Below are positions 1 to 64,000 of a stretch of DNA of 64,000 nt, piece by piece. Within the stretch, counting starts at the first letter, position 1, and each line of letters opens with the position of its first letter. Both the position numbers and the translations under genes were made by a program. This DNA is from Spironucleus salmonicida (Eukaryota). The stretch spans positions 631,797-695,796 of the forward strand of contig NC_090597.1 in the NCBI RefSeq assembly GCF_000497125.1, written 5' to 3'. The notes under the pieces are model-generated. The model was given only the letters and a program-made list of their open reading frames with translations, was not told the DNA's origin and searched no databases.

Positions 1-3000
1 AAGAGTACGTATTCTTGAATGTGACAGATATCAAATTTGGATACATTCCTCTATCCAGTATACAATAGATTGAATCTGTATCTCCATATAAAACCAATTC
101 TTTCAATTCATCGTTTATATGTCTCATTAATGTGTATAACAGTGTTCTTTATACGGATGTTATCGCTCCTGCGAATGATGCGTTTGATTAAGACCTTTAT
201 GTTTGTTGCAACTGTTCTTCATAATTAAATGTATTCTTAAATATATTTTATCCCACCAGTTAAACTGTGCAATCCTTGTGTAGCTCCTTATGGCACTGTT
301 CAAATATGAACTCTCCTTAATGAAATTATGTTGTGGGTCTTACCACGTTTTGACCTGTTTTACTATATATTGCATTTAATAACAGCTTATAGAACGATTT
401 ACCTCCAGGGTTTAACTTTATTGATCTATAATCCTACTATCCTTTCTGTTTTATATATGCTATGCCATTATCATACTTATAATCAAACTTACAATCATTT
501 GCTAATTGCTTTAGTACAGTTTCATCCTTATAACCATCTTGATCTGAGTGCAATGTCTTGTTGAACATCTATGAATTAATGTAATTATTTCCATCATATT
601 TCTTATCATTAAAACTTGTTATTTAGTACGTATGTATCTTGCATCTATCCCTGAACGTATAACCTTCGTATAAAGCATTTATCAATTCAATCTCATGCCA
701 AAACCCATAAAGATATCTTTATTCGAGGTTGTGCTTACATTTATAATGATTGTTAACATTTAAACATTGCTATTCTGCACATGTTCTACATAAAGGAAAT
801 ATCAACTTGTTACAAATATGACATCCTAACACTGGGAACTTTAAATCCCTTGGTGGTAACATCTAACATTTGATTTATATTACTCGTTACTTCTTATCAC
901 ATCCAGCTAAGTAGTATTGAAGTCTTTACTCTGCTGTAATCTTCCTTGGTATGCTCCTAACGTATTCAATTAAGTTATCAATATAGGCTTAATCAAGTTT
1001 AAACTTATGTTTTGCTATATCTTTTGAATCAATATTTTTAGTATATGTTGAGCTTTCTGCCTGTGTTCCAACAATTAAATCTCTTAAAGGTAAGTTTCCA
1101 AATACCATGCCTGAAGGGTAAAGCGATGTGAAGCCAATTCCGTACAGCTTTTCGTTTGGTCTATCTATTTCTCTACAATGAGTGTAGCATTCAGTTCTTA
1201 CTCCTGCTAATATCGATCTATTGCTTATGTTGTATTATGGAGGCATCTCTATCTTGATATCATTGTCTTATTCAAATTTAATAAACTCAACGTCTGTTAC
1301 ATGAAATATGTCCTCAAATGCTCCTTCATTCATTCTATCTTTTAAGCGTAAATCTTTTGTTTGATGTTGCCTCTTCCGTTCTTTCATTACTTTATAATAC
1401 TTATATGTTTGTCTTAATTCCTTAAACCTATGGTAGAACACTCCATTCAATTCTAAGCCAAACTTCTTAGTTATGCGATCTATTATACCATGGGATACTA
1501 TATCGATATTGTATTTTGTATCTAAGATCCTTTGATTTATAGTACCTTTGTTATCTTGGTAAAGTTGGTTCCTAAAAGTTTATTTAGCATTTCACTATTA
1601 TTCAAAGTTAGATATGATACGCGATACTCGTATTTCGATTTGTTATGTATTAGATCTTAATAACCTATTTATATCTTTATATTGCAGTGGTGTGTGAATA
1701 GGTTCATTGGCATTGCTGATGCTGTTAAATAGTTGAGGATGTTGACACCCTATTCCTTTAGTGATACTTCTACCCATTTCACAAGAGCTTTGCTTAAAAT
1801 GAGCTATCTTGAATACAATAATTAATATACTAATCAATGAAGTCTAAGTGATCATAGTCGTTAGCATATTAATTGAACTCATCCAAGCTTAACTTATCAA
1901 AATATTTGTGCTATAGAATGCCTTCTTTTACTAATTCACTTATTGATTTAAGACTCCCTCCGTTTTAAATATACAAATCAAATATCTCTTTTGTTAAGAA
2001 CGTGTATGACTATAGTTGTTTTCCAACTTCAAGTCCAAGGGCCAATTCCTTATTTAGTTTAGATAATGGTGAAGTTATGAGTCTAAACGAATCCTTAAAC
2101 GACATTCCATTTATTTTCAAATTCAATAGCTTGTTGTTTGTAATCAGTGTTTCGAATTCGAATTGCTCTTTCACTTTCATTATAGCTGCTAATAATAAGT
2201 ATTTGTCATATGCTGCTGCATTGTGTGCATAGAAGTCTTTTATCTTATATTTCTTAGCTATTGGTTCCATGTGCCTTATAAATTTGATTAGCAAATCGTC
2301 TGTTGAAGTCATGTAGCTGCCTGGTTCTTTTAATCTAAGTGCGTTATCATAAAAGTGATCCATCTCTTCGTATGGTTTTGTTTCCTTATCGTGTATGTTT
2401 ATAATCCATATTACTAAAAATGGGATGTGTTTCATTGAATAGTTTGAATAGTTATCATCATCTTCATTTAGATTATCGAATAGGCTTTCTATATCCCAAG
2501 TTAGAAATGATTTCTATTCATCATAAAGGTTTCCTTATTTGAAGTACTATCCTTCATATTCAATTTACGTTTTACATTTGCGTGATGAGTTGTGTGTCGT
2601 ATTACAATGACTGCATGGTGAAAACTTCTCGCATTGCTTTTAATGTCGTTCTAAGCATTTGCTATTGGGTGTGTTATGGAGCTATGTTCTACAGTTTTAA
2701 CATTAATAACTTTTGTTGTCTTTTGATCTTACATGACTGTAGTTGCAAAACGTACAATAATACTTAGTAGCCACTTCTTCTGCTTGTGTACATTCATAAC
2801 ATTGGTTCTTCTTATGGAATAGGTTTTGGTGTTGATAGCAATAAATATATTCCTTGTGCATTGGGTTTATTGTATTTATGCATTGCTTAAAATCCATTAT
2901 GACATTGTAATGTCCACTGCATAAAACTAATAAAAGCTCCATTTCTGAATTTGGATACAAGTCATTTACTTTATTAACTTCTGCTACTCTTATCTTTATA

Positions 3001-4409
3001 TTCAAATACCTTTCTGCTCTTATTAGTATCTCTGTATCTGCTAACTCCTCTGCATCTTTGTTGATTTCATTTATAAGCATATGCGTATAGTATTATAAGT
3101 ATTAGTTTCTAGCTTGAGTTTTGTCTAAGGGCTTATCTAAATACGTTTGTAAAGCCTTACCTGCATCAAATACTATTGTGGCCATTGCATATGGTTTTGC
3201 TCCTAACTAAAAGATATGTTTCTTATCAACTGTTTTTGATTTCTTGGTGAATGTTGCGATGATGGCCGCGTATAGACAGTTGTGGTCATTATTTTTGACA
3301 AAGAATATAGACCCTTTAAATTTTTACTCTAGTGTTGCGTTTCCTTAATACCGATGACCTACATTTCTACATATCAATCCTATTTAAGAACCTTCGTCAT
3401 ATTAACGATATACTTTTGATACATAAAACTCATCCTTCTCTTTACATACTTTTTATACTATTTATTCAGAAGAAATGACCTATACGTTTATGACACCAAT
3501 ATTTTAAAAAAGCATTACATCTGTATTTTTAACATCTCTATTAAAATACTTCTCTCCATTGTCCATTACTTCTTCAAATATTGATTCTAATAGACTTGAC
3601 ATCTAATTTTAAATTATGAATCCTATAGGAATGATGTTACCGTTTTATTTAATATATCTAATATTTGCAAACACATATGTGTCTTAATAATTACACTTGC
3701 CGTAATATAGACCCATATAAGGTGCATCCGTTATGATTTCAAAGGGAATCTTACTGTTAAAGTTATTTTAAAAGTCTTCAAAGGAGTTAATGTAATTTAA
3801 ATCTATCTGGTCTAATTTGAAATCCTTCCTTATGGTCTAAAGTGTGTTATCGTTTTCGTTAGTATATTTATCATAATTAATTTTGAATTCTTGTATTTGT
3901 GCTACACCTTGTAACTTTGATATCTTATCTAATTCATTATTAAGTTTATTTAACAGTCTAGGTTCTAATCCTTTTTGAATTCTTGTTTTAAGTTATGCTT
4001 TCATTTATTCATATTTAATACTCTAAACTCTTATTTAACTAACTCTTTCGGTGTACTCTCTTTATTTAATGAATTGGTTGTCGAATCTGTATGTATCGTT
4101 TTTAATCTTTTGTATATTGGCTTTCACTTTATTGTCTAAGATGTTTATGCAATCGTAAGGTCTTTCAAATTAATTATAATCTATCTTTTTGAAATTGCTT
4201 CTATATATTTGTTGTATTTATTTCTTTAGTTACTTAATTTGATCTTTTGATAAGTTATCCATATATATTTTTTTTAGTTTTGATTATAGCATTTAAAACC
4301 GTTTAATAATCTTTTTATATTTATCATTTTATGGCGACACAATAGCGCCAAGTCTATTTTATGCCGATTCTATTGTTTTGTTGAGAATCAAGTTATAGTT
4401 GATGCTCAT
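1..4409 (-). pseudogene. Protein-primed family B DNA polymerase (TP-OTU-ZnF-Exo-Vsr-Pol), copy 1, frameshifted; runs off the window
   Basis: With TAA/TAG=Gln the frame is open from ATG 4409 (MSINYNLILNK...) to TGA 1779 (876 aa). It contains NNDHNCLYAAI (~3261-3293), SGHY (~2907-2918), CxxC/H clusters, ExoI WDIES (2484-2498), ExoII YAHNAAAYD (~2205-2232) and ExoIII YCIQD (1806-1820). After 1-nt deletions at ~1804 and ~1540 come ELNGVFYH, GVRTE, motif A GFTSLYP (~1115-1135), PVLG...KLIFPLCRTCA, motif B KLLLNAIYSKTGQ (~350-390) and motif C YGDTDS (72-89). Confidence 0.9.
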
Positions 4410-4439
4410 TTGTTATAAGTTAAAAAAATGGTATCTTTT

Positions 4440-5017
4440 CTTTGGACATAATAATTTTGATATAGTTGTATCTTTCGATTTTCTTTATTTATTTTATAAT
4501 GTTCTCTATGCTTTGTGTGGCCGTTCCTTTATATTCTCTTCTTTGTTCTGGTCTTCCTAAATGCTTGGAATGTATTTGTTCTCTTTCTATAATTTCTTTT
4601 GTCTTGTTGATTTTCTGACTTAACTTTTGCAATTTTGAAAATGGGTTATACTACTTTCCGGGGTTTAGACTGGGTGCTTACTACTTTATTATTTTTAGAT
4701 TGCGTTATTTATTTCGTTTTATATAATATTCATATGTTTGAATGATCTTTCGAGTTCATTGTATTTATCCAAATTAATATTATTGGCATGTTATTGTGTT
4801 TTAATCGATTTGATTTATTTGATTATTATTTTACTATTTTAACTTGATCATTTGATAAATCATCTTTTGCTATTCTGTTTATTTTTAATTAAGAATTTCA
4901 AGTTGATGAGTTATAATTTATATTGATTTGATTTCAATTTGATAATTATGGGATTAAAAGATTTCTCTTTACGGTATTTATATTCTCTGTTAGGATCCTG
5001 TTGTAATTGAATGCCAT
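4440..5017 (-). pseudogene. Degenerate element ORF upstream of pPolB (hypothetical, K/N/Q-rich)
   Basis: ATG 5017 follows a T7 tract, as the pPolB start does. It begins MAFNYNRILTENINTVKRNL, resembling pPolB MSINYNLILNKTIESAQNRL. TGA after 27 codons; protein-like sequence continues in other frames. 3' end uncertain. Confidence 0.35.
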
Positions 5018-5441
5018 TTTTGTATATGTAAAAAAATATGTATTTCATAATGCATTTTTTTTGGGTTACATTCTTTCCCCTTTTTTTGATATATTTATTG
5101 GATTTGGGCGATGATGATAATTAATTAAAATTGACGTATAATTTTGGCCAAAAATTCGGCGCTGGGGCAACCCACCCGTCCCCAATCTCTAAAGACATCG
5201 CGGGTGTGTGCGGGTTGCTTGATCATGTATTAATTTTTATAGCAATGTGTTTTTTTTGAAAATTTCGATTTCCAAATATTGCAGAATTACCATGTTGGAT
5301 GGAACTCCCAACTACTGTTTTAATAATCTAAATGCTTTTATCATAAAATTTTAAGAAAAATAGTAGATTCGAAGAAACCTGGAGTAGTAAAACTACATAT
5401 AGTAATTTTTATTTTACTAGGTTTTAAATTTATTTGTTACA

Positions 5442-6317
5442 TCACTTCTTTGCTTTCCTTATGAAGTAATAAGCTAATCCACCACCAGCAGCACTTATTA
5501 CGGCCAAACCGCCTATTACTATACCAGTTATTGCACCACCACTTAATTTGTTGGCACCAGGAAGTATAGATTAAGATATACATAGTTCACCAAATTTTTC
5601 ATAGCCTTTAGCACAGTCTGTGCATTTATCATCACTAGCCTTGACATATCCAGCTAGACATAAATCGCATCCAGAGTTCTCTGTGTTACAGGTAGCACAT
5701 CCCTATTAATTACTACATGCACATTCCGAAGTCGCATCGGCAGCACAATCCGTGGCAACACCATCAAGACAATATTTATCCTAAGTAAGACCATTACACT
5801 ATTTAGTGCATTTCCCTTCGATAGTTAAGACATTATTCATACTACTTGGTTCGCATGTGGCGCAAAATTCAGAAGATATGCACAGTGAGCAGTTCAGGGC
5901 ACAAGGCTTGCAATACTTAACAGATAAGTCGCAGTATCCTATACCCTTATCTGAACATTATTTATTAGTTGAACACGTATTTTCACATTTATTGGTACTT
6001 TTATTCAATATCTTCCCTTTATTGCAAGAAGTACATTTATCTTCAGTAGATTCGCAAGTTTAACAGTCAACAGAGCATGATTCACATTTTCCAGTATTAT
6101 CTAAAAATTATTCTTCGGTACACTTAGTACATTTTTCATCTGCACACAACTAACATCCATTTGAAGCAGTGTTATCAATGCAATTACAACTATGCGCACC
6201 TGACGTAGAAATCTAAGTGCATGGTTTGCAATCGGCCTCAGTTTCGGTCGTGGCTGGGCAAAAAGTATTAGCTAAACATTTATTACTAGTTACTGTACAC
6301 TTTCCTGAATTTATCAT
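5442..6317 (-). CDS. Cysteine-rich membrane protein (CRMP1-like), 291 aa
   Basis: [21 protein letters not shown]..., CXXC repeats, [30 protein letters not shown], tail IRKAKK*. 876 nt, in frame with TAA/TAG=Gln; stop lies in AGTGA. Confidence 0.9.
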
Positions 6318-6687
6318 TTAAAAAAAATGATTTCACAATATAAGTTAAACAGTTGTTAGTATATTTTTAGTTTATCTATATATACATTAAAGTAATATAT
6401 AATTTATGTTATATTATCATAAAAACAAAAAATACTATTATTTTCGAGTAATAATGGTTAATTTAAAAACTCTGTAACTTATTGCTACTAAATATTATTT
6501 AATATAAGCTATATTTTAGAATGTCTAAAATATTTTTATAATTAAAATGGCAAATAAGTATATTTAATACGTAGTTATATTCACTTTTTTTAATTTCATA
6601 ATTCTAATTTTAACATTTTTATATTTATTGAATATTTATATACTATAACCGTATTGAATTTAACTAAAAAACTATTAATAATAAATA

Positions 6688-7554
6688 TCATTTCCTAACC
6701 GTCCTAATGAAATAGTAAGTCATCCATCCACCAACTACCACTAAAGCACTGATAACTATGCCGGCGATCGTACCGCCCCCTAGTTTGTTGCTAGATTCGC
6801 TGGTAGTAGGTTTGATGCATTGACCAGCAAAATGAACATGACCTTCTGCGCAGTATGTGCATTTTCTTTCGGACCCATCGCAAAAGTTTTTAGGTAAGTG
6901 ACACACCCAGTTTTATCGGCACTATAAAGTTGCACATCCCAATTAACTGCTATATGAACATTCCGAAGTCGCATCGGCAGCACAATCTGTGGCAACACCA
7001 TCAAGACAATATTCACTAGCTTGAATATTATTACATTATTTAGGGCATTTTCCATCGATAGTTAGAACATTGTTGTTATCAGTTGTTCTGCATACGATGC
7101 AAAATTCAGCAGATATGCACATTGAGCAGTTAGGGGCGCAAGGCTTGCAATGTTTGGCACATAGGTCGCAATACCAAAGATTACACTTTGAGTAATCTTT
7201 TAACTCAGAACCTGATGTTTAACAATTCTCAGCACTTATATGGAAAACAAAACCCTCTTTGTAGGAGGTATATTGTTTTGCTGCAGAGTAGCAGGTAGCG
7301 CAATTTCCATCAGATACTAAAAATTTTGGATCAGAAGTTAAGAGATTTCCATCTAAGCATTTGGAACATTTATCCGCAGTAGATAATGCACAAGTTGATG
7401 TTGGTGCATCTACTGCACAATTACAGCCTTGACCGGAAGATATTTTACCGCCTTCGCATGCAATGCAATCTACTACTTCTGTACCGGTAGCTGGGCAGTA
7501 AGTGTTAGCAATGTATTTATTTTCACTATTTGTGTATTCCCCAGCAAAAATCAT
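6688..7554 (-). CDS. Cysteine-rich membrane protein, 288 aa, eroding paralogue of the 5442-6317 gene
   Basis: Continuous frame from ATG 7554 to TGA 6688 with TAA/TAG=Gln. CXXC motifs, several Cys lost, a short compensated frameshift at ~6885-6930, TM GGGTIAGIVISALVVVGG, tail IRTVRK*. Confidence 0.75.
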
Positions 7555-7609
7555 TTTTGAAACAAAGTTGTTTTTAATGTTCTATATTTTCGTAGACAGT
7601 GTTACTTTT

Positions 7610-8450
7610 GTTAAAATTAACTTCTAAGTGTATGGTATTTACTTGGATGATCTAACTCAAAATTATCATAAACAGATTTGTTGTACATTGGACAATATAG
7701 AAGCGATATTAAACTTTTACTTATACCTTGTCATATTTACTACCGTAAATTTTTTTATATAGATATACTTAAATTTGGTATTTTATATATGTACTGAATA
7801 AAGCATATTGTACTATAGTATTATTCCAAATATTGCTGGAGACTTATTAACACCAATCCGACCAATTGATTTAAGCTTCCATGGTTGAAAAATAATTATA
7901 ACTTGCGAGCAGAAGCCTGAATGCAAATAAAGGTGTTAATGCGGTTCTGTACGGATGTAAATAATCCACAATAATAATATTAACAACGTTTTCTGATATT
8001 AAGCACCAAACTAATTATTGATTATACTTTTTTGGTAACCTAAGTAGGAGAAAGATTATTAAATATGGTACAAATAAAATAAATATATACAATAAAGTTA
8101 TTATCATTTATTTTTTTGCCAATACTTTAGTTGAATCATTATCAGCTAGCTAGATATTGTAGTTGTAGAGCGTTGGATATTGGAGATTTTAAATTGATCG
8201 TTGCTTTTTCTTGACAATGAACATATAAACCAGAAAACCGACAGTTACACCAACCGTGAGTAACACGCCTATAACTATACTAATATATATCCAATCATCA
8301 TCTAGTGATCTGTACATGGCAAGTACCATATGTAGGGGAATCATTATTTTACATTTAGCGATAACCCTGCAGAAGTAAGTCACCATCAAAATAGAGTAAA
8401 AGATCATTTATGGTTTCAAAAAACACATCGGAATTTCATTATTCTTATCC
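7610..8450 (+). repeat. ~0.8 kb direct repeat of 48000-48830
   Basis: Near-identical core 7700-8050 vs 48090-48440 (e.g. cttgtcatatttactaccgtaaatttttttatatagatatacttaaatttgg). It also carries the small TM ORF. Confidence 0.9.
8189..8407 (-). CDS. Small putative single-pass membrane protein (mini-CRMP-like); true stop lies further downstream
   Basis: Hydrophobic N-terminus, 2 Cys, TM ISIVIGVLLTVGVTVGFLVYMFIV followed by KKKQ. Paralogues at 48526-48795 (-) and ~19956-20200 (+). TAA at 8189 is Gln in this code, so the 3' end is undefined. Confidence 0.4.
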   Translation of the reverse strand: MIFYSILMVTYFCRVIAKCKIMIPLHMVLAMYRSLDDDWIYISIVIGVLLTVGVTVGFLVYMFIVKKKQRSI

Positions 8451-10169
8451 GCAAATATGAAATACGGACACCCTATCGAAAAGCTATAAACACAGTTTTA
8501 TTCTTCTTGGTTGGTGACTTCCTACTAAATGATTTATAAAAACTAAATAGAAACAATTTATTTTAGGAGAGCTAAACTTCATTGTGTATACGATAATGTT
8601 GACTTAAAATAATACTTCCATGGGCAGTCTATATTATCTAAATAACAGGATTGTATCATGATAGTATAATGGTAAGAGGAATAATTTATCAGTTGATTAA
8701 CAGTGCATGTTCTACGTCTTGTTGAGCGAAGCATTAGTCGTACCTTAATAGGTATCTGAATCTGCAAGGTGATCCTTCTATAGATAACTAGCTATTCAAA
8801 ATCACATTAAATACTAGAATAGAATATTAATATAATATAGTTAATACGATTTAACATATCTAGATTATCTACACCTGTCGTAAAGTAAGACATTGCACTG
8901 CAATTAACCTTAATCATTACAAGTTATTATAATATTACTTTACTCAATATTCTTGCCAATTTAATATATTTTTAAGACAATCAAGTATGTCTCAAAAGTA
9001 ACAATTAATATTGCAGCAAAATCTCTACAATCTGAAAATATACAATTTACCATTCCTAAATTGTACTGCAAACTATACAACATGATTTTATCAGACATTC
9101 TTCTTGTCTCATGGCATTTGCACTAAATTTGATTTAACCAGTATAGCCCACAAAGATATGGTGAGACTTGCAACGAAAATATCATAACGGCAAATCACTG
9201 TGAAAGTTCCAAATTGTGCAAGTTTGATCAGATCGGATATATTACAATTTTAGAGTTCGTCTTCTTGTAATTAGTAGAATATGGTATCTGATTATTGGGA
9301 ATTTAGAGATATAGTTAAATGGATAATAAGTTAGTATTGTGATAGTTAAAATGCGATAAACGAGTTTTCTAGAAATATAAAATTTAATCAGGTGGCGCTA
9401 TACGTAATTTTAGAATATTATAGTATAATATATCTTAATATGGAGATTGCGAATAATTAATTCAATTATTATTAGCATAGTAGTATTTTATTTCTAGGAT
9501 TATTAAATATACTCACATATATGTTCCGAGTATATTAATATCGCAGAAACGAAATATGGTTAATAAAAATATAAGCTGGTCAAGCCGCATGGACAGGTAC
9601 CTTGCGGAACGGCAAAAGTTTCATATAGTAATACATCTATATCTATATAAATGCTTGATAATAAGATATCATTTTGTATTAGGTAAGCGAAAGCAAATTT
9701 AACTTGAGCGAAGTCTGTTGGACATTATTTTTTATCATCGTTGCTGGTGGTTGTATCCGTATGCTGAATCTATTTCTGTGTTAAATTTGTTAGTAAGACC
9801 TTGCTAACCCTATTTACTTACAAGACATCAAGAGTTATTGGTAAACTTCGTAAGATATGCAATAAACGGCATATAATGTATATTTATTAAATAGTTCGAG
9901 TTAGGTATTTTTAATACTTGCATAATATATTAACTTATAAAAACAACCAGTAAAATTTTAACAATAACTTTTGTATTAATGTGTTAATAATAATATACTT
10001 GAAATTTGCATTTCACAAATAATTATGCTTTGTATATTTATCTATAATTAAATTCACTTTGTGATAATATAAGTATAATGTAAATTATTTAAGTATTGTT
10101 AAAAACTAGAAACTGCTATCAAATAATACAACATAATTAATAGAATATATGAAATTAAATCTTTATAAA

Positions 10170-12338
10170 ATGGAAGTAGATCCAGGAACCTGTAAGTAAG
10201 ATAGTAGCAAGTGCGCAGAAGGATATTTTTGCACATACCGTGCTTAAGAATAGAACTTAATAGAAATGGCTTGCGCTAAGTGTAAAGATGGATGCGTGAC
10301 CTGTGCAGGTTTAAACGCAAATGTCCAACACTGTACGAGCTGCAAAGAGAGAGAATACCTATCTCACGATAACTATTGCCGCGAATGTCATGCGGATTGC
10401 GAGTAATGTACTGGTCCTGAGCAAACATGTGATGGATGCAAAGATGGCTTCTAGGACACTCTTGGAGTATGCGAAGTTTGCCCAGGCAATGAGGAGCAAG
10501 AAGATGATTGCGTATGCGGTACATCGAAACACTGTTTAGATTGCAATGAAAAAGACATGAAAAAATGTGCAAGCTGCCAAGAGGGGTACGATATAAATAG
10601 CTCAACACCATGCAAAGACTGCCTTCCAGGATACGTTTCAATAGCTATTAAGGATGAAAATATCTGTGTTGAGTGTGATAATACCTGCAGAGAGTGCTCA
10701 GGCACAAAGACCACGTGCACGGCCTGTAACGATGGCTTTATTTTAAGTGGTACGACCTGCACTCCTTGCGAGGCTGGTAAAACCGAGTCCTGCCCGTGTG
10801 GAAAGTCCCTCAATTGTACGACATGTAACCGTAATAATACTAATGCTTGCGCAACTTGCAAGGAACATTACGATAAGACTGCAAGCCCACCCTGCTCTAA
10901 GTGCGAACCTAAATATTTTGAGTTAGAAATTAAGGATGGAAAGGAGTGCACCCTTTGCAGAAACTCATGTGAAACGTGCATGGACGCAAGCAAATGCCTG
11001 ACATGTAAAAATGGCAGTTACTTAAAAGATGATAAGTGCGAACTTTGTTATGGTGCCTAGAAGATCTCCTGCACGTGCGGGACTGCCAAGAATTGCGGGA
11101 CCTGCGATACTAATAAACAGACGGCATGCCTAACATGCATGCACGGTTTCGACTCAAGTAAAGTAGGTGCGTGCGATACCTGCAGCGAGGGATTCTTCAA
11201 GAAGGTTTCTAAGGACAATTTCACATGCGAACCTTGTACTACCGCTAACTGCGCTCAGTGCTCTGAGAAGAAGGAGGAATGTACAAAATGTGTGTATAAT
11301 ATGTATTTAAATGAGTAAAAACAGTGTCAGCAGTGTGCCAAAGGAGATGGGATTCCATGTGACTGCGGTGCCGTCGTTAACTGCGATACTTGCTCAACAA
11401 TTTAGTCATCAAAATGCGGAGAGTGCTTCCCTGGCTACGTAATTGACAAGAATGGTTCCTGCACTCTCTGCGCGCTGAATTATGTCAAGATTGGTGATAA
11501 GTGCGTTAAGTGTGGTGTGGACAACTGCCAAACCTGCTCGGCAGACGCGAAAACGTGCGAAAAGTGCAGAAATAATTTCATTCCCAAAGATGGGAAATGC
11601 GAACCCTGCAGCGAGAACGGCCCACAGTGCCTCTGCGGAACCACGGTGAACTGCAGTACCTGTAAGCTTAGTGATACAATGAAGTGCAAAAGCTGCGTTG
11701 AGGGCTATCAGATTGATAGCAAAGAAACATGCACGAATTGCGCGCTGAATTACGTTAAGATTGGTGATAACTGCGTTAAGTGCTAAGTAGAGAACTGCGC
11801 CACCTGTATGCCGAACGGCACGATGAAATGCCAAACCTGCTTGAAAGGCTATCAGATTGATAACACAGGAACCTGCACGAACTGCGCGGTGGGCTATGAA
11901 AAGAAGAACGGAAAGTGCGAATTCAACTGCTAGTTGGCGGTGAAAGACGGGGAATTTTGCTAGAACGGCTAAGTTATCAAGTGTGGTACAGCTGGATAGA
12001 TTGTCGAGTGCACGTGTGGAAATGTTCACAACTGCAAGAACTGCTAGGGGAGCGTTTGCTCCAGCTGCATGACTGGCTATCTTTTGGCCAGCAGTGCCTG
12101 CAATGACTGCGACAAGGGATATGAGCTACAGGACAAAACATGTGTAAAAAGTGCTGAGAACTAGAGTGGGATGCCTATCAGCACGATAGCCGGTATTGTT
12201 GGTGGAATATTGGTCGTAATCGGCGTTGTAAGCGTCGGGTTAGCTGTTTACTTGAAGAAGCAGAAAAAGCAGAAGAAATTTAATAGCATACCGACCTCTG
12301 ACAACAATGTTGAGCCACTTAGTAACGTACTTTGGTGA
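10170..12338 (+). CDS. Cysteine-rich membrane protein, 722 aa, long cytoplasmic tail
   Basis: MEVDPGTCKQDSSKCAEGYFC...; track ORFs 10557 and 11517 are in the same frame. TM IAGIVGGILVVIGVVSVGLAVYL, tail KKQKKQKKFNSIPTSDNNVEPLSNVLW*. Internal repeat CALNYVKIGDxCVKC at ~11469 and ~11739. Confidence 0.92.
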
Positions 12339-13489
12339 TAGTAACATTTTTTATTATGCTTTTTTTGTGCAGGCAACTATTCACTGATTAATAGTATCCA
12401 CAGAACTTGTGATTCGCGAGTATAATTCACGGCCGCAATAATTGAATTCAATCAACGATATTATTTTTAGCAAAATTAGAAAGTAATGTCTATATAGAGT
12501 TATATATTAAATATTTGAATATAAATTTCATTAAATATCATTAGACCTTTCAGATCAATCTTCACAATCTGTGAAACTGAGCACTGCCTCATAAAAATAC
12601 AATATGCAACACCCAATCTAGCGAATCTTCACTAAGCTAATTCTCGTTGATAATAAATATTTACAATTTGCATTACAACCTTATTTGATGTAGATTAACT
12701 GCAAATTTCAATACGGTCTCTACGTTGAACACTACAGCTGCTACATAACAAATAGCAATAACATCACATAGTTACCTTCTTGAGAAATAATACTCATGCT
12801 ACTCACCAATCCATTCTACTAAACTAAAATATGCCACCAAAGTCCCTATTTTTACTGCACAGATCACTTACTATTATTTTATTGAATATATATCTAATAT
12901 GCTCCAAAACTATCACCCCAATCTATAAAAGTAATATAAGCTGAATTTTCGACTTTTTTGAGCCAGCAGACACGAGCAGCGCCTAATTTTATCATTATTA
13001 TATCACGTAAAACAGTTAAACTCATTTTAGCATATTCAATAGTTATTTCATTTCCAGCATCATAGTCAACTACAGCACAAAATATTCAATCTTTTCCTTA
13101 GTCAAAATTTTCAAGCAGAAAGGTCTCCTGGGCTGATTAGCATTTTACTATTTTATTATCACTTGAATACCTGTATAATTCTGCTTAAGTTTTACACGCT
13201 TTGTAGGAATAGTTACATTTGACGCATTGATTTTTGATCGCGAAATATCAAATTTTGCATTAATAGCACTCGCTATTTATGTTAATTCAGTAAGAACATG
13301 CACAGGAGCCAATTAAAGCGATACTTATTTTTGCATTTTCCGCAGTTTGATAAATATAGTAACACCTGTAATGCTGGATCTTCCAGAATTAATTATATAT
13401 TTAGATATTATATTCTTCTTTAGCATTATTGGAATTAGTGCTATTGGATGGTGAAATCTCGTAGGTTTATTTTCAGGATTTTGCTGCGC

Positions 13490-14640
13490 ATGAGCACTAA
13501 ATTTCGCGTGTGAAGCTCATCCTGGTGTTCTATAACTAAACTGTTCAGGTTCGGAAAATTGAGATACTTACAGTATGATTATCCTGCATCCATGCAGTTA
13601 CCTTGCATTATTTATTATTCTATTTTAGTCGTAATAGGAAATGGGAGCATTTAGCAATTTCTGGATTCAAGTTTTGGAACCAGTATTGTTAATGAGTTGC
13701 TTAGATGCACTAAGTAAACTGATGAAAATTTAAGAATTTCATATGAGGAGGGCTATGAATAATCATAAATTTACGGGTAAGAGGACTTCGAAGTTGTAGG
13801 TTTTAAGGGTTATTCGGTAGAGTCAAGAAACTCAGTTTGGTAGGTATAGAAGACGTATGTTGCTGGAAGTGGAATAATAGAATATGGACATTTTAAAATA
13901 GTCAAGAGTCTTGCCAGGGTGCTGGCAGGATGGAAGTGGGTTTGCATTCTATGTGATTGTGCTTTCCATGCACGGGATGGTTTAATGCATTATGCTCAAT
14001 ATAAGAATACAATTTTATTAACTTTCATGGTAATGTTCACTTGTTACTAGGCATGATATTAAAGGTATTCCATTCTAAAATATGATATAAGTTAATATTT
14101 AGATATACTTCATGCAAATTATAATTTAATATTAACTATATATTATATTAATATAATATATTCTTAGTTTAGAAGAGAATTAAATCTACCTAATAGCATA
14201 GCTACCTAAAAGGAATAATATCCATTAAGCAGTGAATGCCAATAATGAGATTTCATGATATTTAAAATTAAGCAACAAAATAGAAATAATACATATTGCT
14301 CAATGGTATTTGCAGTCTCAATATAGTTTTATTAAAGATTCGTAAACCATTTCTAGCTGAGTTTTGTAAGTTTTAGTTAGAAAAATAGCTTTAGTTGCTC
14401 TAATAGTTAATAAACTTATATTTAGTCTATATCTAGCATAATTTAAATTGATAATGGAACAATAATAGATTTGTTTTCTGAAAAATCAACTATTAGATTT
14501 CACACATCTGATACTGCTATAATACAAATCAATAAAAAAGCTACATTAACGAATTTCCTCGAAAAGTATACTTTTCTTTCAATTTTATTTCACTCCTACA
14601 TAACCCCTCCCTAACCTACATTTTTAAGCTAAGTTTTAGA
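13490..14640 (-). repeat. Inverted paralogue of 44730-45880 (CRMP tail plus downstream region)
   Basis: The reverse complement aligns throughout, e.g. ttagttgctctaatagttaataaacttatatttagtctatatctagcataatttaaattgataatgg vs ~44920-44985. Identity falls with distance from the gene. Confidence 0.85.
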
Positions 14641-15283
14641 TTTTTTGATATACCAAAACACACCTCCACCGATGCCTCCGATTACTACTATAATAGCAAT
14701 AACTATTCCAGCAACTGCACCTCCAGATAAACTGCTATTTAAGTCTTCTTATACACCACCAATGCAGAACTCGCCTATCATTTCTGCGCCTTATACACAA
14801 TCCGAACAATCACCTTTTAGCAGTTTGTAGCTTCTCAAACAGCTTTTGCACTAGGAATTATCAGAAGGACATGTAAAGCAATTTACTTTTCCAGTACATT
14901 AACAAGGTATAATTTGAGTTTCTGCTCCACAAGATTTTGGAGTTCCATCCTCGCATACCTAATCAGCGGTTATCACTTAATCACAAATAGGCTAACATGT
15001 TTATTGAATAGTAGGTTCGTGCGAATCAGCGCAAATTACACACGTCTTAGCATTATTCCGGCAGGAACAGCAAGTTGTGTCGCATTTTTAGCAGCCGCTT
15101 TCCGACATAAAGTAGCCCTCTATGCACTCTGAACAAGCACCAATGTCATTTATTTTGAACACGGTCAAGCAGGTTCCGTATATTGATGAGTCTGAAGAGT
15201 CGCAGGTATCACAATTAATGGCTGCATCACACTAGCATTTTTCAGTTGCATTTCCAGAACAAGAAGTGCATGATATTCCTCAT
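14590..15283 (-). pseudogene. Internally deleted CRMP pseudogene (C-terminal ~230 codons)
   Basis: ATG 15283 is out of frame (MRNIMHFLFWKCN*). The CXXC/TM frame (...[44 protein letters not shown]) is open to TGA 14590. Inverted twin of 30231-30924. Confidence 0.8.
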
Positions 15284-16210
15284 TTTAAAATAAATGAAAT
15301 AGTTAGCTTTATATGTATAATTATTATCGATAGTGAATATGAGTGTTGTTTCTATCTATTTTTACGTTATACTTAGTTATATGTTTATATGAATATATTT
15401 TAAATTGAAAAATCAGATATTAACAAAAATCTACTTTACTTATAGTACTCCTAACAATGGGCACTAAAAACAAATTTTATGTTTTTTCTCTTTGCTATTA
15501 ATAATCGGTGTCTAATTTAGATTCGTGTAACAACTTTGCCAGTTTTGCAAATAGATAATTGCTCAATCTGATAATATACATATATAATTAGTAACTTCAA
15601 ATTTTATAATACTAATACTAATATTGAATATTTTAAGTATATAACAATACAACGAAAAATGGATAAATCACGATACCTAATTGTAAATAGTATTAGATTT
15701 ACCACCATTTGCACAGAATCTATGCTTCTGCCCTAAAGTATCAAATCTATAATTTAGGATATTTCCAGTACTTGCTACCAATGTATCCCTAGCGCACTAT
15801 CATTATCTCACTAGATTTCACTATCATCCATTCATAGAAACTGGATAAATTGCAAATTGCAGTTTTTATTATTTTACGTTATGATACGTTATACTGAAGA
15901 ATACATTACGCTACAATTAAGATTTTGGGATTCAAAATTTTTAATATATGCTGAATCTATTTATTCTATAACCTAAAATAAGTAGATCTATAAGGTTTCA
16001 AAGAGGGTATTACTTAAAAAATTACTATTACAAAACCTAGTTAGAAAATTTCAGATTACAATCAATTACATATTATAATAAATTTTCACTTCTTTCCTTT
16101 CTTGATGAAGTAATACGCAATACCGCCACCGACAGCTCCTACTACTACCAACACAGCAATCACAATTCCAGCCACCGCGCCGCCTGAGAGGTTCCCAGAT
16201 TCCTTTCTGG
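14620..16210 (-). repeat. ~1.6 kb inverted repeat, arm 1 (partner ~29300-30890)
   Basis: Track ORFs 14645-14830 and 14914-15132 have identical twins at 30684-30869 and 30382-30600 on the opposite strand (coordinate sum 45514). The intergenic DNA and the KKGKK gene ends also match. Confidence 0.95.
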
Positions 16211-18245
16211 GGGCGAAACAGTAGTCTCCAATTTTTACAGCCCCATCTTCGCAATTTTTACATTCATCAGCCTCTAGCTTGTATCCCGACAGACAGGAGC
16301 CGCACTTAGTCTTACTAGCATTACATGTGAGACAGTTCTTCGCACCTGAACACTTGCACTCCGTTATCTGCCCTTCACTTCCACAAGCAGCACTTTCAGT
16401 ACCGATGCAGGCGTTTCCATCTTCCAGTACTGTAGAACAGTTCTTCTCGCACGTATACTTAATGCTCATTGTGTGCTAATTGGCACATGTATCGCACTTA
16501 TCGAGGCTTTTAGAGCATGTTGCGCAGTTTGACTCACATTTTGTGCAGACCATTTTTATCATTAGATAGCCGTCGGAGCAGACGGAACAGCTGTCATCGT
16601 CAGCTTTTTAATAGCCAATAATGCAGTGTCCGCACTTTGGCTAATCAGAAGTATCGCAGGTAGCGCAGTTAACTGCTTCCCCGCACGTGCACTTTTCCGT
16701 TTTCTTTCCATCACAAGCAGTACAGATGCCTTCTTTTGCTAAAAAGCCGTCCTTACAAACTTTACAAATATTTTTGTCATCAGCGCAGTTCGCGCAGCCG
16801 CTTTGGCACGCCAAACATTATTAGTTCTCCAAGCCAAAGCCAGCTTTGCAGGTCGTGCATTTTTCAATAGTACCCTCGCATGTGGCGCAGTTTCCAGTGC
16901 AGTCTTTGCATATAATGTCGCAGATTTGGTTCGTTGTGCAGTTGCCGTCAGTTTTTGTGCATTTCTTCTCGCATTTGTCGTTTTATACCGAAAATCCATC
17001 GTTACACGCCGTGCAAATGGAGCTTGAAGAGCAGGTTGTGCAGTTCACAGAGCAGGCGGTGCAAGTATCAGTGCCCGAAGTGGTATCCTTGAAAAATCCT
17101 GCCACGCAATTCTCGCAAGGAGTGGTGATAGAGGGGTCAAAATTGGTAATACACGTTTTGCATTTGCTTGTGTCATTATCGCACGTTGAGCAGTTTTTGG
17201 CAGTCTAGCACGTGCAAGCAGTTGCTTAGTTTATCGTACAGGCTACACACTGCTTGTTTATAATAGAAAATCCATCATCGCAAGCGGTACAAATAGAGTT
17301 TGAAGAGCAGACTGTGCAGTTAGCAGAGCATGCAGTACATTTTCTGATATTTGCTGAAGTATCCTCGAAGAATTTGTCCTTGCATTTCGCACAAGGGATG
17401 GGTCCAGAGGGGTCAAAATTGTGGATGCACGTTTTGCATTTGCTCATATCATTATTACAAGTAGAACAATTTAAGGCGGTTGAGCACGTGCAGGCAGCCA
17501 TTTAGCTTTATGTGCAGGCAATACAATTGCCGTTTACACTACTAAATCCGTCATTGCAATCTTCACATGTGCCAAAGGTGTTAAATTTCATATTAGGTAA
17601 ACACGTTTCACACTTGGCGCCGGTGGTATTACAAGAAGCACAATATTGTGCATTACCACATTTACATTATGACGTTAGGCCTATAACGCAAGACTTTGCA
17701 ACACCGTCTTCACAGTACTATCCGTTTTGAATATTTTCACATGTCTCAGTACATTATCCGTCTATTGTAGTGATATATCCGTCAGGGTCGCAGAAATCGC
17801 AAGTTGTGGTTGAAGTGCAAGACGCGCAATTCTCAATGCACTATTAAACCAGTAATATCGGTAGATTACCGAAATCATCTCCGACGGGCATACAGTCATC
17901 TTCTTTTTTACAGAATAATTCACAAAGACCAGTCTATGGGTTCTTTTCGTAGCCTTCGGAGCACGTAATGCAAGAATTGGCGTTTGCACAGGTATCGCAG
18001 TATAAAGGACAATTTATGCATTTGTTATTTTATAAAAATGTCGTAAGCACGCATTTAGAGCACTTATTGTCTTCACATTCTTGGCAGTTGTATATGGGTT
18101 TGCTGTCTTCGCAGTAACAACTTTAGCCATATATCATATCTTCAGAGCATGACAGACAATTTACGGCAGTTGAACTATTTGTAGGGCAGTAGTTTCCAGC
18201 CTTGCAGTTGAAGACGGCATTTGAGCATGTACCCGTGTCTGTCAT
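16086..18245 (-). CDS. Cysteine-rich membrane protein (CRMP1-like), 719 aa
   Basis: [21 protein letters not shown]...; track ORFs 17226-17501 and 16086-16469 are in the same frame. 2160 nt; [30 protein letters not shown], tail IKKGKK*, AGTGA at the stop. Confidence 0.92.
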
Positions 18246-20230
18246 TTTCTGAAAATAGATCTTCGGAATATTATATTAAAGTTGATGTAAATGATGGTAA
18301 GGGTTTTAGTTTTTGAAAAACAATTATATTAATTTATAGTAGTAGTACTTAATTATTAAAACACGAATTTGATATACTCATGCAAACATAGATTATATTA
18401 ATATAAATGATTATATTTACAAATACTTAATTATTACTGAAACTTGATAAAGCATCCTACATCTATGTAATAATCTATTTCAGGTTAACAGAGTTTTTAT
18501 TTAATTAATTGTTAATTTACAAATATAAGTAATGTTAACTTTAGAAAATATAATTTGTCGTTCAGTTTTGTAATTATTATATACATACAATAATTTAACA
18601 ATTGGTTATACTTAGTTTATTTATTATAATATATTTAGGTGTATTTTAAATAATACACTAATTGAATATATGTTGATTGGATACTTTATGGTGCTTGGTT
18701 ATAGTTTTACTCACATTCAATAACAATGCTCAATAGAATGAGTTAAAAGATGCAATTTTCCAACAATTTATAAATAACTATATTATATACATTAATAAAA
18801 ATAAATTGCTCAAGATATAAATTTTACATATTATCAGAAGTTAAATGTACACAAAATTTATTTCTCGCTGATTTGAGTTAAACTTTGATGTAATTTGCTT
18901 ATTCCAATAAATTTTATACAAATAAACTAGGCTTTGGCTTTACATTGAATTTTCAGCATTAGTCGCCATAAGAAAATAACTTATCATAAATAATCTTGTA
19001 CAGATCACACAAAATAATTACATAATACATCTAAATACTCATATTCAATTTTACGATTTTCATAATTATTATTTAACATATTGTATAATAATAATTAACA
19101 AATAGTTATAACTTTTAATTAATAGCTGAAACCGTCCAACAGCATAGTAGAAAACGACACAGAGAGAAGCAAAAAGGCGATAATCGATCCCAGTTTCAAA
19201 AACCAATTATGAACAATTTATTTTAACAAACCCAAAATCTACCCCATCACTTTTCATTTTTCATTTGCGACTTTTGCTGCTACAGTAATTTAGATTTTGA
19301 ATAATTTTAAAATTATTTTATAATGCTGCTTTCTTATACTCAAAAAGTGCATTTAAAAGTGCCTTTATGCGACAGCGGGTCGTGATAAATATGAACGCCT
19401 ATAGGATGGTGTTTAAATGGCCTGCAACATGAAAAACAATTCAAGGGTATCAAGTTTTAAATTCAATATTGAGTTTTATGTGTTTGATTCATTTTTCATA
19501 CCAATGATGAACCTATAATATTTAGAAACACGTGACATACGATAAAAGCTATACAAATAAATTGAATAAGAGCCAAAACAATATAACAAAAATATAATTA
19601 TCAATATTAAAATACGATAACAGAAACCTAATCTTATACGTTTAATAAAAAATAATCCTAGTTACGATAATACATATATCCTTAAATAACAAGTAAAATA
19701 AATATAAAATCTAAACTATAAAATAGTATAATAGAATAATAAATCTGTCAAACTCTAAACTCAATCGCAACACATTTAACTTATAGATGATAAATATAAT
19801 AAGCAAAATATAAGCAAAGAATATTTAAGATACAGTAGTAAGCCTCCATCCAAAATAAAAGAGTTAATCAGAATTTATTAGCATCCGAAAGGCTTAGTTA
19901 TTTCATGGTTCACAGCACCAATTATAAAATTGTTATGTGTTTTTGGAAACCCTAAATGATTTTTTAGTGTATTTTGATGGTCACTTAGTTCTTCAGGGGT
20001 ATCTCTAAATCCCAAGATGATTATTCCGATACATATGGGATTTAACATTCACATATCACCATATGATGCTTAGGTATATTATTGGTGCAGTTATCAGAAT
20101 ACTAGGCAATATTGGTCTAATTGGAAGTTTTGTTGTTTATATGTTCATCGTCAAGAAAAAACAATCAACTGACAGTAACCAATATCAACGGTTCAATTAT
20201 AAAAATGTATAGTTAACTTATAACGATTCC
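18240..20230 (+). repeat. ~2 kb inverted paralogue of 48520-50490 (upstream region of the 18245 and 50478 CRMPs, including the small TM ORF)
   Basis: cattttctgaaaatagat...atattatattaaa.ttgatgtaaatgatggta matches the reverse complement of ~50420-50480. Patchy similarity continues to the TM ORF remnant at ~19956-20200. Confidence 0.85.
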
Positions 20231-20419
20231 ACTAAAATATATCTAGAAATAATACCTACTATTGTAGCCTTGTATATTATTTGGGGACTGATCGATATTA
20301 TTATATTTAAAACAATAAAAACAACAATTCGTGAGGAATATATTAATTAAAATTAACAACGAGCTTTCTAATACTAGATTTAGATTTCAGAATATATTGC
20401 TAATCAGATTTATAATTAT

Positions 20420-22407
20420 ATGAATGATACTAATTTTAGGTTTATAAATATTTAACTAGATCCTAAACTTTGCAATTTCATAATGTGGTTTAACGTAATA
20501 TTACAATTATATGCGGGAAATTATACTACACTATATTGACGGCATACACCCAGATCAAATAATAAACTTACGATAAATTGAGAATACTAGTCTTTAGATA
20601 AAGCGGAGTACTAGTAATAGTCAATGTTGTGTTAAATATTATAATAGTGAGTTTTGTCATTTTTGATAACTGTAAGTAAATATTATCTGCAGAGGCAAAA
20701 TCAATTGCTACAGGGTAAGCATTGAAGAGATTCATTAAGGGTTGTTGATTACTGACTATCTAAAATAGATAGAGCGTAGTCATGTATGATAGCTAAAACT
20801 AATAGTAGTAAGGTATATACTAGAAAAATGCATTTCACGAAGAATTAGAATATGCGATTTAATACATGCATCTAGATAAAAACTAGACTTCAATTTGATA
20901 TATACCAGTAAATTGATTAGAATATCAATACTAATCTTAGATATAGAAACTTCTAGTTAAGTAGTATGTTTTTCTTGTCTTATATAAAAATTAGCTACAA
21001 TAAAATGACATATGCGCCAATAATCCTAAATAAGTCCTCTCTCAATTGTACTTAGAGCTATTTATACCATAACATAGCGCTTGTGTAAGATTGGGTGTAT
21101 AAAGATTGTGCTGAATGCAGTTAAGAGCGTGCAATGTGTTCAGGCAAATACTATCATAAATTGATTGTGAAAGTTAATATAATAGAGAATACTTATATTC
21201 CTACAATAATGTTTTCACTATTATATAAGCCTTTAGTAATATATTAACCCAGATCAAGCGTGCAGAGTATGCTAATATTGCTAATATGAGTCTATGGGAT
21301 CATATGATATTTGTCTAAAAAGTAAAATCCAAGAATAATACGATTGCAATTGCTATAACTCTAGATACTGCTAATTTGCAAATCAGTAAATATTAAATGA
21401 CATTCATACTGACACCAATAACATAGTATCAACATACAGATAATCTGCGCAGCCTGCCTCCCACGCTATTATTTCAAGCTAATTACGTTTTAAAATTATT
21501 CCAAGGATTACTATCTTTTCTGCAAAGAGGATTCAATCCCCGATGATGTGTGCACCAGTTGGATATACAATTTTATTCACTCAGGAACTTATAGGAAACC
21601 ATGTTAGCTAGGTAATTAAGATATCTACTAATATTAGTGTTCTTAAAATTTCACACTTTGTGACGTTGAAAATAGCGATAGATGCTAAAATGGTACGGTA
21701 TCACCGGATAATGAACGATATGTATGTTGAATCATCCAAAATAAGGAGTAATATGCTAGATACAACATATATAATTATTAACCCTGATCAAATGATATGA
21801 GGATATGGAATAAATGCGAAAATGGTTTATTCCTTAAAACGGGTACATACAAGATATAAATTATGAATGATTTCAATTTTGCCTGTGGGTGCCGAAGAGC
21901 TGTACTAACTATGAGTTGTAAAATTAGATGAAATGCATACCAGGTTAGTAGGCTGCATGTTGTGCTTTTTTTAATGTGCGAAAAAGGACGGAAAATATGT
22001 TTCAACTGCAGTCAGGAGCTCAAGGAAGGTGAATTCTATCATGGTGGAAGATATATCAAGTGTGGTACTGATGGTATATCCTCTTTGTGCGCATGTGGTA
22101 GTGTTCATAACTGCTTGCTCCGTGATGGGAGGGCCTCCACCCAGTGCATGAGAGGCTTCCTTTTGTCTGATTTCGCATGATACGGAGATGCTACTGGATA
22201 TTATCTAGAGCAAAATAGCTTCATAGAGTACTTTGCACTCTAAAGCAGCAAACCAGCAATATGATCACAGGAACTATTGGTCGAATAGTGGTCGATAGTA
22301 GCTATGTGGCTACCGGCTAGGTTATCTACTTTAAGGAACAAGCAAGGTTCTCAGCTATCCCAGTACTGATAGCAACATCTTGTACCCATGACCTATGAAA
22401 TGGTGAT
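20420..22407 (+). pseudogene. Highly degraded CRMP, paralogue of 10170-12338
   Basis: 21990-22130 (FNCSQELKEGEFYHGGRYIKCGTDGISSLCACGSVHNC) matches FNCQLAVKDGEFCQNGQVIKCGTAGQIVECTCGNVHNC of the 10170 gene. Ends tggtga like that gene. Many indels; 5' limit is a guess. Confidence 0.6.
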
Positions 22408-22818
22408 ATTAATCCCTTATCTTTTAATTTAATTGGATTCATACAAAAATAAGTGCCGTATAATCTGTTATACCCTAGTATCATATATTAATCCGCTTTT
22501 GCAGTGTAGCTGTAATTGGACTTTTAGGATCCTCATTTTTATTCAAAATTTAGTATATACAATAATATATAATACTTAAATAAATTTTAATAAAGAATCG
22601 CCATCGACCGCTAGTTTACTAAAACCAGTGCTATGCTCAAAAATTATATTAGCAATATTTTCGATTACTATAGTGAGCCTAAGTATGGGGAATTATAGCT
22701 ATTTTTAGGATTGAAAACCCCCACCTACACATGATTACAGTAGCATATAGTATGTTTTCTTGCCAAATATATTATATTTAAATTATATTACTAAGTTAAT
22801 ATTAGCGCAACTAGCGGT

Positions 22819-23560
22819 TCATGCCTTCTTGACGGAATATAAAGTAATGCTGGCCCGAAGGCACACGCAACCACAATTCTTGCTACCACGCCTCCAGGGA
22901 TGCTGCCAGATACCTCTAGTGGTGCAAAACATCAGGATACTGACTAAATAGTACTATCTTCACATTTTTCGCATTTTTAGTTTCATATTTGTATTCAGGG
23001 AGATAATAACAGCATTTAGTCTTATCTTTGGCTAATGTATGACGGTTAGCAGAGGTTATGCGCCTGCAAACAGTTGTTTTGGGTTCAATTCTGCAGGCCG
23101 CTGCAGCAGTCCCAATGCATGCTCCGCCCTCTGCTAATGATGTGTCACAATATGCTATCATCTCAGCTAATTATCATCTGGTGTACAGCGAGGCTAGCAT
23201 AGAACAAATCAACTCTATATGAGCAAGGTTCACCCTTTCGACCTTACTTTGTGCAAACTTAGTTAATTACCTATACCAATCTGTACATACACCGCACAAA
23301 TTCGCTATCTTCCTGTATCCTGCGACACAAATATCTCCATATTTCAGGAAAAAGTCTCTCTAACATATTTAAATACTTTTCTATTATAGCTCCCACAGGC
23401 ACACCTCAAAAACGCTTCTACTGCCCAAATGACCTATATTTCATTCACTGCACTTCTCTACGCATCCATCTAATTTAGCACATGATGATTCAAGTATTCG
23501 CGCTGAAATCCCAGGCCTTCCACTGCGGGTGGAACAGTTGTAGCTTTTGCTGCTATTTTA
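22819..23560 (-). pseudogene. Degraded CRMP (3' half)
   Basis: CDTSLAEGGACIGTAAAAC...DKTKC..LPEYKYE resembles the CRMP1 pre-TM module. Frameshifted TM remnant; ends ...KKA*. Confidence 0.65.
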
Positions 23561-24102
23561 TCAGTTTTAGTGTTATATACATTGATACAAGTTTATATCT
23601 AATCAGCTGAAACGCCTTTACTATTTGAAAAAGTATACAGCGGAAATTAAATTTGAAAATAAAATATGCGAAATTATGGTATATGGTAAATGTATAGAAA
23701 CAATGATTTGTAACTGAACATGTATGTTGATAATATATAGGTCCAATACAATCTATATTGATAAATAACTTCAATATAATTTAAATATGATCTATTTAAT
23801 ATATTTTTTAATATATAATAATAATTTATAGTATGCGTAAAAATTTCATTACATGAAACTTTTTTATTATGATTTAATATCTTGAGAATCTAGTTTTATT
23901 TTTATATTCATATAAATATTATATAATCAATAAAAGAAAAAAATGAAATACTACTATTTAGATATAAATATATAAACTTTAAAAGCTATCATTTTTACTT
24001 TCGCATAATACTAGTTATTATAAGTAAACATAAGTAAGCAAATAATATCATTTATATTAATTCGTATATATAATTATATATACAGTTTTTCTTATTTATT
24101 AA

Positions 24103-25475
24103 ATGAACCCGTACATCTGCCCTACAAAAACCTGTCCAGAAGGCACTGTTTGCCCAAGCACTGACAAAACAAAGCCACAAATTTGTCAAGCATGCGAAAT
24201 ATTCAACTGCAAGATGTGCTAGGCGTCTTCACGGGGCAAGTGTTAAGCATGCCGATATGGGTACTACTTAGAGAATAATGCGTGCAAGCCGTGCAAAGAC
24301 AACTGTGAAAATTGTGACAGCCGCGGATGCTTCAACTGCATCCCAGGATACTTAGTTAAAGATGGTTAGTGTGTTAAATGCGTGTAGGACTGCAACATCT
24401 GTTTTGGGGAGTGGGTATGCAAAGATTGTAACCCTGGATTTTTTAAAGATAGATTCCATAATTGTTATCCCTGTTCACCAGGTTGCAGCGAATGCACTAG
24501 TGAATGGTCATGTAGCCGATGCTTACCTGACTATAATTTTATAAATAAAGTGTGCCAGAAATGTCCAAAAAACTGTTTAAACTGCGAACTTGGCAAATGC
24601 TTTGAGTGTATAGAAGGTTACAGAGCAATAGTTGATGTATGTCAGCCTTGCCCGGTAAACTGCAAAAATGCTCCAGCTACTAAGAATGCTAAATTTGCAA
24701 AGATAGCTATTTACTTGATAAGATGGCTAATACGTGCACGCTCTGCAAAGCCAACTGCCGCGCATGTTTGTCAAAGTATGTATGCGGCCTCTGCAAAGAC
24801 CACCACGATCTGGTTGGCGGGGAGTGCGTTCCGAGCGAATGCAACTCTAAAAACCTCTGCAGACCTAACTAGTTCTGTGATGCTAATAATACTGGTTCAA
24901 CTTGCGTTAACTGTATGGAAGGGTGCGATAGCTGCAAGAACTTAGATATTTGCACTAGATGCTCAACTGGTTACTTGAAATAGGATAACCGCTGCCTAAA
25001 ATGTTCTCAAAATTGCTAGCAATGCTCGGCAGCTGATACATGTGATGCTTGTTTGGATGGATATAGATTCACTACGGATAAAAAGTGTGTAGAAGATTAA
25101 TGCCAATAAAATATTAGCTAGTTCGCTGGATTTTACTGCAAGGTATAAGATAATGGTAATAGTTGGGAGTAGTGTCCTGCTAATTGCTTCACCTGTGATA
25201 GCAAGACTGTGTGCACCTAATGCAAAGATAATGCTCCTCCTGTAGACGGAGTCTGTGTTATCTAAAACAACTAAATAAGTAACGGATCTATAATCGGAAT
25301 CGTTGTTGGCATAGTAGCTCTAGTTGGTGTTATTATTGTTGGAGTAGTCTATGCTGTTTTAATGAAGAAAAAATCTAATTTCATTTAAAAGAATAATGAT
25401 GCGACAACTAATAAGTAAAACATATAGTACTAAATTGTTGAATCAGCTACAATGCTTGAGTAAACTAAATAATGA
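24103..25475 (+). pseudogene. Cysteine-rich membrane protein (~457 aa) with one 1-nt frameshift (pseudogene or sequencing error)
   Basis: MNPYICPTKTCPEGTVCP..., regular CXXC repeats. The frame slips in the A5 run at ~24664-24668 (adding one A restores CKKCSSYQEC). TM GSIIGIVVGIVALVGVIIVGVVYAVL, then MKKK... to TGA 25473. Confidence 0.85.
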
Positions 25476-25659
25476 ATTACACTATACTGTATTTTAATAT
25501 ATATATATCTTTACCGTTTCAAACGGAATTTGTATTTCCCTATCCTCTTAGCACGCCTTTAAATCTCTTACCCCCAGAACGCAAAACGCCCAATTTCTGA
25601 AATCCTCACCAACTAGACACTAATTTAATAAATATTTACCTCCAACCTCTCACTTCCAT

Positions 25660-25930
25660 CATTACTCCCTCCACTTCATCACTCTTTTTCGCTTTACAGC
25701 CTTAGCCCTCCTAAAATACCAGAAAACTCCACCAGAAGCACCCAACACCACCGCGATAACTGCCAGCGAAATTCCTGCTACCGCCCCAGAAGACAGACGA
25801 TTACTTTCTTCTGCACTCGCAAAGCAAAAAGCTCCTACTGCAGTAACCTCATCAGCGCAATTCGCTCACGCACAATTTCCAACTCTGCATCCTGATAAGC
25901 ATCACTGCATATATTGTTGTACGCAGCTGC
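25660..25930 (-). pseudogene. Isolated CRMP C-terminal fragment (TM plus tail)
   Basis: CADEVTAVGAFCFASAEESNRLSSGAVAGISLAVIAVVLGASGGVFWYFRRAK... with no upstream ectodomain or start. Confidence 0.75.
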
Positions 25931-25988
25931 ATAATTATCCAATTTTCTCAACATTAAATCCACAAATGCCTTTCTATCAGGTATTAAA

Positions 25989-27648
25989 ATGGCAAAAAAA
26001 TACTACCAGCACTGCGCAAAGGACGATGAAATTCCGTGCAAATTCTGTAGTTCGCAGCAGCGCAAACCTCGAAGAAGGAAAATCAAATGCTGAGATTACA
26101 TGTTTCCTTATATACGTGATAGTAAAGGTTCCTACACGAACTGTGCGATTAATTGCGTCAAGATTGGCGAAAAGTGCTAAGTAGAGAACTGCCAGACCTG
26201 CTCAATGGACATAAAAATGTGTGTAACGTGCAGAAATAACTTAGTTAGTAATGGTGGGAAATGCGAGGTATGCCGCGATAACAGGTCAGAGTGCCTGGAT
26301 AAATTGTGTCACATAGGGAAAATGCAGATAAATGCAAAAACTGCGTCGGGAATTTTGACCCTAAGGAGGCTCCCGCGTGCATTGAGTACCTGGGTGGATT
26401 TTTCAGGTCTAAAGTTATGGGTAAGCGTATTTGTGCCGCTTGCTCGAAGAAGTGCATAGAGTGCACATCAGTAGAGGTGGGCAAGACCTGTTAGAACGAG
26501 TTTTGGTGTTGTTGGAGGCAAGTGCACAGCCGGCGAAGATGCTAATCGCAAGATCTGCTCTGCTGATAAGAATAGCTGCAGTACGTGTAAGACTGGCTAC
26601 AAGCTCTTTGGCGGGAAATGCGAGTTGGAGTGCAATGCTGACGATGCCGTCTGCGCCACCAACCAAATCTGCTTAGGCACCCGCAAAACCTGCTAAGAGA
26701 ACTGCAAAAGCTGCGTTCCTGGCTTTGCTTTAGATCGCAGCTCATGCGCAGCGTGCTCTGCAGGATGCGCAGATTGCGCTGGAGACAAGAACGTGTGCAG
26801 GATATGCAAGGACTGCTATTTCGGCATCAACGGGGCCTGCTAGTCGTGCTAAAATAATGCTACCGCGCAGTGCGAATGCTCTTGGGCAGCTAACTGCGCA
26901 ACTTGCGATACCGCTAAGTCCGGGACCGGCGGCACCTGCATCGCCGGCTACAAAATGTCAGCTAGCAACACATGCTTTACCGCGTTCAAATGTACCAGTG
27001 ACGCCTATGTGTCCTATTTAGTAACGCTAATACGTGCGTTGCAGAGACTCATTGCAAATACAGCGAATTTTGCGATATACCAGACTCTGGGAATACTTAT
27101 ATTTGTTTCATGCTTCCAGTGAGAACTCTATTAGCTTAAAGGAGTGTGCAAAAATACGTACGATATGAATACAGGTGAGACCTGCACTGGATATAGCGAA
27201 CCGACCATGGGAGTTTACACGCATACGTGGAAAAATTAGTATTTATTGTAACAGCTCATTATAAAACTACCTATATACTGTCCTATTGCTAATAGCTTTT
27301 CTACCTACCAGGATATTCCATTATCGGAATACAGCATGCCCAACAATACTTTGTAAATGTAGAATAGATAATCTAGCGCATGCACTGGTTGCATAGATAA
27401 TCGTAATTGTATTTTTATAGATGAAAAATTCACTGGGAAATTTACTAATAAATTCGCAATTTGCCATACTGGCTATCCCTTGAAAGAAGATTTTCACAAA
27501 GATTGTGCAGTAGGTAGTTAAAAAGTTGACTATACCTGTTATTAAACGTTAATAAGCTCGAGTATAAGTCTGTCAGTCGCATGTTAGCTGGAGTTATTAT
27601 AGGTGTGGTGCCATTGCCTATGACTTTATTAATAAAGGAAAGAAGTGA
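25989..27648 (+). pseudogene. Degraded mosaic CRMP
   Basis: CXXC blocks in shifting frames (e.g. CKNCVGNFDPKEAPAC, CSKKCIECTS, CAGDKNVCRICKDC), in-frame TGAs, ends ...AYDFINKGKK* in AGTGA. Confidence 0.75.
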
Positions 27649-28425
27649 GGTTGAATAATATACATTTATAATATGAAAATTACAGAATTAAATTGACAGA
27701 ATAGAAATTTTAATATCAAACGTTTGATAATATTAATAACTTATATTGTGATAATAAAATATGTAGCGATATTGAATTCTCAAATTTTGCTTTGGTAGCA
27801 TTTAAGCGATATTGCAAAAGCTTTTTCTGCTTAAAAGAGTAAGTCATGTGAATTGATAAAAATTGCATGAATTGCAGCTTCTATCAAATATGATATTGTG
27901 ATGTTTTTGAAATACGATACTACGCTAAGGCTTAATTGAGATGGAATAACGAAACATGCAAAATTATAGATTTTATTTCTTAGGTTTGATCGAAAGCAAT
28001 CTTGACAAGTAGTTGTTAATTTTGTTAATATCAAAATTAAGTATCTTTATTTATGTTTAATTATCTAATTAACTAGTTTAATGTATAATATTAAAATAAT
28101 AATTTAAAGATTCTTAGGTATATATATGTCATTATCGAAATATATTCATTGTTAATTTGAAAAAGTATAAAAGGTACATTCAAATTCATGTTAGTCATAA
28201 AATAATAATAATAAATAGAAGATAAAACATAAGATTGTTTTTTATTTATATTGATAATGGTATAAATAAAATAGGTTATTACGAATTTATAAAGAAGTAC
28301 GCATGAAATATATGTTTAATGGAAGGTAATACTACTTACTATTTAAAGATAAGAAGAAACAAAAACTGATATTACTTATTCATATCCGATATACATATAA
28401 GAATAACTATTCCATTTATTTTAAA

Positions 28426-29430
28426 ATGGATAACAAATGTACTTCTGCCGACAAGAACACTTGCAACGCTGGGTTCTACTGTCCTTCTAACGTTATGGCA
28501 GATAGTACTGATTGTGTAGCATGTGATGGATCTTGTGCAACCTGCTCAGCAGGTACTTCAGTTGACTGCCTGACCTGCGCCGACGGTAAGTTTTTCAGCT
28601 CTAATTCTTGCACAGAATGTGACGTTAAATGTACTAAATGTGCTAATATTACTACTGAGTGCAGCGAGTGTAAATCAGGACATATGCTTTCTGGAACCAC
28701 CTGCGAGGCCTGCCCTGACAATTGTGAAAATTGCGCTGGAGACAAAGCAATTTGTAAGATCTGCAAAAACAATTTCTTCTTAAAAGACGGTAAATGTAGT
28801 ACTTGCGCTGCAAATACAACAGAAGAATGCGAGTGTGGTGTGGCTCTCAACTGCGCCAACTGTAATTCTGGTGATACGTCCAAATGCGATGCTTGTATTA
28901 CTGGTTATAAGAAAACCGGTGAGGTATGCGATGCTTGCATTGATGGCTATATGATGGTCAATTCAGTTTGCACAAAATGCAGCGATACTTGTGCTACGTG
29001 CTCATAGGGCGTTGATTTGTGCGATACATGTAAGATGGGTAATCAGATGACCATCCACTAAACCTGTCAGGCAGATTGCAGCCCAGATTTAGCAGATGGA
29101 TAAGCATGCGTTGGTACCACTGCTACAGCCTGTGGAGGAGAATCACAGATAACTGAGTGTGAGTGTAACAATGATACAAACTGTTTCACCTGTAACAGTA
29201 TTAATACTAAGTGCGGCTCCTGTCTCCCTGGATACAAATTTGAAAGCAATGAATGTAAAAATTGCTAAGATGGGGTTGTAAAAATTGGAGACTTTTGCTT
29301 CGTACCGAGAAAGTAGTCTGGGAACCTCTCAGGCGGTGCAACTGCGGGAATTGTGATTGCTGTGCTGGTGGTGGTGGGAGCCGTCGGTGGCGGCCTAGCT
29401 TATTATTTCATCAAGAAAGGAAAGAAGTGA
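28426..29430 (+). CDS. Cysteine-rich membrane protein (CRMP1-like), 334 aa
   Basis: [20 protein letters not shown]...; 1005 nt in frame with TAA/TAG=Gln. [30 protein letters not shown], tail IKKGKK*, AGTGA. Confidence 0.93.
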
Positions 29431-30890
29431 AAATTATTTAATATATAATTGATTGTAATCTGAAATTTTCAAACTAGGTTTTGTAATAGTAAGTGTTTCA
29501 GTTATAATATATTTGATACTTTATAGATCTAATTATTTAGTATTAATACAATAAATAGATTCAGCATATATTAAAAATTTTGAATCCCAAAATCTTAATT
29601 GTAGCGTAAAGTATTCTTCAGTATAACGTATCATAACGTAAAATAATAAAAACTTCAACTTGCAATGTATCCAGTTTCATGAATGGATAATAGTGAAATG
29701 TCGTGAAATAATGATAGTGTGGTAGTGATACTTTGGGGGCAAGTACTGTAAATATCCTAAATTATAGATTTGATACTTTAGGGCAGAAGCATAGATTCTG
29801 TGCAAATGGTGGTAAATCTAATACTATTTACAATTAGGTATCGTGATTTATCCATTTTTCGTTGTATTGTTATATACTTAAAATATTCAATATTAGTATT
29901 AGTATTATAAAATTTGAAGTTACTAATTATATATGTATATTATCAGATTGAGCAATTATCTATTTGCAAAACTGGCAAAGTTGTTACACGAATCTAAATT
30001 AGACACCGATTATTAATAGCAAAGAGAAAAAACATAAAATTTGTTTTTAGTGCCCATTGTTAGGAGTACTATAAGTAAAGTAGATTTTTGTTAATATCTG
30101 ATTTTTCAATTTAAAATATATTCATATAAACATATAACTAAGTATAACGTAAAAATAGATAGAAACAACACTCATATTCACTATCGATAATAATTATACA
30201 TATAAAGCTAACTATTTCATTTATTTTAAAATGAGGAATATCATGCACTTCTTGTTCTGGAAATGCAACTGAAAAATGCTAGTGTGATGCAGCCATTAAT
30301 TGTGATACCTGCGACTCTTCAGACTCATCAATATACGGAACCTGCTTGACCGTGTTCAAAATAAATGACATTGGTGCTTGTTCAGAGTGCATAGAGGGCT
30401 ACTTTATGTCGGAAAGCGGCTGCTAAAAATGCGACACAACTTGCTGTTCCTGCCGGAATAATGCTAAGACGTGTGTAATTTGCGCTGATTCGCACGAACC
30501 TACTATTCAATAAACATGTTAGCCTATTTGTGATTAAGTGATAACCGCTGATTAGGTATGCGAGGATGGAACTCCAAAATCTTGTGGAGCAGAAACTCAA
30601 ATTATACCTTGTTAATGTACTGGAAAAGTAAATTGCTTTACATGTCCTTCTGATAATTCCTAGTGCAAAAGCTGTTTGAGAAGCTACAAACTGCTAAAAG
30701 GTGATTGTTCGGATTGTGTATAAGGCGCAGAAATGATAGGCGAGTTCTGCATTGGTGGTGTATAAGAAGACTTAAATAGCAGTTTATCTGGAGGTGCAGT
30801 TGCTGGAATAGTTATTGCTATTATAGTAGTAATCGGAGGCATCGGTGGAGGTGTGTTTTGGTATATCAAAAAATCGAAAAGTTAGCTTAA
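29300..30890 (+). repeat. ~1.6 kb inverted repeat, arm 2 (partner ~14620-16210)
   Basis: Reverse complement of arm 1; essentially identical from ~29750 to ~30875. Confidence 0.95.
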
Positions 30891-30924
30891 AAATGTAAGC
30901 TAACCTGTTACTTTATAAGAGTGA
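30231..30924 (+). pseudogene. Internally deleted CRMP pseudogene (twin of 14590-15283)
   Basis: Out-of-frame ATG 30231. The CXXC-TM frame ends ...[22 protein letters not shown] at TGA 30922. Confidence 0.8.
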
Positions 30925-31066
30925 ATTTAAAGTAAAGGAAATATATAGTTTTTCAGGAGATTCGTTATCTTAGTTTTTTATATATTAGAAAAGGATTTAC
31001 TAGTTAAATATATATAATACTTATTTCAATTTGCTCATTAAAATAAATTAAAAGTTAATAGATACT

Positions 31067-32413
31067 TCACTCAGCAGTCATAACGCCAGAGCCGAACCGC
31101 ACCTCGGAGCCCTTCTCGGCTTCGCTGCTCGCAGCTGGTGCAGAGCCGGTAAGGATCATCTGGATTTCTTCCTGGGTCTTGCCCTTCGTTTCAGGGGTGG
31201 TAAAGAGCAATACAGCGGTTGTGATTCCCATAACTATCAAATAGGTAACGAAGGGAGACCATGCGGCCGCTTTGGTAAGAATTGGGAATAGAACAACGAC
31301 AAAGATGTTGGGGATGTAGTTGAAGCTGAGCAAGATTGAAGACAGGAGGGATTTGGCCTCCACGGGGAAGAGCTCGGAGGCGAAGACAAAGAAGATGGGA
31401 CCGGGTCCAATTTCGAACCCGATGATGAAGAAGATGGAGGCTGTGATGAGGAGGGCAGTATTAGATTTGGCGAGGATGTAGTTGATCATGAGGGCGACCT
31501 GGGCTACGAAGCAGATACCGACACCGCCGAAGAGGAGGATCTTGCGGCCAAGCTTCTCGATGAAGGCAAGCGCACCGAGTGTTGCCACAAAGTTGACACC
31601 GTTGATGATGATGGAGCCGAAGACGGAGGACAGGGAATGGGTGCCACCAGTTGAGTCTTTGAAGGTGTCTTTGAAGGTCTCAGTGGCGTAGACGATAACG
31701 GCGTTGATACCGGTGCACTGCTGGTTGAGACCGAGCATGACAGAGAGGATGAGGACCTTGAAGTACTTCTTCTCCTTGAACAAGAGCATGGGGGAAATTT
31801 CCTTCTCCTCTCTTGGTTTGACATCAGGTACAAAGAAAAGTAAAACAAAACCCATGAGAGGCCATATGAAGGTAACAACAAAGTTGACCCACCATGCGTT
31901 ATATTTATCTTGATAAGTACGTATGGCAAGTAAGACTAAGGAAGCAACCAATATACCAAGGGTGACGTTGAATTGGAACATGACACCGAGGAGACCTCTC
32001 TTGCTGGACTCAGCGTGCTCACCGACGATGATGATGCTGGGTTGTTAAAATAATACGACGAAGAAGCCTGCAAAAAGTCTCATAATCATCCAGTAGTATA
32101 CATTGAAAGGGATGCAAAGGAGAACATTGAAGATAACAGAGCCAGCAGCTCCTACCAAGCCGGTCTTCTTGTAGCCTAACCAGCTGACAATAGGAGCGAA
32201 GGTGAGAGAAGCGAGTAGGAAGCCTACCAGGGAGGCGATAGATAGATAGGGTAGTAAAGTTTGCACAGCAGCATCAGCGGCTACAAAACTAACTGAAGTA
32301 CCAATAGCCATATAGTAAAGTTTGATGATATCAGAAGAGAAGTTTGCAATGGTGAAGCCGAGAGTCTCAGCTGTAAGCGACTGGATTGCGAACAAAATTC
32401 CGAATGAAACCAT
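31067..32413 (-). CDS. MFS sugar porter (hexose-transporter-like), 448 aa
   Basis: Track ORFs 32045-32413 and 31067-31981 join in frame through one TAA (Gln). Sugar-porter signatures QQCTGINAVIVYA, IEKLGRKILL, GPGPIFFVFASELFP and PETKGKT; many TM segments; AGTGA at the stop. Confidence 0.95.
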
Positions 32414-34953
32414 TTATGAGGAATGGGAAGATATTTTAAAACTTCAATAATCAGTTTAATACACTTATAAGAATTTAATCATTAAAGATCCAATAATTGC
32501 CTATATGTATTTATATAATATATTACATTAGTTAGCATAAGTTACTTACTTCATGTTTTTTGTAATCATATGTTTTTATAGCAAATTAAAAACTAAATTG
32601 AGCACATAATAAAGATTTATTACATACATATAATAGTATAAAAATGAAAACTTAAAAAACAAATATTATTTAATTAATTATCTAAATATATTATATTATT
32701 CAAATTTATATACTATACTTATTAATTAAGTTTTTAATTGAATAGTATTTTAGTTTTATTATTCTGCATATATTTTATCTTTATAAGTATGCAAATATAA
32801 TAAATATTACAGTTACTCTAACTCAAATGTACTACTTTAAAAACCTTATTATAATTATAGTAGTTAATTTTAGCATTTTGTGATATTAACTTGCTGAGTA
32901 TTTGTATTATAGTTTTTAAACACTAAAATTATTAATTTTAGCATATTCATGTTAATAAGAAATATTAATAGTTATTACTCTCACTAAAATTTTATAATGG
33001 TAAATTATCATTGGTCTGATATAGAGGAGGTCACTCTTTGTAATCTTGTCAAAGCTTAAGGTAAATAATGGAATAACATATAATAAATTTATTTTCCATA
33101 GTTGACTGTTAATTAAATTAAATTCAAATCTTCTATCTTTAAAAAAACTGAAAACAAGTTTAATACTTGTGATGATATAAAGGAATTTATAGTTAATGAT
33201 AATACTATAAAAAGAGGTCAATACATCATTTATTGAACGAAATTATTTAAATATTTGGTAATTAATGTTTATTGTTGTTTATTAAATGTTAGAATATTAT
33301 AATTGTTGTTATATACACATAAGTACTATACTTGTTACAGTGTTTACTATAAAACTATTAAATAAAGTGTGTATGTAAATTAAATTAAAAGTTCCCCAAT
33401 GAATCTTCTAAATTATTTTAATATGTTATCATTGATTTATAACAAATAGTATGTTTCATAAAAAGATGCGATTATTTTTAAAATAAACTCGATGAATAAA
33501 TTGATACATCTAAATACTTATATAATACATTTTTTCAAATTAATTTTTGTCTCTTAGTTATTCATAATCGGTACATCATTCCTAATAGTTTAAAGGAAAA
33601 TATCTTTCTTAGTTTATAAGAAATATTTATTATATTAAGATCTTATTCAAGCTTATATCTCGTTGCATGGTAAAAACTACGAAATTTTAGAAATATAGCT
33701 TATATATACTCTCATATTAAAATTAAATTTCAACTTATAGTGTTTCCTATCCAGTACCTTTCGTATCAAAATCACTTTTTAAACTAAAATTTTAACAAAT
33801 TATCTTATTATTATACTATAACTATCAATATTCTCATTTAAGATCAAATTAAACATCTTATCAGTAATATCATTTTTCCATCCTCTTCCAAACCTCTCCA
33901 CACTAAATCTCATCCATAGTTACCAATAACGAAAATCGTTTAATTTCTTGTTTTGATCAAACCTTGAGCAAGATTATTATTCTTTTTAATCTATTTTCCA
34001 TTGCAATAATGCTAAATTTTAAACCGTCTGTATTGTGAATCCACCACCGGATATAAACTTTGCTTCCAATATCTGAACCTTGCTAATTTTATGAGTATTT
34101 AAAATAATTTTTAAATCACAATTGGAGCAAAATCTTGAACTCATTTATGACAGAAGAATTAGATAAATAAGACCTTACTAGTAGTTGTTTCGAAAAATTC
34201 TTTTATGATGATATCCTGACAAAACTTGCTAATGAATCAGATACAACAGAAAATATTAGAAGGAACATAATAGTCTTCTGGCTGATAGCTTTGTTTCCTT
34301 TGGGGAGAGTGTTGGGTTTTATGATATGAAGAAATATGTTTTCTAATCGATATGTCTGAAGCATTGATAAATTACGTTAATTTAATTAGATTTAGTGTTT
34401 ATTTCAGTTTATTTGTGGCGATGGGTGGAGTGTGACGTGGAATAAAAATCAGTACCCCCGAAGGCAAATAAATTGTTATCTACGGTTAACCAGGCTACTT
34501 TGGAATTAATAATACCTATAAAACCTCAGCTTGAATTAGAAGACTTAGAAAAGGTTATAGTGAGGTAGTGATGCAGAAGGAAAATTGTTTAGTGGTAGCG
34601 TGCGTTATATAGTATTTAGGGTTAGAAATTAGGCACAGCCAGAAGGAGAAAATAAAAAATACATCGCAATATAGAAAATATGATTAAGAAATAAATCGCA
34701 GGTTCGGATGAATTATACACTGGATGGTAATTTTCTGCAAAAATTTCGAGTAAATGATAAAATTAGTAAATATTATCACGTTAAATGTGTATATGTAATT
34801 TTATTACTGCTAATAGCCAGGTTTCACAAATAACCTAATATATTTGGAAATTTTTGTATTTATAAATACAATTTATAATAATCAAGTAAAATCTGGTAAG
34901 AAGAAGCATTGAATTTATCATTGATATAAACTAATATTTGTAAAATATTATTA

Positions 34954-37900
34954 TCATTCAGACCTAATCATGACAAGGCAACTGCAATTATATAAAGACA
35001 AACTGAACTGACGTAACCATTAAAACTTGATCTGATTGTCTATGTATACGTATTAGTATTCGCTATACGGTATATTTTTGTTGATTTTACCTTCCATTTT
35101 TTCAAGCCAAAAGTACGTCCCCTACAGAACAAAATTAGTATGGTAAGTTCTATAATAATTATGTCCTGAAATTAACTCGCACGGTTAGCTTACTTCACCT
35201 TACTCAATAAATGGTGCTTTAGTAATTAAGCGTACTGTTAAATTGCTTTAGAAGAGGAAGCTCCTGCCAAACTCAAATCCAAGCAAATTTGCTAGAGTTG
35301 CAACATTAAGCGTGTTGCGCGTTATAAAGAAATCTACGAATTAAAGATAAAAGTTTAGCCTCTAAATCAGTAGTTCACGATAGCTAAACAAATCTTACTA
35401 ATTATCTTTAATATATTACAATGGGTAATAGCGCTAATAGGTACTAATGAAATGCTACTGGAGCTCTTGGTGAGACATTTAAGTAAGCTCTGTGTTATCA
35501 TTAAAGGCAGTAATACTTATGTGTTCTAGTTTTATGGTCAAAGCGTAATGAAAAAGTTCTTTCAAACTAGAATAAGGTGCTTTATTTAAGACGTTCTTGC
35601 AGCTTGTTATTAAATTTTAAAAATCTTCCAAATTGACCACATCTTAACTGAAAAGGACGACGGATGCGATATTGATATCCCTACAAACCAGACGCTGATT
35701 GACAATCTCAGCTGAGAATTTATTTTTAATCAGCCTCGAAAATTCTTTATATGCGCTATCAATGTCGCTAAACTGCTACTAATATCTCTTTTTCCTTTAA
35801 AACTACTATAGCTCGCTTAAATCTAAAGAATCTCTTATCTATAGATTATCATGATATGTGCTCAACTTAAATTAACTAACGGAGCCATATTCTAGCCTAT
35901 ACTGGTGATACTAAACCTTGCTTTGAGAAATTTGACGAATAAATACAAGAGAAAGCGGCACTGAGTTATAGACAACTAACCCCTGACAGTGAGAAAAGTT
36001 GTTCTAAAACTGCACCGGATTTGCTGTTTTTACAAGAGTAGGAGAAACCTCTGAAAAAAACGCAGGAGTTTCGAGTTTCTGCACTTTCGGTTACCTAATA
36101 ACTAATTTTTCAGCATTTTCACACTTCATAAGCGACATAAGCCGCTCCACAAATTCTCCAAACTGCTAAGTCCCAGTTTTTATGATAAGACGATTTTCGA
36201 TATACTCTAAAACGTTCATCCCGTCGATTTAAGCCGAAACCAGCATTTAATCCGTAACCTACTCCTTGAAAAACGTTGAAATTACCTCAAAACACCGCAA
36301 ATGCGTAGTTAAGGAAAACACGTTAATAACGTATTATAACGCCTTCATATTGTCATTATAGTACCCTAAAGCCGCTTAAAGCACCTCAATCTGCTCTCCA
36401 ACGCATTTGTGTTAATTTCCTAGAAGCGCAATACAAACCCTCTAAATAGCATGAAAATACGTGAATTTACACACAAACTTATCCAAACCGTACCGATCAT
36501 TTCCGTAAATGTTAATTAACTGAATAAGCTTCAATTTGTCCTCGTCGCAAAGTATATAATTAGCACGCTCGCAAACGGTCACCATCCGAGGGTTAAACTC
36601 AACGATTTATTTAAGATCTTCAAACAAATTTTTATGCTGAAAAAGGCCGAATTTGATCGCAAATTCGTTCAATTTCACCAAATCGGTTTCGAAAAACCAG
36701 TCGTTTACGAGCGAGATCGCGAACAATTTCGCGGTCTAAAAGTCTTAAAAGATGAATTCTCTGCAGAGGAAATTCTTGAATTTTGCCATTTCTCCGCGGC
36801 TGTCAATTCGCAGTATTTCCTGCGTTAGCTGGAGCGTAGTGATGAGGTTTGAGTCGCAAAGTTGCGTTATTTGCGTCAAATTGAAGGTAGTTAAAAAGCG
36901 AGAAAGGGGTGGAGCGGAAAAGGAAGGGGTGGAAGGGAGAGGAGCGGAAACTCGACTTACCTCAGCGCCCTGATCGGCCAGAAACCAAACGACCTCGAAG
37001 TCCAAATGCTCCATCAGCGCGAAAAGCGACGTCCCGGCGTCGATAAGCTTCAGGTCCACGCCCTGTTAGACTAAAAATTCGAACGCTGGAAGGGAGGTGA
37101 TATAATGAACTGGCGAGAGCCCCTGCGCGTTGAGCAGCAGCATTGCGGGGGCTAATGCGGTGTGCTTTTGCACGGCCTCCAGGACCTACTTCTAGCTGAT
37201 TTGAGTACTTTATGGCATTTAATGTACATTCTATTATCTCGAACTCGCTGTCTGCTCCACTTCTCTACCATCTCTGAGCGCGATGTGCGCGCAGGTGTCC
37301 AGATTTTTATTGATGGCCCCCTCCAAGAAAAGCTCGTAAATGGGGCTGGGAGAGCGCTGCAGCAGCTCCTCGAACAAAATTTTGCCGCCTTTTGACTTCA
37401 ACGCCTTTAGAATGCTCAGTTGGGCGTCAGAAAACAGCTGCAGGAATATGACCACGTCATCGCGCTGCAGCTAATTTGCAACTATAAAAAATAAGTAATC
37501 GGTGTGCGAATTCTCCATCATGAGGTCGTAAAACTTCGTCTTCAACATGGTCTTCAGGTGCTGAATTAGAGCAATGAGTAGCTGAGAAGAATTCCGCGCA
37601 AAGCCCTGAACGGCGACTGAGTAGCTCGTAAATTTGAGCTGCAGAAGAGTATTTGCGAGTTTCACGGCTTCAGACGGCTGCGACAGCTGTATAGAATTGA
37701 AAATGGAAAAGATGTCGCTGCTTGTCAGCTGCAACTCAGCAGAGCTTTTTACAATTTTTTCCAGCAGATAGAAATTCGAGCGGACGGTAAAAGTCTTACT
37801 TACGGTGCTAGATGAGGTGCTTTAAAGCTGAATTTGAGGGGATTTCGCTAAATAAAACTCCTCTATGTCAGATTGCAGCTTTGCGAGCTGATTTTCTGGC

Positions 37901-40398
37901 AAAGGAGCGCAAACAGCTCTTTCGCTATGTCTTGGACGATAGTTAGCGATTAGAATGTCAATCTAGGAAACTGTAAATTTGTATGCGTTTTCCGCCAAAA
38001 CATCAGATAAGAATATATCTCCTTTGACTTGCATGTCAAAAAGCTGAACTTGGCCGAATAACAAATCGAGTATCTGGCCTTACGTTTTCATTATATCTTG
38101 CTAACACTAGTTGTGGCAGGGCGAGTTTTGGTCGCCGATGTTTCTAGCAATAGAACACAAAAATGGCGCTATTTCGCAATCAAACACAGCGATGCTTTCG
38201 CAAATTGTGCGCGCAAAAAGCAAATGCGTGTAATCTGAAGGACACAGTCCGTTAAGGATCGCGTATGGACCGCTTGAGAGAGTCAGCAGGGTCTGCTGTA
38301 TTTCCGCTGGCAGCTACTGCGAGATTTTGGCGAATTTTAGCAAAATTTGGGAGACCGTGGTGCCGGTGATAAGACTGATTTTGAGGGTGTCGGAAATCAA
38401 TTTTAGCGAGTCTATGAGCACTTGGAAAGTTAAGTTCTCCTTCTTGTTTAGTGTTAGCCAGGCATTTACTAGATCCACAACGTTGAGCTGACTTTCGAGG
38501 TGCAAATTAGCGAAGAATGTGTCGAAAACAGCTTTGAGGAGTTCGAGTCTACCTTCCTGCACCAGGCCGCATACGAGCTAGTCAACAAAACCAACTTAAC
38601 ATGCTTAAACATTTTACGAAACTTACTTTTGGATTATTTAAGTCAGTCTGTGCACTATCTGGTCGCTGAAAAATCGCATGGCAGAATAATCAAAATTGGA
38701 ATTTTGGAAAGAGTAGCCTGAGGTGAGTATCAGGTCGCTGGACCGTGTGTTTCCGCGGATTAGGAGCTGAGTCAAAAGGTCGTTTTCGTACAGTTTGTAA
38801 TTTCCGTCCAGAATGGCGATTTGCAGAATTTCGAAAACTTTGGCCTCTGGGAGAATGTCCAGCATGCCAGACAGCGCAGTTGCGGTGCAATAGCCCATTT
38901 GAAGCAACAAATCAACGTGATGCGCGGTGAGCATAGAGCGCTGCTCTGGCGTGAAGCTCAGGTTGACTTTGTGCTTTTGTACCAGGTAGGCGTATACTTT
39001 TTTGTTCAACGCGATGAAGCTGGCGGTTGCTAGCTCTTAGTAGTTCATCTGTTTGTAATCCACTCGTTCTAAATAGAACTTGAAGAGGTCGACGTCATCC
39101 TTAAGATTGCATGCTGCGCTAAATGCTATGCGCTGGCGTACATTATCCAGCTACTTACCGTCTAGCTCAATATCTTAGAGCTTATCGACGATCCCGCGAG
39201 AACCGAAGAACGCTCCCACCTCTAAAGGGGTTATCGAAGCGCAGAATTAAGACAATAACGAACTCGAGGTGAAAACGGCCTTTATGTCTTTCTCCTGCAG
39301 ATTGGAGCTCTAAAAGTACTTTACCAACTCACGCATTTGGACGTTCATGATGCTAATCTTTGCAAGCGCCTGCTTAACGAAATTTTGGTTTTTGGTCTGA
39401 TAGGCATTCTGGAGCATCTGGAGATCTTTTTGCGGGGAAGGTGCCGAACAGCTTATCTTACGCGACTAAAAGCTTAACTTTACGCAAAACTGGTTGAAAA
39501 TTTCAGGAACCCTAATATCTACCTAGACCAGCTAGCGATGATCGTCCAGGCTCAAATTGAGCATGCTTCTGAATGGCAGCGAATTTGGCTAGCTTTCCTG
39601 AAACTTTAAAGCAATTTGCGTATATTTGAGCTGCTCAAACATGTTGTCTTTCTCGAAGCTGAGGCAGATATCCATGGCCTCCTTGCAGTAGCTTTCGTAC
39701 TTGCCGACCATGTTATCCTTGAAAGCGTCGAGTATCCAGTTCTGCTCTTGTAATTACTGCAACTCCAGGGAATTGAAAGCTTTTATATTTGAAATTAGAA
39801 CTTTAATGCGAGGATAGTCGAGATCAATTATAGCTTTTTTGAGGTCGCCCATTTAGTTATCTGGCTGGCTACAGGCCGGGAGTACGTTCCCCGGAGATAA
39901 CTGGGAAACAGCAAAGCAAAGTGCAAGCTTTCCCACTATATTTTCTTTCTCTACTTTGAGGGCCTTAGGCACTACAAGGTTCTCGTTCACGCCGCTTTGA
40001 AGCAGCTAAACGGCATGCATGGATAGGAGCACCCCTGCCTGCTCGACGTCGGCTCCCACGGGTTCGAAGATGTCCGTAAAGTGTGCGATGTCGCCTATTC
40101 TGATCAGCTCGGGAAGTGCAGACGGGAAGAACAGGCTAGTTCCAGGCTACTCAAACTTTACAACAGATACTTTTTGCTGATTGAGCTTCTTGTAGGAAAA
40201 TCCAGGTGTCAGTGTAGGCATAGTTATGTCAGACTGCACCTGGTAGAGGCTCTGATTAGACACAACATAGTCGTTACGCCGCAGCAAAAATTTTCTCGGC
40301 TTGAAGATTTTATGGACGGTCAGAGAATACTGCTGGTCGTTAACAGTTAGCTACTGGAACTTGCCTCTGTTGGAAAATTTGGACTGCGTGATCAGCAT
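34954..40398 (-). CDS. Large ankyrin-repeat-containing protein, 1814 aa
   Basis: ATG 40398 (MLITQSKFSNRGK...). All five minus-strand track ORFs (39009, 38562, 37734, 37455, 37059) share its frame, and manual reading stays open to TGA 34954. Ankyrin-like segments ITPLEVGAFFGSRGIVDKL, NKNLDTCAHIALRDG, NAQGLSPVHY...EFLVQQGVD and FEVVWFLADQGA. Confidence 0.82.
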
Positions 40399-41016
40399 TT
40401 TGTGAAGTGGGGAACAAGGTAAATATCGTTATTATATCAAATACAAAGTATTTTTTAATTGTGATATTTATTGAATATGGTTTAATAATACAGAACTACC
40501 TGTAAACGTTTATTCTATATAAATTTAATAAAATCTAATTCGGCCGTTATCTCCATATTGGTAAAATTCCCATACTATTCTCAAAAAACACCGTATTTCT
40601 ATCGCTATATTTTGAAACGAACTTTATCTAAACATAAATATATTTGTGAATCCTGTGAATTTTATTACTATTATAACTAGTATAATGCAAAAAATACATT
40701 ACTTTCCTACAATTTTGTAAACTTCTATAGTTGCTCAAAACTTTCAAATCCTACCAATCCGCTCTACATACCACTTGAATAAATCAATTTTAGTCATTAT
40801 TTCGACCGTTAAACTCGAATTAGCACACCCACCAAAATCTTTAGTATTTTCCTCCACTCCCCTTGTAACAAATTTCATTTTTTTGATTTGCTATACCGAA
40901 TTTATCACGTTCCTCTTTTACATTAGCATGAAAAAATAAACTAATTATACTATTTAATGTATATTATTTATATATTATTCCATTCCAAGTTCTGATTTCG
41001 CTCCAAAATTCATTAA

Positions 41017-42139
41017 ATGAACACGCCCATACTGAAATCCAACGCGTCCACCAATTGCACAACCACACCTAAATGCGCCCTCGTAGCTACTTATCCTACA
41101 GGCTACCATTGGAGAGGCCTAAAATTCGTCTGAGTACGTCTCACAAACGCTCATGCGCGCCATGCGTTCCCTGCACCCTTCTCGCCCTCACTGATGCAGT
41201 AGTACTACCTGCCTGAAATCAACTCGCTGGAGAACCCGGTGTACATGAACCAGTCGTTTCAAGCGATTGCCTGTCTTGGGCTGACGATAAGTTTATTAGC
41301 GCAAATAGCTGCACAGCCTGCGATGGTAAATGTTATCAGTGTGTTAATAGGGCTACTGAGTGTAGCGAGTGCAAACCTGGAAATATTCTTTCTGGCACCA
41401 CCTGCGAGGCCTGTACTGCAAACTGCGCTAATTGTCCTGAAGACAAAGCAGTATGCTAAATATGCTCGAATGGCTACTTTTTAAAAGACGACTAATGCGC
41501 TACTTGTTCTGGGAATACTACTGCAAAATGCTAGTGCGGTTAAGCCGTCAATTGTGCTACCTGTGACTCTTCAGACTCATTAAAATGCGGCACCTGTCCT
41601 ACCGGATTCACTAAGTAAAGGTTAGGTTATTGCGATCAGTGCGCACATGGTTACTTCGGTGTCGGCAATGACTGTGCGAAGTGCAGCTAATCCTGCAAGA
41701 CCTGCATGAAAATCACTGAAACGTGCATATCCTGCAATGATAAGTTTACAATGAGCATCAATCAGACCGGCGAGGTGAACTGTTCCGATCCTGTTACCGA
41801 AGGAAAAGCTTGCGTTTCAGGGGTGGAAGTACCCTGCGGAAGCGAGTAATAGATCACCACCTGTAAATGCTAAACTGCGCTTAATTGCTTAGAGTGCAAC
41901 AGCGAGGATCCTACAAAGTGCAAGTTGTCCATGAAAGTATTCAAATTCGAATATGGGCTCTGTACTATTTGCGAAGACGGTTACGATAGCCTGGGGGACT
42001 TTTGCTTCGCGTATTAAGCAAATTCAGGTAGAAATCTGTCAGGTGGCGCAGTAGCAGGTATCGTGATCGCAGTGTTAGTAGTTTATGCGCAGTTTGAGGT
42101 GGCCATGTATATTACTTCATCAAGAAGGCCAAGAAGTGA
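41017..42139 (+). pseudogene. CRMP1-like pseudogene
   Basis: Degraded 5' end with an early TGA. CXXC frame well preserved at ~41260-42080 and similar to 28426-29430. Frameshift within the TM; ends YYFIKKAKK* in AGTGA. Confidence 0.8.
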
Positions 42140-42197
42140 AAAGTATTTTCATTTTTCACATTAGTATTTATTATTATAATATGGATACATATGAAAA

Positions 42198-43196
42198 TAT
42201 TATTTTATCACACATCTAAACTATATCAACAAGACTCAGCTGAGTTGCTATATTACCAAATCCAGGCTTCTAGTAGGTTCCTAGTCAAATGCTAGATATC
42301 TGGGAAGTTTTCTAAAAAAATTAAAAATAAATTGTAATGAATATTATTACTTATAGGAGATAGAGTTTACCAATTATACTATTGTGTTAATATTTTGAGA
42401 TTATAGAAATAGCACCATTGGACGGTTTAGCGTAACATATATGCGTATAATACTCTTTTTAATACAATAATCACGCCTTAAGGTAATCTTTGGGTGTAGG
42501 TTTATACTATTCAAAACATTAAATTTATATAATCTTCATTTTCAACTAATGGGTGAGAATATAAAACAATACTATTATATAAAATATCATTTTCCAATAT
42601 TATATCCTATTCAACATGAACGTATTTAAAGGTTTAAGATTCTTCAAAGTGAAAATACTTAAGTAACCTTAATATGTATTAGTAGTATTGATTATTATTA
42701 TATTAAGTACCCTTCCTCAATTATTATTTTATCACACATCTAAACTATATCAACAAGACTCAGCTGAGTTGCTATATTACCAAATCCAGGCTTCTAGTAG
42801 GTTCCTAGTCAAATGCTAGATATCTGGGAAGTTTTCTAAAAAAATTAAAAATAAATTGTAATGAATATTATTACTTATAGGAGATAGAGTTTACCAATTA
42901 TACTATTGTGTTAATATTTTGAGATTATAGAAATAGCACCATTGGACGGTTTAGCGTAACATATATGCGTATAATACTCTTTTTAATACAATAATCACGC
43001 CTTAAGGTAATCTTTGGGTGTAGGTTTATACTATTCAAAACATTAAATTTATATAATCTTCATTTTCAACTAATGGGTGAGAATATAAAACAATACTATT
43101 ATATAAAATATCAGTTTCCAGTATTGTATCCTATTCAACATGAACGTATTTAAAACCTTAAGTTTCATCAATGCGAAAATATTTAAGTAACCTTAA
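42198..43196 (+). repeat. Tandem duplication, ~475-bp unit, period 524 bp
   Basis: ttattttatcacacatctaaactatatcaacaagactcagctgagttgc... occurs at ~42200 and ~42724. Identical for ~390 bp, then diverges towards aagtaaccttaat. Confidence 0.95.
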
Positions 43197-43606
43197 TGTT
43201 GATATAGTTTTTTAAATAGAAATGAATTGATTTATCAATTTTCAACAATTTGATTAATTTAATTAATAATATATTTCTACTACCTATTACCAATTAAAGT
43301 AAATATATTTTATGAAAAATGCAAATATTGTTATTTTATCAAACTAGAAATACTAAATTTAATAAAAGTAAAATATATATTAAAGTATTAAATATTATTT
43401 ATAGCATATGTTTCAAAATCCTCTAAAATCTAGTAATTACTTTTTATATATTATATTTATCCGTATTTAAATTACGCTATTAATTTTAACTCTGGATATT
43501 AAAATTTAACTATACAATTTATAATAAGTTAATTGGAAAAATAAAATCTTAACAATACTACACATACTCATATATAATTATTATAGCGAAACCCACAAAA
43601 CTTAAA

Positions 43607-44785
43607 ATGCTAGGCACCTGCTCTACCTCTACTAACAACTGCACAGGGAACAGTTTCTGCCCAGACTCAACTACGACCAGCACTGATTGCCTACCCTGCA
43701 AGTCTGAATGCCTCACGTGCTCAGGTACCTCTGCTAGTAGCACAATTTGCAAAACTTGCCATCCTGGAATGTTCCTTACGGCCAGCAACACTTGTGCCGA
43801 CTGCGACCCCAAATGTTACACCTGCGAAACTAGCAAATCAAAATGCACAAATTGCAGACCCAGCGACGAACTGATAGGGAATGACTGCCTTACGTCATGT
43901 ATATCTAATTCCGACTGCCGAAGCAACCAGATTTGCGACGAGGAAATCTGCGAGAACTGCGTAGGCAATTGCGTGTCGTGTTCAGGCACGATATACAATT
44001 GCAGCAACTGTTCTAATGGATACGGTCTTATACAGGGTGTCTGCAGCAAATGTACCGATAGTAACTGCGATAAGTGCGACGGGTAAGTTAGTACCTGTAA
44101 AAAATGTAAATCTGGTTTTAGACTATAGGGTGCCTCTTGTCAGGCATGCGCAGTTCACAATTGCTCTACATACGGTGCTAGCAATTCTGACATTTGCGTA
44201 ACCTGCTTGGCCGGGTACAAAATGAGTAACATTGGCACTTGTTCAGAGTGCTCATCAGGCTACTTTATGTCAGAAAATGGCTGCTAAAAATGCGACACAA
44301 CTTGCCATACCTGCCGGAATAATGCTAAGACGTGTGAAATTTGCACTGATTTGCACTAGCCTACTATTCAATAAACTTGTTAGCCTATTTGTGCTTCTCA
44401 TGTACCTGATGGTTCTGCATGTGACGATGGAGTTTCAAAACCTTGTGGAGCAGAAACTCAAATTACAGCTTGTTAATGTACTGAAAAAGTAAATTGTTTT
44501 ACATGTAATTCTGATAATACCTAGTGTGAAACCTGCTTGAAAGGTTATAAGCTGGTAAATGGTGATTGCTAGACTTGTGTATAAGACGCAGAAATGATAG
44601 ACGACTTCTGCATTTTGGGTGTATAAGATAACTTAAATCGTAGTTTATCTGGCGGCGCAGTTGCTGGAATAGTCATAGCTATTATAGTGATAATCGGAGG
44701 TATCGGCGGTGGTGTATTTTGGTATCTCAAAAAATCTAAAACTTAGCTTAAAAATGTAAGTTAGGGAGGGGTTATGTAGGAGTGA
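43607..44785 (+). CDS. Cysteine-rich membrane protein, 392 aa
   Basis: MLGTCSTSTNNCTGNSFCP...; 1179 nt in frame. [30 protein letters not shown], tail KKSKTQLKNVSQGGVMQE*, AGTGA. Confidence 0.92.
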
Positions 44786-45880
44786 AATTAAATTAAAATA
44801 AATGCATATTTTTTCAGGAAATTCGTTAATGTAGCTTTTTTATTGATTTCTATTCTAGTATTAACACAATATGTGAAATGTAATAATTGATTTTTTAGAA
44901 AACAAATTTCTCATTGTTCCCATTATCAATTTAAATTATGCTAGATATAGACTAAATATAAGTTTATTAACTATTAGAGCAACTAAAGCTATTTTTCTAA
45001 ATAAAATTTCAAAACTCGGCTAGAAATGGTTTACGAAGCTTTAATAAAACGATATTGAGACTGCAAATACCATTGAGCAATATGTATTCTTTCTATGTTG
45101 CTGAATTATTTTAAATATCCTGAAATCTCATTATTGATATTCACTGCTTAATGGATCCTATTCCTTTTAGGTAGCTCTACTATTACGTAGATTTCATTCT
45201 CTTCTAAACTAAGAATATATAATGTTAATATAATATATAGTTAATACTAAAAGTGTCATTTTCATGAATTATCTCTAATACTAACTAATATCATATTTAA
45301 GATTGTAATACCTTTAATATCATGCCTAGTAACAAGTGAACATTACCAGGACACCTAATACACTTTGACTCTCACACTAAGCAAAATATCTTAAATCATC
45401 CTATATAAAAAGCACAATCACATGATATGAAACCCACTTCCATCCTGCCCGCGCCCTATTAAGTCTCTTACCTATTTCGAATATCCCATATCCTATTATT
45501 CCACTTCCAGCAACATACGTATTATATACCTAGCAAGCTGCGTCTTATCGTCTCTAGTGAATAAGCCTTAAAACTTACAGCTTCGAAGTCCTCGCTAGGC
45601 TTGAATTTATGATTATATGCAACCCTACTCCTATGAAATTGCGCAATTCTCCAGCAGTTTCCTTAATGTATCTAAGCAACGCGGCAATAATACTGGTTCC
45701 AAAACGCGAATCCCCGAAATTGCTAAATGTTCCCATTTCCTATTACGACTAAATCGGAATAACAAAGCAGGCAAGGTACCTGCATGGATGCAGGATAACC
45801 ATATTGGAAGGACCTACATTTTACGAACCAGGGCAGTTCAATTTTAGAGCATCGGGATGAGCTGAAAATGCGAAATTTAG
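44730..45880 (+). repeat. Inverted paralogue of 13490-14640
   Basis: See partner; includes the identical tail-coding segment aaaaaatctaaaacttagcttaaaaatgta. Confidence 0.85.
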
Positions 45881-46122
45881 AGGTCATGGTCGGCAAAGTT
45901 AGGGGCTCAGTAAGGGCGGGCTGGAGTCCAGAGGTTGGCAAATTTGCATGTTCTGGTGCGGAGTTTTCAACTGGTGCTGGGAAATTTGACGAAATGATTT
46001 TGCTGCTGTTGCGCCATGTGGGGATATCATATTTTTAAGTTTTATGGTATAGCTTTATTATATAATAATATATTTATTAATGCATAGGAAAAGTATATTA
46101 TATATGATTATATATTCTAAGA

Positions 46123-47900
46123 ATGGAAAATGTTGAACCTGAAAGCTGGTGGCTTGCGTTAATAGGTGCTTACTGGATGAGATAAAAATTCTCCAGTTAG
46201 TGCTGAGTTATATTAATAGGCTAGTTTACAAGTGCATGATATGAAAAGTGGTAACTGTAAGTCCCTGAAACTGAATAAATTATCCAGCATTCGATATGGT
46301 TCTTTATATCCTTAAACACCATACAAAGTAACGAAGCTACTTATATTATAGTTTTATACTTCAAGTTCATTCTCGTGGTTCCATTACTATTAGGTAGTTG
46401 TATTCTCATTAAAAATCTACTATTTAATTACACTTTTACTAATTTTATATAAATCTGTATCTAAAGTATCATTATAATTCGATACAAAATTACCCCGTTA
46501 TGCTGATTTTACTGAGAGATGTCACAATAATTTTAATAATAACTATAAAATTAGCTAAGTTGTTCGAAATTGTAGGCTATGGTGATCGTACTGATAATGC
46601 ATACATTAAATACTGATTAAGATACTATATAGCGAAATTAATTCAGCGCCAGCCTGATAACCTATCTGCTCTAATTGCGTAGGAGGTAAATAAGTCTGCT
46701 CCATACCACTAATATTTATTTCTGGATGGCCGTGAGCGACTGCTTTGAAATTTGTCCAAATGATGTTGGAGTATCAAAATTATCAATCGTGCCACCTTCA
46801 ACGCTGCGTAGGCTAGGCACTGAAATTTAGCATTGTGGGTTACAAGACTCAGAGCTTTATGAGATGCGGTAATATGCTACCAACAAAATTCAATATTTGC
46901 AAAAATATATACCTGCCATGCTTCCAGTCGCTAAAGCACTTGTGCTGATTGATTTTTAAATTTAGTGTCGTATGTACTCTTGTATGTTGGTATTTCTACA
47001 CTTTAGGCAAGGTAAGGCTCTGAAGCAACATAAAAGTACTCAACTGATACTTTCTAAGTTATAGTGTATTTATAACATCATTTATCAAAAATTCGAATTT
47101 CATGCTACTCAAGTATACCTAGCCATTATAAAATGATCTTTTGCTAGAAGAGCTACAAATAATAATATTTGTGTAATTTATCGCTAATAGACTATTTTAG
47201 TTTAAGTAAGTACTACGCAACTAATATTATTGATATCCTGTAGAAAGAGTAAGTATTTCAACTATTTACCTATAATGATTTTCTCTACCATAATTGTCCT
47301 GATATGAAATAATTGCATACTTTAAAAAGTTTGACTTTATTAGTAACGTGTTACCACATGCTTAAATAGCTACTCACTAATTCTTCACATGACAGCATGG
47401 AGTTTAAACTGCTAAAATAATTTGTAACATAATTTCTGTATAATTCCATCATGAGAATACTCAGATTCCGTCATTAGCAATCCAAGTATATTTAAGATAT
47501 AAAATAATTTGCAATTGATATGCTACTATTGCTAGCTGAATATAGCTGCTTGAGCATATTATTGTGATAGTAACTCTGTCATCATGCATGTTCCAATTAT
47601 AATATTTTGTAAATAATATTTTCATATAAGTTCAAAATAACTTTAGAGGTTTATAATGTAATCTACGCAAATTAATTATCTCTAATGCGATTAATTAAGA
47701 ATGTACGAAGATTCAAAATCCTACTCAAGTGTGATAGACTGAAAGGTACCTTGCTGATAGAATAGTAGAACATGCGCTTTGAAAGTATAGAGAACCGTAG
47801 AGTAATACCATGATTGTGCTAAACTGGCTATCTGTTATTATTATGGTCCTCTTTAAAAAATTACTCAATATGGAGGTATTCAGCCAATAAAATTGCCATT
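46123..47900 (+). pseudogene. Possible very old CRMP relic
   Basis: Starts atggaaaatgttgaacctgaaagc (cf. atggaagtagatccaggaacc at 10170). Scattered Cys-codon patches and a hydrophobic-then-KK remnant near 47810-47860; no long frame. Confidence 0.3.
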
Positions 47901-48525
47901 CCAATGTGTAGGTTGATTATTATTTTTATTTAGCATATATTTTCACTATTTTCATTAATAGAATTTTCCATTGCTATATTTTCGTATATAGTTTATTCGA
48001 GTTAAAATTAGCTTCCAAGCATATTATATTCATTCGGACGATCTAACCCAAAATCATCATAAACAGATTTAGTAGTAAATAGAATCAGATAGAAACGATA
48101 TTAAACTTTTACTTCTACCTTGTCATATTTACTACCGTAAATTTTTTTATATAGATATACTTAAATTTGGTATTTTATATATGTACTGAATAAAGCATAT
48201 TGTACTATAGTATTATTCCAAATATTGCTGGAGACTTATTAACACCAATCCGACCAATTGATTTAAGCTTCCATGGTTGAAAAATAATTATAACTTGCGA
48301 GCAGAAAAGTGAATGCAAATAAATGTGTTAATGCGGTTCTGTACTGGTATAAATACTCCGCAATAATAATATTAACAACGTTTTCTGATATTAAGCACCA
48401 AACTAATTATTGATTATACTTTTTCGGTAACCTACGTATGATAAAGATTATTAAATATGGTAAAATAAAATAAATATATACAATACATTTATTAGCATTA
48501 CCTTTTTACCCATACTTTAGTTTAA

Positions 48526-48795
48526 TTAGCATCGGTTAGCTAGATATTTAATTGTTGAGCTTTTGATATGATTAGTTAAAATTGATAGTTGCTTTATCTT
48601 GATGATACAAATATAAACCACAAAGTCTACAATTAGTCCAACCGTACCTAGCATGCTGATATCTATACTAATATATATCCAATCATCATCTAGTGATCTG
48701 CACATGGCAAGTACCATATGTAGGGGAATCATTATTTTACATTTAGCGATAACCCTGCAGAAGTAAGTCACCATCAAAATAGAGTAAAAGATCAT
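48526..48795 (-). CDS. Small putative membrane protein, paralogue of 8189-8407; true stop further downstream
   Basis: First 44 residues nearly identical to the 8407 ORF; TM segment more eroded. Confidence 0.3.
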   Translation of the reverse strand: MIFYSILMVTYFCRVIAKCKIMIPLHMVLAMCRSLDDDWIYISIDISMLGTVGLIVDFVVYICIIKIKQLSILTNHIKSSTIKYLANRC

Positions 48796-50477
48796 TTATG
48801 GTTTCAAAAGATATAACAATTTCATTATTCTGTTGCGAATCATGAAATAATTAAGCTTCCGGACACTGATAAATGCTATCTTACTCTTTTTAGATGATTA
48901 CTTACTTCTCTATCTTGTAATATTCTTTGTTAATATTTCATCATCTATAAGTCAAATGAGCTACGATTGAGGCTAATATTAGTAATATTTAATTTTATGT
49001 CATCATACTATTTTATGGTTTCAATTTTATACTAGTTTTATTTATTATTCAAGTCAATATGTATTATGGAAGCTATTATTATCTTTTATTAAACTTATAA
49101 TATTAGGTTTCAGTTATCGTACTTTCATTTTAATAATTATATTTTTGCTACATTATTTTAGCTCTTATTCAGTTTATTTACATAGCTTTTATCGTATATC
49201 ACGCGTTTCTAAATATTATAATTTCATCATTGATATGAAAAATGAGTTAAATAGATAAAACGCAGTATTGAATTTAAAATTTGATACCATTGAATTATTT
49301 TTCATGTTGTAGGCAGTTGAAACACAATCTCATACGTGTTCATATTGCTCACGACCAGCTATCGCATAACGGCACTTTGAAATGCACTTTTTGAGTATTA
49401 AAAACAGCTTTACAAAATAATTTTAATTATGAAAAACATAAATTTCTGTAGCAGTAAATGGAGCAGGTGTAAACTGAAAAGTGAGGGTAGCTTTTGGTTT
49501 TGTGAGAATAAATTGTTAACAATTGGTTGATCACACTGAAATTGGTCAGCACACTTTTATCTCGCTCTTTCACAATTCTTACTATGTTGTTGTAGGGTAT
49601 CAGCTATTACTTAAAACTTCGCTATTTGTTAATTATTATCATAAAATATACTAAATACTAATTACGCACATTTTGAAATATCATATGATAATTTAGAGCT
49701 ATTATGTAATTAGTTTGTGTCTGTTATACTAAACTATTTTGTGCTCAACTATTTATTAATACAATTAATGCTGAAAATTCAATGTAATACCAAAAACTAC
49801 TTAATGCGTATAAAACTAATTAGAATAATCAAGTTACATCCAAAGTTTAACTCAAATCAGTTAGAAATAAATTCTACACATATTGAACTTCCGATAACGT
49901 ATGAAATTTATATATTCAGTAATTTATGCTTTCTTAATGGATATAATTTAGCTATTAATACAAATTGTTAGCAAATTGCATCTTTTAACCTATTCTATTA
50001 AGTATTGTTATTAATGAGAGTATACTATAACCAAGCATCAGAAATTATTCAATCACTATATCAAATTGGTTCATTATTTATAATTCACTAAATATATTAT
50101 AATAAATGAAGTAACTATAATCTGTTTGTATCTTATCATATGTGTATAATAATTATAAAATGAACCACCAAATTATATTTTACAAAAGCAATATTACATA
50201 TGTATAAACTGATAATTCATTAAATGAAAATTCTGTTAACCTGAAAGTGTTTATTAGATAGATATAGGTTAATTTATGAAGTTTCTGTAATAATTAAGTA
50301 TTTAAATATAACCATTTATATTAATATAATCTATTTTTATATAAGTATATCCAATCTGTGATTTAATAATTATATATTACTACAATTAATCTACTATTAT
50401 TGCTATTTAAAAACTAAAATCCATACCATCATTTACATCAAGTTTAATATAATATTTTGAATATCTATTTTCAGAAA

Positions 50478-52139
50478 ATGATAGAAGCTGGAACATGCTC
50501 TGAAGATATAGTATATGGCTAAAGTTGTTACTGCGAAGACAGCAAACCCATATACAACTGCCAAGAATGTGCGGGCAAGCAGTGCTCTACATGCGTGCGT
50601 AATACATTTTTATCAAATAATAAATGTATCGACTGTCCTTCAAACTGCGATACCTGTGCAGATAACAATTCTTGCATTACGTGCTCCGAAGGCTACGAAA
50701 AGAACCCAAATACCGGCATTTGTGAGTTATCCTGTAAAAAAGAAGATGACTGTATGCCCGTCGGGGAAGATTTCGGTAATCCGGCTACATAAATGTCTAT
50801 ATCTTGCATTCCGAATTGCTTGGTATGTTATTCAACCACAACTTGCACGTTCTGCAATCCTAGTGGGTTTATCAGTACACTAACAGGGCAATGCACTAGG
50901 GAATGCGTAGGTATTCAAAACGGAAATTACTGTGACAACGGTATTGCAAAGCCTTGCGATGAAAATCTGACGTCAGAATGCATATGTGGCAATGCGTCAT
51001 TTTGTGTTTCTTGTAATACCGCTGGTAACTAGTGCAAAAAGTGTTTGCCGCATATGAAATTTAGCAAAAATGGCATATGTGGTGGCTGCGAGGACGGATT
51101 TGCTCTAGAAATTAAATAATGCATACCCTGCACAGATGAAAACTGCAAGATTTGCCCATCTAAAAAAAATACCTGTACATCTTGCAAAAATAACTTTTCG
51201 GTGTAAAACGGCAAATGCGAAAAACACTGCCAAGTGAGAACCAGTACCTGCGCTATAAACCAAATCTGCGACACGATCTGCAAAGACTGTATAAACAACT
51301 GCGCCACGTGCAAGGACGCAGTCGACAAGTGCTTGACGTGTGAATCTGGCTTTATGTTGGAAGGCGATAAATGCGTCACGTGCCCAAACGGCTGCGCGAA
51401 CTGCGACGGTGATAAAAATAATTGTAAAATTTGCAACGATGGTTTTTTCGTCAAAGATAGAGCCTGCACTACGTGTGATGGAAACACGACCGAAAAGTGC
51501 AAGTGCGGGAATGCAGTAAATTGTGCTACCTGCGATTCTTCTGATATAGGAAACTGCGGAAACTGCATCACCAGCTACAAAAAGGCATCCGATGAAACGT
51601 GCTCCACCTGCGTTGATGGCTATTTGATGGTCGGAATGGTCTGCAAGAAATGTGAGTAAACGTGCGCCACGTGCTCATAAAGCATCGAAAAATGCACCAG
51701 CTGCATCGATTCGCACACCATGAGCATCAATTAGACGTGCGAGAAAAATTGCACGGGTGAACTTGAGGATGGAAAGGCGTGCAATGACGAGAAGACTGTG
51801 GATTGTGGTGGAAATGATCAGATAACTGCGTGCAAATGTGAAGATACTGCAAACTGCTTTAAATGTGATAGTTCGGATAATAAAAAATGTGAATCCTGTA
51901 TGACAGGCTACAAATTTGTAAATTAACAGTGCGACAGCTGCATGGATGTGTACACTGCTGTTGGTACTTTCTGCGTCTTATAGAGCTAGACTCCCGGCGC
52001 CAACCTCTCTGGTGGCACAATTGCAGGCATTGTCATCGCAGTTCTGGTCGTTGTGGGAGGAGCCGGTGTAATTTTTTGGTACATTAAAAAGTCCAAGGTT
52101 AATTAGGAGATTGAGATGCCGAAGTCTAACATTAAGTGA
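50478..52139 (+). CDS. Cysteine-rich membrane protein, 553 aa, paralogue of 16086-18245
   Basis: [24 protein letters not shown]...; track ORFs 50595, 50793 and 51234 are all in frame. 1662 nt; [29 protein letters not shown], tail KKSKVNQEIEMPKSNIK*, AGTGA. Confidence 0.92.
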
Positions 52140-53589
52140 TAATTTACTTGGTATCAGAGTTTCGGGGTAGTAAGGTAGACATTAAAATTTAAGCTATTCT
52201 GGAGGGATAGATGATAAATCAGTATTATATTTCTGAACTGAGTTAGATTTTGTTTGGGGACGACTGAACATGTGTTTCTATTGTTGATGAAGCACTGGGT
52301 GTGTTAATGTTATATTTTAAATTTGAGAAGTTAGTACTATCCAATATTATTAATTTTGTAAATTCAATAAGTTTGAGGGTTTTGCGCTAATACTTATCAG
52401 GACATAAATAGATTATAAAATACTACTTTCTGCTTAATTAGGAGCGTTAGGCCTGGTTTGAATATTTGGAAAGAATATCGATAGATCCTACACTGAAATA
52501 ACGGTTTTGGTATATTATTAATATTAGTTGGCCCAATTAATACCAAGCTAAAAATTGTCTCATCACATGTTACGATTCCTATCAAGATACAGTAATTTAG
52601 TAAATTCTGCTTAGCTTAATATTCATGCTATGCATTTTTATAGTCAGGATTCCTCGACGATGGAACTTGATTTACTTAGTTAATACTATAATTGTAGGCT
52701 AGCATTTCTAAAGCAGAAATATTAGTTTGAAACTAATAAGAAGATAAAACGCCAAGTATACTTATAAATGATGTCATGTATACTAATTTGTTTTGGACTT
52801 TGGAATATCTATATGTAGAATTTGGTGATGGTTATTTAGTATTTAAGCAAATTGACTTTTTTTATTAGATACTCAAATATTTTTCTCTAATGATAATTTA
52901 GGAAGCATTTTGATACTTCTTATAGCTTAATTTTATCCAAAATTATAATTTTACCTAAATTTCTTAGGTTTTATTGTTACTTAATCTTCTCTGCCATAAA
53001 CGTATTATTTTTATATATTCTCGTGATTTAACTATCTGAGGCATAGTTAAACATAAAATTTTCTGTTAAAGTGTGTTCTAGCGAGATAGAGAAATCACTG
53101 AAACCATTTATACTGTAATAGGAATTGCAATAGTTAATACCAAATAATTAATATATGTTTATAACAGTAAGAATATAATGTAAATTTACTAATTATATAA
53201 TATTAAAATTCCTACATACTAATAATACATAAATCTGCTTTACCTGAAAATATCTACTCTAAGCCAAATTAGAAATAGTAAACAAACATTACTAATTATT
53301 GTCTTAATTAATCAAATTGACTTCTGTTATAATTATATTAATCAAATCCACACAGAATTACTTGATAAATAACAAAATTTATATTACCATTAATTTCCAT
53401 AGTAGTACTAATAATAAATATTTTATATTCTGCATGGTAACCCCTATAGAAATTTATTTTTCAAGATTACAAAAACCAGTAGAATTCTAATATTCCCCCT
53501 ATGTATAACTCCTTTTACCATTCATTCAATTACTTACCCTTACAATGAAAGCCTTATCATTCATATATTTAATCCAAATACTCTTTAAA

Positions 53590-55719
53590 ATGACGAGAAA
53601 CACGTGAATTGCTGCGTAGTCGCCTATAGATGTGAACACAGCTCCTACTTCAATAGCATACACCTGTCTAAATTATCACTTACTGACCATATTCAGAACC
53701 TACTCCACCACAACAGCACCAACTGTAATTCACTAATCTTTTCAGCTTGCACAGATATTCTGGAAACCCTGTCAGACATGCGCCCCAACTTCATATTTAT
53801 AAATGGGAGTTACAGCCTGAAATGCAGTAAAGCGAAGAACTTCTTCAGCAGTGAGTTCTGCCGCAGCACCTAATGATCGTCTTCCACTCCACTTTACTTG
53901 CCTACCACAGATGACTGGGTCAATAATGCAGCAGATACTCCAAATAATTCTAGCCCCAGTACCACCTCTGCATCCCAAGGATCCCAAAAACTTAGGCTAC
54001 CAACCAGATTCTGAAACCCTGCTCTAATTTACTTGTCGCAAACTGTACTCTACCTGCCTTACAAACCAAATTTTATCTAACACCTGCAACTGGACTATTC
54101 TAGATTGTGCATTTTGCCTTCTAAACAGTTAGTATCAAATTTATTCATATGGTGGTTTGCACGTGGGAACTTTTGTGCTATCGTTAAGGTAAAGAATGCA
54201 AGGTGAATTTTTACGGTTTCTTCTGCTATAACCGGACTCCCATATATACACGCGTTCCGTGCACACAAATCCCACCAATCTTCACTGCACGTGCGGCACC
54301 ATATGTTTCAGAACCGCAAGTCATGTGCTACAAGAAATTGAGCACTAGATAGGTGAGAAGAGTGCTTTATGGCGCCCAAATGCCTGACCTGCACCAATTG
54401 CAACATTTTGACCAGTTTCACGTGCTCGCATTACTAAATTCTGAATTTACTCAAATAGCGGTCTGCGTCTGCACGAACGCCGTTAACTGCGCATCGGATA
54501 CAACGAGATGCGCAGCCTGCAACGGAAACTACAACCCAGATGCTGGAATGCCCTGATATACCTGCACGCAAAAATTTTTCGAGGACACGTCAACGAACCC
54601 GAAAATATACTAAGACTGCTCAGCTAACTGCATGACCTGCTCGTCTGGCACCATCTGCAGTGCTTGCGATTCTGGCTTCGTCGTTGATGCTAACAAGTGC
54701 GAGAAGTGCACAGACTTGAACTGCATGACCTGCCAAGCCGGAAAGGACGTCTGCACCGCCTGCACAACCAGATTTCCGTGGCAGGCGACAAATGCGTCAA
54801 AAACTGCTCAACAGATTCCGAATGCGCTCCTTCTGAAATTTGTCAAACGATCTGCAAAACCTGTACCAATAACTGCGCTACCTGCGAGAATATGCTTAAC
54901 GAGTGCAAAAGCTGCATTCCAGGCTTCATTTTGGAAGGAACTTCCTGCGCTAATTGCGGCGATAACTGCGCCAATTGCGACGGGAATAAAGCAGTCTGCC
55001 GGTTGTGCAAGCGCAACTTTTTCCTGAAGGATGGTGCTTGTACGACCTGCGTCGATAACACCATCGAACAGTGCGAGTGCAATGAAGCCGTAAACTGCGC
55101 AACCTGTGAGACCGCGGACACGAAAAAATGCGAAAATTGCCTCACTGGGTACAAGAAGTCGGATGAAGGCTCTTGTGACGAGTGCTCGGAAGGCTTTTTC
55201 ATGAGCTAAAACTTGTGCTCCAAATGCGGTGACGTCTGCAAGAGCTGCTCAGGTGACGGGGAAAGGTGCGATACTTGTACTACTGGGTATACGATGAGCA
55301 TAAACCAAATATGCGAAAAAGACTGTACGGATGCTGTTACTGATGGCATGGTCTGCGTAGGGGATTAAATAGTGGCGTGTGGGAGTGATAGTTAGACAGT
55401 TGCATGCAAATGCGAAAGTGCGGTGAACTGCCTCAAATGCAACGGGACTGATAGCAAAAAATGCTAGTCTTGCATGCCAGGATACAAGCTTGCGGGAGAT
55501 GTCTGCACTGGGTGCGCTGATGGAGCTGAAGTCGTTGGTGCGTTCTGCTTTATCTCTGGTAATAAGTCTAAAAATAACCTTTCCGGTGGAGCTATTGCCG
55601 GCATTGTAATTGCAGTTTTGATTGTTGCTGGTGCGATAGGTGGCGGGGTATTCTGGTTTATGAGGCAGAAAAAGAAGACATCGGTGTCTGTTGAAGGGTC
55701 TGCTGGCATACAGGAATGA
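53590..55719 (+). pseudogene. CRMP pseudogene, 5' half decayed, 3' ~950 nt intact
   Basis: ATG 53590 is followed by TGA at codon 6. CXXC blocks from ~54450, frameshift at ~54770, then a clean frame to [30 protein letters not shown] and tail RQKKKTSVSVEGSAGIQE*. Confidence 0.85.
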
Positions 55720-58196
55720 GATATTTTATTGGTAGCGTTTATAGATGTGTAACATGGTTGGCCCTACCGGTACTAAAATTAATTAGATTATAATTGTTTA
55801 CCTGTGACCATGCAATTTGTGAATGGTCCCGCTGCAGATGGGAGACTTCCCCTCAAAAGGCACAAGAAATTGATTCATAGCAGGGGATGTTAAGTAGAAA
55901 ATTGTTTACTATATTGTGAACATTATCAGCTTAGGCGTGTTAATAAAACTAGTTTTAAAGTTAAAACATTGTTGTACATTTCTCTCAAATAGATTTTAAA
56001 TTTTTATTTAATCTTTAAATAAACATAGCATCGCTGTAATCACACTTACTCTACCATAAATTTAATAATATTTCTTAATTATATAATTAAATAAATATCA
56101 TCCTTAACTGGATATAGATTTACATAACTAAAATTTCGTTAATAAATTTAGAAGAATCTTTTTATTATATCTTGTTAAATACAATGAACAAGCTATTCTA
56201 AATTAACATTATATTCTATCTAACAACAGTAAATATAAACTCTCAATCGCAGATATATACAAACTCTATTCCATCTTAAAGTTGAGTCGGTGCAACCAGA
56301 AATACTGATAATTCAGCATTACACCAGTTTGAATAAAGACAGGCTCTTATTTTTGCAAGCAACAGCGTCATCTGACTAACCCGCTTTATTCGCAGCTTGT
56401 CTCGCCATTTATTTTAAAACTATATATTGGATACTATATGTAAAATAATAGCATTTTTAGAATAGAAGTGTTTTCTAAAATTCTTAATACTAGGATATTG
56501 TCCATATCTACTAGACACTAGTATGACATAGTAGAGTACTGTATACAGGGAGGTAAAGTATAATAGTAAAAAATTTATACAGCTGGTGCGTACTTAGTAT
56601 AGCAGTCAAGCTTTATCGTGTTGCCTGTAATGATTTAGCTCACGATATCCAGTGACATTTTACTTATTCATAGTATAGAGTATAAATTTCGAAGAACAAA
56701 ACATGCAAATACTGCAAAAATAGGTATGAACGATCCTTAAGGCCCTTAGGCTATATGACAACTTTCTTGGTTCTAACAATAACCATCATTCGCAAAAGAT
56801 GGTTGAATGCGAATATTTCCATCACAAGTTATCACCTTGCGGGGGCATCTAGCTCACAAAAAATAAAAGCTAACCTGCCAAGCCTAAAACGCTAGAAAAC
56901 ATTCCAAGAAAAACTTCCCAGTTCACCGTATGCCCACAAAAATACTCCACACAAAACACCATTTCAACACTGATAACAAAAAACACAACTGCTCAACTCC
57001 CGGTTCCCATTTTCACGTAACGCCCTTCACCGCGACTTTACCTGCCCTTGAAGATACTTAACCCATGTACACCTAAAAACAGATTCGGCGATGCCTTATC
57101 GATGTTATTGCCACCTAAAGCATATCCCATTAACTACATTTGCAGAGTCATGCGCAATTTCTTACCGCGTTCCGAGGTCTGGTCGCACTGACTGAAGCAA
57201 AGCTGATAACCAGGAAAATTATCAAAACGCCCAATCAGTATCATATACATAACACCTGCAAAACCTCCACCCTGCGGTATCATGTCAAAAACCTGAAGTG
57301 AAATCATTGAAACGTACGCAGACGAAATACCAGCGGCCAAACTCTGCCCTCGTTGTACTCAAAGCTGTCAGAACCAACATCAACCAAAATGACACCAATG
57401 GAACCAAATTTTAATGTCCAAAAACACAAATTCTGATAATCCTGCAACTATCGCTTGTTCGAGATACTCTTGCATATAGCGCAGTACAGTCAGTATTGTA
57501 TCACTTTTCAGCGAATTGCGCACCAATCTATTCATTTTGTCGGTATGGCTATATTTATATCTGTTTAGGTAGGCCATACAGCTGGTGCGACAAATATAGG
57601 ATAGTTATGGAACTTCGTTAATATGTGGTCTCAGTGAAATAGCATATTTTTGGATGGGTGTGGTGGGATTCTTGTGTGGAAGAAGTGGATGCAGCAAAAA
57701 TATTATTATGTTGGTGCAAATAATCGCAGTAGCGGCTCTATAAGTTTGCTAGCTTCTTCCAATTGATGAAAGAATGCACATATTAGAGATGGTGGTGGAC
57801 TAGTAATGACAGAATGGAAGCTATATGCTAATTTTATATACTTATTATTTCATATTCGTTTAATACCCCAGTATGAATTAAATTAGTCCTAAACTATCAT
57901 GTGTAGTGCGTAATTGGTATTAGAATATCAGCAATTATTCTGCTTTGAGTTAGATATAGACTGAAAACGTGTTAGCAAGATGGAGGATTATCCCAAGCGG
58001 TTACATGCGCATCCCATAGACTAATATAGCTAGAAGATGCAGTAAATATTATCATCACTTGATGGTGGTATATGGCTCCTACTAATTTTCATCAAAATTT
58101 AATAATAATCTCGTCATACAACATATTGGTATATAGTATACCAGGTATCAAAGAATAATATTTTAAAATATTTTCAGTGCTAATATATAGTCTAAA

Positions 58197-59096
58197 ATGG
58201 AATTACAGTATCATCCAGTCACACAAAGGGTTCCACAGAAGAATAAACTGTAACTCCTTCGGGTGGAGCTATTAAAGAGTGGATAATAAATGCAATTAAC
58301 TGATAAGATATAGCCTATTTTGGAACGGATAGTTTAAAAATCAATGGTAAATATCAAGTATTTTACCAAAATTATGACTATTGGTACACATCTTAATAGT
58401 TAATCGTAAGGAATGAAGATCCAACGAAAGTACTATGTATCCACCAACCGAAGCATTTAACATAACTAACATTACAAAAACTTGTCGTTTACCATTAAAG
58501 AGTAGATAAATTATATACGAAATATGTTGCGTGATGAGAATAAAATAAAAATAAAATTATATAAATCTACATAAATACAAATTAATAATTAGAATATCTG
58601 TATAATGTTGTTACAAAGTGCTTAGTTTTCGCTACGGTATGGATTTTATAAAAGTAAAATATTTAGAGGCAAATGGCTACACTGCAGTAAAAACTTACTG
58701 ATTTAAAGCCCTAAAAATACTCTAAACCTAACATCGCGTGAATAAGTTGGCTAGAACCATTTTAACCACTATGAAATGGTAAAACTGAATATAAGGATAT
58801 CTTATTCCCTTTTACACCTAATAATCGCATTTATTTACTATTTTATCAGAATTTTAAACCTCAGAATTTTACCACTCAGTCCCAAGTAATATTTTTACTA
58901 CAAGACCATTTAACATTTAACGACTCATGAACCCTTTTAGGGCTGTTACAACAATTTTTCAAATTAAACCCTGCAAAATACAATTTTCAGCCTCCATACT
59001 AAATCTCAAGCTACACAATTGAAGCAACATTCTCACCGATTCCTCAAGAGTTTCTACCCTACCCTAAACTAGATTTTGCATGACAATATCATGTGA
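58197..59096 (+). CDS. Hypothetical protein, 299 aa
   Basis: taaaATG context; frame open for 300 codons (MELQYHPVTQRVPQKNKL...HDNIM*) with TAA/TAG=Gln. No recognisable motif, so it may be a chance frame. Confidence 0.3.
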
Positions 59097-59225
59097 ATAC
59101 TGCAATCGTGCGTTCCACATTAGTAGTTCTGCGTATTTGCTGTCAACCAACTCTCAAACGGTCAAAAAATCATGTAAATGTTGAAACAGCTCAGTTAAGG
59201 CTTTTTGACTGCGCAAAAACGTATT

Positions 59226-59468
59226 TCATGCTTTTGTGCAGGAACGAGATATGTTTTTTGCGGGTTTTTATGGTTATTATGGTTATACTTTTTTAGTCTC
59301 TTGCAATGTTTCTGGTTATGGTAAATATTTTGTAAATCTGTTTGTCATGTATAATACCTTTCCTAATTTATCTTTAGTTTGATCTTTTAGACCTAATGTA
59401 TTAATAACTAGATGTCTTCCGGCTGTTGCGATGTCTGTTCTTTTGTTAATTTAATCTGCAATATTCAT
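59226..59468 (-). CDS. Small element ORF, 80 aa, unknown function (C-terminus may cross the element junction)
   Basis: T7 tract 10 nt before ATG 59468; MNIADQINKRTDIATAGRHLVINTLGLKDQTKDKLGKVLYMTNRFTKYLPQPETLQETKKVQPQQPQKPAKNISRSCTKA*. Confidence 0.5.
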
Positions 59469-59500
59469 TTTAATAATTAAAAAAATTGATTTTTCGTAAG

Positions 59501-59971
59501 TCACTTAAATCTTGCTTATAACATTTAACATGTGGTCAATGAAGTTTATTAAATCGGGCTGTTCCTTTATTTGTTAATGTGAATCTGTAACTGATTCTAA
59601 CATTGGTTTTTCAACGATTTGCTCTTTTTTGAGTTGTTATTAACTTTCAAATTTTTAAAGAATTAATATTTAAATTATTTTAACTATTTTATAATTCTGT
59701 TAGTGTATCAATACTTTGGATTTTTGATTATTAAATTACCTATTTATTTTCATTCTTATCTCAAACATTTTTGATTATGTTTCTTTTAATTACATATATT
59801 ACTTAATTAATATTTCTTATTTTTATACGTATGGTTATATTTCTCTTTATTATGTTATATTTCATCTATACATTCATAATTCTTCTTTAATTTCCTTATT
59901 TTTATATTTTTGTTATCTGAATTAACTGAATTATTTTATTTATTTTTTGTATCAATTGAATTCGATGCCAT
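59501..59971 (-). pseudogene. Degenerate element ORF (~157 codons, K/Q/N-rich)
   Basis: T8 tract upstream; starts MASNSIDTK... and ends ...KEQPDLINFIDHMLNVQARFK* in AGTGA. Internal TGA/frameshifts at ~59650-59820. Confidence 0.4.
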
Positions 59972-60265
59972 TCAATTTTATTAATACAAAAAAAATACTT
60001 GGATAATTTCTCATAACAGAATAGTTTTAGTACTAAACGCCCTAGTGTTGATCTCTTCCGATGAATCATATATTCTTTCATTAATACTAATAAATCTTAT
60101 GCGTTTAAGTTATCTCTCGCCACGATATCTGCTATATATTTTAAATCTGCTCTCAAGATCTTATGCTCATCGTTATAGAATTATATATTATTTTTTATAT
60201 TACTTAACCAAAAGTTAACTTTCCCATTTTACTATATTAAATAAATATAACTCTGGAAATATCAA

Positions 60266-63200
60266 TCATTCTTTTACATAGCCAAATGATAATGTAGCTA
60301 TTTCATTCGGTGTTGAATTAAAATCAATACATCGTTTCTATGAGTCCATTTTGATCGATTTATATGTTGTGTTTGTATATATGCTACAATCCTTCTAATC
60401 TCTTATGAAGTTTATTTCTTGCTTTACTTTTACTTATACCATCTGATCGTTGGGTATTATGCATTACTATTTTTATCTATATTGATCTTATCAAATAACA
60501 CGTTCATGTATACTTCAAATAAATGCTTTTATGATTGATCTTCCAATGTCATGATTCCTTACTTGTCAACTGTGATACCCTTTGATGTATGAGCGTATTT
60601 GATTCCGTCTGTATACGCATATACTTATTCCCCTAGACATACCCATAACTCTGGGTCCAGCTTCTATTCGTATTAGCAAGAGTACGTATTCTTGAATGTG
60701 ACAGATATCAAGTTTGGATACATTCCTCTATCCAGTATACAATAGATTGAATCTGTATCTCCATATAAAACCAATTCTTTCAATTCATCGTTTATATATC
60801 TCATTAATGTGTATAACAGTGTTCTTTATACGGATATTATCGCTCCTGCGAATGATACGTTTGATTAAGATCTTTATGTTTGTTGCAACTGTTCTTCATA
60901 ATTAAATGTATTCTTAAATATATTTTATCCCACCAGTTAAACTGTGCAATCATTGTGTAGCTCCTTATCGCACTGTTCAAATATTAACTCTCATTAATGA
61001 AATTATGTTGTGGGTCTTACCACGTTTTGACCTGTTTTACTATATATTGCATTTAATAACAGCTTATAGAACGATTTACCTCCAGGGTTTAACTTTATTG
61101 ATCTATAATCCTACTATCCTTTCTGTTTTATATATGCTATGCCATTATCATACTTATAATCAAACTTACAATCATTTGCTAATTGCTTTAGTACAGCTTC
61201 ATCTTTATAACCATCTTGATCTGAGTGCAATATCTTGTTGAACAACTATGAATTAATGTAAGTGTTTCCTTCATATTTCTTATCATTAAAACTTGTTATT
61301 TAGTACGTATGTATCTTGCATATCTCCCTGAACGTATAACCTTCGTATAAAGCATTTATCAATTCAATCTCATGCCAAAACCCATAAAGATATCTTTATT
61401 CGAGGTTGTGCTTACATTTATCATGATTGTTAACATTCAAACATTGCTATTCTGCACATGTTCTACATAAGGTAAACAATAACTTGTTCCAAATATGACA
61501 TCATAACACTGGGAACTTTAAATTCCTTGGTGGTAACATCTAATATTTGATTTAAATTACTCTATACTTCTTATCGCATCTAGCTAAATAGTATTGACGC
61601 CTTTCTTCTGCTGTAATCTTCCTTGGTATGCTCTTAATGTATTCAATTAAGTTATCAATATAGGCCTAATGAAGTTTAAACTTATGCTTTGCTATATCTT
61701 TTGAATCAATACTTTTAGTATAGGTTTAGCTTCCTGCATGTGTTCCAACAATTAAATCTCTTAAAGGTAAGTTTCCAAATACCATGCCTGAAGGGTAAAG
61801 CGATGTGAAGCCAATTCCGTACAGCTTTTCGTTTGGTATATCGATTTCTCTACAATGAGTGTAGCATTCAGTTCTTACTCCTGCTAATATCAATCTATTG
61901 CTTATGTTGTATTATGGAGGCATCTCTATCTTGATATCGGTGTCCTATTCAAATTTAATAAACTCAACGTCTGTTACATGAAAGATGTCTTCAAATGAGT
62001 CTTCATTTATTTTATCTTTTAAGTGTAATCCTTTCGTTTGATGCTGTCTCTTCCTTTCTTGCATTACTTTATAATACTTATATGTTTGCTTTAATTCCTT
62101 TAACCCATGATAGAACACTCCATCCAATTCTAATCCATACATCTTAGTTACTCCCTCCGTTTCATCATGGAATACTATGTCAATATTGTATCTTGTATCT
62201 AAGAACCTTTGATTGTATAGTATATTTGTTATCTTGGTAAAGTTGGTTCCTAAAAGTTTATTTATCATTCCACTGTCATTCAAAGTTAGATGTGCTAAGC
62301 GATACTCGCATTTCGATTTGCTATGTTTTAGATCTTAATAACCTATTTATATTTTTATATTGCAGTGGTGTGTGAATAGGTTCATTGGCATTGATGGTGC
62401 TGTTAAATAGTTGAGGATGTTGACACTCTATTCCTTTAGTGATACCTCTACCCATTTCACTAGAGCTTTGCTTAAAATGAGCTATCTTGAATACAATAAT
62501 TAATATACTAATCAATGAAGTCTAAGTGATCATAGTCGTTAGCATATTAATTGAACTCATCCAAGCTTAACTTATCAAAGTGTTTCTGTTATAGAATGCC
62601 TTCTTTTACTAATTCACTTATTGATTTAAGACTCCCTCCGTTTTAAATATACAAATCAAATATATCTTTTGTTAAAAACGTGTATGACTATAGTTGTTTT
62701 CGAACTTCAAGTCCAAGGGCCAATTCCTTATTTAGTTTAGATAATGGTGAAGTTATGAGTCTAAACGAATCCTTAAACGACATTCCATTTATTTTCAAAT
62801 TCAATAGCTTGTTGTTTGTAATCAGTGTTTCGAATTCGAATTGCTCTTTTACTTTCATTATAACTGCTAATAATAAGTAGTTGTCATATCCTGATGCATT
62901 GTGTGCATAGAAGTCTTTTATCTTATATTTCTTAGCTATTAGTTCCATGTGCCTTATAAATTTGATTAGCAAATCGTCTGTTGAAGTGATGCAGTTGCCT
63001 GATTCTTTTAATCTAAGTTCGTTACCATAAAAGTGATCCATCTCTTCATATGTGTTTGTTTCCTTATCGTGTATGTTTATAATCCATATTACTAAAAATG
63101 GGATGTGTTTCATTGAATACTTTGAATAGTTATCATCATCTTCATTTAGATTCTCGAATAGGCTTTCTATATCCTGAGTTAGAAATGATTTCTATTCATC

Positions 63201-64000
63201 ATAAAGGTTTCCTTGTTTGAAATACTATCCTTCATATTCAATTTACGTTTTACATTTGCGTGATGAGTTGTGTGTCGTATTACAATGACTGCATGGTGAA
63301 AACTTCTCGCATTTCTTTTAATGTCGTTCTAAGCATTTGCTATTGGGTGTGTTATGGAGCTATATTTTACAGTTTTAACATTAATAACTTTTGTTGTCTT
63401 TTGATCTTACATGACTGTAGTTGCAAAACGTACAATAATACTTAGTAGCCACTTCTTCTGCTTGTGTACATTCATAACATTGGTTCTTCTTATGGAAGAG
63501 GTTTTGGTGTTGATAGCAATAAATATATTCCTTGTGCATTGGGTTTATTGTATTTATGCATTGCTTAAAATCCATTATGACATTGTAATGTCCACTGCAT
63601 AAAACTAATAAAAGCTCCATTTCTGAATTTGGATACAAGTCATTTACTTTATTAACTTCTGCTACTCTTATCTTTATATTCAAATATCATTCTGCTCTTA
63701 TTAGTATCTCTATATCTGCTAACTCCTCTGCATGTTTGTTGATTTCATTTATACGCATATGCGTAAAGTAGTATAAGTATTAGTTTCTAGCTTTAGTTTT
63801 GTCTAAGGGCTTATCTAAATACGTTTGTAAAGCCTTACCTGCATCAAATGCTATTGTGGCCATTGTATATGGTCTCGCTCCTAACTAAAAGATATGTTTC
63901 TTATCAACTGTTTTTGATTTCTTGATGAATTCTGCAATGATGGCCGCATATAGACAGTTGTGGTCATTATTTTTGACAAAGAATATAGACCCTTTAAATT
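60266..64000 (-). pseudogene. Protein-primed family B DNA polymerase, copy 2 (OTU to C-terminus), multiply disrupted
   Basis: Same motifs as copy 1 plus the C-terminal SKGIT and KRCID...TLSFGYVKE* (TGA 60266). Vsr-like DIVF...LELDGVFYHG intact. TGA stops at 63687, 61501 and 60991; frameshifts at ~62482 and ~60470. Confidence 0.9.

Follow-up and report, generated by a model that had tools for sequence, protein, structure and literature searches.

A probable pseudogene of a Polinton-type protein-primed DNA polymerase with a predicted OTU-like protease domain in Spironucleus salmonicida

The protein-primed family B DNA polymerases (pPolBs) of Polintons have a published layout in which a terminal protein (TP) is followed by a viral OTU-like protease domain (vOTU), an exonuclease and the palm (Krupovic et al., 2024, PMC11071308; Starrett et al., 2021, PMC8502044), as the initial annotation of the present locus had correctly stated. 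PRD1-like terminal proteins are alpha/beta, that of phi29 is helical and elongated, and the domain before the vOTU in Polinton-type pPolBs is alpha/beta and bears no relation to the phi29 protein (PMC11071308). Viral OTUs serve both as deubiquitinases and in self-cleavage, the latter being offered as a hypothesis (PMC11071308), and for the Polinton class it has been proposed that self-cleavage by the vOTU releases the priming protein (PMC11071308, section 9). The self-processing polyprotein suggested in the initial annotation coincides with this proposal and is not new. In adenovirids the vOTU is inactivated and the TP is separate (PMC11071308).

The window analyzed here is a stretch of 64,000 nucleotides of S. 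salmonicida DNA with a pPolB half-gene, copy 1, at its left end. Such genes form at least three subfamilies in the host genome (G000) and have a relative in Hexamita inflata; their existing annotation is throughout that of a hypothetical or transmembrane protein. With the protein frame read in genetic code 6 (TAA and TAG as Gln), a minus-strand frame extends from 4733 to 1779 over 984 codons without a stop; TGA occurs once in the 985 codons of the pPolB frame and 11–33 times in each of the other five frames. The features, all on the minus strand, are the following.

4685..5020, minus: broken piece of a second pPolB N-terminus, a paralogue, directly upstream, recognized by sequence comparison; source of the ATG at 4733
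3798..4409, minus: N-terminal helical extension, residues 109 to about 312, K/I/N/Q-rich, with predicted long helices
3354..3797, minus: alpha/beta region, residues about 313–460, candidate terminal-protein (D1) domain from the strand and helix order in the model
2886..3341, minus: vOTU-like cysteine protease domain, residues about 465–616, predicted from the fold search
3276..3287, minus: Asp483-x-x-Cys486, at the start of the predicted catalytic helix
2904..2912, minus: His608-x-Asn610, opening a strand that follows a hairpin in the model
2574..2840, minus: Cys/His cluster with 12 Cys, residues 632–720, between vOTU and exonuclease, recognized by conservation
1779..2513, minus: 3'-5' exonuclease domain with ExoI WDIES, ExoII AHNAAAYD and ExoIII YCIQD, recognized by motifs and homology
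1..1830, minus: rest of the polymerase, split over two more frames (about 1830–1540 and 1537–2), leaving the window, motif A without its Asp
60262..64000, minus: pPolB copy 2, 95% identical DNA, with a TGA in the vOTU, the break after ExoIII and further breaks
5442..6317, minus: host gene for a cysteine-rich membrane protein, duplicated along with the polymerase remnant

The start codon is likely to be Met109 at 4409 on the minus strand, since the upstream paralogous fragment and one database relative open with similar sequence. The minus-strand ATG at 4733 was rejected as a start because it belongs to the upstream fragment (85% identical in DNA to G000:C2:1101078-1101482) and because residues 17–108 are decayed in other copies, with many indels. 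From Met109 a single frame is open through Cys486, His608 and the twelve cysteines into the exonuclease. The initial annotation had placed its Cys and His correctly (Cys486 at 3278–3276 and His608 at 2912–2910, 122 residues apart), and the order that it gave for the part after the His, CYQH, CYEC, CTFC, CQNC and CSHC followed by ExoI WDIES, is the one found. Its helical, K/Q/N-rich stretch in front of VKNND has the claimed length, the distance from Met109 being 370 residues, but is helical and K/Q/N-rich in about the first 200 of these only; residues 331–478 abound in I, V, Y, G, and F, with a predicted alpha/beta structure.

The prediction that residues 465–616 adopt an OTU protease fold is supported by fold searches with the model. 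In a wide search of 48,161 chains with the predicted model as query, the best 20 matches were all of the OTU family (Z 5.1–6.8, model residues 146–297), and in a second search so were 50 of the 50 matches listed (best Z 7.2, rmsd 4.1, 139 aligned). As the model is weak (mean pLDDT 46) and the best Z stays below 8, the weight of this evidence rests on the unanimity of the OTU matches; Foldseek with the OTU model gave no match at E 0.001 or better. A model without an OTU fold had been named in advance as the outcome that would speak against the protease, and the fold search returned OTUs instead. The predicted catalytic helix begins at model residue 166, Cys486 being model residue 167, and Asp483, Cys486, His608, and Asn610 are each present in all eight rows of an alignment (A1) of three family-1 sequences, three family-2 sequences, Hexamita P0005 and polinton P0010. 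With this make-up, about four independent lineages stand behind the conserved catalytic residues, which are unchanged even in P0010 at 17% identity. His608 and Asn610 are in register with His265/Asp267 of OTUB1 (2zfy) and His151/Asp153 of the CCHFV protease (3pt2), assuming that the last 6–7 positions are gapless; this register was derived from where the structural alignments end, and does not hold for yeast Otu1 (3c0r), for which the alignment extends further. Together, fold search and catalytic-residue conservation bear out the earlier reading of DxxC...HY as an OTU-like protease. G000 yielded a single canonical host OTU; on it the OTU-slice profile scored 2.3 bits, under the best of 2,000 shuffles, and a global alignment that puts Cys on Cys and His on His had a probability of 5%.

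In the window pPolB the vOTU sits between the N-terminal domain and the exonuclease. The exonuclease is 28% identical to that of P0010 (272 columns, E 9e-18) and the palm 27% identical to the P0010 palm (E 5e-19); P0010 itself matches PF03175 at E 4e-52 and has the same zinc cluster, and the family-2 palm matches phrog_1907, DNA polymerase, at 7e-6. Pfam gave no family for P0001 or the palm frame, and Pfam searches with separate domains gave nothing of note, with no OTU or pPolB match for the window proteins; PHROGs gave zero matches for four window pieces, and sequence searches of solved structures gave matches at chance level only. Homologues were few (1 match among 3,901 candidates, P0010 alone among 1,740 candidates, none among 1,325 very long proteins, an ill-suited length range, 9 in a representative library, and none in viral contigs or in a phage collection) and the alignments are therefore shallow, with 8 and 16 rows.

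Family 2 and Hexamita P0005 retain all 12 cysteines of the cluster and polinton P0010 retains 11 of the 12, against 15–24 of 89 other residues. The putative zinc-finger cluster reported before ExoI is thereby supported. The cysteines probably form three or four zinc sites, and the cluster was most likely a nucleic-acid binder or a brace between protease and exonuclease. The literature matches listed contain no description of a 12-Cys cluster in a pPolB, which the supplements of Krupovic et al. may show; a conserved zinc cluster between protease and exonuclease was thus not found described, and appears to be of modest novelty.

The 5' half-gene of the window is very probably a pseudogene of a Polinton-type protein-primed family B DNA polymerase, derived from an ancestor that was already dead and drifting since. 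The frame of copy 1 stops at a TGA (1781–1779) just after ExoIII and is broken a second time near 1540. The break after ExoIII is shared by 5/5 family-1 copies and is found in none of three family-2 copies and not in the family-3 copy; the Asp of palm motif A is missing in all four family-1 palms examined and present in all three family-2 palms. Copy 1 had been described as intact, which holds for the N-terminal module but not for the whole gene, with its stop after ExoIII, its palm in two further frames and its motif A without Asp; it does not qualify as a functional gene, which would need a single reading frame and undamaged palm motifs A, B, and C. Residues 109–640 are broken in each of the four sister copies (copy 2 has a TGA at codon 575, within the vOTU), and copy 1 alone of the five reads without interruption from Met109 up to the stop that follows ExoIII. 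The catalytic Cys is missing in one of the three family-2 copies, and Asp483 in the C5 copy. The copies are segmental duplicates carrying host genes: the duplicated block is at least 14 kb long, host genes included, similarity between copies continues into host genes, and the gene at 5442..6317, with 12 CxxC motifs and a hydrophobic C-terminal segment, lies inside the block. Very probably the five family-1 copies descend from a gene that was dead from the outset, with the frame broken after ExoIII and the motif A Asp lost, which then multiplied within host segmental duplications and has drifted since; the first 876 codons of copy 1 are still stop-free by happenstance.

The private changes of copy 1 look neutral and amount to 24 replacement and 6 silent ones (omega about 0.95, p 0.53, residues 109–984). 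In a neutral simulation at 2.8% per site both catalytic residues survived in 86%, and residues 109–640 were TGA-free in 49%. The catalytic dyad called intact in copy 1 does retain both residues, as expected by chance, but lends no support to present function, as every copy found is broken and purifying selection is not seen in copy 1. For some copies pairwise omega is below 1 (0.62, 0.70, 0.55), and among the private changes of the C5 copy silent ones are in excess (36/16, p 0.031); part of the divergence therefore accumulated under selection. As only the best candidates were scored in the genome searches, an intact copy may have been overlooked. One study has contigs, from four of its runs and RNA by guess only, that span the part from vOTU through zinc cluster to exonuclease. 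The four long contigs share the three-base gap of the C5 copy, and two short contigs, 161 and 218 bases long and each with one difference, are compatible with copy 1 or its near-identical sister; nothing is concluded from these contigs.

Could copy 1 have been exapted, so that a palm-less product of 876 residues (TP, vOTU, zinc cluster, exonuclease) is expressed and kept as a host protease, deubiquitinase or self-cleaving protein, i.e., as a domesticated Polinton vOTU? The unique open frame, the presence of the triad and all 12 Cys, and the single canonical host OTU would fit such a role, and with just 2 private changes in residues 479–740 there is room for selection acting only on the protease and the zinc cluster. 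This is nevertheless quite improbable given the omega of the private changes, the likelihood that a frame stays open by chance under a one-stop code, and the zinc region of the sister copies, which is equally little changed (1.7–4.2%) although these copies are broken. That the gene is still active, with programmed frameshifting after ExoIII yielding a full polymerase, is scarcely credible and already largely refuted: the break site is identical in all family-1 copies, as such a mechanism would have it, but families 2 and 3 read through there, copy 1 has its second break, and the loss of the motif A Asp from family 1 speaks against activity. It is also highly improbable that the Cys and His motifs resemble an OTU by chance and that the CxxC clusters stem from neighboring host cysteine-rich genes. 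Profile matches are absent and the locus is flanked by CxxC-rich host genes, yet the top structural matches are all OTUs and the Cys pattern aligns residue for residue with the Hexamita and polinton polymerases.

Within the favored reading of a dead Polinton-type polymerase, the alpha/beta stretch immediately before the OTU is the probable terminal protein. The order of strands and helices in this region agrees, in a low-confidence model, with the PRD1-like TP topology in PMC11071308. The model of residues 109–482 has a mean pLDDT of 47, and the matches listed for it are dominated by a helical hairpin (model residues 1–76); LF/PAD and terminal-protein matches are absent from this list, which the hairpin crowds, and this is no evidence against a TP. 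Candidates for the linking Ser or Tyr, expected near a Gly or Pro in the loop ahead of the final TP strand, are Tyr445, present in 6/8 rows of A1 and with a Gly three residues further (Hexamita has Pro and Ser at this place), and Tyr437, present in 8/8. Ser449, found in copy 1 only, was rejected as linking residue because the four sister copies all have Tyr at that position. The putative terminal protein had originally been sought in the helical region, and a helical TP like that of phi29 is unlikely here. Long helices are indeed predicted for residues 109–300 (pLDDT 29–59) and the phi29 protein is helical and elongated; but PRD1-like TPs and the pre-vOTU domain of Polinton-type pPolBs are alpha/beta, an alpha/beta region with conserved tyrosines occupies exactly that place here, and the fold search with the helical part found nothing but generic helical-hairpin matches. 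The helical extension (109 to about 312), 27% identical paralogous pieces of which lie at other places in G000, is probably not the priming core. With the alpha/beta region taken as TP, the domain order would be helical extension, terminal protein, vOTU protease, zinc cluster, exonuclease and palm, in the TAA/TAG=Gln code of the host. A Tyr or Ser of the alpha/beta domain most likely served the polyprotein of the ancestral virus as the priming site for DNA synthesis, and cleavage by the vOTU (Cys486-His608-Asn610) most likely fell between this domain and the vOTU itself, leaving the primer on the DNA end. It is doubtful that the ancestral vOTU was mainly a deubiquitinase of host proteins, the TP being freed by another protease or never. 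Otubains and other deubiquitinases are its best structural matches and viral OTUs are known in both jobs, with self-cleavage a hypothesis, whereas the position of the vOTU is fixed between TP and exonuclease and it is inactivated in adenovirids, where the TP is separate (PMC11071308); the two roles are moreover compatible with each other.

Integrase PF00665 had no match in G000, with the control positive in 7 of 14 genomes, and a decayed or divergent gene would escape this search; double jelly-roll capsid PF21738 had none either, with the control positive in 0 of 14. The C5 copy and two of three family-2 copies, but not the window copies, are followed by a frame that we take, from its motifs, to be ATPase-like; no Pfam or PHROG ATPase family matched it. 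There are no long inverted repeats in positions 1–12000 of the window, and the 3' end of copy 1 lies beyond it. No paper on polintons in Spironucleus or Hexamita was among the literature matches listed. These pPolB elements represent a very divergent Polinton-type lineage in diplomonads, a finding of modest novelty.

Since self-cleavage by the polinton vOTU has so far the status of a hypothesis, every copy whose triad is intact can serve as assay material, and elements with whole genes would be better material than fossil copies; a fossil pPolB is an extra data point and brings no new mechanism. In fold the domain resembles OTUB1/2, yeast Otu1/Otu2, OTUD1-3 and the CCHFV vOTU (Z 5–7.2, rmsd 3–4.5 angstroms over 90–145 residues), and the predicted order of the Cys-His-Asn/Asp triad is that of cellular and nairoviral OTU deubiquitinases, from which it differs in identity (8–21%) and in being set in a polymerase polyprotein. 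The polinton-like elements of Trichomonas and Streblomastix (Bellas et al., 2023, PMC10120064) are likewise integrated small DNA viruses of metamonads, and those of Streblomastix share TAA/TAG=Gln; they are defined by capsid genes, and the main text of that paper does not mention diplomonads, S. salmonicida appearing in Table S1 (assemblies). Alpha-type adintovirus PolB (Starrett et al., 2021, PMC8502044) shares an N-terminal OTU-like domain fused to a PF03175-type polymerase, and P0010, the nearest full-length relative found, is of this make (OTU plus PF03175); adintoviruses are however animal elements that carry genes for integrase, capsid, and adenain, and no such gene was found beside the present copies. 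The closest likeness is to the Polinton/Maverick pPolB (Krupovic, Kuhn, Fischer, and Koonin, 2024, PMC11071308/PMC11161782), with the vOTU directly before the exonuclease, the palm behind, the vOTU Cys at a helix start, its His on a later strand, and an alpha/beta region in front. The window gene differs in being a very divergent pseudogene (no Pfam match) in table 6, with about 200 additional helical residues at the front and a 12-Cys cluster that the main text of that paper, with 0 occurrences of "zinc", does not mention, though its supplement may differ; diplomonads are also absent from this main text. The comparison extends the TP-vOTU-exonuclease-palm layout to a very divergent diplomonad lineage, and brings to attention the conserved 12-Cys cluster between its protease and exonuclease.

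The window spans G000:C2:631797-695796, G000 being the genome. With translation table 11 its copy 1 region yields short frames only. When TAA and TAG are read as glutamine (table 6), a minus-strand frame of 984 codons runs from an ATG at 4733, from which residues are numbered here, to the TGA at 1781-1779; TGA is found once in its 985 codons and 11-33 times in each of the other five frames. Near-identical database proteins come from the diplomonad Spironucleus salmonicida, where they are annotated as hypothetical. The locus is flanked by cysteine-rich membrane protein genes (8-45 CxxC each), which in the window are embedded in duplicated sequence, a mixture of direct and inverted copies.

3278-3276, minus strand: Cys486 in the translated copy 1 frame
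2912-2910, minus strand: His608 in the same frame
5442-6317: host cysteine-rich membrane protein gene
6688-7554: host cysteine-rich membrane protein gene
10149-12338: host cysteine-rich membrane protein gene
16086-18245: host cysteine-rich membrane protein gene
50478-52139: host cysteine-rich membrane protein gene

The order of Cys486, His608, five cysteine motifs and ExoI described in the initial annotation is reproduced by the table 6 translation. The same annotation placed about 370 helical K/Q/N-rich residues ahead of the cysteine motif, which holds for about 200 of them and not for residues 331-478, a stretch with abundant I, V, Y, G and F for which alpha/beta structure is predicted. The ATG at 4733 was rejected as the start since it sits within a paralogous fragment, the beginning of which is similar to the sequence at 4409; Met109 (4409) is therefore the likely start. 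This fragment (4685-5020, minus strand) is a broken second N-terminus of a protein-primed family B DNA polymerase (pPolB), directly upstream of copy 1, and has a longer version at L041:7634-8483 elsewhere in the genome. A short GC-rich stretch that follows it (5150-5220) may be an element end.

Copy 1 belongs to a subfamily (family 1) with five near-complete copies and one 5' piece in the genome, at 86-95% DNA identity to copy 1; family 2 has three copies (36-38% protein identity), family 3 has one, and 14 short exonuclease fragments are found mostly close to contig ends, all these counts being lower bounds. A representative library search gave nine matches, including P0005 from Hexamita inflata (29%) and P0010, a 1,270-residue polinton polymerase that matches PF03175 at E 4e-52. 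Asp483, Cys486, His608 and Asn610 are invariant in an eight-row protein alignment of these two proteins with three rows each from families 1 and 2. P0005 (CAL6028943.1; 767 residues) has the same triad and zinc cluster and likewise ends inside the exonuclease domain.

Residues 465-616 very probably form an OTU-type protease, as judged from a predicted structure. In an AlphaFold2 model of residues 320-745 (mean pLDDT 46, rising to about 60-75 near the Cys helix and His hairpin) a helix begins at the cysteine and a strand at the histidine. No Foldseek match reached E 0.001; all of the first eight PDB rows, although short of that value, were OTUs, and the first viral row was an OTU-domain protein (E 0.008). 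A fold search against 48,161 representative chains gave OTU family members in all of the best 20 rows (Z 5.1-6.8, over residues 465-616), and in a second search all 50 among the rows listed were OTUs (best Z 7.2, all below 8). The OTU assignment of the initial annotation is supported by unanimous top rows and by catalytic residues that do not vary in the alignment. If the last few positions are gap-free, the alignment end points put His608/Asn610 over the OTUB1 residues His265/Asp267 and over His151/Asp153 in the OTU of CCHFV (catalytic residues from the consulted parts of PMC10803509 and PMC6357015); the same arithmetic fails with yeast Otu1. Weighing against the OTU reading, profile searches matched no Pfam family, and a sequence profile of the OTU region failed to single out the OTU encoded by the host. 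PF02338 located a single canonical OTU gene of the host, at L061:838-1842 (G000:C6:1586941-1587945).

The 12 cysteines of residues 632-720 are kept far better (12 in family 2, 12 in P0005, 11 in P0010) than the other residues (24/89, 22/89 and 15/89, respectively), so that the predicted zinc cluster is an inherited polymerase part and not one taken from host CxxC proteins. Its presence in P0010 suggests that many polintons probably have it. The palm region (about 840-740, minus strand) contains a second Cys/His cluster, which P0010 shares.

The helical region had been proposed as the terminal protein (TP), a role that more probably belongs to the alpha/beta region. The polinton TP, according to the sections of PMC11071308 consulted, is unrelated to the helical phi29 TP, consists of a four- or five-stranded sheet and two helices directly before the vOTU, and has its linking Ser or Tyr close to Gly or Pro. 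A model of residues 109-482 (mean pLDDT 47, about 55-73 across residues 310-405) has helices up to about 305, beyond which strands alternate with helices in a succession compatible with that description; Tyr437 is present in 8/8 alignment rows and Tyr445 in 6/8, yet the matches listed by fold searches with this model were generic helical hairpins. By position and analogy the TP is thus probably residues ~313-460, and the helical part ahead of it is most likely an extension of the copy 1 protein.

The description of copy 1 as intact applies to its 5' half; in the remainder a stop follows just after ExoIII, the rest of the polymerase is split over two further frames, and palm motif A is without its Asp, as in 4/4 family-1 palms examined. 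The break after ExoIII is found in 5/5 family-1 copies, in 0/3 family-2 copies and not in the family-3 copy; families 2 and 3 carry breaks of their own. Similarity between copies continues into host genes for 14 kb or more, so the copies arose by segmental duplication of a dead element rather than by new insertion. That copy 1 was instead domesticated as a palm-less protease is highly improbable. All four sister copies are broken inside residues 109-640, and the catalytic Cys is lost in one family-2 copy and Asp483 in the C5 copy. Compared pairwise with copy 1, the C2 copies have omega values of 0.88, 0.62 and 0.94, the C5 copy 0.70 and the C6 piece 0.55. Of the single-base changes found in copy 1 alone, 24 are replacement and 6 silent (omega ~0.95), and in a neutral simulation (2.8% per site, without indels) residues 109-640 stayed stop-free in 49% of runs and both catalytic residues were retained in 86%. 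Against the dead-element reading count an excess of silent private changes in the C5 copy (p 0.031) and the presence of just two private changes within residues 479-740 of copy 1, so that this part alone may be under selection.

Downstream of the C5 copy and of two family-2 copies lie an ATPase-like frame, which we take to be such from its motifs, and two further frames, none of which follows the window copies. Since, in addition, an integrase profile (control weak) and a capsid profile (control silent) gave no matches, copy 1 is classed as a Polinton-type pPolB gene and a complete Polinton is not claimed. The ATPase-like gene has 46 matches in the genome, many close to contig ends, for example:

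C6:14505-15231, ATPase-like match
C8:14535-15261, ATPase-like match
C4:13988-14642, ATPase-like match
C1:1888589-1889315, ATPase-like match
C2:27289-28016, ATPase-like match

With many of these matches and most of the 14 exonuclease fragments lying close to contig ends, it seems that the virus family has left remnants which now belong to the subtelomeric repeats. The two frames after the ATPase are L041:4599-5063 and L041:5067-5738 (+), the latter with 27 matches in the genome and no matching Pfam or PHROG family. The C5 copy (L014-L015, G000:C5:963600-971000) is a mosaic with a family-1 N-terminus and exonuclease, a palm end 86% identical to family 2 and then the ATPase module. Two family-2 copies (L036/L039, G000:C6:1040000-1070900) are arranged as an inverted duplication spanning 7.8 kb or more (98.8% identity). 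Inverted repeats of 1.9 kb (L040:3602-5465 and L041:5770-7633, 99% identical) lie on either side of the family-2 element located at C2:1.09 Mb, and may represent its long terminal repeats or else a transposon of separate origin; they include sequence related to an element of 160 bases, bounded by 24-base inverted ends (L009:270-429), that disrupts the palm in the C2:902k copy. Another viral insert, distinct from these and AT-rich (L057-L058, G000:C4:935000-950900), has an ATPase 29% identical to the polymerase-linked one and, presumably, judging by motifs, a primase-helicase-like frame and superfamily 2 helicase pieces.

Beyond the layout, predicted fold, conservation and decay established for the copy 1 gene, the published model suggests that the polyprotein would prime through a Tyr or Ser located in the alpha/beta domain, with the vOTU cleaving between this domain and itself. 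Self-cleavage is put forward as a hypothesis in the consulted part of PMC11071308, with support from how large the terminal protein of pGKL1 is; the vOTU may alternatively have deubiquitinated host proteins, which is compatible with self-cleavage. Neither main text of the two Krupovic et al. papers mentions the zinc cluster, and literature searches did not bring it up. The literature search gave no report of such elements in diplomonads, nor did term look-ups in PMC11787283, PMC13215967, bioRxiv 10.64898/2026.10.13.758929 and the main text of PMC10120064, of which Table S1 lists Spironucleus salmonicida. The layout of copy 1 itself is that already published by Krupovic et al. (2024), and its OTU part, in the portion of the article consulted, by Starrett et al. 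(2021; PMC8502044).
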